A stretch of DNA of 64,000 nt from Thermodesulfobacteriota bacterium. GTDB lineage: Bacteria; Desulfobacterota; Desulfarculia; JACQYL01. The notes under the pieces were generated by a model that was not told the origin of the DNA, made no database searches, and saw nothing but the letters and a program-made list of their open reading frames with translations. Of the stretch, positions 1 through 64,000 are shown in pieces. The position numbers and the translations under genes are program-made. The stretch covers positions 1,760,001-1,824,000 of the forward strand of contig CAXXLZ010000002.1 in the NCBI GenBank assembly GCA_963675595.2, in the 5' to 3' direction. The first letter of the stretch is position 1. Every line of letters starts with the position of its first letter.

Positions 1-110
1 ACAAATGCTCCGCCCTTGCCCGGTTTCACATGGAGGAACTCCGTAATGATGAACGGTTTGCCGTCCAGTTCTATTTTGAGTCCTCTTCTAAAATCGGAAG
101 TCGAATACAC
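1..110 (-). CDS. efp: Elongation factor P, N-terminal part (truncated by window edge)
   Basis: Not in ORF track. Minus strand from GTG at 110 reads [36 protein letters not shown], with the EF-P KPGKG loop. GAGGGGG RBS upstream. Confidence 0.95.
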
Positions 111-155
111 TGGATATTCCCCCCTCTGCAGCCCGCTTCCCACAACGGGGAAGCA

Positions 156-857
156 TTATCGTTCTTCAATTTCCTCAAGAAGCTTGGTCATGGCACCCAA
201 CAAGTTCTTGTTCTCTTCCAACTCGCGTTCCCGCAAAGTGCGAATTTCCTCCAATCTGGTCGAATAACGGGACTCCCCGGGGCTGTTTTGGGCAAGATGC
301 TCATAGATGCGCTCGGCCTCAAGGAGCTGCCCCTGTTCCACACAAAGCTCCGCCATGGTTTCCGTCTGAATCCCTTGGAACGGAGTCCGGTCCGCATCAT
401 CCGGCGCCTCTTGCCCTCCGTGAAGGTAAGCCTCGTAGGCCAGATGAACACGATAGGCAAGGACCGCTTCACGCGCCTTCCCCTGTTTCTTGAGAAGTCG
501 TGCGAGTCGCTCGAAAACGATCATGTACGGTTGAATCCGCTCCGCGGCCGAGGACAGAGGATCGAGAGCGGATTCCATCTCTTTCGTTCCCCAAAGCCGA
601 TCCCCGTAGGCCGACAATAGGCCCGGATCATCCGGGAATTCCTCAAGCCCCATGCTCAACAGGTCCAGGGCCTCTTCCGTGCGTTCCGCTTCAACAAGAA
701 CCTTTTCCGCCGCGAGGTACAGGTCGGGCGACCGGCGACGCGGGTCCAACGCTTCGAACAGTTTTCGAATTTCCCCATCCATGGCGCCCCACCCCGTTTC
801 AAGGCTTTTCAGTCGGCAACGCTCCTCTTCGTCCTCCGAACACGGACCTTCTACCAT
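156..857 (-). CDS. TPR-repeat protein
   Basis: Helical TPR-like segments (EEALDLLSMGLEEFPDD; TETMAELCVEQGQLLEAERIYEHL). Start uncertain: 857 or 782 rather than 1019. Confidence 0.7.
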   Translation of the reverse strand: MVEGPCSEDEEERCRLKSLETGWGAMDGEIRKLFEALDPRRRSPDLYLAAEKVLVEAERTEEALDLLSMGLEEFPDDPGLLSAYGDRLWGTKEMESALDPLSSAAERIQPYMIVFERLARLLKKQGKAREAVLAYRVHLAYEAYLHGGQEAPDDADRTPFQGIQTETMAELCVEQGQLLEAERIYEHLAQNSPGESRYSTRLEEIRTLRERELEENKNLLGAMTKLLEEIEER

Positions 858-1040
858 CAAATCTTCCTGCACCCGGGAAGGGGAAGGATTCCAACTCCGA
901 AGACAAACCTTAACAGACGACGCTGCAAGGCGGACTGTCTTATCGCGGTACGTCTCCGGTTCCGGAGCAATGCCCACCGGAGAACGGTCGAGTTCCCATT
1001 TTCTCGGGAGATGGAACAATCGACTGGAATGGTTCGAAGC

Positions 1041-1361
1041 CTATTCGGGTGTTTCCGGATCCGAAAGGGGCGTCTTGAAACGGTAGACCAGTTCTCCTTC
1101 GCGTACCAGTCCGAGTTCGTGGCGGGCGGTCTTCTCGATATAGTTTCGGTCGTCTCGAAGCCGCTTCACTCGTTCATAGAGCTCCCGGTTCTTCTCGTCC
1201 AATTCCTGCTTGACGACGACCAGCCGATCTCGTTCCTTTTGAAGGTTGACATACCCCATCAGCCCTTTGTCGCCGTACACGATGACCCATCCGGCAAGCA
1301 CGATCACCACGGTCAGCAACAGGACGGAACGAACGAATGTACTCAATTGAGCCAGGGCCAT
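1041..1361 (-). CDS. ftsB: Septum formation initiator, FtsB/DivIC family
   Basis: Single N-terminal TM helix, GDKG, coiled coil, YIEKTARHELGLVREGELVYRF signature. Confidence 0.85.
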   Translation of the reverse strand: MALAQLSTFVRSVLLLTVVIVLAGWVIVYGDKGLMGYVNLQKERDRLVVVKQELDEKNRELYERVKRLRDDRNYIEKTARHELGLVREGELVYRFKTPLSDPETPE

Positions 1362-2497
1362 ACTTTTCTCAAAAAACGTCGTCTGAGTTCGGTCGCCACG
1401 TATTCGTAACTGCCCTCACCCCGGAGAATCTTGAAAAAGGCCTCGAAAATCTCGGGATAGCGCTGCACTTTTCGCACAAAATACCGGGGGAACCGATATA
1501 TCCAGCGGGTCGCCCACGCCGCGTGCCGGAATTCGCTGTAGATCTCTCGTTCAATCCGTCTCTCGTAAGCTTCCAGCGATCCGGGCCTCCCTTCCAGGTG
1601 TCCCATCACCGCTTCGGCCGCCAACTGTGCGCTGTAGATCGCGAAGTAGATCCCTTCCCCGGTGAGAGGGTCCGTCAAACCGGCGGCATCACCCAGAAGC
1701 AGGGCTCCCGGAACCGACAGGGTTTGCTTCTTTCCGATGAAACTCACCAGTGCGTGCGCATGCGTGGGGGTCTTGGGATACGATTCTCCCCTGTCGAGAT
1801 TCATGTGGAAAAGAAAGTCCCTGAAGTGGTCCTTGAGCTGTCCTTTTCGGCGTCGCAATACGGCCAAGCCCGTGGAAAGCGTGTTCACGTGAGGGAACAC
1901 CCAGCCATAACCGAAAGGGACCCAACCCAAATCAATGTGTACCCGGTCGCCCATGGAACGGGCCGCCTGGCCGTCCTCAATCTTACGTTCCAGGCTGACG
2001 TAGTCCCAAGCCTTGTTTTTCGGAATCAGACACCTGCGTACGACGCTCAACGCCCCATCCGCCCCTGCGACGAATCGGGCGGAAAAATCTCCCGCCGTGG
2101 TACGTACGTCGAATCCGCCGTTGCGCCTGACAACCCGGCGTACCGATACGTTCTGGCACACGTGCGCCCCCGCCGACTCCGCCGCCCGAGCCAATTCCAG
2201 GTCCAGGCGCTCCCGGTGAACCATATAGGCCACAGGCTCGTCGGTGTACTGGGTGGTCGTATTCTTTCCCAAATAAGAGAGGGTCGCCCCTCGGATCTCC
2301 CCCTCAACGATACCCAATGCGTTCAGGTCCAGAATACGTTCGATTCTTTTGGAAACGCATCCGGCACAGGGCTTGATACGGGGGTGAACCTTCTTTTCCA
2401 GGGAAAGAACATTCAAGCCGTTTTCGGCCAGAACCTTGGAAAGGACCGAACCGGCGGGACCAAGTCCCACAACGGCAATATCATAAGTATTGTTCAC
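1343..2497 (-). CDS. Geranylgeranyl reductase family FAD-dependent oxidoreductase
   Basis: GLGPAG FAD motif, PRIKPCAG, GYGWVFP, GDAAGLTDPLTGEGIYFA. Overlaps the ftsB start by 19 nt. Confidence 0.9.
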   Translation of the reverse strand: MNNTYDIAVVGLGPAGSVLSKVLAENGLNVLSLEKKVHPRIKPCAGCVSKRIERILDLNALGIVEGEIRGATLSYLGKNTTTQYTDEPVAYMVHRERLDLELARAAESAGAHVCQNVSVRRVVRRNGGFDVRTTAGDFSARFVAGADGALSVVRRCLIPKNKAWDYVSLERKIEDGQAARSMGDRVHIDLGWVPFGYGWVFPHVNTLSTGLAVLRRRKGQLKDHFRDFLFHMNLDRGESYPKTPTHAHALVSFIGKKQTLSVPGALLLGDAAGLTDPLTGEGIYFAIYSAQLAAEAVMGHLEGRPGSLEAYERRIEREIYSEFRHAAWATRWIYRFPRYFVRKVQRYPEIFEAFFKILRGEGSYEYVATELRRRFLRKVWPWLN

Positions 2498-2608
2498 GGA
2501 CCGCCCGCCGGCTTTCCTCTTGTCTCAAAGGTCGCTTCGTGCTAGACATACCAACTTATGAATAGTTAGCATACCTCTGGAACTGATTTCAAGGGAGTTG
2601 CGTATTCA

Positions 2609-3970
2609 ATGACCCAACCGGAATCACTCTGTGATCTAAAAATCACCGGCGGCGTCGTGCTGACCCAAAACGGCGGGGGAGACGTCTTCGATCCGGGCTG
2701 CGTTTACATCCGGGGAGATCGGATCATCGGCGTCCATCCTTTGGAACGGGACCCCGACCTGCCCCGCGTCCAAGAGTGGGACGCCCGCGGGCGCCTGGTT
2801 ATGCCGGGACTGGTGAATACGCACACCCATCTCGCCATGTCTTGTTTCCGAGGATTGGCCGATGATCTTCCATTAATGACATGGCTTCACGATTATATTT
2901 TTCCGGTGGAATCCAAGTTCGTCGACGACACCCTCGTATACCGGGGCTCGTTGCTCTCCTGCGTCGAGGTTCTGCTCTCCGGCACCACCACCGTGGCCGA
3001 CGGCTACTTTTTCGAGGCCGATGCGGTTCGCGCGATGGAGGCATCCGGTCTTCGAGCCGTAGCCTGTCAGGGTGTGGTGGATTTTCCCGCTCCGGGAGTT
3101 CCCGATCCCGGGCGCAACGTGGAGGCTGCGGTCCGGTTCATGGAAACCGATGTCGCGAAAAAGGGACGAATCCGCCGAGGCGTTTTCTGTCATTCAGCCT
3201 ATACCTGTTCCCCCGAAACCTTGGTGCGGGCGAAGAACGCGTGCCGGGAGCGCAGAGCACCGCTGTTTATCCACCTCGCGGAAACGGAGGATGAAATCAG
3301 GGAGATTCAGAAACGATACGGCTGCAGCCCGGTAAAGCATCTGGAGCGACTGGGCCTGTTGGATGAAGACACGGTGGCCGTACACTGCGTCTGGCTCTCT
3401 ACGGAAGACATAGAGATTCTTGCGAAAAACCGAACCTCGGTTTCCCACAACCCGGAAAGCGGAATGAAATTGGGCTCCGGCGCCGCTCCGGTCGAAGAAT
3501 TACTGAATCGGGGAGTGATCGTGGGTTTGGGCACCGACGGACCCGCCAGCAACAACGACCAGGATCTCTTCCTGGAAATGGACACCGCGGCCAAGCTTCA
3601 AAAGGTCCGCGCCCTGGACCCCACCCGGCTTTCCGCTCGCAAGGCCCTGCATGCGGCGACGCTGGGCGGTGCCCAGGCACTGGGTCTCGGACGGGAAATC
3701 GGTTCTCTGGAGCCGGGCAAGAAAGCGGACGTTATTCTCCTCAACCTGGACCGGCCCCATCTAACCCCGGTGTACGACTATCATTCCCTCGTGGTGTATG
3801 CGGTCAAAGGCTCGGACGTGGAATCGGTGATCGTGGATGGACGAGTCTTGGTGGAAAACCGCCGTGTTCTCTCCGTTGATCCCCACGAGGCCATGGAGAA
3901 CGTTCGAAAGCTCGCCGCGGACATCCGAAAGACCCTGCACCGCCCGCTATCCTCGGCCGGCGGGGCGTAA
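2609..3970 (+). CDS. mtaD: Amidohydrolase, MTA/SAH deaminase-like
   Basis: PGLVNTHTH, HLAET, HNPES, LGTDGPASN and GKKAD motifs. Substrate is inferred from family resemblance. Confidence 0.8.
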   Translation: MTQPESLCDLKITGGVVLTQNGGGDVFDPGCVYIRGDRIIGVHPLERDPDLPRVQEWDARGRLVMPGLVNTHTHLAMSCFRGLADDLPLMTWLHDYIFPVESKFVDDTLVYRGSLLSCVEVLLSGTTTVADGYFFEADAVRAMEASGLRAVACQGVVDFPAPGVPDPGRNVEAAVRFMETDVAKKGRIRRGVFCHSAYTCSPETLVRAKNACRERRAPLFIHLAETEDEIREIQKRYGCSPVKHLERLGLLDEDTVAVHCVWLSTEDIEILAKNRTSVSHNPESGMKLGSGAAPVEELLNRGVIVGLGTDGPASNNDQDLFLEMDTAAKLQKVRALDPTRLSARKALHAATLGGAQALGLGREIGSLEPGKKADVILLNLDRPHLTPVYDYHSLVVYAVKGSDVESVIVDGRVLVENRRVLSVDPHEAMENVRKLAADIRKTLHRPLSSAGGA

Positions 3971-4000
3971 CCCCGCCAAGCTCACCGCCTTTTCCGAAAC

Positions 4001-4696
4001 CTACTTGGAAAAGGCCTTCAAAGTGTTCACCAGCTCCAGCGCTTCTCCGGAGGGCTTGACCTTCTTGTCGAGCAAAATGTCCCGGGAATCCACTGCAACG
4101 CCGTAATAAGCCTTATCGGCATCCGGGTCCGGCGCCACGGCGCTGCCTTTCAGTGACACTCCCGCGAAAAATCCTTTGGTGCGGGAATAGGTCAAAATCT
4201 CGGCCGTCAATAAAACGTCGGTTTCCGCCGTCAGTGTCCGGCCCACCGGCCCCGCCGCCGCGGACACGTCGCCCCCCAGGGTCACTTTTCCCTTGAGCAG
4301 GCTGTCCAGACCTCTGCGGTTTCTGATGACCAGGAGAAAGTCGATGGCTTCTCCGCCGATTTGAAAACCGAAACTCCCTCCCCCGAGAGTGAAGAATGCG
4401 GGTGCGGTCCACTCACCCGTTTCGGAATCCCGGGCGCACATGACGCCCTGCCCGAACTGCCCGCCCACGATAAACGCCCCCTTGAGGACCCGTGGGAAAA
4501 TGGCCACCGCCGCGGCGTTCGAGAAGAGTTCCATGGGCACGGCCTTGTCGGGGCTGTTCATGAACTCCTGCAGTACCAGGGCGGCGTTCTTTACTCTCTC
4601 GCCTTCGTCCCCGCCCCACACGGGCACGGAAAAGGCGAACAGCATCGCACACAGAACGAGCCCTACCCGAAACGCTCTCCGCCTCGAGTTCATCAT
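4001..4696 (-). CDS. Lipid-binding SYLF (Ysc84-like) domain protein, exported
   Basis: Signal-peptide-like N-terminus, GAFIVGGQFGQG, GGSFGFQIG, AAAGPVGR, YSRTKGFFAGVSL. GGAGG RBS before ATG 4696. Confidence 0.9.
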   Translation of the reverse strand: MMNSRRRAFRVGLVLCAMLFAFSVPVWGGDEGERVKNAALVLQEFMNSPDKAVPMELFSNAAAVAIFPRVLKGAFIVGGQFGQGVMCARDSETGEWTAPAFFTLGGGSFGFQIGGEAIDFLLVIRNRRGLDSLLKGKVTLGGDVSAAAGPVGRTLTAETDVLLTAEILTYSRTKGFFAGVSLKGSAVAPDPDADKAYYGVAVDSRDILLDKKVKPSGEALELVNTLKAFSK

Positions 4697-4835
4697 GGCG
4701 TCTTTCCTCCCATTATCGCTCGAATCGACTTGGTTTGCCGGAAACAATTCCAACGACTCGGACAAGTATAGGAGGGATGGAGCAGCCGCGTCAACGCGAT
4801 CCGGCGCCGGTCGGCTCGACTATCCGCGTCCGAGC

Positions 4836-4851
4836 TGGAATGGATGTTGCA
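4836..4851 (+). promoter_or_regulatory. Putative sigma54 (-24/-12) promoter upstream of flgN-flgK-flgL
   Basis: TGGAATG-GATG-TTGCA fits TGGCAC-N5-TTGC with exact GG/GC spacing, about 200 bp before flgN. Confidence 0.6.
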
Positions 4852-5048
4852 CTGGTCAACACCCGAAGGTCGAGGTCAATCTCCGGCCGGGGCAGATTCC
4901 TTATTTTTTAAGCGGTATCAATAACCTACACCTCGGCATGGATCGTTCCGTCAAGGCAAGACTTACCTACTCTCCCCGCTCGCTCGGCATCTTGTGCCCA
5001 GGCGGTCCGACCCCAAAGGCCGGCTTTCGAACTTACGGAGGAACTGCG

Positions 5049-5552
5049 TTGGAAGCCTTGTATTCGAGACTCCATCATTTGCTTTGTCAACAAATCGACT
5101 GCCATGATTCGCTCATCGAAAGCCTGAAGAACGAACGGGAGCTTCTTAAGCGACTCGCTCCGGAAGAACTCCAAGACAACACCGGCGCCAAACAGGCCTT
5201 GCTCGACCGAATTCGTGAGCTGGAAGAGCTTAGAATGGATATTTCAGGCGAAATCGCGTATTTTCTCGGCATCTCACCCGAAGACGCCACTTTGTCCCGA
5301 ACCGCCGAAAGCGCTCCGGACCCATGGAACCGGAAGTTGTTCGAGGCAAGGGAACGATTATTGCATCTGACACGGTCGGTGATTCAGCTCAACGAAAGAA
5401 ACCGAAGGCTGTTTACCCAGGGTCGAAACCATTTCAAGCGTTTCATGTCCCTGCTGGGCGCCGCGGGAAACCCGAATCGAACCTATCACCGAAGCGGGCA
5501 AATGAGCCCAAGCGGCAAAGGACAGGGGATGCTGCTGTCTCGCAGCGCCTGA
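5049..5552 (+). CDS. flgN: Flagellar export chaperone FlgN
   Basis: TTG 5049 with GGAGG RBS. Helical protein with N-x-x-N-x-x-L and C-terminal TY-x-x-x-G, directly upstream of flgK. Confidence 0.85.
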   Translation: MEALYSRLHHLLCQQIDCHDSLIESLKNERELLKRLAPEELQDNTGAKQALLDRIRELEELRMDISGEIAYFLGISPEDATLSRTAESAPDPWNRKLFEARERLLHLTRSVIQLNERNRRLFTQGRNHFKRFMSLLGAAGNPNRTYHRSGQMSPSGKGQGMLLSRSA

Positions 5553-5573
5553 GAAACAAGAGGGGAACAGCGT

Positions 5574-7283
5574 ATGAGTCTCAATGGATTGCTCAGCATG
5601 GCCGCGAGCGCCCTGCTCCGGAATCAGGTGGCCCTGTCGGTCACGGGCCATAACGTTTCCAACGTGCACACCGAAGGATACTCCCGCCAACGGGTCACCA
5701 TGGTCACCGAAGCGCCTTCCGACAGCCGCGCCGGGCAGATCGGCAACGGCGTCAATATCGACTCCATCCTTCGTCAAGTCGATGAATTCCTCATCCGCGA
5801 GGTCAACGGAAGCGTCCAGGACTTGAGTCGTTGGGAAGAACAGAATGCGATCATGGCCCAGGTGGAAACCGTGCTCACCGAAAGTGAGGATTTCGGTATC
5901 AACAAGCTGATGAACGATTTCTGGAATGCCTGGAGCGATCTGGCCAACGAGCCCTCCGGACTCACCGAACGCACCGCCCTTCTAAACACCGCGGAATCCC
6001 TGGCCGACGCTTTCCAATCAAGGGCGGAAGCTCTAGAGGAGATCAACCAGGGCATCGACAATGAGATATCGGTGGCGGTGGATGAGATCAATTCCATTAC
6101 CACTCAGATCGCCGATTTGGACAAACAGATATCCTTGGCCGAAGCGGGCAACGCCATGTCCGCCAACGATCTTCGCGACAAACGGGAAAAGCTGATGGAC
6201 GAATTGGGCGGCTACCTCGATGTCGAATATCTGGAATCCACGGGTCCCGACGGCCAACTCGAGTTTCACGTGTACCTCTCCGACGGCCGATCCCTGGTCG
6301 ACGGAGGCACGAGCTACAACCTGAACGCGGATTCGTTTCTACCCGACTCCCAATATCATGACGTTCAACTCGAAGGGTCAAGCGCCACATCCGGCAGCAT
6401 CCTTGCGGACGTGACCAAGGGAAAGCTCGTCGCCTGGATCGAGGTGCGTGATGAACACATCCCTGAGATCCTTTCCCAGCTCGATCAATTGGCAGCCAAC
6501 TTGGCCGTTGAAGTGAACAAGCTTCATATCCAAGGATACGGGTTGGATGGAAGCAGCGGAAATCGTTTTTTCGAAACCCTTCCCGTTTCCACCTGGGGCA
6601 ACAATGAAAACCAGGGCGACGTGATGATTGAAGGGGGCGTCATGGACCTTACCCAATTGACCATGGACGCCTACCGCATCGAGTTCACCTCTCCGACCGA
6701 GTTCAGAGTCATCAATGAGACGACCGGAGAGCCGCTGGCCAATCCCGACGGCGCCGTCGACGACTATACATGGGATTATACCTCGGGTGCGCCTATCCGT
6801 TTCGACGGCCTGGAAATCAACATCACGGACGGCGACACGACACCGCAGGCGGGTGACGTCTTCTACGTGGATCCGGCCAAGAACGCCGCCAAACACTTGT
6901 CGCCGGCGTCCGAAGTCCTGGCCGATACGGACAAGATCGCCGCGGGTGAGGTGCCCGAGGCCGGGGATAACGGCATGGCCATCATGATCCAGGAACTTCA
7001 GACCACCACCATCATGAAGGACGGAACCGTCACCTTCGAGATGTACTACGGTTCCACCGTCAGCCTGGTGGGCGTTCTGAAACAGGAAGCGGAACTCAAC
7101 GAAGACCACTACACCGCGGTGCACGAACAGCTGAACACGCTCAAGCTGTCCACATCGGGCGTCTCCCTGGACGAAGAAATGACGTTCCTGATGAAATATC
7201 AATACGCCTTCCAGGCGTCGAGCAAACTGGTAACCACCACGGATGAGTTGTACCAGGTTCTTCTCGGCATGCTGAACAGGTAA
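5574..7283 (+). CDS. flgK: Flagellar hook-associated protein 1
   Basis: TGHNVSNVHTEGYSRQ N-terminus, NDLRDKRE, SGVSLDEEMTFLMKYQYAFQASSK C-terminus. Confidence 0.97.
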   Translation: MSLNGLLSMAASALLRNQVALSVTGHNVSNVHTEGYSRQRVTMVTEAPSDSRAGQIGNGVNIDSILRQVDEFLIREVNGSVQDLSRWEEQNAIMAQVETVLTESEDFGINKLMNDFWNAWSDLANEPSGLTERTALLNTAESLADAFQSRAEALEEINQGIDNEISVAVDEINSITTQIADLDKQISLAEAGNAMSANDLRDKREKLMDELGGYLDVEYLESTGPDGQLEFHVYLSDGRSLVDGGTSYNLNADSFLPDSQYHDVQLEGSSATSGSILADVTKGKLVAWIEVRDEHIPEILSQLDQLAANLAVEVNKLHIQGYGLDGSSGNRFFETLPVSTWGNNENQGDVMIEGGVMDLTQLTMDAYRIEFTSPTEFRVINETTGEPLANPDGAVDDYTWDYTSGAPIRFDGLEINITDGDTTPQAGDVFYVDPAKNAAKHLSPASEVLADTDKIAAGEVPEAGDNGMAIMIQELQTTTIMKDGTVTFEMYYGSTVSLVGVLKQEAELNEDHYTAVHEQLNTLKLSTSGVSLDEEMTFLMKYQYAFQASSKLVTTTDELYQVLLGMLNR

Positions 7284-7301
7284 CCCTCGGGAGTCTTGTC
7301 C

Positions 7302-10300
7302 ATGCGCGTTACACAAAACATGCTTTACCAGAATTCGTTGAGCGCCATCCTGAGAAATCAGGAAAAAGTTCTGGACTACCAGAACCAGGTCAACACTCAG
7401 AAGCGGGTCAATCAAGCTTCCGACGGTCCCCTGGATATGAGCAGAGTTCTCGCTCTCAGGGAGGAGCTTTCCGCCACGGTGCAATACGAGAGGAACATCT
7501 CCAAGGCGACGTCCTGGCTCACCGCCACGGAAACGGCACTGCAGGAGGTCACCGATCTGGTCAGAGGCGCAAGAACATTGGCCCTTGCCCAGGCCAACGG
7601 GACCCAAAGCGACGACAGCCGTGAAACAGCCATCGAGGAGGTTCTGGGAATCATCGACAGCCTCATCAACCTGGGCAACACCCAGGTGGGCAACTCGTAC
7701 ATTTTCGGCGGCACCAGAACCACGGTGACTCCCTTTAATTCGGACGGCACCTACAACGGCAACGGCAGCTCCATCCTTTCCGAGATCAACAAAGCGATCT
7801 TCGAACAGATCAATGTCGCGGGAAGTCAATTTCTGGTAGCGGATCTGAACCCGGACATCTCCGAGCCTCACAGCAGCTCGGGCAAACTCGCCTATGAATA
7901 CAGTGGAAGCGCCTCGGGCCAACGCGCCCAACTGAGCAACTGGGTGGTCTCGTCCCCTGAAGACAACTACACCTACGACTTCACGGTTACTCTGGACGAC
8001 GGAACGGAGCGCAAGATTTCCTACACCACGGACGCCTCCGCCACTCAGGACGAATTGGGCAGAGGCTTGGTGCGTGCCGTCGAGCAAGACGACGTATTGG
8101 GAGACGAAATCCAGGCCGATTACGAGGACGGCGTTCTGACCCTGACGGCCGTTTCGAGGGATTCGAGTGCGGGTTCCTACCGATTGCGAAGCGTCATCAG
8201 TCCGTTCAGCACCACCCATTCTCAATTCTCCGCAAGCTCGCAGGAGATGAAATCCAATTTCGTTTTCAACTCCACCAATTCCACCCTCAAATTCACTGAG
8301 ACGGGTTACGGGCTGGAAAACACCATTGCGGATCCTCCTTCGGGGACTTCCTTCTCTCTGACTTTCGGAATGGGAGACATCACGGAGACCGTGGAGGTGT
8401 CCTATGCCGCGGCGCCTTCGGGAGACGCGTTGGGCGCCGACTTGGCACAAGCCGTCAACGAGAACACCACATTGTCGGAATGGCTGCACGCATCCTACGA
8501 TGAGGACACCAACCAATTCGTCGTTGTAGCCAAAACCGGCGTGTCGGGAGCCGACGACTTCACCGTGACCCAGGGCAGCGGTGCGGTATTCGACGCTGCG
8601 GCGACGTTGGAGACCGAGTTCGATCTAAAGACCTTCGAGCTGACCACGAACATCATCGAAGACAGCGGTGCGGTGAGTGGAGTGGCGTACGGAGGTCAGG
8701 ACACGGCGAAGTTCTTGAACGAGGCTCTGGAAGCAACAAGCGCGGCTTATGGATTTTCCCTCTCCTATGACGTCGAATTCGATTTCGTGGATGATCAGGA
8801 AACCAAGAACCGTTTCACCATCACGAACGTCTCATCCAACGATTCCACCGTGGAACTGCTGTGGTCCGATCCGGACAGCAGTATCCGTGAAACACTGGGA
8901 TTTGCCGCTTTGGACTCATCCGACCTCGTCCCCGGGGACGCGGACACGAGCGAAGGTCAAGTGGAGTTCAACATTCTCGAAAATGTCAACGACCGATTCC
9001 GTATCAACGTGGACGGAGGCGGTTTCGTAACCATCGTTCTGACACCGGGCGCCTACACGGCCAAGGAACTGGCGGACCATATCCAGAGCACGGTGAACTC
9101 GAATCCCGCGGCGGGAGACGTTTGGGTCACCTTCTCTGAGGCCGATGGAGGTCAATTCACGTTCACCTCCAAGAGTTCCGGCACGTCTTCCACGGTGCGC
9201 TTGATGGCCGGTGAGGGCGCGGAAAGAGAGTCGGACTTTTTGAGGACCATCGGTTTCGCCTCGGAAGCGGGTCTCTCCGTAACGCCCTCGGTGATTACGG
9301 GTTCCGGATCGGTGGACGGTTTCGACGTTTTGAACCTGGAGCCGTTCGAAAACCCGGAAGCTCACGAAATTGAGTTGATCTACAGTTCGGACCCTGCGGG
9401 TTCTCCTTTAGAATGGCATGTGACCACCGACGGCGGCTACCTGAATCTGAGCGTGGTCGAATCCGACGATGAATCCGTCGAACTGGATTTCGACGGCGAC
9501 GGCGCATCGGACCTGCGTTTGAACATCAGCGGCGCTTGGTCTTCCGGGGATGTGGTTTCGGTGGAATTATCCAGAAGCTATCGCGAAAGCGTGGCCGTTG
9601 AAGACGGCACGGACTCCGTGTTCCTGAAGGACCTCAACGGCGGCCAAGGCATTGGAATGAGCCCCCCCGTGTCGTTCACCGTGGACGCTTTCAACGACAC
9701 GATTCAATACGTCGACGACGGCGCGTCGCTTTCGCTGCAAATACCCGCCGGTGACTACACGGGTGAAGAGTTGGCCGAAGTTCTGGAAGGGCAGTTCGGT
9801 TCCGGATATACGGTGAGCTATTCGGACGGACGATTTTCGATCCTGAAAGACGGCGGCACCCTCACGCTTGACTGGAACGACCCCAACTCGACCGCCATCG
9901 GGCTGTTGGGATTCGAGGCACAAGCGGCGTCGGGCGCCCTTGCCTACACCAGCGATTACCCGGTGGAAACCATCCATTTGAGCGTCATGGATCGGGCGGG
10001 CAACGAAGCCCAAGTGGATATGGCCGCCTTTGAGGTGATCGGCTCGGGGGCCGATCAGAACAACGGTATCTACTTCGCCGATGCCGGAGTGACCATCAGG
10101 ATTCCTCCGGGATATTACACCGGAGATCAACTAGCCTCGGTCATCGAAAGCCGTTTGGAGTACTATGCTCCCGGAAACGACGACTATTCGGTCACCTTTC
10201 GCGACGGCACATTTTCGGTCACCAACAACAGCGGCAATCCCTTCGAAATATCCATGGCCTTCGGCACCAGTGCAGCAGATCTTCTGGGATTCGATGATAC

Positions 10301-11591
10301 CTCTCTCTATTCCGGTGAACAGTCCTATACATCTGAAACGGTGATCCCGGAACTTACGATAAACGATCTTCTCGAACGCATGAATTCGGATTTCGCCGAC
10401 GCGGGCGTAAAAATCACCGCATCCGTCAATAAGAACGGTAACGGAATCGAGTTGGTGGACACCAACGCGGCTAAAGACCGAATCGTCAACATGCGTGTAT
10501 TCGAATCCGAATCCGCCTCGGACCTCGGGATTTATAAAGAGGACCGATTGATCACCATCGACGATCGAACGAATACGATCTACTTCACCTCCCCCGCCGG
10601 CAGCGGAGGCATTACCTATAAAGCGGAGATCAACCCGGGGACATACAACGGCAATGACATGGCCGCGGCCATCAAGACGGCCATGGAACAGGCGGTGAAC
10701 ATCGACGACCTCACCGACCTGACGACTCTGGACTTCGAAGTGGAGTACCTGCCGGAGCGCGGCGTTTTCTCCATTGTTCCTTCCGGGGAGGCGGAGTTCC
10801 ACTGGGTTTCGGGGGCTCCGGACGGGGAAGGCTCCAAAGCCGCCTCGGTGTTGGGAATCACCGAAGATTGGGTCTTCTCCGGAGCCGGTCCGTTCATACC
10901 GCAATATTCCAATGAAACCGCGGGGTCCGAGGGCATTGCAGGAACCATCGTCGGCACCGACCTGAACCCGGTTCTGACCGGCTACACCGGAATCGGCGAC
11001 CTGTATGAGGGCAAAGGACTCGACCTGGGGACCATCACCATTGTCAACGGAGAGAAGGAAACCTCCGTCGACCTCTCCGGAGTCAATAACATCCAAGAAC
11101 TCATGGAGCGAATCAACTCGGCGGACGTGGGCGTGCGGGCCGTTTTCAATTCAAGGCAGAGCGCGCTTAAGATCGAGAGTCTGGTTGACGGAACCGTGCC
11201 TGTGGTGTTAAGCGAAGGAGATGATGATACGGCTCAACTCCTGGGGCTTTCCGCCGGGTACGACCTGCTGGAAACCATGAACGATTTCGCACGAGCCCTG
11301 GAAGAAAACGACGCAAACGCGCTGCAGAATGTTGTGGCGAGTCTGGACGCAAGCCTGGAGCGGCTTGAGAATTACCTGGGCGACACGGGATCACGATTGA
11401 TCAACGTGGAAGAAACAACGTCCTATCTTCAGGAGTATACCCTGAATGTCGAGACGCTGTTGACCGATACCGAGGGTGTGGACGCCACCGAAGCCATCAC
11501 CCGTTTGCTCAACCAGGAGTATGCCTACGAGGCCGCGCTGCAGACGACGGCCAATCTTCTTTCCGTCAGCTTGTTGAACTACTTGAGCTGA
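7302..11591 (+). CDS. flgL: Flagellar hook-associated protein 3, unusually large (~1430 aa)
   Basis: MRVTQNM start, flagellin-N domain with GNSYIFGG, C-terminal AYEAALQTTANLLSVSLLNYL. Lies between flgK and csrA. Confidence 0.93.
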   Translation: MRVTQNMLYQNSLSAILRNQEKVLDYQNQVNTQKRVNQASDGPLDMSRVLALREELSATVQYERNISKATSWLTATETALQEVTDLVRGARTLALAQANGTQSDDSRETAIEEVLGIIDSLINLGNTQVGNSYIFGGTRTTVTPFNSDGTYNGNGSSILSEINKAIFEQINVAGSQFLVADLNPDISEPHSSSGKLAYEYSGSASGQRAQLSNWVVSSPEDNYTYDFTVTLDDGTERKISYTTDASATQDELGRGLVRAVEQDDVLGDEIQADYEDGVLTLTAVSRDSSAGSYRLRSVISPFSTTHSQFSASSQEMKSNFVFNSTNSTLKFTETGYGLENTIADPPSGTSFSLTFGMGDITETVEVSYAAAPSGDALGADLAQAVNENTTLSEWLHASYDEDTNQFVVVAKTGVSGADDFTVTQGSGAVFDAAATLETEFDLKTFELTTNIIEDSGAVSGVAYGGQDTAKFLNEALEATSAAYGFSLSYDVEFDFVDDQETKNRFTITNVSSNDSTVELLWSDPDSSIRETLGFAALDSSDLVPGDADTSEGQVEFNILENVNDRFRINVDGGGFVTIVLTPGAYTAKELADHIQSTVNSNPAAGDVWVTFSEADGGQFTFTSKSSGTSSTVRLMAGEGAERESDFLRTIGFASEAGLSVTPSVITGSGSVDGFDVLNLEPFENPEAHEIELIYSSDPAGSPLEWHVTTDGGYLNLSVVESDDESVELDFDGDGASDLRLNISGAWSSGDVVSVELSRSYRESVAVEDGTDSVFLKDLNGGQGIGMSPPVSFTVDAFNDTIQYVDDGASLSLQIPAGDYTGEELAEVLEGQFGSGYTVSYSDGRFSILKDGGTLTLDWNDPNSTAIGLLGFEAQAASGALAYTSDYPVETIHLSVMDRAGNEAQVDMAAFEVIGSGADQNNGIYFADAGVTIRIPPGYYTGDQLASVIESRLEYYAPGNDDYSVTFRDGTFSVTNNSGNPFEISMAFGTSAADLLGFDDTSLYSGEQSYTSETVIPELTINDLLERMNSDFADAGVKITASVNKNGNGIELVDTNAAKDRIVNMRVFESESASDLGIYKEDRLITIDDRTNTIYFTSPAGSGGITYKAEINPGTYNGNDMAAAIKTAMEQAVNIDDLTDLTTLDFEVEYLPERGVFSIVPSGEAEFHWVSGAPDGEGSKAASVLGITEDWVFSGAGPFIPQYSNETAGSEGIAGTIVGTDLNPVLTGYTGIGDLYEGKGLDLGTITIVNGEKETSVDLSGVNNIQELMERINSADVGVRAVFNSRQSALKIESLVDGTVPVVLSEGDDDTAQLLGLSAGYDLLETMNDFARALEENDANALQNVVASLDASLERLENYLGDTGSRLINVEETTSYLQEYTLNVETLLTDTEGVDATEAITRLLNQEYAYEAALQTTANLLSVSLLNYLS

Positions 11592-11723
11592 CGGTGTCTT
11601 TTCAAGTAAAACCCGGCGGAGGGGAATCAGCCGGTCTCACAGCCTGAGCCGTGAGGCGCCCCTGCTTGTCCCCTGAGAAGCGGGTGTTGCGCATACGAGC
11701 ACAACGGGCCGCGGGGGACAAAG

Positions 11724-11984
11724 TTGCTTGTACTAACCCGAAAACCTGGCCAAACCATCACCATTGGTGACGACATCAAGGTCACCATTATGGAAATCAA
11801 AGGCGGGCAAGTAAAACTCGGCGTGGAAGCGCCTAAGAACATCGCCGTCTATCGAGAGGAAGTCTACCTCAAAGTGCAGCAGGAAAACGTGATCGCGGCA
11901 CAAGCCGGCGTTCCGGACCTGAAGCGCATACAGGAAGCCTGGTTGAAACAGAAGACTAAAAAGGGCGGCGGCGATGAAATTTGA
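11724..11984 (+). CDS. csrA: Carbon storage regulator CsrA with C-terminal extension
   Basis: MLVLTRK...GQVKLGVEAPKNIAVYREEVY, plus the EN-containing extension typical of FliW-paired CsrA. Confidence 0.97.
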   Translation: MLVLTRKPGQTITIGDDIKVTIMEIKGGQVKLGVEAPKNIAVYREEVYLKVQQENVIAAQAGVPDLKRIQEAWLKQKTKKGGGDEI

Positions 11985-12396
11985 GACCTCTCGATTCGGT
12001 CAAGTCGACGTCCGCGAAGACGGAATCATCCACATAAAGGATGGGATTCTTGGATTCCCTGAAGATCGCAGATTCTGTCTGTTGGAACTAGACACGGTTG
12101 GCCCTTTTAAGTGGCTTCAATCATTGGATAATTCCAATCTCGCGTTTGTAATTATCGACCCCAGGCTGTTCATCAAGGAATACGCCGTGGCCTTGGAGCC
12201 CGAGGAGGCGGAAGCCATCTCGGTGGAAGACCCGGGCGAGTGCATGGTTTACTGCATTGTGACCATCGGTTCCGATCCCTCCAACGTCACCGCGAATCTT
12301 GCGGGTCCCATTGTCATCAACGCCAGGACCCGTCAGGCGAAACAAGTAGTTCTCGTGGATTCCGGTTATTCCGTACGTCATAGGATACTGGATTGA
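11974..12396 (+). CDS. fliW: Flagellar assembly factor FliW (CsrA antagonist)
   Basis: TSRFG, GILGF, WLQS, TANLAGPIVIN, KQVVL motifs. Overlaps csrA. Confidence 0.96.
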   Translation: MKFETSRFGQVDVREDGIIHIKDGILGFPEDRRFCLLELDTVGPFKWLQSLDNSNLAFVIIDPRLFIKEYAVALEPEEAEAISVEDPGECMVYCIVTIGSDPSNVTANLAGPIVINARTRQAKQVVLVDSGYSVRHRILD

Positions 12397-12405
12397 GGTT
12401 TCGGC

Positions 12406-13320
12406 ATGATCGAGTATGTCGTTCAGAAAGGCGACACCATCGCCTCGATCACTCAACGTTTCGGCGTCACCTGGGACCGGCTTCGTAACACCAACCCCCA
12501 TGCCGTGGGGCGTCTGGAAAGTAACGGTCGCTGGTTTCTCAGAGAGAACGAAACGCTCACCCTCGACGGCGTCCCTCTGTCCGAACCCATCGGGACCTTC
12601 ACCGATGAGCTCGAAACCTGTGAGAGAGAAACCACCCTTCAAGTCCGGCCCGGCGATACGTTGTGGAGCCTTTCCAAGAAACACGGCGTCAGCGTGGACG
12701 CCATCGCCCGAGCCAACTCCATTAAGGACCCGAATACGATTTTCGCGGGTGATCTGCTCCGCATTCCTCTTGAAGAAAGCCCATCGGATTCCTTGCCCTC
12801 CGAGTCCGATGAAGTAGCGACCGCGGCCGCCTCTCCCAACGAAAATACCCCGGAGACGGTATTGGAGGCCGAAGCTCTCCCGTCTCAGGAGCCGTGGCTC
12901 GAAGACATCGGTGGAGACATCTTCCCCATGCCCCTGTACGAAGCCATGACCTCCGAGAAATCCAACGCCGTCGCTTCAACAGAGGAATCGACCGGTGCCT
13001 CGAACCAAGTCGCCGCCGCAAAGACGGTTTCTGATGAATCCTCGGAAACCTCGGAAGACGAATTCCATTTTCCACGCCTGCCGGTGGGCATTCCCGGCCT
13101 GACCTCAGAAAAAAACATTGAGTGGGGTCCCGTGTCTTTGTCGGGTCATTGCCCCGAAGGTACGGAGGAAAGGCAACTTCGTCTTCAGTACCGCCACTCA
13201 TCGAACCTCGAATCCTATCTGGGTGTGGGGCTGAAACGATATCGCCGCGACCCGGACGTCGACCCCTCGACCGAGTCTCCGGAGGTTTCCGTGCTTGTCG
13301 GATTCAAAGTGACATTCTGA
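12406..13320 (+). CDS. LysM peptidoglycan-binding domain protein (2 LysM)
   Basis: YVVQKGDTIASI and VRPGDTLWSLSKKHGVSVDAIARANSIKDPNTIFAGDLLRIP, followed by an acidic linker and a beta-rich C-terminus. Confidence 0.85.
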   Translation: MIEYVVQKGDTIASITQRFGVTWDRLRNTNPHAVGRLESNGRWFLRENETLTLDGVPLSEPIGTFTDELETCERETTLQVRPGDTLWSLSKKHGVSVDAIARANSIKDPNTIFAGDLLRIPLEESPSDSLPSESDEVATAAASPNENTPETVLEAEALPSQEPWLEDIGGDIFPMPLYEAMTSEKSNAVASTEESTGASNQVAAAKTVSDESSETSEDEFHFPRLPVGIPGLTSEKNIEWGPVSLSGHCPEGTEERQLRLQYRHSSNLESYLGVGLKRYRRDPDVDPSTESPEVSVLVGFKVTF

Positions 13321-13747
13321 CCTCCCCGTGGTCCGTGCTCCGAACCTCCTCCATAAACGTCGAGCCGAACACCCCTCCCTGTAGCCCCTCGCCGCCGTCT
13401 CGGATCCCGACGGGCCGTTCGGAATTGAACCCACCGACACGTCATGGTATGAGTAATTGAATTTTATCTTCGGCCGCCGACCTTGGCACTATTTTCGTTT
13501 TGCGGCCTTCTTCCGTTGACGAATCCGTTCACGTTTCCGGGGGATTGGTTCGTTCTATCACATCCGGATTTTCCTCGGCTCGGCACGGCTGAACGCATCG
13601 CGCAGCCCAGCTAGGGATAATCCATGCACTCGTAACCGGATCATCGGTATTCGGCTTTCCTGGGGAATGACCGAGTAACGGGGTTCGGAATCCGGCATGA
13701 CTCGGACATTGATCAACCGGCTGAGGAGCTCGCCGCAACAGGATATT

Positions 13748-15190
<1,443 letters not shown>

Positions 15191-15226
15191 ATCCGGCGCT
15201 TGTAGCGGCCGGCAGGGAGACACGTT

Positions 15227-17818
15227 TTGAGGATCGCTTTGCTCAGGACGTCGGACAGCTTTGTCATCCACGAACTTGCCAAAGCGGTCCGGAGCCGAGG
15301 GCACACTCTCAGGGAAATTCATTTCGACACCCGAAAAGAGGCCGGCCAGGAATGGGTATTATACGACTATCGCAAGTTTCTGGATGAGGTTTTCACTTTC
15401 AAACCCCAGCTGGTGCTGTCTCTGAACCACCGCGGGCTCAACGACCACGGCGGAAAGATATCACGACTCCTGTCCTTGCTGAAAATCCCCATGTTCTCAT
15501 GGCACCTGGATAGTCCTTTCTGGAATCTGGAACCCATCCTTCTTACGGACAGCCCCTACCTCACGGTATTCTGTTTCGATCGCTCATACACCGAGCCCTT
15601 AGCGCACCTCCTGAAAGAAGCCGATGTGGCTTATCTGCCCAACGCCACGGACCCCGACCTTTTCAAGCCTCTTCCGAAAAAGCATCGAGATCGCTTCGAC
15701 CTCACTTTTGTCGGAAGTCTATGTCTGAAGACCTTCCGCAAGTTGGCCGGAAAGACGCTGGGTGTTCCACGCGATCGATTTACGGAGGTGGAGTCCTTCC
15801 TCGATGAAAATCTGGAAGCCTCGTTCTCCCTGCCCGAGTTGGCCACCAAGGCCCGAGATCGGTTTCCCGACGCCCCGCAGGACCCGGACCAGGACGCCGT
15901 GTGCCGGCTGGCGGACGAATACGAAGCCTATCGATATCGGGCACGCGCCATCACCCAGTTGCGCGACCTCAGCCTCCGTGTTTACGGTTTCGACGACTGG
16001 CTCGAAATCGTCGACCCGGAACAATTTGGCGGATGGGCCGAATATTATTCCGATCTTCCCGGTATCTACGGTTCTTCCCGAATCAATCTCAATCTATCTC
16101 GCCCGCAAGTTCGTGCGGGTCTCAATCAGCGTTTCTTCGACGTTCCGGCCGCCGAAGGCTTTTTATTGACGGATTTCCGTGAAGGGCTTCTGGAAGTATT
16201 TCCGGAAGAAGGGGAGATCGCCGTCTTTCGGGGGGAGGAAGACCTGAAACGTCAGGTCGAATGGTTTCTGTCTCATCCCGAACACCGGACACGCATGGCC
16301 AAACGAGCCCGAGAGCGGGTACTCGAAGGCCACACGTACGCACACCGAATCGACGAAATGGAACGGCACTTCAAGACGTTGGGGCCCCTCCTCAAAGGAA
16401 GGGACTTCTCCTACCTCCTGCGGTTCTGGCGTGAGGACCGGGGATTCGCCGAATCCTGTCGTATGCTGGGCCAGTTCCTTTTTCACGCCGGTGACTTCCG
16501 AGGGGGCCGTTTTCTATACGAGCAACTCGATCGGATGGGAAAGGCCGACGGCGAGGTATGGCTGCGGCTCGGGGCCATCGCTTCGAGCGAGGGAGACGTT
16601 GAGACCAGCGAGGCCTACCTGTGCCGATGCTTCGACACGGATCCGGACAGCGCCGTAGCACACTCCGTGGCCGGCGTTAACGCCGAGAAGCTGGGACATT
16701 CCGCTGAAGCGCTGGCCCATTTCCGCCGATCCATCGACCTGGGCAACGCCGACCCCAATGTGCCGAATCGAGCCGCAGCCTTAAGAGAGAAACTGCAGCC
16801 GCCCATTGCCGTTGATCCTTCCCGGCCCGGTATCGCTTTTGCGCTGGATCAGGCAAACCTGCCGTTCGGCGGCGTTCGGGTAATCCTTGAATACGTTGAC
16901 CGCCTCGCCGAACGAGGGTACCGGGTCTTTCTCCTCACCCGCCGTCCCCAGTACTCGGACTGGTTTCCCCTGCGGGTGCCCGTCGTTCCCAAGGAGCATT
17001 GGGAACAAACGTTGAACGACGTCGAAGCCGTTGTTTTCAGCCAGCATGAGCTGTACAACCACATCCCCGCACGGCACGGGCTGAAGCGCATTTTCCTGGC
17101 TCAGCACTTCTTTTCCGACGCCGGGGACCAAACACGGGCGCACCGTACCTTTTCCGATCTGTCCGTCACGCTGGTTTCCGTCTCCCGTCATGTGCGGGAC
17201 GCCGTCGAAAGCGAGATGAACCGATCATCGTTGCTGATTCACAGCGGAGTCAACCGGGATCTGTTTCATCCCAGACCTGAACTTAAGCGTGTCGCCTCCG
17301 GACCGAAAATTCTTTTCTGCTATTCCGCCAATCCCCTCAAAGGAGCGGAGCACGGCATGGAGGTCATGAAGCGGATCAAGGAGGACCAGCCGAACGTTCA
17401 GCTCCGAATGTTCGGTTTCGGGCTGAGGCCCAAAGCGGAGTTCGACTTCGAATATTTCAGATTGCCGGAGCAGGAAGCGCTCGCCCGTTTGTACGCGGAT
17501 TCCGATGTATTTCTGTCCACGTCCCGCAGCGAAGGATTCGGCCTGCCTTGTTTGGAGGCCATGGCTTCGGGTTGCGCCGTGGTTTCCACGCGCAACGGCG
17601 GCAACGCCGATTTTTGCGTACACGGAGAAAACGCTCTTCTGTGCGACTACGGAGATACGGATGAGATGGCGCGTCTTGCCGCCGGGCTACTTTACGACGC
17701 GGACCTTCAAGCAAGACTCACCGAGCGCGGCCTTGAGACCGCCCTTCGATTCTCATGGGACCGGAGCGTGGACCGCATGGAAGAAGTGTGTACGTCCGCC
17801 CACCCCTCCGACGGTTGA
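15227..17818 (+). CDS. Multi-domain glycosyltransferase: CgeB-like GT + TPR + GT4
   Basis: SRINLN...NQRFFDV...FLLTD...HTYAHR (CgeB-like), central TPRs, C-terminal GGVRV and EGFGLPCLEAMASG (GT4). Confidence 0.88.
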   Translation: MRIALLRTSDSFVIHELAKAVRSRGHTLREIHFDTRKEAGQEWVLYDYRKFLDEVFTFKPQLVLSLNHRGLNDHGGKISRLLSLLKIPMFSWHLDSPFWNLEPILLTDSPYLTVFCFDRSYTEPLAHLLKEADVAYLPNATDPDLFKPLPKKHRDRFDLTFVGSLCLKTFRKLAGKTLGVPRDRFTEVESFLDENLEASFSLPELATKARDRFPDAPQDPDQDAVCRLADEYEAYRYRARAITQLRDLSLRVYGFDDWLEIVDPEQFGGWAEYYSDLPGIYGSSRINLNLSRPQVRAGLNQRFFDVPAAEGFLLTDFREGLLEVFPEEGEIAVFRGEEDLKRQVEWFLSHPEHRTRMAKRARERVLEGHTYAHRIDEMERHFKTLGPLLKGRDFSYLLRFWREDRGFAESCRMLGQFLFHAGDFRGGRFLYEQLDRMGKADGEVWLRLGAIASSEGDVETSEAYLCRCFDTDPDSAVAHSVAGVNAEKLGHSAEALAHFRRSIDLGNADPNVPNRAAALREKLQPPIAVDPSRPGIAFALDQANLPFGGVRVILEYVDRLAERGYRVFLLTRRPQYSDWFPLRVPVVPKEHWEQTLNDVEAVVFSQHELYNHIPARHGLKRIFLAQHFFSDAGDQTRAHRTFSDLSVTLVSVSRHVRDAVESEMNRSSLLIHSGVNRDLFHPRPELKRVASGPKILFCYSANPLKGAEHGMEVMKRIKEDQPNVQLRMFGFGLRPKAEFDFEYFRLPEQEALARLYADSDVFLSTSRSEGFGLPCLEAMASGCAVVSTRNGGNADFCVHGENALLCDYGDTDEMARLAAGLLYDADLQARLTERGLETALRFSWDRSVDRMEEVCTSAHPSDG

Positions 17819-17825
17819 TACCCTG

Positions 17826-17870
17826 CGATCTTCATTTGCCCGGTTTCGCATTCCGGAAGATCGATTTTTT
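17826..17870 (+). terminator. Possible intrinsic terminator after the glycosyltransferase
   Basis: CGATCTTC/GAAGATCG stem followed by a T run, but the loop is large. Confidence 0.35.
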
Positions 17871-18011
17871 GCGACCACAAAGCCGGCTTCGATTTGGAGA
17901 GCCTTACGTAGGCCGACCCGGAGGCTTCATAGCCTCCTTGGAAAGGGAGGCCGAAACCCTCCGGAGCGGTCTTACGGCCTCTGCAACAATCCGTTGAAAA
18001 AGGCCGTTTCG

Positions 18012-18134
18012 CAGGTTGGTGAAAGTCGAGACATGTCGAATGTGCCGATCCCGAGGACTCAAGGCGCACGTTGCGTACGTCCCGCCGACAAATGAGGAAG
18101 CGTAACGCCGCGGATCGCGTTTTTCACCAGCCTG
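18012..18134. repeat. MITE/REP-like non-coding element with terminal inverted repeats
   Basis: CAGGTTGGTGAAA (18012-18024) versus TTTCACCAGCCTG (18122-18134), 12/13 inverted match. A related GTTGAAAAAGG motif lies just upstream. Confidence 0.55.
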
Positions 18135-18214
18135 ATGATATGGCTGCACACGTCAATAGGGCGCAGAATTCTTCCGCCCCTTGTAACGTTGGGGTATGGC
18201 TACCATTTATGGAA

Positions 18215-18409
18215 CTTCAACCTGCGGACAGAGGCGGAACCTGCATAGCGACGGTGGATCATGCTGATATTCGCGGGTTGGTTACCGCCGGACTTGGTTC
18301 GTCGCGGAGCTGCCTCTTTCTAGAGACGAGGGTTCGGCAGATGCCAGATCTCCTATCAGGTCACGAGGATTCTCCTTACCGCGGTTGCGCCCCTGCTCAC
18401 AGGTTGAAG
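18215..18409 (-). ncRNA. Candidate bridge/seek RNA of the IS1111-type element
   Basis: A ~27-bp imperfect basal stem (18215-18241 with 18383-18409, outer 10 bp perfect) encloses segments matching the target site and the circle junction. Confidence 0.65.
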
Positions 18410-18475
18410 CCGGTGTTTTTCCCTTTTACAGTGCCGTCCTCCTTCCAAATCGAACGATATGGTGTTGATGTGAGG

Positions 18476-19582
18476 CTAAGCGGCAACGGGAACCTCTCTG
18501 GCGATCGCCCACAGAAAGGCGGCCATCTCCCTTGCAATGGCCGTGACGGCCACTTGCGACGGCTTACCCCGGGCCATCAGCCGGTGGTACCGGCCGCACA
18601 GACGCAGCTGGGCCTTCCAGCCGATCTTGCAGACCTCGGACGGCGCCTCCTCCCGCCGATCCCTCAGCCTGCGGCCCACTCGGGGCGGATAGCGATAGGT
18701 CCAGGCCCCCTGGATCAATACCCGGCGCGCATGTCCGTTGCCGGACTTGGTAATGCCTCCTTGTTTGCGCCGTCCTCCGCTGGAACTCTCCGAGGGGACC
18801 AAACCCAGATACGCCGTCAACTGCCCGGGCTCATCAAATCGCGTCATGTCGCCCACTTCGGCCACCACAGTGACGGCCACGATCAACGACACGCCTCGCA
18901 TCGATTGGAAGGCCTCCACGACCGGTTTCATAGGCCAGTGCTCCACCTGCTCGCCAATCTGCTCCACCAATCGCGCCACCCGGCGCTCGCACTCTTCAAT
19001 GGTGTCGATATACTCCTGAAAAACGATCTGCTGGGCCGGGTGTTCAAACGACTGGTCCGAAAGCCACCTCCGGTGGGCCCGGCTCCACTTCCGCGGCCCG
19101 CCGTACTTCCGACCGTGGCGCAGCAAAAAGGCGTTGAGCCGCTGTTTGGCCTTTCGCTCCGAGCTCTTGGCATCCTCCCGGGCCCTGGTCAAATCCCGTA
19201 TCGCCTCGTCCTCCACACGGGGAACATACACCCCCGTGAGTTCTCCAGCCCGATGAAGACGAGCCAGGGTGACCGCATCCCGTCGATCCGTCTTGATCCG
19301 ATCGCCGGCTCGTCGGGGCGTCAGCGAGGGCGCCACGACCGTGCAATGGATTCCCCGGGCATGCAGGTGCCGGCAAAGAACGTAGCCGCATGGGCCGGCT
19401 TCGTAGACCACCCGAAGCCGATCCTTCTTGTAGCCCAGCCGGCGAATCAATCGATCCACATCCGACGGCTCCCCGTTGATCTTGCCGTAAGATCGGACTT
19501 CTCCATCACGGGACCCTTCGGCCAGGGCAACGTCTATCGATTTCTGGTGAACATCCAATCCAACAAAGATAAAATCGGTCAT
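18476..19582 (-). CDS. IS110-family transposase/recombinase
   Basis: DEDD residues in GLDVH, YEAG and KTDRRDA; AYLGLVPSESSSGG serine loop; GITKSGN; AIAREM. AAGGAGG RBS before ATG 19582. Confidence 0.97.
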   Translation of the reverse strand: MTDFIFVGLDVHQKSIDVALAEGSRDGEVRSYGKINGEPSDVDRLIRRLGYKKDRLRVVYEAGPCGYVLCRHLHARGIHCTVVAPSLTPRRAGDRIKTDRRDAVTLARLHRAGELTGVYVPRVEDEAIRDLTRAREDAKSSERKAKQRLNAFLLRHGRKYGGPRKWSRAHRRWLSDQSFEHPAQQIVFQEYIDTIEECERRVARLVEQIGEQVEHWPMKPVVEAFQSMRGVSLIVAVTVVAEVGDMTRFDEPGQLTAYLGLVPSESSSGGRRKQGGITKSGNGHARRVLIQGAWTYRYPPRVGRRLRDRREEAPSEVCKIGWKAQLRLCGRYHRLMARGKPSQVAVTAIAREMAAFLWAIAREVPVAA

Positions 19583-19721
19583 GGCCTGCCTCCTTGGTGT
19601 TGGTTCTGTGGGCGTGCTGATTACTCGCACCATAACCCAACAACGCAGGAGATGGGCCTACTTTCCTGCACGTGCAGCCATTATGTCTAGCCTCGTCACG
19701 GCAAAGAAACCTTCACCAGCG

Positions 19722-20186
19722 CTACTTGGTTGCCGCCGCCGCTTCCCGACGATCCAGTCGGGAAAGCACACGGCCGGAGACTTCCATTGCCAGGTAAAGG
19801 ACCAGAAGCACCATGAAGACGCCGAAAAACCGCAAGACCAGCGTTCCTAGAATCCAGGTCCAGCGGTCGCCGGTGATGACCACCTTGACCGTTCCCGAAT
19901 CCCCTTCGATCAACCTGATGGAATGCCATGGCCGCGAACTCTGGTCCTCAATCAGTGTCTTTCCATTGCGCTCGCGGAATTTAACGTCTTGCTCGTTTTC
20001 CAAGACCTTCCGATAGAAATTCACGGCTTGGTCCATGCTCATTTCATAGGTGGCCGTCACACGATCTTCACTCCGAATCACGTCCTTCCCTCCTTCCATC
20101 ATTGGAACACCGAGGAAATCCTCTCCAAAGGACGCCTGTGAGCAAAGGAGCAGGGACAGCAAAACAAGAGACATGACTGTTTTCAT
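19722..20186 (-). CDS. Exported membrane-anchored protein, possible OadG/gamma-like subunit
   Basis: Signal peptide MKTVMSLVLLSLLLCSQASFG, ~90-aa soluble domain, C-terminal TM helix LRFFGVFMVLLVLY. Directly downstream of the beta subunit. Confidence 0.65.
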   Translation of the reverse strand: MKTVMSLVLLSLLLCSQASFGEDFLGVPMMEGGKDVIRSEDRVTATYEMSMDQAVNFYRKVLENEQDVKFRERNGKTLIEDQSSRPWHSIRLIEGDSGTVKVVITGDRWTWILGTLVLRFFGVFMVLLVLYLAMEVSGRVLSRLDRREAAAATK

Positions 20187-20278
20187 AGCGATATTCCCGT
20201 TATGTGTAACCTCGTCGTCATTGCATGTACGCATACGCAAGTCTTCGGATCCGACACTTTCGGAATCCGGGGAACCGA

Positions 20279-21433
20279 TTAATCGAACATGGCGATAAAC
20301 ATCCCCGCCGCCGCCGCTGAGCCGATGACTCCGGCCAAGTTCGGTCCCATTGCGTGCATCAGAAGGTGGTTCTTCCTGTCGTACTCGAGCCCGACGAGTT
20401 CCGAAACGCGAGCGGACATGGGGACCGCAGAAACTCCCGCCGACCCGATCAACGGATTGATCTTCTCCTTGAGAAACAGGTTCATGATCTTTACCGTCAA
20501 TATCCCGCCGGCGGTGCATACGGCGAAGTCCAGCAAACCGAGAGAAAAAATCAGCAAGGGTTTCGGGCTCAAGAACGTATGCGCGTTCATGGTGGCTCCC
20601 ACGGACAGTCCCAGAAAGATGGTGACGATGTTCATGAGTGCGCCCTGCGCCGTCTCCGTCAGTCTCCCAACAACCCCGCTCTCCTTCATCAGGTTGCCCA
20701 GCATGAACATCCCCATGAGAGGAATGACGGAGGGCACCAAGACCGCGATGATGCCGCAGGCCACCAGGGGATAGAGAATCTTCTCCCTGGTCGAGACCCT
20801 GCGGAGTTGCCTCATGCGGATCTTGCGCTCTTCGGGATTGGTCAGAAGCTTCATGATGGGCGGCTGAATCAGCGGCACCATGGCCATGTAGGAATAGGCG
20901 GCCAAGGCGTTGGCCCCAAGAAGCTGAGGCGCCAGGTGCTGGGTGAGATAGATGGTCGTGGGACCGTCGGCTCCGCCGATGATGCCCACGGAAGCAGCCT
21001 CTTTCAGGGTGAACCCTGCGAGGATGGTTCCGCTGAAGGTGATGAATACCCCCAGCTGCGCGCCGGCTCCCACGATGAGCGTTTTGGGATTTGCGATTAA
21101 AGGACCGAAGTCCGTCATGGCGCCCAATCCCAGAAAAATTACGCAGGGAATGATCTCCCACTCGAGACCGTAATGGTAGATCGCCCGGATGAGTTCGGGC
21201 TGCCCTCCGTGGGCATATCCCATCAGGGGAACCAGAGGGAAATTCACCACAAAGATGCCGAAGCCGATGGGCAACAGCAGTAGGGGTTCAAAGTTCTTGG
21301 CAATGGCCAGATAGATGAAAAATCCGGCGATCACCCACATAACGACGGGCTGCCAACTCAGGTTCCATAACCCGGTGGTGTAGAAGATGCCCCACAACAT
21401 GTCGACAATGTCGTTCCATTCCATGGTCTTCAT
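20279..21433 (-). CDS. oadB: Na+-translocating decarboxylase beta subunit
   Basis: [52 protein letters not shown]. Confidence 0.95.
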
Positions 21434-21928
21434 TCCGCTTGTTTAAGACAACGTTAATTCCGCGAGCCGGGTCGCCGCCCTTTACGCCGCGCCGTTCTTC
21501 GGCACGAAATGACTCCACGGCGACACCGGGACCACACCTTTTCAGCCGACGCTCAATTCCGACGTCCACTCGATGATCAGGAAATACGGCACTACTCCCG
21601 ATCGAGACGAACCTCTTCCTTGAACCGGCTCGCACGGTCCGGCCGGGTCTCCAAGGGACGAATTTCAGGTCTAAGTGAGAGTCAGAGAAGTAGGAAATTT
21701 TCTTTCCGGATTCCGGAAGAAATCAGAGGCGAGAATACAGCTCGACAACAGCTTGACGGCAGGTGGTTTCATGATGAATCCGCCCATGGGATCGCCTTTC
21801 CAAGCCGCCGAAAATCTCCTCCTCCTTCCAAGCGGGGAATTTGGATGAGATTCCGTTGCAGGGTGAAAGGTTGACTGTCAACATTTGCAGAGGCGATCGC
21901 CTCTGCCCCTATTTGCTCGAGCGTGAAT

Positions 21929-21957
21929 AGGATATATCACCATACTTTCCATGTCAA
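21929..21957 (-). promoter_or_regulatory. Putative sigma70 promoter ~500 bp upstream of oadB
   Basis: Minus strand TTGACA-N17-TATCCT. Confidence 0.5.
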
Positions 21958-22182
21958 CAAAGAAAAAATACGGAAAGACAGAGTCGTATTCGGACCCGTA
22001 AAGACTTTTCTGTGATAGACTTCGGCCAAGCATCCGAGAGCTGAGCGTTGCCGGCGCATTGCCTTTTTCCCCGGACCGTTGCCCAACGGTGGAAGGAAGG
22101 GCGACGTTGCTCACACGCCGTTCCTTCCACCTGGAAATTCCCGATTTCGGAATCCCGACAAGCAAAACTGTTTCCTCGTGGA

Positions 22183-25100
22183 TCACCGGGGTACCGTGAT
22201 CCTAAAGAACGTGTTTTCGTCCACGATGATCGTGTCCTCTTTGCACGCGTCAAACCAACCGTACGATTCAGCACTGACATATTCCGGCACTTCGGCGCCG
22301 GTCACTTCATAAACGAGGCCGTCTTCGGTCCGAGAAACCAGGGGCACACCGTAGGCCCATAGTCTCGTCGGAAATAAATACGTTTCATATTCGAAGGAAA
22401 CCAGGGACGACTCGTCCGCCGAGACCTCCCCTTCAATCCTCAGAAGAAGTTCGCCTTGGATCTCCAGCCTATAGGAGAATTGGGTGCCGCTCCACACCAG
22501 TCCCTCGTATTTCTTGCATTCGTCCTCCGTGCAATTCCATTCGAGATTGGCGCTTTCGCCGACGCATTCCTCTCCGCCGGACGTATTCTTCAGCTCCAGA
22601 TCACATTCAATGATCAGGGGGCGTTCCGCGAGGGCAACGGCAACCTTCACGGTCTTGTCGTCCACGTAGCAATTTGCGATCAAGAGCGTAAGATTCGTCA
22701 CGTCCTTGTTCACCGTGACCGGAATCGGCTCGGTGATATCCGTGATCCGGAGTTCGCCTTCCTCGGCCACCATGACGCGGTCTTTGTTTTCTCGAAAGAG
22801 TACGATGCGAAGCCCTTCATCCTTCAGTTCGCCGTTCTCGATTCCTATCTTCAGCTCTAGTGTGGAATCCTCGTCGGTCTGATAGCCGGTAGGTACGGGT
22901 ATCTTCACGGCATAAGCGGATAGCGGCTCGATGGATTCAAAAAGTGCGAACTTATTGTCGGCATCGACTGTTTTGATGCCCGTGTCGGCCGTGAACAGGG
23001 TATCGGCCAGCTTGTTGGCCGTGAAGTTCTCGGAAGCACGGAAAATCGCTTCCGATGGATGTTTGTAAGCCCGATCCAGGGCGTAGTTGAAGTACACTTC
23101 CGAAAGGCTCTTTGACGTCCAGAAGGCAATCCAATTGCTCAGCGCCGTGCGGTAAAGATTTCGGTACTGCGCCATGGAAAGCCCAAATTTATTATAAGTC
23201 GCCGAATACATATCCTGAAACAAAGACCCCGTGTAGGACCAGTCGTTTTGATTGTACATCCGCGTCACGTAGACGAAGAAGTCCTGTTTGGAATAGAAGT
23301 CCTTGTTCTCGCCTCGAGCGGTGTAATCATCCACGGCCCGGTTCAAAATCGCGTATTCGTCCCCGCCTCCCACGATGTTTCGCACCACCGCTGAGGGCCC
23401 CGTGATGGACCCGTTGTTGTCCTGGTAGGACTGACCCAACGGTGCGGCCGTGCCCTCATAGTAGGGTTTGAGGGAATGGGTCGTGTTGTCCCAGGCCACC
23501 CGGATGTCGTACCCGGCCTGAACCGAATGAAACAATTCATGGATGACCACGTGAGCCAAGGTGATCCCTTTGGGCGCCAGACTGGTCTTGATGGCGTTGT
23601 AGTCCAGATAGAGGCGACCCAGGGCCAGCATCTCCTGTTCGGTCTTACTTACCGTGGTGTAGTTCGCGTTCTCCTCGGTTCCGGGTTGCCAAAATTTGAT
23701 CTTTCCCGCCACATTGTGGATCAGGCGGGCGTGGGGGTTGGTCGCTGTGGAGACCCACAACTTGGGAGCGCGGAACAGGGCATTGGAAAGAGTCGTGCTC
23801 GCCGACCCGGCCGCAGCCTGAATCTCCCGGGCGTTGACCTCCGTCAGGGTGTTGGAAGGATCCACCACGTTCCAGGCGAAAGTCTTCCAGTCGAATTCCG
23901 TCTGCCATGCCGCCGGAGTCATGCCGCCCGTGTCCGTGTAAACCTCCTGATCGGGTTGCGTCACCACTCCGAACACCCATCCGTTGTACAACTGCGCCAC
24001 GTCGGCGGAATACGTCTTGGATGTCGCGTCGTACTCCCCATACACGGGCAGCACCAGTCCGGTGGTCAACTTGGTCTTCATGGTGAGATGCGCCGGGTCC
24101 GCGACGTCGCCGGTTACCGGTAGTGATACTTTGAAGAATCCGTTTCCGGAAAGGGGCTCTTCTCCTCCGCTCACGGAAATCCGTACGGCCCCGGACACGG
24201 AGGTCTCCCCCGACTCCACCACCTCGGATGCATCGGCCGAAGACAACGTCACCGTCTTGCCGGGGGTCATCTCATCGGCCAAATCGATGGAGCTTCCCCC
24301 CGGACCCAAAACCACCCCGGGGTTGCCGCCCGTCCCCGTCAGGCTGCAGGATGCTGCCGGGGAGCCGCCGTCCGCGTCATAGGGAGCGGCGAAACAACGG
24401 GCCATGGCCGTGGTTTGCCCCGTGCTCAAAGACAGGGTCAGGTGCGCCCCCTTCCCAGCCAGATCCGACACGTCCATGCCGTCGGACAGGTCCGGGTCCA
24501 AGAATACGTAAAACGTCGACAAGTCCGACGTGACGATGGCGATTCCCGATCCGGCGGCGTAGGACTGGAGATAGTAGTTCATGGTGCCGGCTTGACAGTC
24601 GGGAGATTTCCAGATGCCGTCGTGCGTTGATACCGACGGCGTGCCGAAGGATTTGGAAATGGAGAGGTTCCGAGCTCCGGAGCCCGAAAGCGTCAGAACG
24701 GCCGAAGCTTGGTCGGAAGAGCTGAAACTCAGAGTCAGATGGTGGCCGCCGCCCGCCAGATCGTCCGTATCCACACCGTCGGAGAAGTCCGGGTCCAAGA
24801 ACACTTGGAAGTTCTGAAGGTCCGCCGTGGCGATGACCAGAGCGGACCCCGTTTCGTAGGTCTGGATGTAGAAGTTCATGCTCTGGTCGGCGTTCTTCCA
24901 GATGCCGTCGTACACGTCGGAAGTCGGCGGAGGCCCGCTTCCCGGAACGTCCGCGCACACGTTGTCGAATTTCGCTTGTGCGCTCGTTCCCCGGGCCATG
25001 AGCCAAAGGGTGTTCACCACCCAAGGGGCGAAAGTGAAGCTCCCGGAGAAGACCGCGGCAGTGTTCTGCCTGTTGAGGCGCAACACGGCTTGGTCGTCCG

Positions 25101-25587
25101 AAAGAGTAAATCCGATGGAAGTGATGGGCTCGGAAACGGATACGAAGTTCGAATCGAACCACTCTCCGGAGAGCACGTCCCGGGCAGTGAGAGCGGCCTT
25201 CCCTTGGCCGGGATACACCATGGCCCCGATGCCGTCGGTCGTCTCGCCCCCCACGTCCAGGAACGTATCCCCCGACGTGAGCGTGTAAATCCCGAAGCCG
25301 GCGTCGCCCGTCGCGTCGAGAACATCCAGGTCCACGTCGATTTGGTAGAGGTCGTCGGCATAGAACGCGGTCTCCACACCGGCCATGCCGCCCGACGGGA
25401 CCTGCAAAACGGAAAGGCCGCCGTTTTGCAGCACCCAAGAGCCTGAGAAGAACGACCACGAACGGCCGTTGCCCCCGGAGAAATCCTCAAGAAAGTAAAC
25501 GCAGTTTTCCCCGTGAACCACAGGTGAGAAGAAAACCGCAATCCATGCCCAACACACCGTGAAGAACAAAACCGACCTTGTGCCCAT
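22183..25587 (-). CDS. Large secreted multidomain protein with HEXXH zinc-peptidase motif
   Basis: Signal peptide, beta-rich N-domain, two ~96-aa repeats, VIHELFHSVQ followed by YYEGTA. Confidence 0.8.
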   Translation of the reverse strand: MGTRSVLFFTVCWAWIAVFFSPVVHGENCVYFLEDFSGGNGRSWSFFSGSWVLQNGGLSVLQVPSGGMAGVETAFYADDLYQIDVDLDVLDATGDAGFGIYTLTSGDTFLDVGGETTDGIGAMVYPGQGKAALTARDVLSGEWFDSNFVSVSEPITSIGFTLSDDQAVLRLNRQNTAAVFSGSFTFAPWVVNTLWLMARGTSAQAKFDNVCADVPGSGPPPTSDVYDGIWKNADQSMNFYIQTYETGSALVIATADLQNFQVFLDPDFSDGVDTDDLAGGGHHLTLSFSSSDQASAVLTLSGSGARNLSISKSFGTPSVSTHDGIWKSPDCQAGTMNYYLQSYAAGSGIAIVTSDLSTFYVFLDPDLSDGMDVSDLAGKGAHLTLSLSTGQTTAMARCFAAPYDADGGSPAASCSLTGTGGNPGVVLGPGGSSIDLADEMTPGKTVTLSSADASEVVESGETSVSGAVRISVSGGEEPLSGNGFFKVSLPVTGDVADPAHLTMKTKLTTGLVLPVYGEYDATSKTYSADVAQLYNGWVFGVVTQPDQEVYTDTGGMTPAAWQTEFDWKTFAWNVVDPSNTLTEVNAREIQAAAGSASTTLSNALFRAPKLWVSTATNPHARLIHNVAGKIKFWQPGTEENANYTTVSKTEQEMLALGRLYLDYNAIKTSLAPKGITLAHVVIHELFHSVQAGYDIRVAWDNTTHSLKPYYEGTAAPLGQSYQDNNGSITGPSAVVRNIVGGGDEYAILNRAVDDYTARGENKDFYSKQDFFVYVTRMYNQNDWSYTGSLFQDMYSATYNKFGLSMAQYRNLYRTALSNWIAFWTSKSLSEVYFNYALDRAYKHPSEAIFRASENFTANKLADTLFTADTGIKTVDADNKFALFESIEPLSAYAVKIPVPTGYQTDEDSTLELKIGIENGELKDEGLRIVLFRENKDRVMVAEEGELRITDITEPIPVTVNKDVTNLTLLIANCYVDDKTVKVAVALAERPLIIECDLELKNTSGGEECVGESANLEWNCTEDECKKYEGLVWSGTQFSYRLEIQGELLLRIEGEVSADESSLVSFEYETYLFPTRLWAYGVPLVSRTEDGLVYEVTGAEVPEYVSAESYGWFDACKEDTIIVDENTFFRITVPR
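24425..24911 (-). repeat. Internal tandem duplication, 288-bp period
   Basis: TTCCAGATGCCGTCGT at 24608 and 24896. The protein repeat is DGIWK...MN(F/Y)Y(I/L)Q(T/S)Y...VFLDPD.SDG.D..DLAG.G.HLTLS. Confidence 0.85.
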
Positions 25588-25805
25588 TCGCTCTCCCCTT
25601 TAACTACATGGTTCTTAACACAAGAATTCTGTCACGGAGTTCATTTCCAGTCCATCGTTTTCAGACGACCGAGATACGATTTGCATTGAGGCGCTTTGGG
25701 AAAACGCCGCGTTATCGGCTGTATTCTTGACACCGGGAATAAGGTGTGTCATGCGGGAATCATGAACGTCAACGCCATGATTATCCAACCCTTGAGGACG
25801 GAAAA

Positions 25806-26657
25806 ATGACTGAAATACGGACCAAGCTTTCCATCTTATGCGATAACTTCATCAGTGCTCCCGATTTCATAGGACAACACGGCTTCAGCTCATTGATCGA
25901 ACGAGAAGACCGAAAGTTGCTCTTTGACTGCGGTCTTCGCCCTTCCTTGGAACACAACCTGGAAACCTTGGGAAACAACTTGGCGGGGCTCTCCGGGATC
26001 ATGCTCAGCCATGGGCATTACGACCACACGGACGGCCTGAGATGGGCCTTGGAGCAAGCGGGAAAGGTGGAAATCACCGCTCATCCCGGAATGTTCGAGC
26101 AGCATCTGGCCCTTCCCAGGCATGAAGGCGGAGGAGCCGTTCGGGAAATCGGATGCCCCTACAGCCGAGAAGAGCTGGAATCACTGGGAGCGGAGTTCCG
26201 GTTCCTGGACCACACCGACGGCGTGGCTCCGGGAATCCGTTTCCTTACCTCCGTGCGGCGTAAAGAGGGCCAGTCGCCCGTGGATCCGCAACTGCTGAGG
26301 CCCGGTGTATCCGGGACGCTGGAGCCGGACCCCATCGACGACGACGCCTCCCTGTTATTGGACACCACTTCCGGTCCCGTGCTGCTCCTGGGTTGCGCAC
26401 ATGCCGGACTGCTCAACATTTTGGACCATGTGAAGGAAGAATTGGGCATCCACCAACTTCACGCCGTCTTGGGAGGCACCCATCTTGTCTTTTTAGGCGC
26501 GGACGACCTGCCCCGCATTATTGAACGCATCGAGGAATTCAAACCCGACGTGGTGGGCGTGTCTCATTGTACCGGCTTTGCCGCGGCGTCGGCCCTGGCC
26601 TCCCACTTCGGTCAGCGCTTCCGTCTGGCCGCGGCGGGAAGCGTTTTCGCGTTCTGA
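25806..26657 (+). CDS. MBL-fold metallo-hydrolase
   Basis: HGFS, LFDCG, SHGHYDHTDG, GCAHAG, GGTHL and SHCTG motifs. Confidence 0.9.
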   Translation: MTEIRTKLSILCDNFISAPDFIGQHGFSSLIEREDRKLLFDCGLRPSLEHNLETLGNNLAGLSGIMLSHGHYDHTDGLRWALEQAGKVEITAHPGMFEQHLALPRHEGGGAVREIGCPYSREELESLGAEFRFLDHTDGVAPGIRFLTSVRRKEGQSPVDPQLLRPGVSGTLEPDPIDDDASLLLDTTSGPVLLLGCAHAGLLNILDHVKEELGIHQLHAVLGGTHLVFLGADDLPRIIERIEEFKPDVVGVSHCTGFAAASALASHFGQRFRLAAAGSVFAF

Positions 26658-26749
26658 CGGGCGGACCTGAAACAGGGTGAAGAAGCCGGGGTGACCTCCC
26701 GATCTTACTTAGGTAAGGTCTCTTTGGTGCAAAGCACGGCGCCGGATAT

Positions 26750-29700
26750 TCAGACGGAGTGTCCCGGTGTTGGGACCGGCTCCGCCGAAACGTCCCCCGC
26801 ACGTTCAGAAGCGGTTTCGCGGGCGCGAGCCCGAGCATGGTCGCGAGCCACGAGCATGTAAATTGAAGGAATCACAAACAGGGTGAATACCGTGCCCACG
26901 GCCATGCCCCCCACCAGGACCAGACCGATGGAATTCCGGGCGGCCGCGCCGGGGCCGCTCACCAGCGTCAGGGGAAAGTGACCCGCAATGGTGGCACCCG
27001 AGGTCATGAGGATCGGGCGCAGCCTGGTTAAAGCGGCCTCACGCACGGCCTCCAGTTTGGTAAGACCTTGTTCCTGAAGTTTGTTGGCAAACTCCACGAT
27101 GAGTATGCCGTTCTTGGAAACCAGCCCCACCAGGGTCACCAGGCCCACCTGTGAATAGATGTTCAGGGTGGTGGTCCAACCGTGCGTCCAGAAGGGCACG
27201 TTGGGGTCCGGCATTTTGAGGAACGTGAAAAGCAGCGCCCCGAACATGGCCAATGGGACCGAGCCCGCGAGAATCACGAAGGGGTCGCGGAAGCTGTTGA
27301 ATTGCGCCGCAAGCACGAGGAAAATCAACACCACCGCCAGGGTGAAGGCCGGAAGGAACTTGTTTCCTTCCGTGCGCAACTGGCGGGACTCACCCGTGTA
27401 ATCAATCACGTACCCTTTGGGCAGGATTTCGGCGGCCCGGGCCTCCAGGAAGCCGAGGGCCTCGTCAAGAGGACGAACGGCCACGCCGCTGATCTTCACC
27501 GCGTTGAGTTGTTGAAATCGATTCAATGAACGGGGCACGGTGGAGTCTTCGATGGTCGCCACCGTGTCGAGGGGCACCAACCGGCCGCCGCCCCCCGTAA
27601 CGTAGATATTGGCCAACTGATCGGGATTGAGACGATTCTCCCGTTTGATCTGCGGAATCACTTTGTAGCTTCGTCCCGCGATATCGAACCGGTTCACGTA
27701 ATTCCCGCCCAGCATGGAGGCCATGTCCGCCCCCACCTGCTCCAGGCTGAGCCCCAAAGCCGCCGTTTTATCCCGATCGATGACGATTTCGGATTGAGGC
27801 TGGTCAATCTTGACGTCGATGAGCGGAGGAAAGGCGAACATGCCGCTTTGCATGGCCTGGAGCTGAATCTTTTGGGCGAATTCCAGAATTTGCGAACTTG
27901 GGGTGGTGGAAGCCAGCACGAACTCCACCGGAAAATCGCCTCCCCCGGGCAAAGCGGGGGGCGTCACTGCGTACATCCGGATTCCGGGAATGGCGGACAA
28001 CTTCTGCTGCACCTCGGGCAGAATCTTGAAAATGTGTCGCTTGCGTTCATCCCACGCCTTCACCACCATGCCGGCATACCCGGACGTGGGAAGGGTAACT
28101 TGAAAAGTGAAATCCGTCTCCGGAATGCTCATGTACGCCTGATTGGCCGCCTCGGTAAACCGGGCGGTCTGATCCAACGTGGCGTCGGCCGAAGCGTCCA
28201 CCAAGCTGAAGATCACGCCTTCGTCTTCGGTGGGAGCCAGTTCCGCCGGAGACATCATGAACATGGGGATCACCAACAGACTCACCCCGACCCACACCAC
28301 GTAAACCGCCGGACGCCATCGCAACGTGGCGTCAAGCTTCCGCCCATAGGCGGATCTGACTCGGTGAAAAACCCGCGAAATGCGTCCCGCCAGTCCATGC
28401 TCTTCGATGCCCGGCTTGAGCAACTTACTGGACATCATGGGAGACAGCGTCAGAGCCACCACTCCGGAGATGGTCACCGCGCCGGCCAGAGTAAATGCGA
28501 ATTCGCGGAAAAGTGAGCCCGTAAGCCCTCCCTGGAAGCCGATGGGCGCATACACCGCGGCCAACGTCACCGTCATGGCGATAATGGGCCCGACCAGTTC
28601 CCTCGCCCCGACGATCGCCGCCTCCATGGGCCGCTTCCCCTCGCTCAAGTGGCGTTGCACGTTTTCCACCACCACGATGGCATCGTCCACGACGAGCCCC
28701 ACCGAAAGCACAATGGCCAGCAAAGTCAGCAAGTTGACCGTGAATCCGAGCACCTGCATGAGGAATACGGCCCCGATGAGCGATAGGGGAATGGCCACCA
28801 CCGGGATGATCACGGAACGGACGGAACCGAGAAACAGAAAAATGATGACCATTACGATGAGCAGGGTATCGATCAACGTTTTGATCACCTCATGAATGGC
28901 GCTCCGAATGTAGTCCGTGGCATCATAAGCGATCCGGGCGTCAAGACCGGAGGGCAGCCCCTCCCGGATACCTTCCATCTCTTGTCCGACGCGCTTGATC
29001 ACGTCCAGGGAGTTGGCGGTGGGCAGCGGCCAGATGCCCATGAACACGGCGGTTTGCCCAGAAAACCGCACGTCGCTTTCGTAATCTTCCGCACCCAGAA
29101 CCACGTCCGCGATGTCCTCCAGACGAACGATGGCCCCGTCCTCTTCCCGTACCGCGAGGTTCTTGAATTCTCTCACCGACCGCAGATCCGTGTTGGCGGT
29201 CAGATTCACCTGAACCAGGGACCCTTTGGTACTGCCCACCGCCGCGAGGAAATTGTTGGCGGCCAAAGCCCTCCTCACCTGTTCCGGGCTGATGTTGAGG
29301 GCCGCCATGCGATCGGGTTTGAGCCAGATACGCATGGCGAAGTTTCGAGCACCCAGAATATCGGCACGTTGAACCCCGGAAATGGCCGACAGTCGGGGCT
29401 GCACCACCCGAACGAGGTAGTCGGTGATTTCGTTTTGCTCGAGCAGGTCCGAGGTAAAACTGAGATAAGCGGAAGCGAACTGGCTGTCCGCGGATTCCAC
29501 ATCGATGGTGGGAACCTCCGCCTCCGGAGGAAGATCTCCCCTGACCTGATCCACTTTTGCGCTGATCTCGGACAGGGCTTTGATGGGATCGTAATTGAGT
29601 TTCAGCCGGGCCTCAATGGTGGAAAGCCCTTGAGCGCTCTCCGATGAGAGGTAGTCAATGCCGTCCGCCGCCGCAATGGCCCGCTCCAGGGGCGTAGTAA

Positions 29701-29887
29701 CGAAACCCAGCACAAGATCGGCGCTTGCGCCCACGTACACGGTCTTGATGGTGACCACCGAGTTCTCGTTGCGAGGATACTGACGCACATTGAGTGTACG
29801 GACGGCCTGCAAACCGGTCACCACGATCACCAGACTCACGACCAGGGAAAGCACCGGACGACGGATGAAGATGTCGGTAAATTTCAT
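26750..29887 (-). CDS. RND efflux transporter permease (AcrB/MexW-like)
   Basis: FIRRPV, GLVVDDAIVVVEN, LTLSPMM, KNGILIVEFA, RLRPILMT. Confidence 0.97.
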   Translation of the reverse strand: MKFTDIFIRRPVLSLVVSLVIVVTGLQAVRTLNVRQYPRNENSVVTIKTVYVGASADLVLGFVTTPLERAIAAADGIDYLSSESAQGLSTIEARLKLNYDPIKALSEISAKVDQVRGDLPPEAEVPTIDVESADSQFASAYLSFTSDLLEQNEITDYLVRVVQPRLSAISGVQRADILGARNFAMRIWLKPDRMAALNISPEQVRRALAANNFLAAVGSTKGSLVQVNLTANTDLRSVREFKNLAVREEDGAIVRLEDIADVVLGAEDYESDVRFSGQTAVFMGIWPLPTANSLDVIKRVGQEMEGIREGLPSGLDARIAYDATDYIRSAIHEVIKTLIDTLLIVMVIIFLFLGSVRSVIIPVVAIPLSLIGAVFLMQVLGFTVNLLTLLAIVLSVGLVVDDAIVVVENVQRHLSEGKRPMEAAIVGARELVGPIIAMTVTLAAVYAPIGFQGGLTGSLFREFAFTLAGAVTISGVVALTLSPMMSSKLLKPGIEEHGLAGRISRVFHRVRSAYGRKLDATLRWRPAVYVVWVGVSLLVIPMFMMSPAELAPTEDEGVIFSLVDASADATLDQTARFTEAANQAYMSIPETDFTFQVTLPTSGYAGMVVKAWDERKRHIFKILPEVQQKLSAIPGIRMYAVTPPALPGGGDFPVEFVLASTTPSSQILEFAQKIQLQAMQSGMFAFPPLIDVKIDQPQSEIVIDRDKTAALGLSLEQVGADMASMLGGNYVNRFDIAGRSYKVIPQIKRENRLNPDQLANIYVTGGGGRLVPLDTVATIEDSTVPRSLNRFQQLNAVKISGVAVRPLDEALGFLEARAAEILPKGYVIDYTGESRQLRTEGNKFLPAFTLAVVLIFLVLAAQFNSFRDPFVILAGSVPLAMFGALLFTFLKMPDPNVPFWTHGWTTTLNIYSQVGLVTLVGLVSKNGILIVEFANKLQEQGLTKLEAVREAALTRLRPILMTSGATIAGHFPLTLVSGPGAAARNSIGLVLVGGMAVGTVFTLFVIPSIYMLVARDHARARARETASERAGDVSAEPVPTPGHSV

Positions 29888-30076
29888 AATCCGCAATCAC
29901 ATTGACTGGTTTTGGAAAGATGCCGCCAAGTCGGCACAGGTTTCGACATCGGCTTCAAGGCTCCGGCCTCCCCGGAACGGAGGAGTCCGCTCGATTCTTT
30001 TCGACTGATGAAATAATCCTCTTGGGAGGAAGGGTTCTCACACGACCGGACGGCCGAAAGGTTCCCTTTCGTCGCA

Positions 30077-31207
30077 TCAAGTGTCGGGGGGCTTGGGCGC
30101 GACTTGGAACTCGGGCGACAAGGCATTGTCCACGGTCACCGCCTGGCCGTTGCGTAGTTTGAAAACACCGGTGCTGACCACGCTTTCCCCGCCTTCAAGT
30201 CCGCTCGTGGCGACCACGAAGTCGCCGCGCCTTTCCCCAAGTCTCACGAACTGCTGACGCACGACCTTGCCCGAAGATTTGCCGGATTCATCCTTGGAGT
30301 CTTCCACAACAAAGACCGAATCTCCGTATGGGGCGTAGAGCACCGACGTGGCTGGGATCGGAAGCACTTCGTCGCGTGTGGGCAACACCAGCGCCACGTT
30401 CACGAACATCCCCGGGCGAAGATGCTCCGCGGGGTTGGGCAGGGTGGCCTGCACACGGATGTTGCGCGTCGACGCATCCACCTGCGGATTAATTGCCGTG
30501 ATCTTCCCCTCCACCGTTTCTCCGGGCAAAGCGTCCGTGGTCACCCGAACGGAAAGCCCCCGTTGAATCCGGGACAACTGTTGTTGCGGCAGGAGAAAAT
30601 CCACGAAAACAGGGTCCAGGGATTGAAGCGACACAATGGGGTCCCCCGCGTCGAGCATCTGGCCCAGATTGACAAGCCGGATTCCCAGACGTCCGTCGAA
30701 GGGCGCTCGAATGGTCTTCTTGGCAATAAGCGCGCGCACGGCGTCCGAACCGGCCACGGCCTCTTTATACTGTGCTTCGGCCTTGTCGAATTCGGACTGG
30801 GCGACCGTTCTTCTTTCCAGGAGCTTACTCACGCGGTCCAGGTTGAGTTTGGCCAGGGTCACGGCAGCCTCATTGGCCCGAAGGTCGGCCTCTTCAGAGG
30901 AAGTATCCTGCTGCAACAGAAGGTTTCCCTTGCGAACCTTGGCTCCCGGCTCAAACTCAAGGCGCGCAACCTTGCCGGGTAATTCCGCGGTCACGGTTAC
31001 CCCCTGCACCGGGGCCAGGGTCCCCACCGCGGTAAGGAGGGACTCCCACGACCGGGGTTGTACTTCGAACGTCGTCACCGTTTCCGGAGGAGGCGCGTAT
31101 TGGGCCCCCATGCTGATCATCCGTCCGATTTGAAGCCCTTTGACTCCGCCCAGTACCCCGACGACCAGGATAATTCCAATGATCGTGAAGGCGATTCGTA
31201 GCTTCAT
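30077..31207 (-). CDS. RND efflux periplasmic adaptor (MFP)
   Basis: N-terminal TM helix, IRAPFDGRLG, LRPGMF. Upstream of the RND permease. Confidence 0.95.
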   Translation of the reverse strand: MKLRIAFTIIGIILVVGVLGGVKGLQIGRMISMGAQYAPPPETVTTFEVQPRSWESLLTAVGTLAPVQGVTVTAELPGKVARLEFEPGAKVRKGNLLLQQDTSSEEADLRANEAAVTLAKLNLDRVSKLLERRTVAQSEFDKAEAQYKEAVAGSDAVRALIAKKTIRAPFDGRLGIRLVNLGQMLDAGDPIVSLQSLDPVFVDFLLPQQQLSRIQRGLSVRVTTDALPGETVEGKITAINPQVDASTRNIRVQATLPNPAEHLRPGMFVNVALVLPTRDEVLPIPATSVLYAPYGDSVFVVEDSKDESGKSSGKVVRQQFVRLGERRGDFVVATSGLEGGESVVSTGVFKLRNGQAVTVDNALSPEFQVAPKPPDT

Positions 31208-31481
31208 AAGGTCTCGCTTTTCCGTTCATGTAGACGTGTTCAAGCCCGTGACCGCAGAGCCGCGCCGCGGATCAGACGTCGCGGATGATACCCCGTCGAA
31301 AATGCGCGACTCTGTCGGATCCGCTCTTTTTTGGGGAAAACCGGAAAAAGAACGGCGGGCCGCTGAGAAAAACCCATCACATGGGGGGAATTCCACCCCG
31401 GTGACAAGGGGAACGGCAAGCGTCTCCCACCGAGAGCGAGGAGACGGATATGGGAGGATACCAGATTTGAGGTTTTGATCA

Positions 31482-31508
31482 AGTCATTGAACGACAGTCA
31501 TTGAACGA
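31482..31508. promoter_or_regulatory. 13-bp direct repeat, possible operator upstream of the RND operon
   Basis: AGTCATTGAACGA at 31482-31494 and 31496-31508. Confidence 0.5.
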
Positions 31509-31694
31509 AGTTAATAGTGAGACGCCACAGCATCGGAGCCTCGCAGGACAATTATTCCGTTTATACGGAATAATTGTCGAGCAAGACAAGAACATCTCCA
31601 CACACGACAGTACTTTCCACGCTTCCAACGACGCAAGGCAGGGCGGATCGTTCCAACCGGCTAAACGGGACCCCGGCCCGATCCCGGTGCGGCG

Positions 31695-32282
31695 CTATTC
31701 CACAACCGTATATTCGATCAGCGCGGATTGCAGGTATTCCCCTTGAGCCCCGCCTATGTCCCAACATTCGATCTGATAGGAGTAGTTCGCATTGTTCACG
31801 GTGTGCGCCTGCGTGACGGCCGAAGTAGACACATACGTATCCCCCGACCACAGTTCCGTGCAGTTGACGTTAGCCAGTGACAGCCATCCGCCGTTTCGGG
31901 AAAGCCCGTACAGCCCGCACCAGAAGTTGACTTCGGCGCCTCCCCCCTGAGTTTGATCATCCTTGTAATACACAGTGAAACGCTTCAAACCGGCCCCGTG
32001 GGGCAAGTGCGCCGGAGCCACTAGTCTCTTGGTCGACAAGAGGGAGGTAACCGTGGCATGACTGTCATAAAATCCAAGAAAATTCTCGTAGTTGTCACCC
32101 GAATCCGCGTTGAACGCGGTGGGAGGAACGCTGTAGTACTTCGTCACCGTCTGCGCCGACTTCTCATAGAACATCGGTATCACCGCCACCTTGGGTTTGG
32201 TTTGAGCATTAATACTTTGGGCCGAAAAAACAAAAAAACCCATCAACGGCAAAACAACAAGAAACAACCTGTGCGACTTCAC
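31695..32282 (-). CDS. Hypothetical exported protein
   Basis: GTG 32282 with AAGGAG RBS, signal peptide, beta-rich body with APAHLPHGA. Confidence 0.7.
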   Translation of the reverse strand: MKSHRLFLVVLPLMGFFVFSAQSINAQTKPKVAVIPMFYEKSAQTVTKYYSVPPTAFNADSGDNYENFLGFYDSHATVTSLLSTKRLVAPAHLPHGAGLKRFTVYYKDDQTQGGGAEVNFWCGLYGLSRNGGWLSLANVNCTELWSGDTYVSTSAVTQAHTVNNANYSYQIECWDIGGAQGEYLQSALIEYTVVE

Positions 32283-32310
32283 CCACGTACTCCTTTCACT
32301 CGAAAAAATG

Positions 32311-33024
32311 CTACAATGTAACCCCAGACTCGAAAATCCTCCTTCCATGATTATAAAGCTGAATGTCCAGTTGGTTCGCCTCCCTTACGGCACTCTTAGT
32401 GGCCTCATCCAACTCATCGACTTGTTTTCTTTCGCCCACGTTCAATCTCGGAACGGATTCGATTTCCGATTGCATGAGAGCAGCGAGTCTCCGCACCGAT
32501 TCATCCATGAGCTCAAAGATGCCGAAGTGCCTGATATCGTGAACGAGCACCTTCAACGCCATGGCCAGCTTGGTCTTCTCATCGCTTCCGACGAGCCGAG
32601 CACCCTTTTCATTCGGTACGAGTATGGAGGATAGTCGATTCACCTGTTGATTTCGAAAGTGAGGGATTTGAGCGAAATCTTTTATGGAGACGTTATTGTC
32701 GTTGACATAGCGGTGCATATGATGTCCCGGCGATCTTTTGACGAAATAGTAAGCCGACAGGAATCTGTCCATCGGCTCCCTTAACATGCTGTAGTAGCAG
32801 AAGGGATGATAGGTAACATTGAACGCGTGAATCCCGTAATAAATGTGACCCATGACGGCCTTACACGGCTTTCCTCTATGTTTCCCAAGGAAGTCGGAGA
32901 GCTCTTTGATCGTACTGATGGCCGCGACGTTTTCCGCTCCGTATCTGCGCGTAAAAAGATCGCGCATGGAGGTGCCGGCCGTTTTTTCAAGATGCACGAA
33001 TATCATCGACTTGTAAATTTCCAT
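32311..33024 (-). CDS. Sulfotransferase family protein
   Basis: PAPS-binding motifs FVHLEKTAGTS and LREPMDRFLSAY, C-terminal NQLDIQLY. Confidence 0.88.
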   Translation of the reverse strand: MEIYKSMIFVHLEKTAGTSMRDLFTRRYGAENVAAISTIKELSDFLGKHRGKPCKAVMGHIYYGIHAFNVTYHPFCYYSMLREPMDRFLSAYYFVKRSPGHHMHRYVNDNNVSIKDFAQIPHFRNQQVNRLSSILVPNEKGARLVGSDEKTKLAMALKVLVHDIRHFGIFELMDESVRRLAALMQSEIESVPRLNVGERKQVDELDEATKSAVREANQLDIQLYNHGRRIFESGVTL

Positions 33025-33121
33025 GTTGTCGCCTTGCTACGCACGAATGACTCGAAGCACCCCCGCGTGTGAATTAAATTTCCGTAATAGGCTGCTGAAA
33101 GACGCGATTCGCGGCTTTGAG

Positions 33122-35716
33122 TCAGGGTCGCGAAGCAAGCCGCCTGCAGGAATCAAGCTTTTCCCGGATGAATCCGCTGCGGGGAAACCGAGAAGCCCCG
33201 TCTTCCAGCACCTCAAGAGCCTCATCGAGCCGATTCCATTGGACGTAAAGGTCCGACAGCGCCTCGATGAGGTCCGATCCCGCATATCCGGCCTCCCGCG
33301 CCGTGAGGAAGGCGGACTCCGCATCCTCCTTCCGCCCCAATTGCACGGCGGCTTTGCCCAGAGCCGCCCAGGCTCGCCCGTTGGATTTGTCGAGAGCTAT
33401 GGATCGGTGAAGCGCAGGAACGGCCTCGGCCCACTTGCCCGCCTCCGACAGGTTCTCGCCCCTCAAACACCAAGCGTCGGAATCCTGTCCGAACTTACGA
33501 GCGTATTGGTCCAGCAACCGCCCGGCAAGATTCAGGTCCTTCGTACGGCTGTAGAATCGGATATCTTCCAAAAGCACCGCCCTCGCATCCCTGTCCGGTC
33601 CGGCGTGATACTTCTCCCGGACGTCGGCTACGACGGCATCCCAGGCGGCACCCCGCTCGCGCGCGAGGCGGACCGGATTGTCGGCTTCTTCGTCGAGGCC
33701 TGAGGCGGAGCCGAGTCCGCTCCCGTTGAGCACCATATCGAACCGGCCCAATTCAAGCAGAACCCGCGCCCACGGACTTCGCGCTTCTTCACGGCCCTCC
33801 TCCACGGCCCGCGACAACAGAAACAATGCGGGATTGAACAGCTCCAGTTCGGCCAATTCACGGGCGCGATCCACGAGTTCTGAAGCGCTTCGGGTCGCCG
33901 CCTCCCGTTCGACGGAAAGAAGCAGTTCCAGCGTTGTGTGCACCGCATCCAGGCCCTCCCTGATTTCAGGTCCCACCTCGCCCACGATGCGACAAAATTC
34001 GGAAGCCATACGCATGTCACGAGACAAGCGGGCCGCCAATTCAACGGGATTATCCCGATGAATCCATCGGAACAAAGGCGTCGACGCGGAGGAGCACAGC
34101 AACAAGGTCGACGCCAGGGAAGGCAGTGCATCGGTTAATACCTTTAAAGCCGTATTCCGGGCTTTCCCCCCCTTTTTCTTCTTCCCTGAAGCCGACACCA
34201 CGTCCCGGCATAAACGGATCAGCCGTGTCAGCCGTTCCGCCCGTTCTTTAACCTGCCCCGTGAGGCCGGCCAGGGCCTGTCCACGATCCCATCCCGCGGT
34301 CGGATGATTCCACCAGGCATCCCGCACCTCGGGCCGAGGCGTCGAGCAAAAGGCTTCCAGGGCATGTTTCAGGAGCATGGGCCGGTATCCTTCGAGGAGC
34401 AATCCCCCTTCCGTGGCGTTGATGAAGCGCCTCTCGTTGTGGGCGGCCTCTCGTTCGAACAACCGGGCCACCCCCTGAAACTGCTTCACCGTGCGCACTT
34501 CGTCGCCCCACATGTCCCGCGTGAACGTCATTCCCAGTTGCCGCGCGTCGTTGATGGTCCACGTATCCTGTCCCGAGGCGTGAGCCTTTTCCCCGGTGAA
34601 GGCCAAGTCCTGTCCCACAAGGATCACCGGATCGCATCCCATGGCCAGTGCCAGGTGCAACGACAACAACGCCACGGAACTCACCGACTGGAGCAACCCT
34701 TCTTCCCCGATGAGGCGCTCGTTCCACATCAGGTCCTGGGGCCCCCGGTGATGGAACAGAATGGGACCCGGGTAACGGGCCGGTATCTTGTATTGAACGG
34801 AGGGAGCGCAAACCAAAGCGATTTCCGAAGGGATGGGAACTCCTTCAAACTTCTTCAAGTTGGCCGGCGTCGGATCGATGGCCGTGATGAAGTGTGGTCG
34901 TATCCCCAAGGCGAGCGCGGGGCGGACGGCACTGTCGGAGCAAATGATCACGGCCCGCTCCTCCACTCCTCGGAGCAGATGAAGGTTTTTCTCGAGACTG
35001 GGACCTCCGGCCGCCAGAATGGCGGGCACGTTTCGAAACCGATTGAAAAGTTTCGCCACCCCGTGCTGAGTCACCCGGTGCACCAGATTCTTCAGACTGT
35101 TCCGCGTGGAAAGCACGCCCTGGGTGTCCACAAAGGCGGCGGAACCGGTGACCGTGTCCAAAACGTCGAGGATTTTCAAACGCAACGGTTCGTAGGCTTC
35201 GGGAAGCGCCTCGAGATACATGGGCCGAAACACGCAATTCACCTTGGTCGGCATGTGCTCGTACAAAAACCGGAATCCGTCTTCCAGTTCCGCTTGGCTT
35301 AAGACCCAATGAATTTCGGGATGTGACAGAAGCCCGGTGAAGTCCGAGTAGGTAAACGCGGCTTTGAGTATCGCGGGATCGAGCTCCACAATGAGAAAAG
35401 CATGGCCCGGGTCCATGTGCTTCACCGCCTCGGAAGCAAGCAGCCCCACGCCGAATCCCAACATGACCGTGGCGCGATCCGCCCCGTACATGCCCGAAGC
35501 CGCATCTCTACCGATAGACATTTCGGGACGGTTGCCTTTGAAAAGAGCGCGTATGGACCCGTCCGGCAAGGACACTCGGAGATTGGGAAAACCCTCTTCC
35601 GTGAAGAACAGCATACCGGGCGGCAGGTTCCCGGCCGCTCCAATCTTCCGGGCCGTGTCGGGATGGCGTTTCCCTAGAAGATTCAGATTTTGTTGAAGGA
35701 AATCCTTTGAATTCAT
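33122..35716 (-). CDS. Maf/DUF115 (motility-associated factor) family protein with C-terminal TPRs
   Basis: LGFGVG, AGGPSLEKN, PHFITAIDP, GCDPVILVGQDLAF, FINATEGG, and TPRs at the C-terminus. Confidence 0.9.
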   Translation of the reverse strand: MNSKDFLQQNLNLLGKRHPDTARKIGAAGNLPPGMLFFTEEGFPNLRVSLPDGSIRALFKGNRPEMSIGRDAASGMYGADRATVMLGFGVGLLASEAVKHMDPGHAFLIVELDPAILKAAFTYSDFTGLLSHPEIHWVLSQAELEDGFRFLYEHMPTKVNCVFRPMYLEALPEAYEPLRLKILDVLDTVTGSAAFVDTQGVLSTRNSLKNLVHRVTQHGVAKLFNRFRNVPAILAAGGPSLEKNLHLLRGVEERAVIICSDSAVRPALALGIRPHFITAIDPTPANLKKFEGVPIPSEIALVCAPSVQYKIPARYPGPILFHHRGPQDLMWNERLIGEEGLLQSVSSVALLSLHLALAMGCDPVILVGQDLAFTGEKAHASGQDTWTINDARQLGMTFTRDMWGDEVRTVKQFQGVARLFEREAAHNERRFINATEGGLLLEGYRPMLLKHALEAFCSTPRPEVRDAWWNHPTAGWDRGQALAGLTGQVKERAERLTRLIRLCRDVVSASGKKKKGGKARNTALKVLTDALPSLASTLLLCSSASTPLFRWIHRDNPVELAARLSRDMRMASEFCRIVGEVGPEIREGLDAVHTTLELLLSVEREAATRSASELVDRARELAELELFNPALFLLSRAVEEGREEARSPWARVLLELGRFDMVLNGSGLGSASGLDEEADNPVRLARERGAAWDAVVADVREKYHAGPDRDARAVLLEDIRFYSRTKDLNLAGRLLDQYARKFGQDSDAWCLRGENLSEAGKWAEAVPALHRSIALDKSNGRAWAALGKAAVQLGRKEDAESAFLTAREAGYAGSDLIEALSDLYVQWNRLDEALEVLEDGASRFPRSGFIREKLDSCRRLASRP

Positions 35717-35823
35717 GGACACTCCGCACCGGCTCCCGTGCCATCGGGCCTAGCCCGACGGGATATCAACGAGGAAACGAAGAAGGCTTCTTCCGGGTTG
35801 TGGAAATCGATCATATCACGCTG

Positions 35824-38800
35824 TCAGTGTATCCCATCTCCGCCGGATGCCAAGTTTGCGCAAAATTCCAGATTCTGTTTCGCTTCCGGATGATCGGGAT
35901 TCAGAGCCAAGCAATGCCGGAAGTGCTCGCAGGCCTCGTCGATACGGTTACGCCCCATGGACAGCACTCCGAGGTTGTTGTAAGGATCTGGAGACTCGCC
36001 CTGTTCGCGAAGTTCCCGGTGGAAATACTCCTCCGCCAGGTCGTATTGGCCGGTGAGGTAATAGAGCTCTCCGATGATGTTCCTGAGCTGCGGTTCCTCC
36101 GGGCTGACCCGCAGTAGATCTTCCAGCACACGCGCCGTCTCGAGGTTGTTCCCCGACTTCTCGAGCACCCGAGCCATGGCTTTCAAAGCTTCGGGGTCCG
36201 CCGGAAACCGTTCTACCGCCGCGCGGGCCGTGGTTTCCGCTTGTTCCGTTCGATCCAGATCCAGCAGGCCCTGGACTTTGTACAAACTGGAGCGAGAACT
36301 AAGCTCCACCCCTTCGGCCTCGAGGGAATCGTAGTATTCCACCGCGGCATCGGGATGTCCCGACCTGAGAAACAGCTCACCCACGCCCTCCTGCACTTCC
36401 GGGGAAGCGGCGTCCGCCAACCTGAGCCAAGTGAGCTCCCAACGTAACGCATCCCCGTCTCCGGCCTCCAGTAGGCCGGTCGCCTTTTCGAGACCTCGCG
36501 ACGATAGTCCGGGCTCGTCCGCGCAGATTACCCTCACCTTGCTCCGCGCTTCCTCCTCCCGGCCGATCTGAAGCAGAATATTCGCCATATTGTTCACCAG
36601 CAAAAGTCCGTCCATGGTAACGGTGTAGAAAGGCACGAACTCGCCGGACCGGTATTTCAAATACCACTGATGCGCTTCCTCCAGACAAGCCGCGGCTTCC
36701 TCCAACCGCCCTTCCTGAAAACGGCAATACGCCAAACTCACTTGAAGTTCGGGGTGGTGCGGGCAGACATTCAGTCCCTTTTCAAGCACGGACACCGCCT
36801 TGGGCCATTCGCCTTTGGAGATATACAATTGACCCAGCCGAGGATAGGTGTCCGCGTAATAGTTTTGGGCAAGATCCAGCTCCTTTTCCTCCGCCAACCG
36901 CAGCACCGTCTCACCCTCGGATACGGCGTCATCCAACCGACCCACCGACTGATAGGTATTGATCAGATAGTAATGAGCATCCATATCCTCGTAATTTTCT
37001 CCAATCCTCTTTTCCAGCAAACCGACGGTACGTTGATACTTCTTTCGCTTGACTTCGGGTCCCAGGTCGTACCCGTAATGATGGATCGCAACGGGAGAAT
37101 ATTCACACCGGCCCCGATAGATCAGCATGTTGTGCACGATTCCCGCATAGCGAAATCCCTTATGGTTGCGGAACAGACGCACCGAGTTCTGCTCCGCTTT
37201 TCGTCGTCCGTCGCTCAGGTAATTAAAGACCCGAAATGTCACCGCAGCTCTGTTGGTGTTCGACGCCTGCTCCCTCAGCGGCTCCACGCCCGAATCATCC
37301 AGTTCCTCGTCGGCGTCGAGAATGAGCACCCAATCGCCCCGTGCGTAACTCAAGGTGATGTTGCGCATACCGGAAAAATCATCGAACCAGGGATGTTCGT
37401 ATAATCTCGCACCGAATGAACGGATGATTTCAACGGTTCGGTCCTGCGAACCCGTGTCCACGACAATGATTTCGTCAACGGCTCCTGCGACGCTTTCCAG
37501 CGCCTTTTCGAGGTGCGCTTCTTCGTTCTTCACCATCATGCACAGGGACACCGTGGGCGCATTCTCCAGCGCCGCCTGGGATTTGAAAAAGGACTCTGCG
37601 TATTCTCTGTTGGCCGGTTCGAGATGGAGCGCCCTGGCCAGCCAGTCGAGAGCGTCCAAGCGCCGGTTACGGTTCCAAAAGAAACTTCCCAGGTTAAAGG
37701 CACCCAAAGCATAATCCTCGTGTCGTTGCACGAGTTTCACCAAGTCTTTTTCCGCCGATCGGTGGTCCCCGGCCTCGAGCCGAACCAGGGCCCGAGTCAA
37801 CAGGGCTTTCGGCGATTGAGGCGCCAAGTTCACGGCGGTTTCAGCATGCTCCAGCGCCCCATCATAATCCCCCAGACCTTTCAGCACCTCGGAAAGCACG
37901 ATGCGGGTATCGGCCCGCCGCCCATCCGCTTCCACGGACTTGGAGAGCCACACCTTGGCCGCCCCGAGATTGCCCTTGCGTTTCTGTATGACTCCGAGGC
38001 CTTCGTACGTCGGGCCCAGGATTTCAGCCAGAGCGCTGTTGGTCATCACCTCCCCGCGAAGCAGATCCTCAATGGTAAGCAGGGAACGTTCGGCCTCGTC
38101 GAAGTTGCCCCTGGCCATAAACCCGGCGGCCGTTTCCAAAACGGCTCTGGCCTTGGTCTCTCCGACTCCGGGTTCCCGCGGCACGGAATCCGGAGACACG
38201 AATCGCGTCACCACCTTGGTTCCGGTGCTTTGCAGCAGGTCCAGATTGTTGCGGGCCGGAAGGAACTGGGGATCCAGAGTCAAGGCCCTTTCCAGGAATC
38301 GCACCGCCACGGCTCGTTGCCCCTTCTGGGCCGCCGACTTGGCCAGAAGATTCAGGAAATAGGCCCCTTTGTCCTTGTTGTCCCACAGGTCTCCCACGGA
38401 ATCCTGAAGTCGGTCTTCCCGACCGGAATGAATCAGCGCTTCGCCGTGCATGTACACCGCGTCTTCATGCATGTGCACCATATGGAGGATATAAGGATAC
38501 CATTCGGGGTGTTCTTCATAAGACCTCCGGCACTTGAGATAGGTGGGGAAGAACCGAATGATTTCCTCCCATTCCTTGCGCTCGTGCCGGCAGGCAATGA
38601 TAATGAACGCCGCGTCGGGATTTACGGAGTGCAACTTGAGCAGCTTCGATGCTTCCTCGAAAGCCGTATCCAGCTCCTTCAAATTGAAGGCGTTGGCGGC
38701 GATCTGGTAATGCAGGTCGTGATAGACGGGGGATTCCGTCTCCTCCCCCAACATTTCGGCTCCCTTGCGCGCCGTTTCCAGGGCCTTTCTCAAGTCCTTT

Positions 38801-39420
38801 CGACTGGAATGAATCTTGGCCAACTGATAATAAGCGTAGGCTGCGTCGCCTCCTTCCGCGATCATCTTTTCCAGAAGAATTTCCGACCGCCTCCGCTTCT
38901 TTTCCATCTTCTCTTCTTCCAGATCGTATCCGTAATGCTTCACCGTGAACGGAGCCGTAGCCGCCGAATGGCCCTGACACATCAGTTGATTGTGAACGAT
39001 GCCCTGATATCGAAGCCCCATTCCGTTGCGGATGAGACGAATCTGGTTCAACGTGGAGGTCACGCGACCTTCGGCGGTGGTGTTTTCGAGATGGAACGCA
39101 TACAGGTTGGCGACCGGGTTCTTCAGAAAGTCTTTTAAGCCCAGGTCCGATTGTTGACGTACGAACTCGTCGTCCGCGTCCAGAATGAGAATCCATTCCC
39201 CCCGCGCATACTCCATGGTGATGTTCCGCATCCCGGAGAAATCATGAAACCATTCGTGAAAATAGATACGGTCCGTATACGCCCTGGCGATTTCCACGGT
39301 GCGGTCCGTGGAACCCGTGTCCACCACCACGATTTCGTCCACTTCACCACGAATACTCTCAAGGGCTCGACCGAGCATTTCCTCTTCGTTTTTCACCATC
39401 ATGCATGCGGAAATCAGCAT
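35824..39420 (-). CDS. Tandem double GT2 glycosyltransferase with TPR arrays
   Basis: Two copies of CMMVKNEE...VDTGS.DRT...DFSGMRN...LDAD...HYGY, each followed by TPRs. Confidence 0.92.
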   Translation of the reverse strand: MLISACMMVKNEEEMLGRALESIRGEVDEIVVVDTGSTDRTVEIARAYTDRIYFHEWFHDFSGMRNITMEYARGEWILILDADDEFVRQQSDLGLKDFLKNPVANLYAFHLENTTAEGRVTSTLNQIRLIRNGMGLRYQGIVHNQLMCQGHSAATAPFTVKHYGYDLEEEKMEKKRRRSEILLEKMIAEGGDAAYAYYQLAKIHSSRKDLRKALETARKGAEMLGEETESPVYHDLHYQIAANAFNLKELDTAFEEASKLLKLHSVNPDAAFIIIACRHERKEWEEIIRFFPTYLKCRRSYEEHPEWYPYILHMVHMHEDAVYMHGEALIHSGREDRLQDSVGDLWDNKDKGAYFLNLLAKSAAQKGQRAVAVRFLERALTLDPQFLPARNNLDLLQSTGTKVVTRFVSPDSVPREPGVGETKARAVLETAAGFMARGNFDEAERSLLTIEDLLRGEVMTNSALAEILGPTYEGLGVIQKRKGNLGAAKVWLSKSVEADGRRADTRIVLSEVLKGLGDYDGALEHAETAVNLAPQSPKALLTRALVRLEAGDHRSAEKDLVKLVQRHEDYALGAFNLGSFFWNRNRRLDALDWLARALHLEPANREYAESFFKSQAALENAPTVSLCMMVKNEEAHLEKALESVAGAVDEIIVVDTGSQDRTVEIIRSFGARLYEHPWFDDFSGMRNITLSYARGDWVLILDADEELDDSGVEPLREQASNTNRAAVTFRVFNYLSDGRRKAEQNSVRLFRNHKGFRYAGIVHNMLIYRGRCEYSPVAIHHYGYDLGPEVKRKKYQRTVGLLEKRIGENYEDMDAHYYLINTYQSVGRLDDAVSEGETVLRLAEEKELDLAQNYYADTYPRLGQLYISKGEWPKAVSVLEKGLNVCPHHPELQVSLAYCRFQEGRLEEAAACLEEAHQWYLKYRSGEFVPFYTVTMDGLLLVNNMANILLQIGREEEARSKVRVICADEPGLSSRGLEKATGLLEAGDGDALRWELTWLRLADAASPEVQEGVGELFLRSGHPDAAVEYYDSLEAEGVELSSRSSLYKVQGLLDLDRTEQAETTARAAVERFPADPEALKAMARVLEKSGNNLETARVLEDLLRVSPEEPQLRNIIGELYYLTGQYDLAEEYFHRELREQGESPDPYNNLGVLSMGRNRIDEACEHFRHCLALNPDHPEAKQNLEFCANLASGGDGIH

Positions 39421-39429
39421 GTTCTCATC

Positions 39430-41094
39430 CTATCCACGTTGCACGCCCGCCGTTCCCTCGCGGACGTTTTGTTTCACGGGACCCGCGGAATCCGAGCGTC
39501 GCCCTGCAGCGGAAGCGAATTCCACCGTCCCTGTACGCCGAAGAAACCTGAGGGCGGTCACGCTCTTGGAAGGCCAATGATCCGGGGGATGGTCCAGCCT
39601 GAAATGGCCGCCGATGCTTACCGGACGCGCCAGAGCCGCTTCCGCGACCCGGTTCAGAGTTCGAATCCTGTGGCGCCGGTCAAAATAGGTCGACGAAGTC
39701 AGTCGACCGTGGGACCAAAGATCGTCCAGCTCGGACATCAGGCGCTTCGTCCGTTCCATGGTCTTTCGAAGCTCCATGCCTTCCCTGACCACCGCGATAG
39801 ACCCGATGCCCTCCGCAAGGGCCTCCATGAGCCCATCAGGGAAAGCCTCGTCCGACTTCGGCCCCAAAAGTCTTTCTTCCACCGAAGGCAGAGAGGCCCT
39901 TGTTGCGGATTTCATGCTCCGCCGAGCCGCGCTTTCTCCGGCAACAGCCCCGAAAACCTGGGTCGAGGTCATCATGTTGCCGCCCAGCCGATCCGCTCCG
40001 TGCATCCCACCCGCCGCCTCGCCCGCGGCGAAAAGGTTGGGTACCGAAGTCTCTCCGCGAACGTCGACGGCCAATCCTCCGTTACAAGCATGGGACAAAG
40101 GAATCACCGGGACCCTTTCATCGCCGTCGGTCAATTCCACCCCCGGCCTTCCCGCTCCTCCCAAACTCACGGCGGCATCGATCACGCCCGAAACGTCTCG
40201 ACAACTGAAGGGAAAATGAGTGCCGCGGAGTCGTATCGCTTCCTCCGCCTGCTCCTCGGACTCGAAAAATTCGTTCCACAGATTTCTTCCCTGCGCATCC
40301 TTGAGCGCTTTTTGTACCGACAATCGTTCCGGGAGCAGAAAGCTCTTTGTTCCCCCGGAAACCGTACCCAGCATGAACTGGACGAATTCCGTGTGAATCG
40401 TCCGCGCTCCGACGTCCGTTCCGAGGCTCAGAGCATCTCCACACAAACCCGGATCGCAGAGGCTCATGGGATAAAGTCCCGCGAAGCCCCCCGCGGCCAA
40501 AACCAAGGCTCCGCTCCGGATGCGAAGCACCCCGTCTCCTTGAAGACCCGTGGCGCCCACGCACACGCCGTCCTTGATTTCCAGACGCACGGCACGAAAG
40601 TCCTGAACCAAACCGACGCCCCGGCGTTTCAACCGCTCCGACATGGCCCGTACGTACGAATCGATGGATTCCAAAACAAAGGCCCTGGGATACTTCCCAA
40701 AACAGCCCTTGATCCGCAGGAAGTCCCCTTCGACGCGCCTCCGAAACCTCACCCCCCAGGACATCAGGTCCCGTAATCTTTCCGGGGCGCGGGACACCAG
40801 TACTTCCACGAGCCCCGGATCGGCCAATCCCGATCCGGCCTCCAGGGTTTCCTCGAAATGCGCTTCCCGGGTATCGCCGGGCAGAGTCGAATCCCATGCC
40901 GCCTGTATGCCCCATCCCGGGGCAAGGCGGGCGAAAGAGGATCCATGATGCAGATAGGCGCCCTTACAGGCAAGGAGCACGCGCGCTCCCACGTCCGCCG
41001 CGGCCGCGGCGGCCCGCAATCCCGCCGCACCGGCCCCCAAGACCAGCACGTCCGTATCAAGGACCGAACTCTCGGCGCGACGTTCCGACCCCAT
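39430..41094 (-). CDS. FAD-dependent oxidoreductase, SdhA/FrdA/NadB-like
   Basis: GAGAAG, LAAGG, EFVQF, HACNGG, AAGEAAGGMHGADRLGGN. Confidence 0.88.
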   Translation of the reverse strand: MGSERRAESSVLDTDVLVLGAGAAGLRAAAAAADVGARVLLACKGAYLHHGSSFARLAPGWGIQAAWDSTLPGDTREAHFEETLEAGSGLADPGLVEVLVSRAPERLRDLMSWGVRFRRRVEGDFLRIKGCFGKYPRAFVLESIDSYVRAMSERLKRRGVGLVQDFRAVRLEIKDGVCVGATGLQGDGVLRIRSGALVLAAGGFAGLYPMSLCDPGLCGDALSLGTDVGARTIHTEFVQFMLGTVSGGTKSFLLPERLSVQKALKDAQGRNLWNEFFESEEQAEEAIRLRGTHFPFSCRDVSGVIDAAVSLGGAGRPGVELTDGDERVPVIPLSHACNGGLAVDVRGETSVPNLFAAGEAAGGMHGADRLGGNMMTSTQVFGAVAGESAARRSMKSATRASLPSVEERLLGPKSDEAFPDGLMEALAEGIGSIAVVREGMELRKTMERTKRLMSELDDLWSHGRLTSSTYFDRRHRIRTLNRVAEAALARPVSIGGHFRLDHPPDHWPSKSVTALRFLRRTGTVEFASAAGRRSDSAGPVKQNVREGTAGVQRG

Positions 41095-41097
41095 CGT

Positions 41098-42324
41098 TCA
41101 GCACATCCTCTCCCGGACTTGCCGGTCGGCTTGCGGTGCGCGACCTCTCCACGAGCCCGAAAGCACGTCCACCACCAAATCCAGTTCCGCCTCGACATTG
41201 TAGAAATGGGGAGACAATGCGTATCGGTCCCCCTTGGACACGACTTGGATTCCCGCTTGCTTGAGCCGGGCGCTCGGATCATCCCCCGAGGCTTTGGTCC
41301 TTCCTCGCACGATGCCGGACCGCTCCATTGGGGAAAGGGCGTCCAGGGGCCCCATGCCGTGCTCCCGCAATCGAAGGCACAGCGATTCCGCCAAGCTCCG
41401 AACACGCGCTTCGACCCGCTCCGGCCCCCAATCCGTGAACAGTTCCAAAGCACGATTCAAACCCAAAATGCCCGGTACGTTCAAAGCGCCTCTTTCGAAC
41501 CGAGCGGCCCCCTTCCGAAATTCCAGTTGATAATCGAGATATTGATCCCGATTGCGCACGCCGGCGGCCCCCGGATAGGCAACGGTCAGTCGTTCCAGGA
41601 GCCGTGGAGAACAGTACCAGAACCCCGCGCCCTCGGGCGCAAGCAGCCACTTTCGCCCCTCAACGACCAGGGCGTCCACAAAGTCCGCCGCCACGTCCAC
41701 CCGAACCTGACCCAAAGCCTGGGTAGCGTCCGCCACGAAAATGATTCCCCGTTCTCGGCAATGGGCTCCTATCTCGCGGAACGCGATGCGCTGACCCGTG
41801 ACAAAGGAAACCAGACTGAGGCAAACCACCTTCACGCGGGAGTCCAACGCCCGATATACGTCCTCCGGCCGGACCAATCCATCCCGTTCCCTCACCCGAA
41901 TCCAATGAACTTCCACCCCTTTGCGCGAAAGGTTCATCCAGGGGTACACCGAGGACGGATACTCCACGTCGGACAGCAGCACGCGCTCCCCCGGTTTGAA
42001 CTCCAATCCCTGCGCCACATGGTTGATTCCTTCGGCGGTGTTGGAGATGAACGCCGTATCCTCGGGTTTCGCACCGATAAACCGAGCGGCGTTCTTCCTA
42101 CAGGTTTCCACCGCTTGAAACCAGGACGACCCGTCCAGAAAGCCTCGATCCCTGCGTCCCTCGAAATAGGAAACCGCCGCAGCCGCAACGCTCGCAGGGA
42201 GGGGAGACCGAACCGCGTGGTTCAGGCAGACAAAATTCTCAGCGACCGGAAACTCCGAATTCCGAATCCATTCGATTTCAGACGAAGAAAAAGGATCCAA
42301 ACCCGGAGCCTCCAACGGGTCCAT
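41098..42324 (-). CDS. Class-V aminotransferase-fold PLP enzyme
   Basis: LNHA, NTAEGI, EYPS, DATQALG, GRKWLLAPEG (PLP lysine), SPHFYN. Start uncertain. Confidence 0.88.
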   Translation of the reverse strand: MDPLEAPGLDPFSSSEIEWIRNSEFPVAENFVCLNHAVRSPLPASVAAAAVSYFEGRRDRGFLDGSSWFQAVETCRKNAARFIGAKPEDTAFISNTAEGINHVAQGLEFKPGERVLLSDVEYPSSVYPWMNLSRKGVEVHWIRVRERDGLVRPEDVYRALDSRVKVVCLSLVSFVTGQRIAFREIGAHCRERGIIFVADATQALGQVRVDVAADFVDALVVEGRKWLLAPEGAGFWYCSPRLLERLTVAYPGAAGVRNRDQYLDYQLEFRKGAARFERGALNVPGILGLNRALELFTDWGPERVEARVRSLAESLCLRLREHGMGPLDALSPMERSGIVRGRTKASGDDPSARLKQAGIQVVSKGDRYALSPHFYNVEAELDLVVDVLSGSWRGRAPQADRQVRERMC

Positions 42325-42367
42325 TGTTTTCGTTAAGCACAGCCCGAATTCATCAACGGCTGCGCCG

Positions 42368-43708
42368 TCAGATCTCGGCGGATTGGGGCGACTCGTGGGA
42401 AGCCCGCTCTTGAGCCAAGCTGCGACAGGTCTCACAGGCCCCCACCAGAGTTTCCGCATCGAGGTCGGTCCACCCCTCAATCAGCATGGCCGTTTTTCGA
42501 CTGATCTCCTCATCCGGAGTCCGGGCGAACAGGCAATCCATGTCCAGCTCGTCGGGATCGAGCAATCCCTTGGAAGTCAACTCATCCCAAAGCGCCGTAC
42601 CCGGAAGCGGAACCAGCAGGTTGGCCGCCACGCCGTCGAAACCGGCTGCCTCAATGAGCCGGAACCGGGATTCCAGTGTCTCATGGTTCTCCCCCGGAAA
42701 CCCGATAATGAAGAAGCCGTAGGCTCGAAGGCCCGCACCATGAATATTGGACACAGCGCTCAGCACGATTTCGTCGGAAATCCTCTTCCCGATGAATCTC
42801 CGGTGGGACGGATGCGTGCTTTCCACTCCAATGGAAACGTACTCGCACCCCGCCTCTTTCATGGCGGCAAGCAATTCCGCATCACTGTCCACGGCGCTGG
42901 TGAGACAGCTCCACCGCACCGGGGGTCGCACTCGCGCCAATCGGTCCGTCACCGCTTTCACGTGCTTGCCCACCGCGGTGAACGTATCGTCCGAAAACCA
43001 TACGAAGCGCTCCCCGAAACCGCTGCGAAGGGCCTCGATTTCCTCCGCAATCCGGTCGGGGCTCCTCAAGCGCACCCGACGGCCCGCCACGGCGGTGGAA
43101 GCGCAATAGGCGCACCGATAGGGGCAACCTCGACTGGTCACCAGACCATAGCGCCGGTATACCTCCATGGGCAGCAAATGGTAGGCGGGTATAGGGAGAG
43201 CGTCCAAATCACGCGCCGGAGGAGCCGGACCGGAACCAACGGCTCCTTTACCGTGCAAACAAGCTCCGTGTACGTTCTCCAGGCAACCGCCCGTGTCCAA
43301 AGTTTCCATCAGCACACAAGAAGCCCGTTCTCCTTCCCCCCGGATCACCAGGTCCACGGCTCCGTCCGCGTCTCTCAGCAGGCGTTCCCAGTAGGCCGAA
43401 GCGTGATTTCCGCCCACGAAGACCGGCACCGGCATAACCTGCTTCACCATCTTGGCCAGGTCCACCGTGGCGTGGTGTTTGGTGATGTAGTTGCAGGATA
43501 TGCCCACGGCCGTGGGGGAAAACGATTCCATGCGCGACACCGTTTCCCGGACAGACAGATTCAAGGCGTCCGCTTCGACCACCTGCACCTCGTGGCCCGC
43601 CTCCTCCAGCACCGCCGCCACCAGTCCCACGGCAAGGGGAGGATCGCTGGGCGGTCCGAACAATTCCCGCATCCGGTAATTGGGCACCACCAAAGATACT
43701 CGGCTCAT
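42368..43708 (-). CDS. B12-binding radical SAM protein
   Basis: N-terminal cobalamin-binding domain (PPL...GGNHAS), TSRGCPYRCAYC, DDTF, GVES, FIIGFPGE. Confidence 0.93.
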   Translation of the reverse strand: MSRVSLVVPNYRMRELFGPPSDPPLAVGLVAAVLEEAGHEVQVVEADALNLSVRETVSRMESFSPTAVGISCNYITKHHATVDLAKMVKQVMPVPVFVGGNHASAYWERLLRDADGAVDLVIRGEGERASCVLMETLDTGGCLENVHGACLHGKGAVGSGPAPPARDLDALPIPAYHLLPMEVYRRYGLVTSRGCPYRCAYCASTAVAGRRVRLRSPDRIAEEIEALRSGFGERFVWFSDDTFTAVGKHVKAVTDRLARVRPPVRWSCLTSAVDSDAELLAAMKEAGCEYVSIGVESTHPSHRRFIGKRISDEIVLSAVSNIHGAGLRAYGFFIIGFPGENHETLESRFRLIEAAGFDGVAANLLVPLPGTALWDELTSKGLLDPDELDMDCLFARTPDEEISRKTAMLIEGWTDLDAETLVGACETCRSLAQERASHESPQSAEI

Positions 43709-43926
43709 GGCAGGTTCCCGCCGCTCAGGTCTGTTCGCATGAATTCACTTTTCCGGGGTTGGTTTGCCAACATCTCCTCCCGGCCCCTCACCCAAAATTT
43801 GATGGCGGCCCCACCGCCCTCGGACAAGGAACTAATCGTGGAGCCGATTTTCACGTGTTCGGAAATCCATAATTGCGAAAAACTCAGGGCCGACCGCCGC
43901 ATGGACACGCGAAGATGTGAACTGCC

Positions 43927-44811
43927 TCAACAAGCGCAGGCGGACGCCGAGGTCGATCCCAGGCTCTCCAGGACCCGGTCCAAGCCCCATTCCAGGGAAG
44001 TGAATCGCAGGTCGGGAAGGAAGGACCGGAGCAGGGATATGTCGCCCAAAAGGTTCCAGCTAGGGGCTGCTCCCACTTCGAAGACCGGTGATCGGCCCAT
44101 CTTGCCGCCGATCTTCTCGGCCAGTTCCCGAATAGATACCGCCTCCGGCCCGCCCAAATTGATCGCCCCGGCGATTTGTTTCTCGACAATACCCTTGATC
44201 GCCTCCGCCACGTCGTCCACAAAGATCGGATTGATTCGTGGACTTCCCTGCCGATTGTTCAGGCGAATCCTCTCCCCTTCCATGACACGTCGCGCCAAGT
44301 TGGGAATCAGCCTGTTTCGCCGCCCCGGTCCGTAAGGAAAGAACGGCCTGACCAGAGTCAGGCACACGCCCTCCAAAGACCTCGTCAACAACTCCTCCGC
44401 CTGGACCTTGCTCCTTGAATAAGCGTCCTCCGGAGCGAGAGGCGCGTCTTCCCCAATGGGATCAAGGCCTCGTGCGTACACGCCCCCGGTGGAAAAGAAC
44501 ACGAAATGAGACACCTCGGCTTTGCCGGCGAACTCCGCCAGCACTCGGCACGGGTGCACATTGCACGCATGGTAGTCTTCTTCCGAGAATCCCGGTTGAT
44601 GTCCCACCGCCGCACCCGCGTGAATCACCACATCCACCCGATCGGGAAGCGATTCCATGGGGAGGGCGTCCAAGAAATCCCAGACTGCGGAGACCCCGTT
44701 TCCCGGCCGCCTGCCTAACCCCACGACCTCGTGTTCCTCACCCAAGACCTCGGCCAAGCGCCCCCCCACAAGACCCGACACGCCGGTGATCAGGATGCGC
44801 CGACGGGTCAT
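43927..44811 (-). CDS. NAD-dependent epimerase/dehydratase (extended SDR)
   Basis: ITGVSGLVG, FSTGGVY, YSRSK, PYGPG. ATG 44811 overlaps the upstream stop. Confidence 0.9.
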   Translation of the reverse strand: MTRRRILITGVSGLVGGRLAEVLGEEHEVVGLGRRPGNGVSAVWDFLDALPMESLPDRVDVVIHAGAAVGHQPGFSEEDYHACNVHPCRVLAEFAGKAEVSHFVFFSTGGVYARGLDPIGEDAPLAPEDAYSRSKVQAEELLTRSLEGVCLTLVRPFFPYGPGRRNRLIPNLARRVMEGERIRLNNRQGSPRINPIFVDDVAEAIKGIVEKQIAGAINLGGPEAVSIRELAEKIGGKMGRSPVFEVGAAPSWNLLGDISLLRSFLPDLRFTSLEWGLDRVLESLGSTSASACAC

Positions 44812-45608
44812 GAATTCACCACCCTGGAAAGACGTGCCGCTCGGTATTTCTTGTCCAATTTCTTCCGGTCCTTGAGATATCGGCTGTTGTATCGGATGAA
44901 TTCCGTCACCCCCTGGGTGTAGCGGTCCTGTGTATTCCGACAGCTCTTCAATACCCGCTCTTCCCAATCGCCATCGCCGTTGACCCACCATACGGGGTGG
45001 ATCACCACCTGCATGTTCCGTCCTTCCTCCAGGTGCCCGCACCAGCATCCCGCCCGCCAGTTGCACCCGCTGTCGGAAAGATATTTGATCTCGCTGAAGA
45101 AGCGGTCGCTGAACGCGTCGTAAGGCGCACAGGAAGCGATGCGCAGTTCCGTCTCTCGCTCGATGAGATCCATGGTGGGCACGTGCCGCGCAATGGAGAC
45201 TACGGGTTCCCCCACCAAAGCCCCGAGAAGGGCCAGGTCTCGCTGAAATCCGGCCACGACCGGCTCATGGGTTTCCAGATAATAGGACACGTCGTAATGA
45301 AAACCGATTTCGTGCCCCATGGAACGAATTCTCTGGAGGCACTGATGGCCGTGCAGGTCCATGACGTTGTAGAAGGGAGAGCGAAGCTGCACGAAATAGG
45401 TGGACCGGATGAACAGGTCGTATTCGGCTTCCGCCATGACCACGGCGTCATCCAACGACAGATCCACATCGTGCCGGAGGAAGATGATGGGATCTTCGGC
45501 CACCCTCGGTCGGTCCGCGTCCTTGAAACGAAGGAACAGGTATCGCTTTCTGGCCAGTTCCAAGGTTTCCCTGAAGTGATTCAGACTGAACTCGCAGCCC
45601 TCCGCCAT
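44808..45608 (-). CDS. Polysaccharide deacetylase-like protein
   Basis: LRHDVD, STYFV, GHEIGFHY, YLSDS and HPVWW motifs. Confidence 0.75.
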   Translation of the reverse strand: MAEGCEFSLNHFRETLELARKRYLFLRFKDADRPRVAEDPIIFLRHDVDLSLDDAVVMAEAEYDLFIRSTYFVQLRSPFYNVMDLHGHQCLQRIRSMGHEIGFHYDVSYYLETHEPVVAGFQRDLALLGALVGEPVVSIARHVPTMDLIERETELRIASCAPYDAFSDRFFSEIKYLSDSGCNWRAGCWCGHLEEGRNMQVVIHPVWWVNGDGDWEERVLKSCRNTQDRYTQGVTEFIRYNSRYLKDRKKLDKKYRAARLSRVVNS

Positions 45609-45656
45609 GGTCTTCTCCCTCTCCCTGCTTGATGCCCCTTGAAACCGAAAAAAGCC

Positions 45657-46541
45657 CTACACGTTCTTTCTCAGAACCTTCGCGGGATTCCCGCATACCA
45701 CCACACCTGCTTCCACAGGCTTTGTGACCACACTCCCCATACCCACCAGCACGCGATCCCGAATCTCGATCCGGTCGATAAGACAGGAGTTGGGACCGAT
45801 CCAGCAATCGGACCCGATCTTGACGCTTCCGCTGATTTCCGCCCCGGCAATGAGCACCGTATTCTCGCCGATATGGACGTTGTGCGCGATGAACACCTGG
45901 TCGTCCACTTTGACGTACGAGGAAAGTACCGTATCGTCCAGACTCCCGCGCGCAATGCTGACCAACGCGCCGATCTCCACATGGTCGCCGAGCACCACGC
46001 CCCCCGAGTGGGGAAACCGCAAGGGACGGCCCTGTTCATCGAACTCAAAACCGAACCCCGTTTCTCCGATGACCGTGTTGGACCCAATGCGACAATGGGC
46101 GCCGATTCGGGTTCCTTGCCGAATCACCACGTGAGCTCCGATGCGGGTTCCTTCTCCCAACGAAACTCCGGTTTCGATCACGCTGAAATGCCCGATGGTC
46201 ACTCCCGAGCCGATGGTTGCCCCTTCCTCGACCACCGCGGTGGGAGCGATCCAGGCATCGGGGGCCGGGTCGAAAAACCGGCGAAGTGCCTTGACAAAGT
46301 CCAGCCTGGGTTTGTCGGTTCGGATATGAGGAACGGAAAGCCCGGCGTATTCCCTCGGGACAAGGACCAGCACGCGGCTCAGCCCTCCGATGATTTTATC
46401 ATCGGAAAAATCCGGATCATTAATGAAAAGCACGTCGCCTGGTGAAGCGGAATTGAGGGAGCCGGGTCCCCGGATGTCCACGTCCTCGCCCACCAGCGAT
46501 TTCCCCAAGAAATCGGCGATATCCGAAGCGCGCACCGTCAT
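45657..46541 (-). CDS. LpxD-like hexapeptide-repeat acyltransferase
   Basis: LpxD-like N-domain, left-handed beta-helix repeats, GFGF, IAHNV, GNPAK. Confidence 0.88.
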   Translation of the reverse strand: MTVRASDIADFLGKSLVGEDVDIRGPGSLNSASPGDVLFINDPDFSDDKIIGGLSRVLVLVPREYAGLSVPHIRTDKPRLDFVKALRRFFDPAPDAWIAPTAVVEEGATIGSGVTIGHFSVIETGVSLGEGTRIGAHVVIRQGTRIGAHCRIGSNTVIGETGFGFEFDEQGRPLRFPHSGGVVLGDHVEIGALVSIARGSLDDTVLSSYVKVDDQVFIAHNVHIGENTVLIAGAEISGSVKIGSDCWIGPNSCLIDRIEIRDRVLVGMGSVVTKPVEAGVVVCGNPAKVLRKNV

Positions 46542-46572
46542 GATGGGTTTCTCCTCGGGATTCGGCCCCAAC

Positions 46573-47526
46573 TCAGACCTTGTTCCCGTAGTATTCCGCC
46601 GTTCGGCGGATGCCGTCCTCCAGGTCCACCTTGGCCTCAAAATTGAGCAGTTGTTTCGCTTTTTTCACCGAGGGAATCCGCAGTTCCACGTCCGCATAGT
46701 CCCGCTGGGTAAACACTACTTGGGAGGAGGAACCGAGTACCCGAATCACCGTGTTGGCCAAACCGAAAATCGTGGTTACCGCCTTCTGGTTGCCGATGTT
46801 GAAGCTCTCGCCCACCGCCTTGGGATGAACCATGGTCAGAAGCACCCCGTCCACCATGTCGTCCACATAGCACCACGCTCGAATCTGAGTACCGTCCCCG
46901 TGGACCTCGATGGTTTGGCCCTTGATCGCCCTGGAAATGAAGGTCTTGAGCGCTCCTTCTCCCACCTGCCCGGGACCATACACGTTGAACGGCCGAACGA
47001 TGCTGATGGGCAGCCAGCGCTCCTGGTAGTAGGCCGTGGCCAAATGCTCCGTGCTCAGTTTGCTCACCGCGTAAGTCCATCGAGCCTCGCCCACCTTGCC
47101 CACCACCGAGTTGTCCGTTTCCGTGGCGCAGAAGGAGTACTGCCCGAAAACCTCGCTGGTGGAAAAACACACCACACGGTCCACACGGTTCAGGCGGGAG
47201 GCCGCTTCCAAAACATTGGCCGATCCCACCATGTTCACCCGCATGGTCTGCACCGGTTTGAGGATCACCGTGTCGATGCCGGCAATGGCCGCGCAGTGCA
47301 CCACGATATCCGAGCCTTCCATGGCCTCACTCAGCCCTTCGAAATCCAAGACGTCTCCGTGGACCAGCGTCAGGTTGGGATGGTCGCGGTAGGGCTTGTC
47401 TTTGAGCGAGTTGCGCGAAAGATTATCGTAGGCCGTAATGCGGTTCTTTTCCACCAGCCGCTCGATAAGACTCGAACCGATAAATCCGGCTCCCCCGGTA
47501 ATAAAGACTTTCTTGTCCTGAATCAT
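46573..47526 (-). CDS. NAD-dependent nucleotide-sugar epimerase/dehydratase
   Basis: ITGGAGFIG, STSEVFG, YAVSK, FNVYGPGQ, GDGTQIR. Confidence 0.93.
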   Translation of the reverse strand: MIQDKKVFITGGAGFIGSSLIERLVEKNRITAYDNLSRNSLKDKPYRDHPNLTLVHGDVLDFEGLSEAMEGSDIVVHCAAIAGIDTVILKPVQTMRVNMVGSANVLEAASRLNRVDRVVCFSTSEVFGQYSFCATETDNSVVGKVGEARWTYAVSKLSTEHLATAYYQERWLPISIVRPFNVYGPGQVGEGALKTFISRAIKGQTIEVHGDGTQIRAWCYVDDMVDGVLLTMVHPKAVGESFNIGNQKAVTTIFGLANTVIRVLGSSSQVVFTQRDYADVELRIPSVKKAKQLLNFEAKVDLEDGIRRTAEYYGNKV

Positions 47527-47538
47527 GGCGCTTTGCTT

Positions 47539-50500
47539 TCACTCCCCGAACATCAAGGTGTCGTAGATTTCCTTCAATTGGGCGGCGACCGATCGGATGT
47601 CGTGAACACGCTCCACATAGGCTCTGCCGCGACGCCCCAGTTGCTCCCTGAGTTCTCGATCCAACGTCAACGACTTCAACCGTTCGTATAAGTTCGACGG
47701 ATCCGCGTTGACGATGGGCATGGGCTCGTAGCCGTGTTCTTCATGCTCCTCCAGATACCGGGGTTCGAGATAGCACACCGCCGGTTTGCCCAGGCTCATG
47801 GCCTCGATGGACACGGCCCCGTGCCACCCGGTGAGCAGCTGGTCCACGAACACGTCGCAGGCGTTGATCCACTCCCGGACCTCCTCAAAAGAAACACCTT
47901 CGAGCAGTTTCAGGCGCACGGAGTGCCCTTCGGCCTTGAGCCTGTCCACCGCCTCCACCACGTGCCTGCTGCCTTTGAGATCCGAAGCCGAGGGCGCGTG
48001 GCAGATCAGCACGCTTCTTCCTTTTCGTGGGAGGTCCACTGAAACGGGAAACGGCTTCCAGTACTCCAGGTCATACCCTAAAGGCAGGTACCGGTAAGGC
48101 TGCCGCAGGAGACCGGAATTCTCCGGATAGCTCAGAATCACGTCCGCGTGCTCCTCCCAGAAACCGGCAATGGCCCGCTTGTCTGAAGAACGGCACGGCT
48201 CGATACGACAAATCTCGCAGGGATTGAAGGCTCTCCCGTCCGTGAGCACGGCGTCTCTGGCGCGAATATCACACCCCACGAACTGCATGACGATCTTCTT
48301 GCCCAGTCGTTTGAGGAGGGGAACATCCGCGTACCCGGGCATGAGGGAACGGCCGTAAATGAAATGGAAAACGTCGAAGCGGTCGGCCAGGTCCTTGACG
48401 AGGACTTCCAGATTCGCCCGGTACTCCCGACCTTCACCCGAAATGCGGATGAATTCGTCGGAACCATACCGGAACCGATGGTCCCAGAAGGACACGGAGC
48501 GGGCCGCGACGCCCATCTCCCTGAGGGCCCGCGCGTTACGACGATTATATCCCACGATTTCACTGGGACCGAAAAAGACCCGATAACCCGCTCCCGGTTC
48601 GCATTCCGGCACCTCTTCGTCCCTTTGAACGACGTAGGGCACGGGCTTTTCCGAAACATGGCTCCGGAGGGACGGTGAGCCCTCCGGCGGAATCTCCGGT
48701 GAGCCGATTTCATCACCGCGGATACTCACCGCCGAGTCATCGACCGCTTCGACGGGATTCTTCCACCCGTCGGATACACGGGGAGCCGTCTCGCGCATTG
48801 TCCCCTTGGGCCGCAGGTACTCGCCTTCCCGCAGCAGACCGGTCCAGGTCTCGTAGGAAAACAGCCGCCACAAAGGCCAGCTCAAATCCTCCTTGCCCTC
48901 CGAATGCCGAACCAACATCTCCCGGATTCTTTGGGCCGGCATGATCTGGGTCACATTGGAATTGGGAGCCAGCAGCAGGGCCTCCAACTCGTTTCGGAAC
49001 CGGTCGGCCGCCCATTCCTTGAACGGGGTGGGAAAGCCCTTTTTGTCCTTCCGCCAGGCAATGGCTTCCGGAAGGAAATGCGCCGCCGCCTTTCGGAAGA
49101 CATACTTGGACCAACCATGGTGAACCTTGAACGCCGACGGCAACGAAAAAGCGAATTCCACGAGTCTGTGATCCAGAAAGGGGACGCGTGATTCAATGGA
49201 ATAGGCCATGCTGTTTCGGTCTTCGTTCCTCAGAAGGGCAGGCAGTCTCGAAAACGCGAGTTCCCGATACAGGAAATCGTTCAAACGGTCCTGAAATTTC
49301 CCAACGTCGCCGTTCTTCATTCCCTCGGCCGAAGCAATGCCTTGGGTCAGCTTATCCAAAGCGTGCACGCAACCGAAATGCTCGGTCATCCCCGAAACTT
49401 CGTGTTTGAGCGCCGTCAGACGACGCTCCCGGAACAGGCTCCCAAGGAAAAAGGGCAGGTAGAAGTCGTAACCCGCGAAAAGTTCGTCCCCGCCTTGACC
49501 GTCCAGCAACACTTTGACCTCCGAAGAGGCGAGCTTCATGATGAACCACTGGGGGATGATTCCGTAGGCCAGGGTGGGCTCGTCGAAGTACCAGAGCATG
49601 TCCCGCACGAGGTCCGACAGGTCGCCGGGTTCGACCTTGAGCCGGAACGGGCGTGTGGGAAACCGTTCGGCCGCCAGGTCCGCGTACGGCCGCTCATCGT
49701 AGTCCGGACCTTCATCGAAATAAGTGGTGAAGGTGTACACGGGCTCCACATGTTTCGAGGCCATGGCCACCACGGAACTCGAGTCCAATCCGCCGCTCAG
49801 GCACACGCCCAGGGGAACGTCGCTCCTCAGATGCAGACGGACCGATTCTTCGACCAGGGCCTCCAATTTCTCGGCCGTGTCCGAAACATGGGACGGCTCG
49901 TCGATGCAAAGACCGTCTCCGGCTTCAAACACGTCCCAATAGCGTTTTTTGAGGGACCCATCCGCGTCGCAAAGAAAATTGTGAGCCGGCGGGAACCGAC
50001 GGATGCCCTGAATCAGACAATCCTCGATCCCGTCCACAATGCCCGTTTGGAAGTAAGTCTGCACCGACTTGGAATTGAGCCCCAGCGGGAGTTTTTCGCG
50101 AGACAGATAGTAGAGCAGGGCCTTGATCTCCGACGCGAAAACGATGAATTCTTCTTTCAGATAATAATACAGGGGCTTGATGCCGAAGCGGTCCCTGCAC
50201 AGCCACAACCTTTGTTCGCGATCGTCCGCCAGCGCAAAGGCCCACATGCCCACGAAACGCTCGGCCGCTTCCGGCCCCCACTCTTCATAGGCATGGAGAA
50301 TCACCTCCGTGTCCGAATCGGATCGGAACCGATGCCCCCGAGCCGCCAGTTCCTTTCGCAGCTCGACGTAGTTGTAGATTTCCCCGTTGTAGGTCAACCA
50401 TAGGGAACCGTCCTCGTTGCACATGGGCTGGTGGCCGCGGGAAGACAGATCGATTATGCTCAGGCGGACGTGTCCCAAGGTCCAGTGGTCGCCCTGCCGG

Positions 50501-50619
50501 ATGCCCGAATCGTCCGGCCCCCGATGGGCCAACAGGTCCAGCATTCCCCGGACCATCCGGTCCCTGCCCTGAGGTTGTCCTTGATTCTTCAGATAATATA
50601 CCCCTGCGATGCCACACAT
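47539..50619 (-). CDS. AsnB-type glutamine amidotransferase fused to a C-terminal GT-B glycosyltransferase
   Basis: MCGIAG, HRGPD, NGEIYNY, LSGGLDSS, DGQGGDE, RVPFLD; then HAPS...KGS, DQL...EAMSLGKP. Confidence 0.92.
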   Translation of the reverse strand: MCGIAGVYYLKNQGQPQGRDRMVRGMLDLLAHRGPDDSGIRQGDHWTLGHVRLSIIDLSSRGHQPMCNEDGSLWLTYNGEIYNYVELRKELAARGHRFRSDSDTEVILHAYEEWGPEAAERFVGMWAFALADDREQRLWLCRDRFGIKPLYYYLKEEFIVFASEIKALLYYLSREKLPLGLNSKSVQTYFQTGIVDGIEDCLIQGIRRFPPAHNFLCDADGSLKKRYWDVFEAGDGLCIDEPSHVSDTAEKLEALVEESVRLHLRSDVPLGVCLSGGLDSSSVVAMASKHVEPVYTFTTYFDEGPDYDERPYADLAAERFPTRPFRLKVEPGDLSDLVRDMLWYFDEPTLAYGIIPQWFIMKLASSEVKVLLDGQGGDELFAGYDFYLPFFLGSLFRERRLTALKHEVSGMTEHFGCVHALDKLTQGIASAEGMKNGDVGKFQDRLNDFLYRELAFSRLPALLRNEDRNSMAYSIESRVPFLDHRLVEFAFSLPSAFKVHHGWSKYVFRKAAAHFLPEAIAWRKDKKGFPTPFKEWAADRFRNELEALLLAPNSNVTQIMPAQRIREMLVRHSEGKEDLSWPLWRLFSYETWTGLLREGEYLRPKGTMRETAPRVSDGWKNPVEAVDDSAVSIRGDEIGSPEIPPEGSPSLRSHVSEKPVPYVVQRDEEVPECEPGAGYRVFFGPSEIVGYNRRNARALREMGVAARSVSFWDHRFRYGSDEFIRISGEGREYRANLEVLVKDLADRFDVFHFIYGRSLMPGYADVPLLKRLGKKIVMQFVGCDIRARDAVLTDGRAFNPCEICRIEPCRSSDKRAIAGFWEEHADVILSYPENSGLLRQPYRYLPLGYDLEYWKPFPVSVDLPRKGRSVLICHAPSASDLKGSRHVVEAVDRLKAEGHSVRLKLLEGVSFEEVREWINACDVFVDQLLTGWHGAVSIEAMSLGKPAVCYLEPRYLEEHEEHGYEPMPIVNADPSNLYERLKSLTLDRELREQLGRRGRAYVERVHDIRSVAAQLKEIYDTLMFGE

Positions 50620-50628
50620 AGTCGCGCC

Positions 50629-53541
50629 TTACCCTTCCAACGGCCGCCGGCAAAGGATGCCTTCGCCCGGTTGGGTTTCCGGCCGAACGGCTCCGAAAAG
50701 GTCCGTGGAACGCGTCGGCTTCTCGTTCCGAGTGCGGGAAGAAATTCCGGAGTTCGAATCCGCGTCGCCCGAAACTTCCGCGAGCGCCTGCCATTCCACG
50801 AGAGAGCTCAGTCCGTGAATGCGATCACAGCCGAAAAGGGACTGCCGGCCCTCGGGCAAATCGTCCGGTCCGCCCGGAAGTGGGAACAAACCCTCGAACA
50901 CATTTCGAAGCGAATCTTGTTCCAGCACGCGTTCCGCGTCTTCCCGTGAAAGGATCGACTCCAAATATCCCATCCACGCGAGCCGGGAATGGAAGTTCCC
51001 TCCCCCCATGCCGGAAGCAGCCGCTTCCATGGACCAGAAGGAGGAGGTGATATCCGAGAAAAGGTTGTTGATCCGATCCTTCAACCCGGCGTAGCCCGAA
51101 GAAAGGCTGATTTGGTGCAAAAGATTCAGTCGTTCGAACAAGAGAGCGTAAGTCCGGTAGGCTCGGAGCTCGTCGCCTTCAGGGATGGAGTCCTTGTTGA
51201 ACTCAAGTCCGGCGAGAGCCTCCATGAGATTTTGCAGGCTCTTTTCTCTCAGGTCCGAGCCGGATTCGTCGTTGATCGCTTTCGCCGCTCGAAACGACAA
51301 ATCCAGAAAACGAAGCAAAGGAACATTAAGCTGAAGGAGGCCGGCCGCCCCGGAGCGGAACATAGGCTCCTTTCCCGGGATTCCCGCACGGTTCAGGCAT
51401 CCGATAACGTAGTCGTAAGCTTGCCGGAACCTTTGCTCCATGACGGGCTCTTTTCCCCCAAGATAACGGTCCAACCAACACGAGGCCAGGTAGGTATTCT
51501 CCTCCACAAGGAACGGAAGGAGGCTCGAAGCCTCGGGTGCGAGATTTCTTGAGCGGTACCACTCGGCCGGGGCGTGGGCTTGAACCCCGTGTTCATCCAG
51601 CCATTCCGAGCATCGTGGTTCCAGGGGCTCCTTCAACAACAAATCCGGCGCCACCCGCGCAATCTTTGTACACAACGACCCCAGCAACCCCACAAAACCG
51701 GGAAGCACGCAAGGCGTAACGGACAGGACTTCCCTCAGTTCCAGGGGATAAAGCCGCTCCTGCTCCCGCAGGCTCCGCGCGGTCGGCTCCGCAACGACCT
51801 CACCCCGCAGGCGGAGATTCTCCAGAAAAATCTCAAGGTCCCAAGGATGATATGCCTTCCAGTTTTCGGGCATACCGAGTTCGCTCAGTTTTTGTCGCAA
51901 CGCATCCCGCAACCGTCGGCCGGAGCCTGCCGGTTTGGACGGCGGCTTCGCCGTTTCATTCGGCGAACCGGGCCCCGTCCCGAAGCCCGTCATGTTTGCG
52001 GGTACGATCTCCGGCTGCGCCCGGCCTTCTTTGAGCACCTTGGCGTACACAGCCTCCACGAGACCGACCTGTTCTTCGAAGATAAAGGGCACATTGTCGG
52101 GCAGAGAGCGGGAAAAACTTCTGATCTTCTCCGCGATCTCCCCCGGATTTCGGTACAGGACCCCCACGGGATGTGTACCGAAGAACTCCCTGATGCTCTG
52201 CAGGTCATTGGCGATCACCGGCAGACCGGCGGCCAGGTATTCGAACAGCTTGTTGGGCATGGCCGAATGCAGATGCCGCTCGTTTTCAGGAGTCACCACA
52301 AAGGGAACGATACCGAAATCATAGCGGGTCATTTCGAAAACGATGCGCTCCGGAGACACGGGAGCGTGGTAGTGCAGATAGGGGTTGAGACTCGCTTCGC
52401 GCTCATACTCGGGATTATGGAAAGAAGGATACATGTGGAGGTGGATACGCGCGGAGGTCAGTTCCCGAAAGACGGGCAGATAGTAGCGATGAGGCACGCG
52501 CACCGACCCCAATCCGCCCTCGTACACCACGTGAATTTCTCCATCGCCGGAAGAGAGCTTGGGCAAACCGGCCTCCGGCACCATGGCCCGGAGGACGTAG
52601 TTGTGCACCACCGCCGAGGTTTCCAAATCGATACCGTAAAGCGTCAGGGCTTGGTCACGTTGGTAGGACGATACGTAGATGCGACCCGCCGCACCCCGGT
52701 TGGCGATCCCCTCCAGATAGACCAGGTTGGAGTCTCCCCCGTGGCGCAGGGAAATCAGGTCGTGGGTATCGTGAATCACCGGGGTTTTCCCGGCCAAGGC
52801 CGCCACGGTCAACTGATCCGGCTCGTTGTGGCAGTGAATCAGATCGTAGCCGGCGGACAGGTCCCAGAGATGCCGAAGTCCCTTCAGCGGAATGCATTGG
52901 TGGTAAACATCGTCGCTCAGAGCGGGGTACACCTGGCTGAGCCGGGCTCTGGTATAGGCCAGTGAAATACGGTGCCCTCGAGAACGAAGGGCCGTGGCCA
53001 TCTTGTAGTTTCGGATGCACGGGGCGTCCTGCACGAAGAGAATGTTCAAAGGCCGGAGGTCGGCCGCTTCTGAAACGAGTGTTCGAACCGGTTGCTCTTT
53101 CGGTTGCGTCGGCGTCGGATCCCAATTCACCGGTGTCTCGGGCGGGAGGTTCGCGCTCACTTCCGATGCGGGCGCAGGGGCCGAGACCCGCTCGGTTTCC
53201 GGTTCCCTCGGTTTGTCGCCGGAATCCCCGGACCCTCGCTCCACCTTGCGGGCTTTGTCGTATAATTCCAGAGCCTCGGCGGCACGACCCGTCTCTTCGC
53301 AAAGCGCCGCCAGATTCCGCAACGCGTCCGCATGTTCCGGCCGTACGCTCAATGCTCTTCGAAACAAGGACTCCGCTTCCGCCGCGCGACCCCCGCGATG
53401 GTGAAAGACCCCCAGATCGTTCAACGCTCGAGGGTTGTCGGGCTCGTACTTCAAGATCAACTCGAAGATCTCGGCCGCCTGATCTTTGAGTCCCTGACTG
53501 TAAAGAGCTTCGGCACGGTCGAGTTGCCGGGAAAAATCCAT
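50629..53541 (-). CDS. TPR + GT4-like glycosyltransferase + unknown C-terminal domain
   Basis: N-terminal TPRs (ALNDLG), IHCHNEPD, PNKLFEYLAAGLPVI, and a ~400-aa unrecognised tail. Confidence 0.85.
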   Translation of the reverse strand: MDFSRQLDRAEALYSQGLKDQAAEIFELILKYEPDNPRALNDLGVFHHRGGRAAEAESLFRRALSVRPEHADALRNLAALCEETGRAAEALELYDKARKVERGSGDSGDKPREPETERVSAPAPASEVSANLPPETPVNWDPTPTQPKEQPVRTLVSEAADLRPLNILFVQDAPCIRNYKMATALRSRGHRISLAYTRARLSQVYPALSDDVYHQCIPLKGLRHLWDLSAGYDLIHCHNEPDQLTVAALAGKTPVIHDTHDLISLRHGGDSNLVYLEGIANRGAAGRIYVSSYQRDQALTLYGIDLETSAVVHNYVLRAMVPEAGLPKLSSGDGEIHVVYEGGLGSVRVPHRYYLPVFRELTSARIHLHMYPSFHNPEYEREASLNPYLHYHAPVSPERIVFEMTRYDFGIVPFVVTPENERHLHSAMPNKLFEYLAAGLPVIANDLQSIREFFGTHPVGVLYRNPGEIAEKIRSFSRSLPDNVPFIFEEQVGLVEAVYAKVLKEGRAQPEIVPANMTGFGTGPGSPNETAKPPSKPAGSGRRLRDALRQKLSELGMPENWKAYHPWDLEIFLENLRLRGEVVAEPTARSLREQERLYPLELREVLSVTPCVLPGFVGLLGSLCTKIARVAPDLLLKEPLEPRCSEWLDEHGVQAHAPAEWYRSRNLAPEASSLLPFLVEENTYLASCWLDRYLGGKEPVMEQRFRQAYDYVIGCLNRAGIPGKEPMFRSGAAGLLQLNVPLLRFLDLSFRAAKAINDESGSDLREKSLQNLMEALAGLEFNKDSIPEGDELRAYRTYALLFERLNLLHQISLSSGYAGLKDRINNLFSDITSSFWSMEAAASGMGGGNFHSRLAWMGYLESILSREDAERVLEQDSLRNVFEGLFPLPGGPDDLPEGRQSLFGCDRIHGLSSLVEWQALAEVSGDADSNSGISSRTRNEKPTRSTDLFGAVRPETQPGEGILCRRPLEG

Positions 53542-53601
53542 GACGAATCCTTGACGGTTACCGGAAGTGTGGCGTCGGCTTCATGGTCGTCGGTCCGACC
53601 C

Positions 53602-53988
53602 TCAAAACTCGTCCGACCCCGTATCCTCGCTTCGCATCTTCCGAAAAAAGGAAAAAATCTCGGAACGAACGGCCTCCGCGACCCGATCCGCCAGAACGGT
53701 CACGGCATCGGGTTCGAGGAGCTGGGGAAGACGAGCGGGAAGCTGTGGGTCATTGAGAGTGCGTTCGATGAGGTCGAGGGCCACGCCCCGACTTCGAAGC
53801 CGTTTGATGCCTTGGATTACCTCAAGATGCCGCGGACCATAGCGACGTTGGCCCCCCGAAGTCCTCTCCGGAGTCAACAATCCCGGCAACTGTTTTTCCC
53901 AAAAACGCAGGGTGTGCTCGGGCACACCCGTAATCTTTCCGGCTTCACGTATGGTGAGCCTGGTATCTTCTTCCATCGCCTTTCCCAT
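53602..53988 (-). CDS. MerR-family HTH regulator
   Basis: TIREAGKITGVPEHTLRFWE...RTSGGQRRY. Start at 53988 or 53976. Confidence 0.92.
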   Translation of the reverse strand: MGKAMEEDTRLTIREAGKITGVPEHTLRFWEKQLPGLLTPERTSGGQRRYGPRHLEVIQGIKRLRSRGVALDLIERTLNDPQLPARLPQLLEPDAVTVLADRVAEAVRSEIFSFFRKMRSEDTGSDEF

Positions 53989-54025
53989 ATCGGATGAACT
54001 GGAACTTCACTTTAGCTTCAGGTTA

Positions 54026-54041
54026 AGCAACATCCATACCA
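54026..54041 (-). promoter_or_regulatory. Putative sigma54 promoter for the merR-glycosylation operon
   Basis: Minus strand TGGTATG-GATG-TTGCT with exact -24/-12 spacing, about 40 bp before the merR start. Confidence 0.7.
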
Positions 54042-54217
54042 GACGGCCGACATATTAGCAAGTAACTAAAATATCAGATTGAATGAGAGACCGAGGTGAT
54101 GCCGGCAGGTTCAAGAGCTGAATTCAAACCGGGCAAGAATGTCCGTCGATGGAAAAAAACGTCTTGATGGGCAGGGCGTTTCGGAAAATTCATCCTGCGC
54201 CACTTGTCCGAATCGCC

Positions 54218-54250
54218 CTTCATGTTTTCTTCATGTCGCCCTCTTATAGT
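54218..54250 (+). promoter_or_regulatory. OmpR/PhoB-type tandem box plus -10 upstream of the PepSY gene
   Basis: CTTCATGT at 54218 and 54229 (11-bp period), followed by TATAGT at 54245. Confidence 0.6.
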
Positions 54251-54324
54251 GCCGCTGAAGATGCAGGAAAACGGAAGCTCGCTTCGAAGATCGAGCGAAA
54301 ACCCTTTTAATGAGAGGTCACATC

Positions 54325-54726
54325 ATGAAAAAGAAATGGATTGCTTTTCTCGTAGGTACGGTCTTGGTCGGCGGTTTTGTCGTCTTGGGAGCAAAATTTG
54401 CGAAATCGGAAAGTACGGAAGTTCACGGCGGCACCATTCGCATCGAAAATCAGGCTGAGGCCCAATTCCCATCAATGGCGAAGATATCTCTGGAGCAGGC
54501 GGCTCGGGAAGCTTCGACTTCGGTCCAAGGCCGGGTTCTAAAGGTGGAGCTCGAGAATGAGGACGGTTTTCTCGTCTATGAGGTTCGGTTGGCGGGCGAC
54601 GATAAGTCCGTCTCGGATGTGATGGTGGATGCCGGTTCGGGAAAAGTGCTGGGCGTGGAACACCTAGGAAAGGCCGGCGAGCATCAGGAATCCGGCGATC
54701 AAGGCGAGGGAGAATGTGACGACTGA
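54325..54726 (+). CDS. PepSY domain protein
   Basis: Signal/TM helix, AKISLEQA...VELENEDGFLVYEV...VDAGSGKVL. Confidence 0.88.
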   Translation: MKKKWIAFLVGTVLVGGFVVLGAKFAKSESTEVHGGTIRIENQAEAQFPSMAKISLEQAAREASTSVQGRVLKVELENEDGFLVYEVRLAGDDKSVSDVMVDAGSGKVLGVEHLGKAGEHQESGDQGEGECDD

Positions 54727-54995
54727 TCCAAGGACACCCGCGGGCCGGCCTGTAATGTTCTTGGCGGCCGGGACGACCGTAATTCCTTGAGAATTTAACC
54801 GGTTCGTGACCCGGCCGCACATGCGGGTGCCGAGGGGGAGAGATGCGGACAATCACGTCCCGTCGTTTCCGAGTCCGCTCTCTCTCCGCTTCCCGGCAAT
54901 GACGTTCGACTTCCGGCCGGCCGGCCGCCTCGGTAGGATTGGAGAAAGGACATCGGGATGCTGATCCGCCCGTTGAAGAAGGAGGAAAAAGACGC

Positions 54996-55769
54996 ATGAA
55001 CGTTGTAAAAGTAAACCACGATGCCGAAACGGCTTTGAGCAAGGTGCCTGAAGTCACTCTGCTGTTCTGGATCATGAAAATCACCGCCACCACCCTGGGC
55101 GAAACAGGGGGAGACGCGGTATCCATGTCCATGAACTTGGGCTACCTGGTGGGCACGGGAATCTTCGCTGCCGTCTTCCTGGCGGCCGCGGCCGCCCAGA
55201 TCAAGGCCAAACGCTTCCATCCCGTGCCGTACTGGACGACCATTGTGGCCACCACCACCGTGGGCACGACATTGGCCGATTTTGCCGATCGTTCGTTGGG
55301 CATCGGCTATGCGGGCGGGACAACCCTTCTGCTCGCACTGTTGGCGGCTTCGCTGATTGCTTGGTATTGCTCGACAGGATCGGTGTCCGTGAATACGGTT
55401 AGTTCACCCAAGGTGGAAATGTTCTATTGGATCACTATCATGTTCTCACAAACACTGGGCACGGCCTTGGGCGACTGGACCGCCGACACCGCGGGATTGG
55501 GCTACGGCGGCGGAGCGCTGGTGTACTCCGGCCTGCTGGCATTGATGGTTGCGGCCTACCGGTGGACGAACATTTCCCGGACGGCGTTGTTCTGGGGAGC
55601 GTTCGTGCTGACGCGACCGCTGGGCGCCGTACTGGGCGACCTTTTGGACAAGCCGCTGGATCAAGGCGGCATGGCTCTGAGCCGCTACACCGCATCCATC
55701 GTGCTGATGGTTTCCATCAGCGCCTGTATTTTGTTGTTTCCGCATCGGGCAAGCAGCAGAGCCCATTGA
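54996..55769 (+). CDS. DUF347/COG4705 membrane protein
   Basis: SKVPEVT.LFWIMKI.ATTLGET, with repeated TT.GT..AD, QTLGTALGD and TRPLGA..GD motifs. AAGGAGG RBS. Confidence 0.88.
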   Translation: MNVVKVNHDAETALSKVPEVTLLFWIMKITATTLGETGGDAVSMSMNLGYLVGTGIFAAVFLAAAAAQIKAKRFHPVPYWTTIVATTTVGTTLADFADRSLGIGYAGGTTLLLALLAASLIAWYCSTGSVSVNTVSSPKVEMFYWITIMFSQTLGTALGDWTADTAGLGYGGGALVYSGLLALMVAAYRWTNISRTALFWGAFVLTRPLGAVLGDLLDKPLDQGGMALSRYTASIVLMVSISACILLFPHRASSRAH

Positions 55770-56009
55770 GAAAGGACGCCGCTTCGCCCGCCGCATGAGT
55801 GCCCGGCGACCGGAGCCCCCTTGCGATACCGCGAAGCGGGACGTCCAGAAGGATTCGGCGTTTGCGTCTCCGGTCGTCATGCGAACGGCATGAGGCCGGC
55901 GCCGCAGGCTGCCGCGGGCCTGGCCGAGGACGAGAAGTAAAAGAGGTTCTTGAATGCGGACGTGCCGGCACGCAAGACTTGAGACCCAGTATGCCGATTG
56001 GGTGAAACG

Positions 56010-56693
56010 ATGCGAATATTAGTCGTAGACGATGAGCAGACTTTGTTGGACCAACTCAAGCATGCGCTCGAAGAGCAACGTTACATGGTCGAAACCTCGC
56101 TGGACGGGGAAGAGGCCCTGGACAAATTGTTTGAGAACCCGCCCGACTTGATCATACTCGACATCATGCTGCCCAACCAGGACGGCCTGTCGGTTCTTCG
56201 AGAAATCCGACGGGCGGGCATCACCACACCGGTTCTCATGTTGACCGCCAGGGTGGCGGTGGACGACAAAATCAAGGGGCTCGACTTGGGCGCGGACGAC
56301 TATCTGGCCAAGCCGTTCTCACTGGATGAGCTCTTGGCGCGCATCCGGGCCCTGTTCAGACGCGCCGCGGGACAGGGGCATTCAACCCTGCAAGTCAAGG
56401 ATCTGCGACTCGATACCGTGAGCCGCGAAGTAACCAAGGGAGGTGAGGCGGTGGAATTGACCGCCAGGGAATTCTCCATCCTGGAATTCCTCCTTTACAA
56501 CAAGAACAGGGCCGTATCGCGTTTCAGCCTGGCCGAGCACGTCTGGGGCGACGCTTTCGACCCTTTCAGCATGTCCAATTTTATGGACGTACATATCAAG
56601 AACCTTCGAAAAAAGATTGGGGACTCAGGCGGCGGGGGCATCATCCGAACCGTCCGGGGAGTAGGCTATATTGTCAAGGATGAAGCGGAATGA
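56010..56693 (+). CDS. OmpR-family response regulator
   Basis: VVDDE, LDIMLP, GADDYLAKPF, winged helix ending IRTVRGVGY. Confidence 0.96.
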   Translation: MRILVVDDEQTLLDQLKHALEEQRYMVETSLDGEEALDKLFENPPDLIILDIMLPNQDGLSVLREIRRAGITTPVLMLTARVAVDDKIKGLDLGADDYLAKPFSLDELLARIRALFRRAAGQGHSTLQVKDLRLDTVSREVTKGGEAVELTAREFSILEFLLYNKNRAVSRFSLAEHVWGDAFDPFSMSNFMDVHIKNLRKKIGDSGGGGIIRTVRGVGYIVKDEAE

Positions 56694-58081
56694 CCGTTCG
56701 GCAAAAGATTACCCTGCTGATCACCGCGGCCGGTTTTCTGTCCAGTCTGGTGTTCTCCTGCACCATACTGTGGGAAATGCTGGAGCAGCCCTTCCATATT
56801 ATTGACTCGGACTTGGAGGCTGCGGGAAGGCGGGCCGTACGTGCCGTTCTTGGCGGCGATCGAGGGAAAGAGCCGGAGCCCAACCGGTCCATGGGCGATG
56901 AAAGATATTGGCTGGAAATCAGAGATCCGGACTCCGGCAAATCGATCTACCGAACGGACTTGGCCAAGACATTCGATATCCCGGAACCCGCTCTCGGCTC
57001 CGCCGCCACCGTCAGGGTCACCATCCCCGGGGAAGCAGTCGACTTGGGGCAAAATCGGCGCAACGAAGCAACCTTTCGAGTGCGGAAGTCTCGAATATCA
57101 CTCGACGGAAGGACGTTTTTGGTTTGCGTGGCTCGCCCCATAGAAAATCTGGAACAAGAGCTGTGGGAAACCATGATCGGCGTCGGCGGCGGCCTCCTCT
57201 TATCGGTGCTCTTGCTGATGGTGCTCAGCTATGTTGTGGCCGGTATCATTCTCAAACCGGTCAGGACCATTAATGATCAAGCACGGGATATCAGTGAAAA
57301 GCACCTGGATCGAAGAATGCCGGTATCCGGCGGCCACGATGAATTCAACGCCTTGGCCCAAACGCTCAACAAGGTTTTCGACCGATTGCAGCACGCCTTC
57401 ATGCGACAAAAGAGACTCCTCGCCGACGCGTCGCACGAATTGAAGACGCCCCTGACCATGATGCGGCTAGCGTTGGATGGGCTACGTTCCGACCACACCG
57501 AAACACAATCCGACACCCAAATAGAAAGCCTCGAGCGGATAACCGAGCAAGTGCTGCGCATGGAGCGGCTTGTCAAAAGCCTGTTGGATTTGTCATCTTT
57601 TGAAATGGAGGCTGCCGCGGCAAAGAATCCGATAGACTTGGCGGAAATATTATCGTCGCTGGTCGCTGATTACCGAACACTGGCCGAGTCGCGAAACATT
57701 TCCATAAGCGCCGATCTTCCCACGCCATTGGAGGCGACGGGAGACACGGAGAAATTAAGGAGGGCCTTTTCCAACCTGCTGGACAATGCCGTCAAATACA
57801 ACATGGATGGGGGACAAGTTGCGTTGGCTCTTGATCGATCCGACGTCCGTCTCACCATCACCATAAGCAATACGGGGCCCGGCGTGCCCGAAAAAGAAAT
57901 CCCCAAAGTGTTCGATCAGTTCTACAGAGTCGACCCCTCAAGATCGCTTCGGCACGGCGGTGCCGGGTTGGGCTTGGCCATCGTCAAAAGGATTATCGAA
58001 CTTCACGGCGGCGATGTGAATCTCGAAAGCCGATCGGGGGGTTGGACGCGAGTTACCGTAAACCTGCCTCGACACCGCTAG
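56690..58081 (+). CDS. Sensor histidine kinase (2 TM, HAMP)
   Basis: ADASHELKTPL, NLLDNAVKY, FYRVD, GAGLGLAI. ATGA-coupled to the response regulator. Confidence 0.96.
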   Translation: MTVRQKITLLITAAGFLSSLVFSCTILWEMLEQPFHIIDSDLEAAGRRAVRAVLGGDRGKEPEPNRSMGDERYWLEIRDPDSGKSIYRTDLAKTFDIPEPALGSAATVRVTIPGEAVDLGQNRRNEATFRVRKSRISLDGRTFLVCVARPIENLEQELWETMIGVGGGLLLSVLLLMVLSYVVAGIILKPVRTINDQARDISEKHLDRRMPVSGGHDEFNALAQTLNKVFDRLQHAFMRQKRLLADASHELKTPLTMMRLALDGLRSDHTETQSDTQIESLERITEQVLRMERLVKSLLDLSSFEMEAAAAKNPIDLAEILSSLVADYRTLAESRNISISADLPTPLEATGDTEKLRRAFSNLLDNAVKYNMDGGQVALALDRSDVRLTITISNTGPGVPEKEIPKVFDQFYRVDPSRSLRHGGAGLGLAIVKRIIELHGGDVNLESRSGGWTRVTVNLPRHR

Positions 58082-58379
58082 ACGGTATGGGAATGAAAGA
58101 GCCGGCGTAGATGTTCGCCATTACCGAAACCGAACAAGTCCTCTGCTCCGGAAAATTAAGGTGCCCAAGAGCTCGGTTATGCTGTATCTCAAAAACAAAT
58201 CCACAATTCCAGGTAATACAATAGACGTTCACGCTTCACCGTCGGAGGGCCGGCTTACCGGAAAGCGGAAAATTCCGGACATTACCTTGTGAATTGGGGT
58301 AAGATGTGGGCTCCATCGAACTCGGGGCGAAACATACGCCGTGTTTTCCACCCAATCCTCCCCGAAAAGGAGCGCTTCC

Positions 58380-59354
58380 ATGATAGAGCCGATAGATTCG
58401 AACCTGTTTCGGCTGGAAATACCTCTCCCGGAGAGCCCGCTAAAGTACACTAATTCGTATGTCCTGTTGGATACGGAAAGAAATCTGATCATTGATACGG
58501 GATTCAATCGGTCGGAATGTCTGGACGCCATGATGCGGGGTCTCGCCGAACTCGATGTGGACCTCCGAAAAACCGATTTTCTGATCACTCACCTTCATGC
58601 GGACCATTTCGGACTTGCGGCGAAACTGGCATCCGAGACTTCCAGAATCTACTTCAACCGACCTGATGCGGAAGCCCTGCAAAACTGGGGTAACTGGGAC
58701 CCGATCATCACCTACGCGGGTCGGAACGGATTTTCGAAAGATGAGCTTCAGTCCGTCATCGGCAGACATCCCGGCATCATTTACGGCCCCGAATTCATCC
58801 CCGAGATGACGTTCCTGGAAGACGGCGACACCCTACGCGCCGGAGGTTACCTCCTCCGGTGCATTCAGACTCCCGGCCACACCAGAGGCCATCTCTGTCT
58901 GTACGAACCCCAAAAAAAGATGCTGTTTTCGGGGGATCACATTCTCCTCGACATCACTCCCAACATCCTGTGCTGGTGGGAGGATGAGAATCCGTTGAAA
59001 AACTACCTATCCAGCCTCGACAAAGTGATGGAGCTGGAGGTCGAGCTGGTGCTGCCCGGACACCGGAGGCGATTTACGGATTGCAGGGAACGCATTCTGG
59101 AATTGAAGGAGCATCACGGGAATCGAATCCACGAGGTCATGGAGATTCTCGGCAGGGGTGCTCTAAGCCCCTATGAAACCGCTTCATACATGACGTGGGA
59201 TATTTCCTGCGACTCGTGGGATCAGTTTCCCGTGGCACAGAAATGGTTTGCCACAGGAGAAGCACTTTCGCATTTGAGGTTCCTCGAAGAGGAGGGAACG
59301 GTGGTGAGAGAAACGGAAACCCCGACCATCACCTACAAACTGAGTTCTCCGTAG
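58380..59354 (+). CDS. MBL-fold metallo-hydrolase
   Basis: IDTG, THLHADHFG, TPGHT, FSGDH, LPGH. AAGGAG RBS. Confidence 0.92.
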   Translation: MIEPIDSNLFRLEIPLPESPLKYTNSYVLLDTERNLIIDTGFNRSECLDAMMRGLAELDVDLRKTDFLITHLHADHFGLAAKLASETSRIYFNRPDAEALQNWGNWDPIITYAGRNGFSKDELQSVIGRHPGIIYGPEFIPEMTFLEDGDTLRAGGYLLRCIQTPGHTRGHLCLYEPQKKMLFSGDHILLDITPNILCWWEDENPLKNYLSSLDKVMELEVELVLPGHRRRFTDCRERILELKEHHGNRIHEVMEILGRGALSPYETASYMTWDISCDSWDQFPVAQKWFATGEALSHLRFLEEEGTVVRETETPTITYKLSSP

Positions 59355-59463
59355 ACCATTTTCCTCCTTTGCCGCCGACTCCCAAGTCCACCGTTTTCTT
59401 GGAGTGTCCCCTCCGCCGAGAAAATCAAAGAAGAGAGTCGGCGTCTGAAAGAGCGGCGCAAAA

Positions 59464-59503
59464 CGGGTCTCCCGGACTTTACCGATAGAGGCCGGGAGAC
59501 CCG
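59464..59503. terminator. 12-bp perfect hairpin between convergent genes
   Basis: CGGGTCTCCCGG/CCGGGAGACCCG, with no clear U-tract. Confidence 0.35.
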
Positions 59504-59624
59504 CCGAGAAAGACGGATTCGCCAAACTGAAAGCCGATTATCTTCGAACGGTTGATTCCGGTACAAAGGGAACAAGTGATTCCAGCGTCGCCATTTTCCA
59601 TCGATTTGAATTGAGACTCACCCC

Positions 59625-59993
59625 TCAGATTTGGTGCGCACCGGGCATGGTGCGTTCCGCCGCACTTCCTTCCACAAAGGTGTGTTTCTTCTTTAACGTA
59701 TGGTGTGTGGCCAGGGAGTACTCTTCGATTTCCGTGGGACTTTCCAGGTAGGGCTGGATCTTGGCTTCGTTGGCGATCCGCATGGGACTCTCTTTCCATT
59801 CGTGCCAGTTTTCCAGACCGAGCCATTCACTGACCACGACCACCCGTTGAGGATCATTCTGATCGATGAGCGTCCTGCCGGATACGTAGCCTCTTTGCTG
59901 GACGGCCTCCCCGCGGAGCTTGTTCAGGAGGGCGAAAACCTCCATCGCCCTTCCGGCCTTGATTCGTCTTTTGATCAATACGGTGACCACCAT
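59625..59993 (-). CDS. Antibiotic biosynthesis monooxygenase (ABM) family protein
   Basis: VTVLIKR, QRGYVSG, VVSEW...W..W..S..R. Start at ATG 59993. Confidence 0.85.
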   Translation of the reverse strand: MVVTVLIKRRIKAGRAMEVFALLNKLRGEAVQQRGYVSGRTLIDQNDPQRVVVVSEWLGLENWHEWKESPMRIANEAKIQPYLESPTEIEEYSLATHHTLKKKHTFVEGSAAERTMPGAHQI

Positions 59994-60161
59994 GGCCTGC
60001 CCCCTTTCTTTGGAATGGAAACCACGTTCGACCCATAACTGCCTATACAAAATTATAGTCAACCCACCCCGGATCCGGCAAGATTTCTCTTGAACCGACG
60101 TCAAAAGGCGTGAAAGCCGTTCCGCCCCGGAGGTTTCTTTGTGTTGGGAAACGCCTAAGGC

Positions 60162-60190
60162 TTGACGGATGGAAAGGATTGTTCTAGGCT
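60162..60190 (+). promoter_or_regulatory. Putative sigma70 promoter of the MoxR operon
   Basis: TTGACG-N17-TAGGCT. Confidence 0.5.
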
Positions 60191-60271
60191 TTTTTTCGTC
60201 CAAAAGGCTCGCATCCATGAAAGCCCCATACATGCCTTTTACCGTTCAGTCTTCACCAGGGGAGGACGACC

Positions 60272-60703
60272 TTGTTGTCGCCCTTTAGACGCGTTCCACC
60301 GCCGTCCGCGAGACTCCATGAACCGCCATACGCCCATCCCGGTCTAGCGGCGGTGGGTGTCGCGGGGGCCAGGTGGTTGCCTCATTCCGGTCTGGTGAGC
60401 CCCATGTTTTCCCAAGTCTCCGAATTGATCGAATTGTTTAAAATCCGCCTAAGGGCAGGACAAGATAGGCAAGTGGACGCCTTTCGGACACTGGAAAGCG
60501 GGACCGTGGAAGAATTCGTGGTGGTGGAAATCGCCGAGGGAGTCAAGAAACTACTTTTTCGAGTCTGGCCCATATTCTACACCGATCGTCCGCGTATTGA
60601 ATACAGGGTCTATGCCCGTGACCCGAGCGTGGAAAACCTGGTAACGGATGTGCTGATGCTGGGAGCGCAGGCTCGGAACGCCCGACTGGTTCTGAAAGAC
60701 TAG
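60272..60703 (+). CDS. Hypothetical protein, first gene of the MoxR operon
   Basis: GGAGG before TTG 60272 (alternative ATG 60404). The C-terminal ~100 aa look like a real alpha/beta domain. Confidence 0.55.
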   Translation: MLSPFRRVPPPSARLHEPPYAHPGLAAVGVAGARWLPHSGLVSPMFSQVSELIELFKIRLRAGQDRQVDAFRTLESGTVEEFVVVEIAEGVKKLLFRVWPIFYTDRPRIEYRVYARDPSVENLVTDVLMLGAQARNARLVLKD

Positions 60704-60762
60704 AGGACGGGGGCGAACGCATTCACAACCTGAAGCCGGTTCCGTCCGGAACCTGGAGTCCC

Positions 60763-62103
60763 ATGTCCCGGTCGTCCTTTCGAAAGATCGCTCAAGGCCT
60801 TTACGACTTCATCGCGGAGGACCTTTACCTGAACCGCCGTGACCTGGAGGTTCATGGGAACCGGTTCAACGCGTCCCTCTTATTCAGTCTCCTTACCGGC
60901 CTCTGCGGGGGAAGAATCCTGTTGGTGGGCGAACCCGGGATGGGCAAGACCACGTCGGCCGAGTATGTGAGCTCCCTTGTTTACCGGCTGCCCATTGAAG
61001 TGGTGTGGAAGGCCGAAATTTCGGGACATCCCGAACAGACCGAAGAAAAAATCGTGGGCCGCCCCGATCTGGGAAGTCTTAACCGGGGTCGGGAAGTCGT
61101 CGTATGGTCCTACTTCACTCTGCTGCCGAACAAGATCGTTGATGAAATCAACCGGCTGCCGGAAACCAAGCAAAGCCTGATCCTTGACGGAGTGGATCGC
61201 GGAAAATGGGAATATTTGAATGAATCGGTGATCAATCCGGAGTTCTGTCTTTTCGCCACCGCCAATTACCAGGATCGGGGGACTCATACCATCATCCCTC
61301 CCCTGCTGGATCGTTTCGACGTCTTGGCGGAGTCCAAGCATCCCGGGGCGAATTTGGCCTACCACATCGGCGGTAACGGCAAACGGGTTTCGCTTCTGCG
61401 GGACCCGGAACTGGAACGGGATTTCCATGAGGTCCTGACCTCATTCGCGCCTTACAAGGATCGCATGGATGAAATCGAAACCTTGAGCGGTCGGTTTGGG
61501 TCCCGTTTGACCGCGCAAGCCGGCTTGCCTACTTTCTCAAGGGCCGACCGCCAAAGCATCAGGGACGATATTTCCTCGATCCCTTGCGACCTGGACGCCA
61601 ACGCCTTCCTGAGATTCGCCATCAGCGAGCTTTCCTTCTGCCACGTATTTGGGCAAAAACGGTCCAATGAGGTTTGCGAAGAAGGATGCCATTTCTCTCA
61701 ATACCTCTGCCACGCGGTGCACAACTGCGTTTCCAACCGACTTCCCTTAAGCGCTCGGAATTACGCCCGCGCCCTGGCTTGGTTGTTGGGGCACGAACAA
61801 GTCGACGTCGGGCACCTGACCGCTGTTCTTCCCCACTGTCTGGCTCATCGAATTCAGTGGAAGGAGGAGTTTCTTGCCCGCCGGACAAAGGAGGCAAGAA
61901 GCGATCCCGTGCCCTTGCACATGGCACGACGGGCCGTCGGGGACATGCATCGCCGCTATACGGAGCAATCGGACCTCGTGAAAGACGCACTGGCCAAGGC
62001 TTTTCTAATTCTGGAGGAAGGAACCGGAGAACCGATCCGGGGCGAGCATCCCCTGTTCTGGGAAATCCGAAGAGACCTTGGGGAGGAGTTCAAAGCGGAA
62101 TGA
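60763..62103 (+). CDS. MoxR-like AAA+ ATPase
   Basis: Walker A GEPGMGKT, Walker B IVDEINR, FATAN, LLDRF, C-terminal LAHRI. Confidence 0.9.
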   Translation: MSRSSFRKIAQGLYDFIAEDLYLNRRDLEVHGNRFNASLLFSLLTGLCGGRILLVGEPGMGKTTSAEYVSSLVYRLPIEVVWKAEISGHPEQTEEKIVGRPDLGSLNRGREVVVWSYFTLLPNKIVDEINRLPETKQSLILDGVDRGKWEYLNESVINPEFCLFATANYQDRGTHTIIPPLLDRFDVLAESKHPGANLAYHIGGNGKRVSLLRDPELERDFHEVLTSFAPYKDRMDEIETLSGRFGSRLTAQAGLPTFSRADRQSIRDDISSIPCDLDANAFLRFAISELSFCHVFGQKRSNEVCEEGCHFSQYLCHAVHNCVSNRLPLSARNYARALAWLLGHEQVDVGHLTAVLPHCLAHRIQWKEEFLARRTKEARSDPVPLHMARRAVGDMHRRYTEQSDLVKDALAKAFLILEEGTGEPIRGEHPLFWEIRRDLGEEFKAE

Positions 62104-62798
62104 GGAACCCTTTTTACGACTTCGGGCCGGACCGCTATGTAAGGCAAAAGGGAGCCGCCGAATCCTCCATGCGGAACAGGGAAAGGATTCTTGATCGGCT
62201 GATGAACGGCTATCGTCGGCTCATCGACGAGGAGGCTCAAAACCTGTTATGGCCTGTGGAACACGAACGAATTCTGAGAGCCTACACCGCTTCGATGGAA
62301 AGAATTGCAGATTTCATCCCCGAGGCCGGGGACATCGAGGAGTTTTGTGCCTTGTTGGATGGGGATGAATCGTCTCTGTGGGTTCCCGGACCCGCCGGAG
62401 TCTTTCTGTCCGCCCTGGTGAACGCTTCATCGGAAACGAAGCTGGAACTCAGGCTCAAAGACTATGGGCGGCGGTTCCACTTTTTGGGTTATCTCCTGCC
62501 CGAAGGCAAGACTCTGGAACTGAACGGAGATGCGGGAGATTTCTGCGGAGCCGCTCTTGACGGAGGCCGACTGGTGGTTGGCGGATCCACCGGTGATTGG
62601 TGCGGGGCCGGTATGTTGCGGGGAACAGTGCTCATCCGTGGGGATTCCGGCGAACACACGGGAATCTGGATGCAAGGCGGCATCATCCACGTGGACGGCC
62701 CCATCCGGGGCATGGGCGAGCCCCGATTCGGAGGGGAGATTCGGACCGGGGAGCCCGACTCCTCCGAAGAAGGCGCCGGGGCGACCTCTTCCTGCTAA
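62100..62798 (+). CDS. Protein with helical N-domain and GXGXG (FwdC/glutamate synthase C-terminal) beta-helix
   Basis: ATGA-coupled to MoxR. Three ~19-aa repeats GDAGDFCG, GSTGDWCG.GM..G, GDSGEHTG..MQGG. Confidence 0.8.
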   Translation: MRNPFYDFGPDRYVRQKGAAESSMRNRERILDRLMNGYRRLIDEEAQNLLWPVEHERILRAYTASMERIADFIPEAGDIEEFCALLDGDESSLWVPGPAGVFLSALVNASSETKLELRLKDYGRRFHFLGYLLPEGKTLELNGDAGDFCGAALDGGRLVVGGSTGDWCGAGMLRGTVLIRGDSGEHTGIWMQGGIIHVDGPIRGMGEPRFGGEIRTGEPDSSEEGAGATSSC

Positions 62799-62881
62799 TG
62801 TCCGCCGTGCGAATTCACATCGCCTGAGACGTGCTCTTCGATCACCTCGAGCGAACGTCCCGGGGATGTTGGGATCGAGTC

Positions 62882-64000
62882 ATGCCCGACCTCGATAGAA
62901 TCCTTGAGGAAAGCTGGCGCCGTGTACGGCGGAAACATCTGTTCCCCGAACTGCCGGCACCCGTTTGGTCGGATGGGGACGACCGAGTGGGCCTGGACGT
63001 GCGCCGAAAGAGGATCCATCTTTCCCGGCCCTTCGTTCTCAGCGCTTCTCCGGAACTGGAAAACCATGAAGTCGTCGAGGGACTTCTGGACCACGCGGTT
63101 TCCCACCACACCTTCTGTCCCTGGAATTTTGCGGTACATTTGAGACTCTACGGCAGAGCCAAAGCCGTCCTGCGCAAGAAGGAAACGGCCTTGCGCGCCC
63201 TGGACGCCTTTATGGACGTTGCGGCGGACACCTATTGCGTAAACGCCAAGACCGGTCCTCTTCCCAAGATTTACCGCCACCTCTCCAGAAGCCCCTTGGA
63301 CGAAATTCTGCACGGCGTCTACCAGGAGCTGTGGCAGGTGGACCTGGGCATCGCCGGAACTTCCGATCTTTGCCGCCGCCTGAGCCGACTTCCCTATCTG
63401 GACCGTAGGAAATGGGACGATTCCGTTACCCGTTTCAGCAAATTGCTGCGACCGATTCTGGAAGAGACGGCTCGGGACTCCGGAGACGCCCCATGTGCCA
63501 TGGGTCGCCACGGGCTGTCCCGGTACGCTCCCGACGATATCGCCGCCGGCCTCGAACAGCTTGCCGCGGAATCGTCGGGACCTTCGGAATTCATTGAACT
63601 GGTGACCGATTTCCAGGATGAGATTCACGCGGCCGCCGAAGGATCGAGAAGCGGAATGGGCAGAGGAACGGGCCGTACCTTCAGCGCGGACAGGCTCTAC
63701 TATATGAAGCTGGCGGAAAGCTTCTCGCTCCCCGTACGCCGGATCACGACCGAACTGTCGGGTTCGCTCTATCCCCATCACCATACGCCTTGGGAAGCGG
63801 GGCAGCCCGTGCGGGACATGGACCCTTGGACCAGTTTTGGAAAGATTCTTCCCGGTATCACCCAAACCTGGACCCGAGTGGAAGGCCGGATTTCAGGACC
63901 CGAACAGAAGGTGCCCGATTGTCTCATCGTCATCGACTCTTCCGCCAGCATGAAGAATCCCGCCTTATGTCTGTCGCACGCCGTTCTTGGAGCGGCATGC
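62882..64000 (+). CDS. VWA domain protein with peptidase-like N-terminal region (truncated by window edge)
   Basis: Not in ORF track. Open from ATG 62882 (MPDLDRILEESWRR) to the window end, with LDHAVSHHTFCPW near the N-terminus and MIDAS CLIVIDSSASM near 63920-63953. Confidence 0.85.
   Translation, partial: MPDLDRILEESWRRVRRKHLFPELPAPVWSDGDDRVGLDVRRKRIHLSRPFVLSASPELENHEVVEGLLDHAVSHHTFCPWNFAVHLRLYGRAKAVLRKKETALRALDAFMDVAADTYCVNAKTGPLPKIYRHLSRSPLDEILHGVYQELWQVDLGIAGTSDLCRRLSRLPYLDRRKWDDSVTRFSKLLRPILEETARDSGDAPCAMGRHGLSRYAPDDIAAGLEQLAAESSGPSEFIELVTDFQDEIHAAAEGSRSGMGRGTGRTFSADRLYYMKLAESFSLPVRRITTELSGSLYPHHHTPWEAGQPVRDMDPWTSFGKILPGITQTWTRVEGRISGPEQKVPDCLIVIDSSASMKNPALCLSHAVLGAAC

What the first reader, a model, noticed from the sequence alone, without database searches (positions are those of the whole stretch)
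18215..18409. Candidate bridge/seek RNA whose guides match the reconstructed target and donor junctions
Seen: removing the IS gives the empty site CAGCCTGAT|AGCCTCG. The non-coding end (sense with the recombinase) contains CCTGATAG (18360-18353), an 8/8 match across that junction, and ATATCAG (18270-18264), a 7/7 match across the circle junction CCATATC|AGAC. Both lie inside a long basal stem. Known: IS110/IS1111 recombinases use such RNAs to specify target and donor. Inference: a programmable recombinase variant guided to the terminus of a host repeat. The matches are short, so either alone could be chance, and I could not identify a convincing second-strand target guide.
Basis: partly seen in the sequence, partly recalled or inferred. 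Interest (0 to 1): 0.75.

Follow-up and report, generated by a model that had tools for sequence, protein, structure and literature searches.

The report
Bridge/seek RNA of an IS1111-like element
The non-coding tail of this insertion sequence encodes a guide RNA of the known bridge/seek type that reads both the insertion site and the element's own joined ends, so it is a well-supported but ordinary member of a known system.

Summary
Window 18136-19688 (minus strand) is a 1552-bp IS110-family element, one of five intact copies in this genome. It has 10-bp subterminal inverted repeats, a 368-aa DEDD/Ser recombinase and a 340-nt downstream non-coding region.

That region folds into a covariation-supported RNA (about 18408-18216): a long basal stem carrying two arms, each with an internal loop.

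[quoted passage not shown] In 31 related elements this segment matches the cognate flank at 175 of 217 positions, against 75.5 +/- 7.3 for shuffled pairings. An independent set gives 84 of 133 against 50.2 +/- 5.5.
- **Target loop, 3' side.** It reads only 2-3 left-flank bases.
- **Donor loop.** AUAUCAG (18270-18264) equals the right end plus core and changes together with that end in four sequence states across the family.
- **Copy E.** It carries a guide substitution (A to U) that matches its changed site (T to A).

Four of the five copies sit at termini of an abundant host repeat.

Verdict: a genuine bridge/seek RNA and a new member of a known kind. No expression or binding data were available.

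The parts
18136..19688 (-). Insertion sequence, 1552 bp when the A shared by both junctions is counted once. It is one of 5 intact copies in the genome.
   Evidence: BLAST against the genome and flank alignment. Contigs of other runs break at 18128-18138 and 19690.
18476..19582 (-). Recombinase gene, 368 aa from the ATG that follows an AAGGAGG motif. The mechanical ORF list gives 385 aa from an upstream ATG at 19633.
   Evidence: Pfam DEDD_Tnp_IS110 and Transposase_20. NCBIfam NF033542 at 276 bits over its full length. Aligned D, E, D..D and SG positions with ISCro4. Intact in all 5 copies.
19672..19681 (-). Left subterminal inverted repeat, ATGGCTGCAC.
   Evidence: Inverted-repeat search.
18140..18149 (-). 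Right subterminal inverted repeat, GTGCAGCCAT, followed by the terminal ATCA (18139-18136).
18216..18408 (-). Bridge/seek RNA. The covariance-model hit spans 18211-18413. The true 5' and 3' ends are unknown.
   Evidence: RNAalifold on 32 elements, pair counts, cmsearch at 175.5 bits.
18383..18408 (-). Basal stem, 5' strand. It pairs with 18216-18241.
   Evidence: All 22 pairs show changes on both sides somewhere in the family.
18216..18241 (-). Basal stem, 3' strand.
18353..18361 (-). Target loop, 5' side: GACCUGAUA(G). [quoted passage not shown]
   Evidence: Cognate against shuffled flanks: 175/217 against 75.5 +/- 7.3, 0 of 20000 shuffles as high. Independent set: 84/133 against 50.2 +/- 5.5. 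Copy E has a compensating change at 18356.
18320..18327 (-). Target loop, 3' side: GUCUCUAG. It is identical to the top strand of the left flank plus A(G), so it pairs with the bottom strand. It is the short LTG equivalent.
   Evidence: 85/168 against 58.0 +/- 4.7, 0 of 20000. Only LF-1, -2 and -3 are above chance (27, 22 and 15 of 28).
18306..18375 (-). Target-binding arm. Stems GGAG/CUCC and CCUC/GAGG close the internal loop, with an apical hairpin at about 18351-18329.
   Evidence: helices 3-5.
18264..18270 (-). Donor loop, 3' side: AUAUCAG. It equals the right-end ATATC plus core AG and is the LDG equivalent.
   Evidence: Changes with the right end in four states across the family.
18291..18293 (-). 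Candidate right-donor guide, GUC, complementary to GAC at the left end. Weak.
   Evidence: Inference from the alignments. Not tested statistically.
18248..18305 (-). Donor-binding arm. Stem GCGACG/CGUCGC and apical hairpin 18288-18273.
   Evidence: helices 6-7.
18151..18156 (-). TTGACG, the -35 half of a junction promoter formed on the circle. Conserved as TTGAC in the family.
   Evidence: Alignment. Spacing of 17 nt to CATAAT counted. Function inferred.
19680..19685 (-). CATAAT, the -10 half of the putative junction promoter.
   Evidence: Read directly from the sequence. Inferred by analogy with Pjunc of IS110/IS1111 elements (passages of PMC12288879).
17990..18135 (-). Host repeat unit whose terminus (N)CAGGCTG abuts the element.
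   Evidence: 23 hits of 120 nt or more and 44 shorter ones at E<=1e-3. Uninterrupted ends read yT(A/G)|NCAGGCYGTTGAAAAACG.
19689..19697 (-). Left target flank, GACGAGGCT. It is not conserved between copies except for the terminal yT.

Best explanation
The 3' non-coding region of this IS1111-style element is transcribed in the sense of the recombinase gene. It folds into a two-armed RNA that binds the DEDD/Ser recombinase.

The internal loop of the first arm recognises the insertion site. [quoted passage not shown] The internal loop of the second arm recognises the joined ends of the excised circle. [quoted passage not shown] A short GUC may pair with the left end.

Holding target and donor together, the recombinase exchanges strands at the shared A. 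This inserts the element next to (N)CAGGC, which here is mostly the terminus of an abundant host repeat.

Shown here: anatomy, fold covariation, and guide-target and guide-donor covariation. Inferred from the family: transcription, processing, protein binding and the chemistry.
For: **Protein.** Pfam DEDD_Tnp_IS110 and Transposase_20. NCBIfam 'IS110 family RNA-guided transposase' at 276 bits against a cut-off of 140. D, E, D..D and SG align with ISCro4.

**Fold.** 44 pairs, of which 35 show compensatory change. 91.4% of cells are paired, against 76.1% for shuffles (0 of 500 as high) and 39-49% when partners are slid. GU/UG cells number 74 against 36 AC/CA, which favours this strand.

**Target guide.**
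- Per-position matches to right-flank bases +1 to +6 are 30, 29, 29, 29, 27 and 24 of 31, and +7 is 7 of 31.
- The total is 175/217 against 75.5 +/- 7.3 (0 of 20000 shuffles).
- In 19 elements not used to build the model, the total is 84/133 against 50.2 +/- 5.5 (0 of 20000).

**Second guide.** 85/168 against 58.0 +/- 4.7.

**Donor guide and right end.** Four paired states were found: AUAUCAG with CATATCAG, AUGAGAG with CATGAGAG (13 of 14 rows exact), AUACCAG with CATACCAG, and AUAAGAG with CATAAGAG in ISEc45.

**Within the genome.** Copy E changed 18356 from A to U, and its site has A where copies A-C have T.

**Spread of the RNA.** The covariance model finds the RNA just downstream of the gene in 36 of 38 further loci, and in ISSso6 and ISEc45.

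**Published layout.** The layout matches the published IS1111 pattern: non-coding region downstream, and the top-strand match 5' of the bottom-strand match (PMC11187229 abstract and sections 6, 8, 9, 10, 13; PMC11208160 passages).
Against: There is no evidence of transcription, processing or protein binding for this element. No RNA run was listed.

Copy D's own guide pairs only 5/8 with its site.

Several relatives match their flank poorly:
- 2 of 7: L044, L045, L046, L052, L070.
- 1 of 7: L076.
- 4 of 7: L004, L011, L021, L023, L034, L054, L067, L087.

One lineage of 7 loci has the donor guide AUCAGAG. For the four of them whose right end was read (L043, L048, L069; L078 is a related element), that end reads CATGAGAG, one mismatch; the right ends of L040, L049, L062 and L077 were not identified. 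L058 has AUCUCAG against CATATCAG.

Only 7 of 18 AUAUCAG rows had an exact second copy within 330 nt downstream. The window itself counts as a miss because its N is T.

The right-donor guide is barely discernible.

The 8-9-nt guide match occurs about 130-150 times in the genome. Pairing alone therefore does not explain why 4 of 5 copies lie at repeat ends.

Rfam has no matching family.
Confidence: 0.9

Rival explanations
1. Only the first arm works as a guide, as a 'short seekRNA' that reads the target and the element's flanks. On this view AUAUCAG in the second arm is conserved for another reason, such as protein binding or fold, and is not a donor guide.
For: Siddiquee et al. report that an 82-nt RNA of ISEc11 sufficed for movement, and that reprogramming required changing the donor flanks rather than the ends (PMC11187229 section 10). 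AUAUCAG is invariant within the closest clade, so conservation there cannot be told apart from pairing. The right-donor guide is weak.
Against: Across clades the segment changes together with the right end in four states, with 13 of 14 exact for AUGAGAG. It occupies the 3' side of an internal loop exactly as the left-flank guide does in the first arm, and both end in AG.
Confidence: 0.07
2. AUAUCAG is the second-strand target guide rather than a donor guide, because it equals the target top strand TATCAG in copies A-C.
For: Target and donor share TATCAG in this copy. Copy C's site TATCAGC matches 7 nt.
Against: It stays AUAUCAG in relatives whose targets are unrelated. It follows the right end instead. 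The family-wide left-flank signal lies in the first arm.
Confidence: 0.02
3. The conserved fold is only a 3'-UTR, terminator or DNA-level binding site for the recombinase, and the short matches in this window are chance.
For: Within the window alone the 8-mer arises in 139 of 5000 shuffles and the 7-mer in 418 of 5000. No expression data exist.
Against: Position-by-position covariation with the flanks in two separate sets. No terminator-like site was found in 18136-18475. The GU excess is strand-specific.
Confidence: 0.01

Closest known systems
seekRNA of IS1111-family elements (ISEc11, ISPa11, ISKpn4; Siddiquee et al. 2024, PMC11187229)
   Same: - Non-coding region downstream of the recombinase gene.
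- Subterminal inverted repeats.
- A top-strand-complementary segment 5' of a bottom-strand-complementary one, with the two overlapping at the insertion point.
- Repeat or REP-like targets (ISPa11).
- Natural retargeting by guide change (ISEc11 and ISXne4, compared with copy E here).
   Different: - The recombinase is 368 aa, against the stated 330-350 aa.
- Identity to IS4321 is only 26% over 60% of the length, and the covariance model does not hit IS4321.
- The left-flank guide reads only 2-3 bases.
- No experiments exist for this element.
IS621 bridge RNA (Durrant et al. 2024, PMC11208160; Hiraizumi et al. 2024, PMC11208158)
   Same: Two internal loops read target and donor on both strands. 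Each guide includes the crossover bases. There is a DEDD plus Ser active site and a junction promoter on the circle.
   Different: - Here the RNA is in the right end, not the left.
- Strand order within each loop is reversed: the 5' side reads the top strand.
- Protein similarity is weak (E 6e-7).
- In this element the base after the shared A differs between target (T or A) and donor (G), whereas IS621 has an identical CT core in both.
ISSso6 and ISEc45 (names as annotated in plasmid records)
   Same: The recombinases are 49% and 48% identical. The same RNA is found by the covariance model (E 2e-20 partial, and 3e-8). ISSso6 has the same CGGUAUCCAACCCGCGAAUAUCAG block. In ISEc45 the donor guide AUAAGAG equals its right end.
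   Different: The hosts are enterobacterial plasmids and the targets differ. I found no paper describing their RNA: the search returned listings only. Supplementary Table 5 of Durrant et al. may list them, but supplements were closed.
REP-targeting IS110-family elements (ISPpu9, ISPa11, IS621)
   Same: Insertion at a fixed position of an abundant intergenic host repeat. Recombination at an AG shared by element and target in ISPpu9 (PMC12288879 passages).
   Different: ISPpu9 belongs to the IS110 group, with its RNA upstream and no hybrid promoter. The repeat here is a composite unit of about 150 nt, not a 35-bp REP.

Membership tests
IS110-family DEDD/Ser RNA-guided recombinase | RuvC-like DEDD domain plus C-terminal Tnp domain | tested here: met
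   PF01548 (1.3e-16) and PF02371 (3.5e-22). NF033542 equivalog at 276 bits against a cut-off of 140, over profile positions 1-340 of 343.
IS110-family DEDD/Ser RNA-guided recombinase | Catalytic D, E, D, D and the Ser-Gly loop | tested here: met
   The alignment to ISCro4 (9t56) places GLDV on GIDV, YEAG on MEAT, KTDRRDA on KTDAVDA, and SSSGG on YESGS. The roles of these residues are taken from IS621 (PMC11208158 passages). The correspondence of ISCro4 residues to IS621 numbering was not checked.
IS1111 group | Subterminal inverted repeats of 7-17 bp | tested here: met
   ATGGCTGCAC and GTGCAGCCAT, 10 bp, set 7 and 4 nt in from the ends. Range taken from PMC11208160.
IS1111 group | Longer non-coding region downstream of the gene | tested here: met
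   340 nt downstream (18136-18475) against 106 nt upstream (19583-19688).
IS1111 group | GL-P----S(t)G motif in the C-terminal domain | tested here: met
   The protein reads YLGLVPSESSSGG (query line). Motif taken from PMC11187229 section 6.
IS1111 group | Recombinase of 330-350 aa that clusters with IS1111 and IS4321 | tested here: inconclusive
   368 aa. tblastn identity to IS4321 is 26% over 60% of the length. No tree with ISfinder references could be built.
Bridge/seek RNA | Structured RNA with internal loops whose two sides match opposite strands of the target | tested here: met
Bridge/seek RNA | A loop matching the element's joined ends (donor) | tested here: met
   The left-donor side changes with the right end in four states. 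The right-donor side is only weakly visible.
Bridge/seek RNA | The RNA is made, co-purifies with the recombinase and is needed for movement | not testable with these tools
   No RNA run was listed.
Any Rfam family | Match to a curated covariance model | tested here: not met
   Only two chance-level hits (E 2.5 and 5.7), to unrelated families, in 17500-20300.

The most novel reading that the evidence does not exclude
In this element the crossover tolerates, or is built for, a target whose base after the shared A differs from the donor's G.

- The 5' target guide reads that base freely: A opposite T in copies A-C, U opposite A in copy E, and U opposite A in four relatives.
- The 3' guides keep G.
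- In all 4 informative copies the left junction keeps the donor's G and the right junction keeps the target's base.

That would mean strand exchange is confined to a single shared A, a register unlike the identical 2-nt core of IS621.

In addition, two guide alleles coexist in one cell. The rarer E allele fits copy D's site better than D's own allele does, which suggests guidance in trans or later gene conversion of the guide patch.
Probability: 0.3. Interest if true: 0.45.

Novelty: new member of a known kind. Interest (0 to 1): 0.3.

Why it matters
It shows that sequence reading alone picked out a real guide RNA. It also adds a well-resolved natural example to the bridge/seek RNA class:

- a family of at least 70 elements across several phyla, with a clear map of which RNA positions read which DNA positions;
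- a very short left-flank guide;
- a donor guide that changes in step with the element's right end in four sequence states;
- two guide alleles in one genome that differ at exactly the positions that read the target.

For people engineering these recombinases, the apparent freedom of the base after the shared A could be a useful lead. For genome annotation, the covariance model built here marks the RNA in relatives, including ISSso6 and ISEc45.

Tried and rejected
**Searches that gave nothing useful**
- Rfam scan of 17500-20300 at E<=10: two chance hits only.
- The genome search for the non-coding region in 40 relatives: found in none of those searched. No extra insertion sites of this exact element were therefore available.
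- The look-up of sequencing runs: no RNA holder listed.
- Read laying on four runs, all contigs: both guide alleles are present (depth about 12-15 against 5) and contigs break at the element's ends. There was nothing on expression, circles or empty sites. These runs may be the source sample and are not independent.
- Promoter and terminator scan: no terminator-like site in the non-coding region and no promoter on the minus strand.
- IS4321 locus L088: no hit with the covariance model at E<=0.01.
- Loci L037 and L053: no hit either.
- Papers on ISSso6, ISEc45 and ISAzs32: listings only, none about their RNA.

**Readings considered and dropped**
- AUAUCAG as the second target guide.
- A chance match.
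- A terminator or 3'-UTR element.

**Points that stayed weak**
- The left-flank guide is poor for this window's own copies: 3-4 Watson-Crick pairs of 7 for A, B, C and E.
- I could not settle the exact register of strand exchange.
- My first donor string was built from wrong coordinates and gave a meaningless 0. One search replaced it.

**Rows dropped**
- Of 80 loci plus the window, 35 passed the end-pattern filter. That filter demanded AT[AC][TC]CA at the right end, so conservation of the donor end within that set is partly by selection.
- The flank tests used 31 and 28 elements after removing duplicates and cut flanks.
- RNAalifold was given 32 of the 35. L013, L017 and L026 were left out as near-duplicates.
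- The independent test used 19 of the 42 covariance-model rows, namely those with an exact second copy of the donor 7-mer and at least 7 nt of flank.

**Supplements.** These were closed. Durrant et al.'s supplementary tables of predicted bridge RNAs may already include close relatives.

Full report
**What is there.** The finding lies in the non-coding tail of an insertion sequence on the minus strand. The only long ORF (18476-19633 mechanically; 18476-19582 from the ATG behind an AAGGAGG motif, 368 aa) carries the two Pfam domains of IS110-family recombinases. It matches NCBIfam's 'IS110 family RNA-guided transposase' over its full length (276 bits). Its similarity to the solved ISCro4 and IS621 proteins is weak, but the D, E, D..D and Ser-Gly positions align (residue roles from passages of PMC11208158).

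The genome holds five copies, 97.5-100% identical over the aligned stretches (3 contigs, 6.79 Mb; copies). All five have an intact 368-aa gene and are 1552 bp long.

**Boundaries and target.** Aligning the five copies in recombinase sense fixes the ends. The left end is ...yT|AGACATAATGG and the right end is ...CCATATCA|N-CAG(G/C)C(T/C)G, with N = T, T, T, G, A. One A is common to both junctions.

Ten-bp subterminal inverted repeats lie 7 and 4 nt inside the ends. TTGACG near the right end and CATAAT at the left end would sit 17 nt apart on the circle. This is the usual junction promoter of the family (inferred; passages of PMC12288879).

The right flank of copies A, B and E is the terminus of an abundant host repeat. 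That repeat gives 23 hits of 120 nt or more and 44 shorter ones at E<=1e-3. Its uninterrupted ends read yT(A/G)|NCAGGCYGTTGAAAAACG. Copy D sits at the opposite terminus of such a unit. Copy C shares only about 8 nt with the repeat.

**The observation.** CCTGATAG (18360-18353) and ATATCAG (18270-18264) are present as stated, and both lie inside a fold closed by a long stem. In shuffles of the region, an 8-nt match across the target junction arises in 139 of 5000, a 7-nt match across the donor junction in 418 of 5000, and both in 23 of 5000. That is suggestive but not decisive.

**Relatives.** A scan of one genome per species returned 80 loci encoding recombinases 52-66% identical. Thirty-four of them, plus the window, have recognisable ends of the same design: AGACATAATGG... 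at the left and ...CCATATCA at the right, mostly followed by G. Their non-coding regions align with strongly conserved blocks.

RNAalifold on 32 of them gives three parts:
- a basal stem of 22 pairs;
- a first arm, in which GGAG..CCUC pairs with GAGG..CUCC around an internal loop and an apical hairpin;
- a second arm, in which GCGACG pairs with CGUCGC around an internal loop and the hairpin CGGUAACCAACCCG.

On this MAFFT alignment 91.4% of cells pair. Shuffles give 76.1% (0 of 500 as high) and slid partners give 39-49%. Thirty-five of 44 pairs show changes on both sides. GU/UG cells outnumber AC/CA by 74 to 36, as expected if this strand is the one that folds.

A covariance model built from the alignment finds the RNA immediately downstream of the gene in 36 of 38 further loci, with E from 1e-17 to 1e-60. 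It also finds it in the plasmid-borne ISSso6 (2e-20, partial) and ISEc45 (3e-8), but not in IS4321. In the window it hits only 18211-18413.

**Guides.** The variable segment on the 5' side of the first loop ends in (N')UA. It is the reverse complement of T-A-N plus the right flank.

Cognate matches at right-flank positions +1 to +6 are 30, 29, 29, 29, 27 and 24 of 31, and position +7 falls to 7 of 31. The total is 175 of 217, against 75.5 +/- 7.3 when flanks are shuffled among elements (0 of 20000). In 19 elements found only by the model, the total is 84 of 133 against 50.2 +/- 5.5 (0 of 20000).

Several elements fit their flank poorly:
- 2 of 7: L044, L045, L046, L052, L070.
- 1 of 7: L076.
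- 4 of 7: L004, L011, L021, L023, L034, L054, L067, L087.

The 3' side of the same loop ends in CUAG. It repeats the top strand of the left flank, matching 27, 22 and 15 of 28 at positions -1, -2 and -3, then falling to chance. The total is 85 of 168 against 58.0 +/- 4.7 (0 of 20000). It is short, which explains why the left flanks of the five copies share only yT.

**Donor.** AUAUCAG sits on the 3' side of the second loop and equals the right end ATATC plus AG. It does not vary with the target, but it follows the right end across clades:
- AUGAGAG with ...CATGAGAG, 13 of 14 rows exact;
- AUACCAG with ...CATACCAG (L044, L045);
- AUAAGAG with ...CATAAGAG (ISEc45).

Against this, one lineage of 7 loci has AUCAGAG. 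In the members whose right end was read (L043, L048, L069) that end is CATGAGAG, one mismatch; the right ends of the other four were not identified. L058 has AUCUCAG against CATATCAG. Only 7 of 18 AUAUCAG rows had an exact second copy within 330 nt. A right-donor guide is barely visible: GUC opposite GAC, read and not tested.

**Within the genome.** Copy E differs from the others at 24 sites, all concentrated in 18323-18645. That patch covers the first arm and the sequence upstream of it, but not the second arm.

Within the RNA, E has six differences. Two fall on guide positions: 18356 (A to U) and 18323 (C to G). The first compensates for E's site, TTAACAGG against CTATCAGG, giving 7 Watson-Crick pairs plus 1 wobble of 8. 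The A-type guide would give 6 plus 1 at that site. Contigs from other runs carry both alleles.

Copy D's site fits its own A-type guides worse than E-type guides. With A-type guides it pairs 5/8 and 6/7. With E-type guides it pairs 5 plus 1 wobble of 8, and 7/7. D also shares three substitutions with E outside the patch. D may therefore have been placed by E-type RNA or later converted, but this is only a suggestion.

**What pairing does not explain.** CTATCAGG occurs 130 times in the genome and TATCAGGC 151 times. Pairing alone therefore does not account for 4 of 5 copies lying at repeat termini. Purging of insertions in genes, or a preference for the repeat's structure, could account for it. 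Neither was tested.

Among 51 repeat ends caught by a pattern, N is A in 20, G in 16, C in 8 and T in 7. The E-type U would therefore reach more ends than the A-type A.

**An open point.** In most relatives target and donor share AG at the crossover. Here, and in L016, L055, L057 and L065, the target has A-T or A-A. The 5' guide matches that base, while the 3' guides keep G. In the 4 informative copies of this genome, the left junction has the donor's G and the right junction has the target's base. That leaves only the A in common. IS621 instead uses an identical CT in both partners, with the top strand cut just after it (PMC11208158 passages). The relatives were selected with a pattern that required AGAC at the left end, so they do not add unbiased support.

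**Comparison and verdict.** The layout is the one published for IS1111-type elements: RNA in the right end, and a top-strand match 5' of a bottom-strand match (PMC11187229 abstract and sections 6, 8, 9, 10, 13). Durrant et al. predicted bridge RNAs in the right end of 93% of IS1111 elements (PMC11208160 passages).

Membership of the IS1111 group is met for inverted repeats, position of the non-coding region and the GL-P----SG motif. It is inconclusive for protein length (368 aa against 330-350 aa) and for relatedness to IS4321 (26%).

This is a real bridge/seek RNA and a new member of a known kind. Nothing about its expression or biochemistry could be tested here.

Noticed in passing
window 17990-18135, and about 23 full-length plus 44 partial copies in G000 (e.g. 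C2:590117-590263): A composite host repeat of about 150 nt, built from three copies of the motif CAG(G/C)CYGNTGAAAAA in alternating orientation. Uninterrupted outer ends are usually preceded by TA or TG. Its nature (REP/BIME-like or MITE) was not determined.
   Followed up: partly
G000 C2:4494743-4496335 (copy E, locus L085), corresponding to window 18323-18645: All 24 E-specific substitutions fall in one patch covering the 3' end of the gene, the spacer and the target-binding arm. The donor arm and the rest of the element are nearly identical to the other copies. This looks like a swapped guide module. Other substitutions are shared in mosaic patterns (A with D; B with C; D with E), which suggests gene conversion between copies.
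   Followed up: partly
G000 C2:4106349-4107921 (copy D, locus L084): Copy D sits at a site that pairs only 5/8 with its own 5' guide. The E-type 3' guide matches its left flank 7/7, and the E-type U can wobble with its G.
   Followed up: partly
loci L063, L064, L034, L036, L027, L054, L039, L067 (mostly Alphaproteobacteria): Relatives with the right end CATGAGAG carry 5' guides ending in CUGUUA or CUGCUA. They sit next to CAGGCTGCTGAAAA-like flanks, much like this genome's repeat end, although the hosts are from other phyla.
   Followed up: no
window 15227-17818 (+): An 863-aa ORF combining glycosyltransferase family 1 domains, TPR repeats and DUF3880, just upstream of the host repeat.
   Followed up: no
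window 17910-17972: A GC-rich inverted repeat between the glycosyltransferase gene and the host repeat. It gave only a chance-level Miscellaneous Rfam hit (mir-879, E 2.5).
   Followed up: no
locus L086 (Shigella sonnei plasmid, ISSso6), about 2200 onward: The covariance-model hit to the ISSso6 RNA stops at model position 174 and the sequence beyond is unrelated. This copy's right end seems to be missing or interrupted.
   Followed up: no
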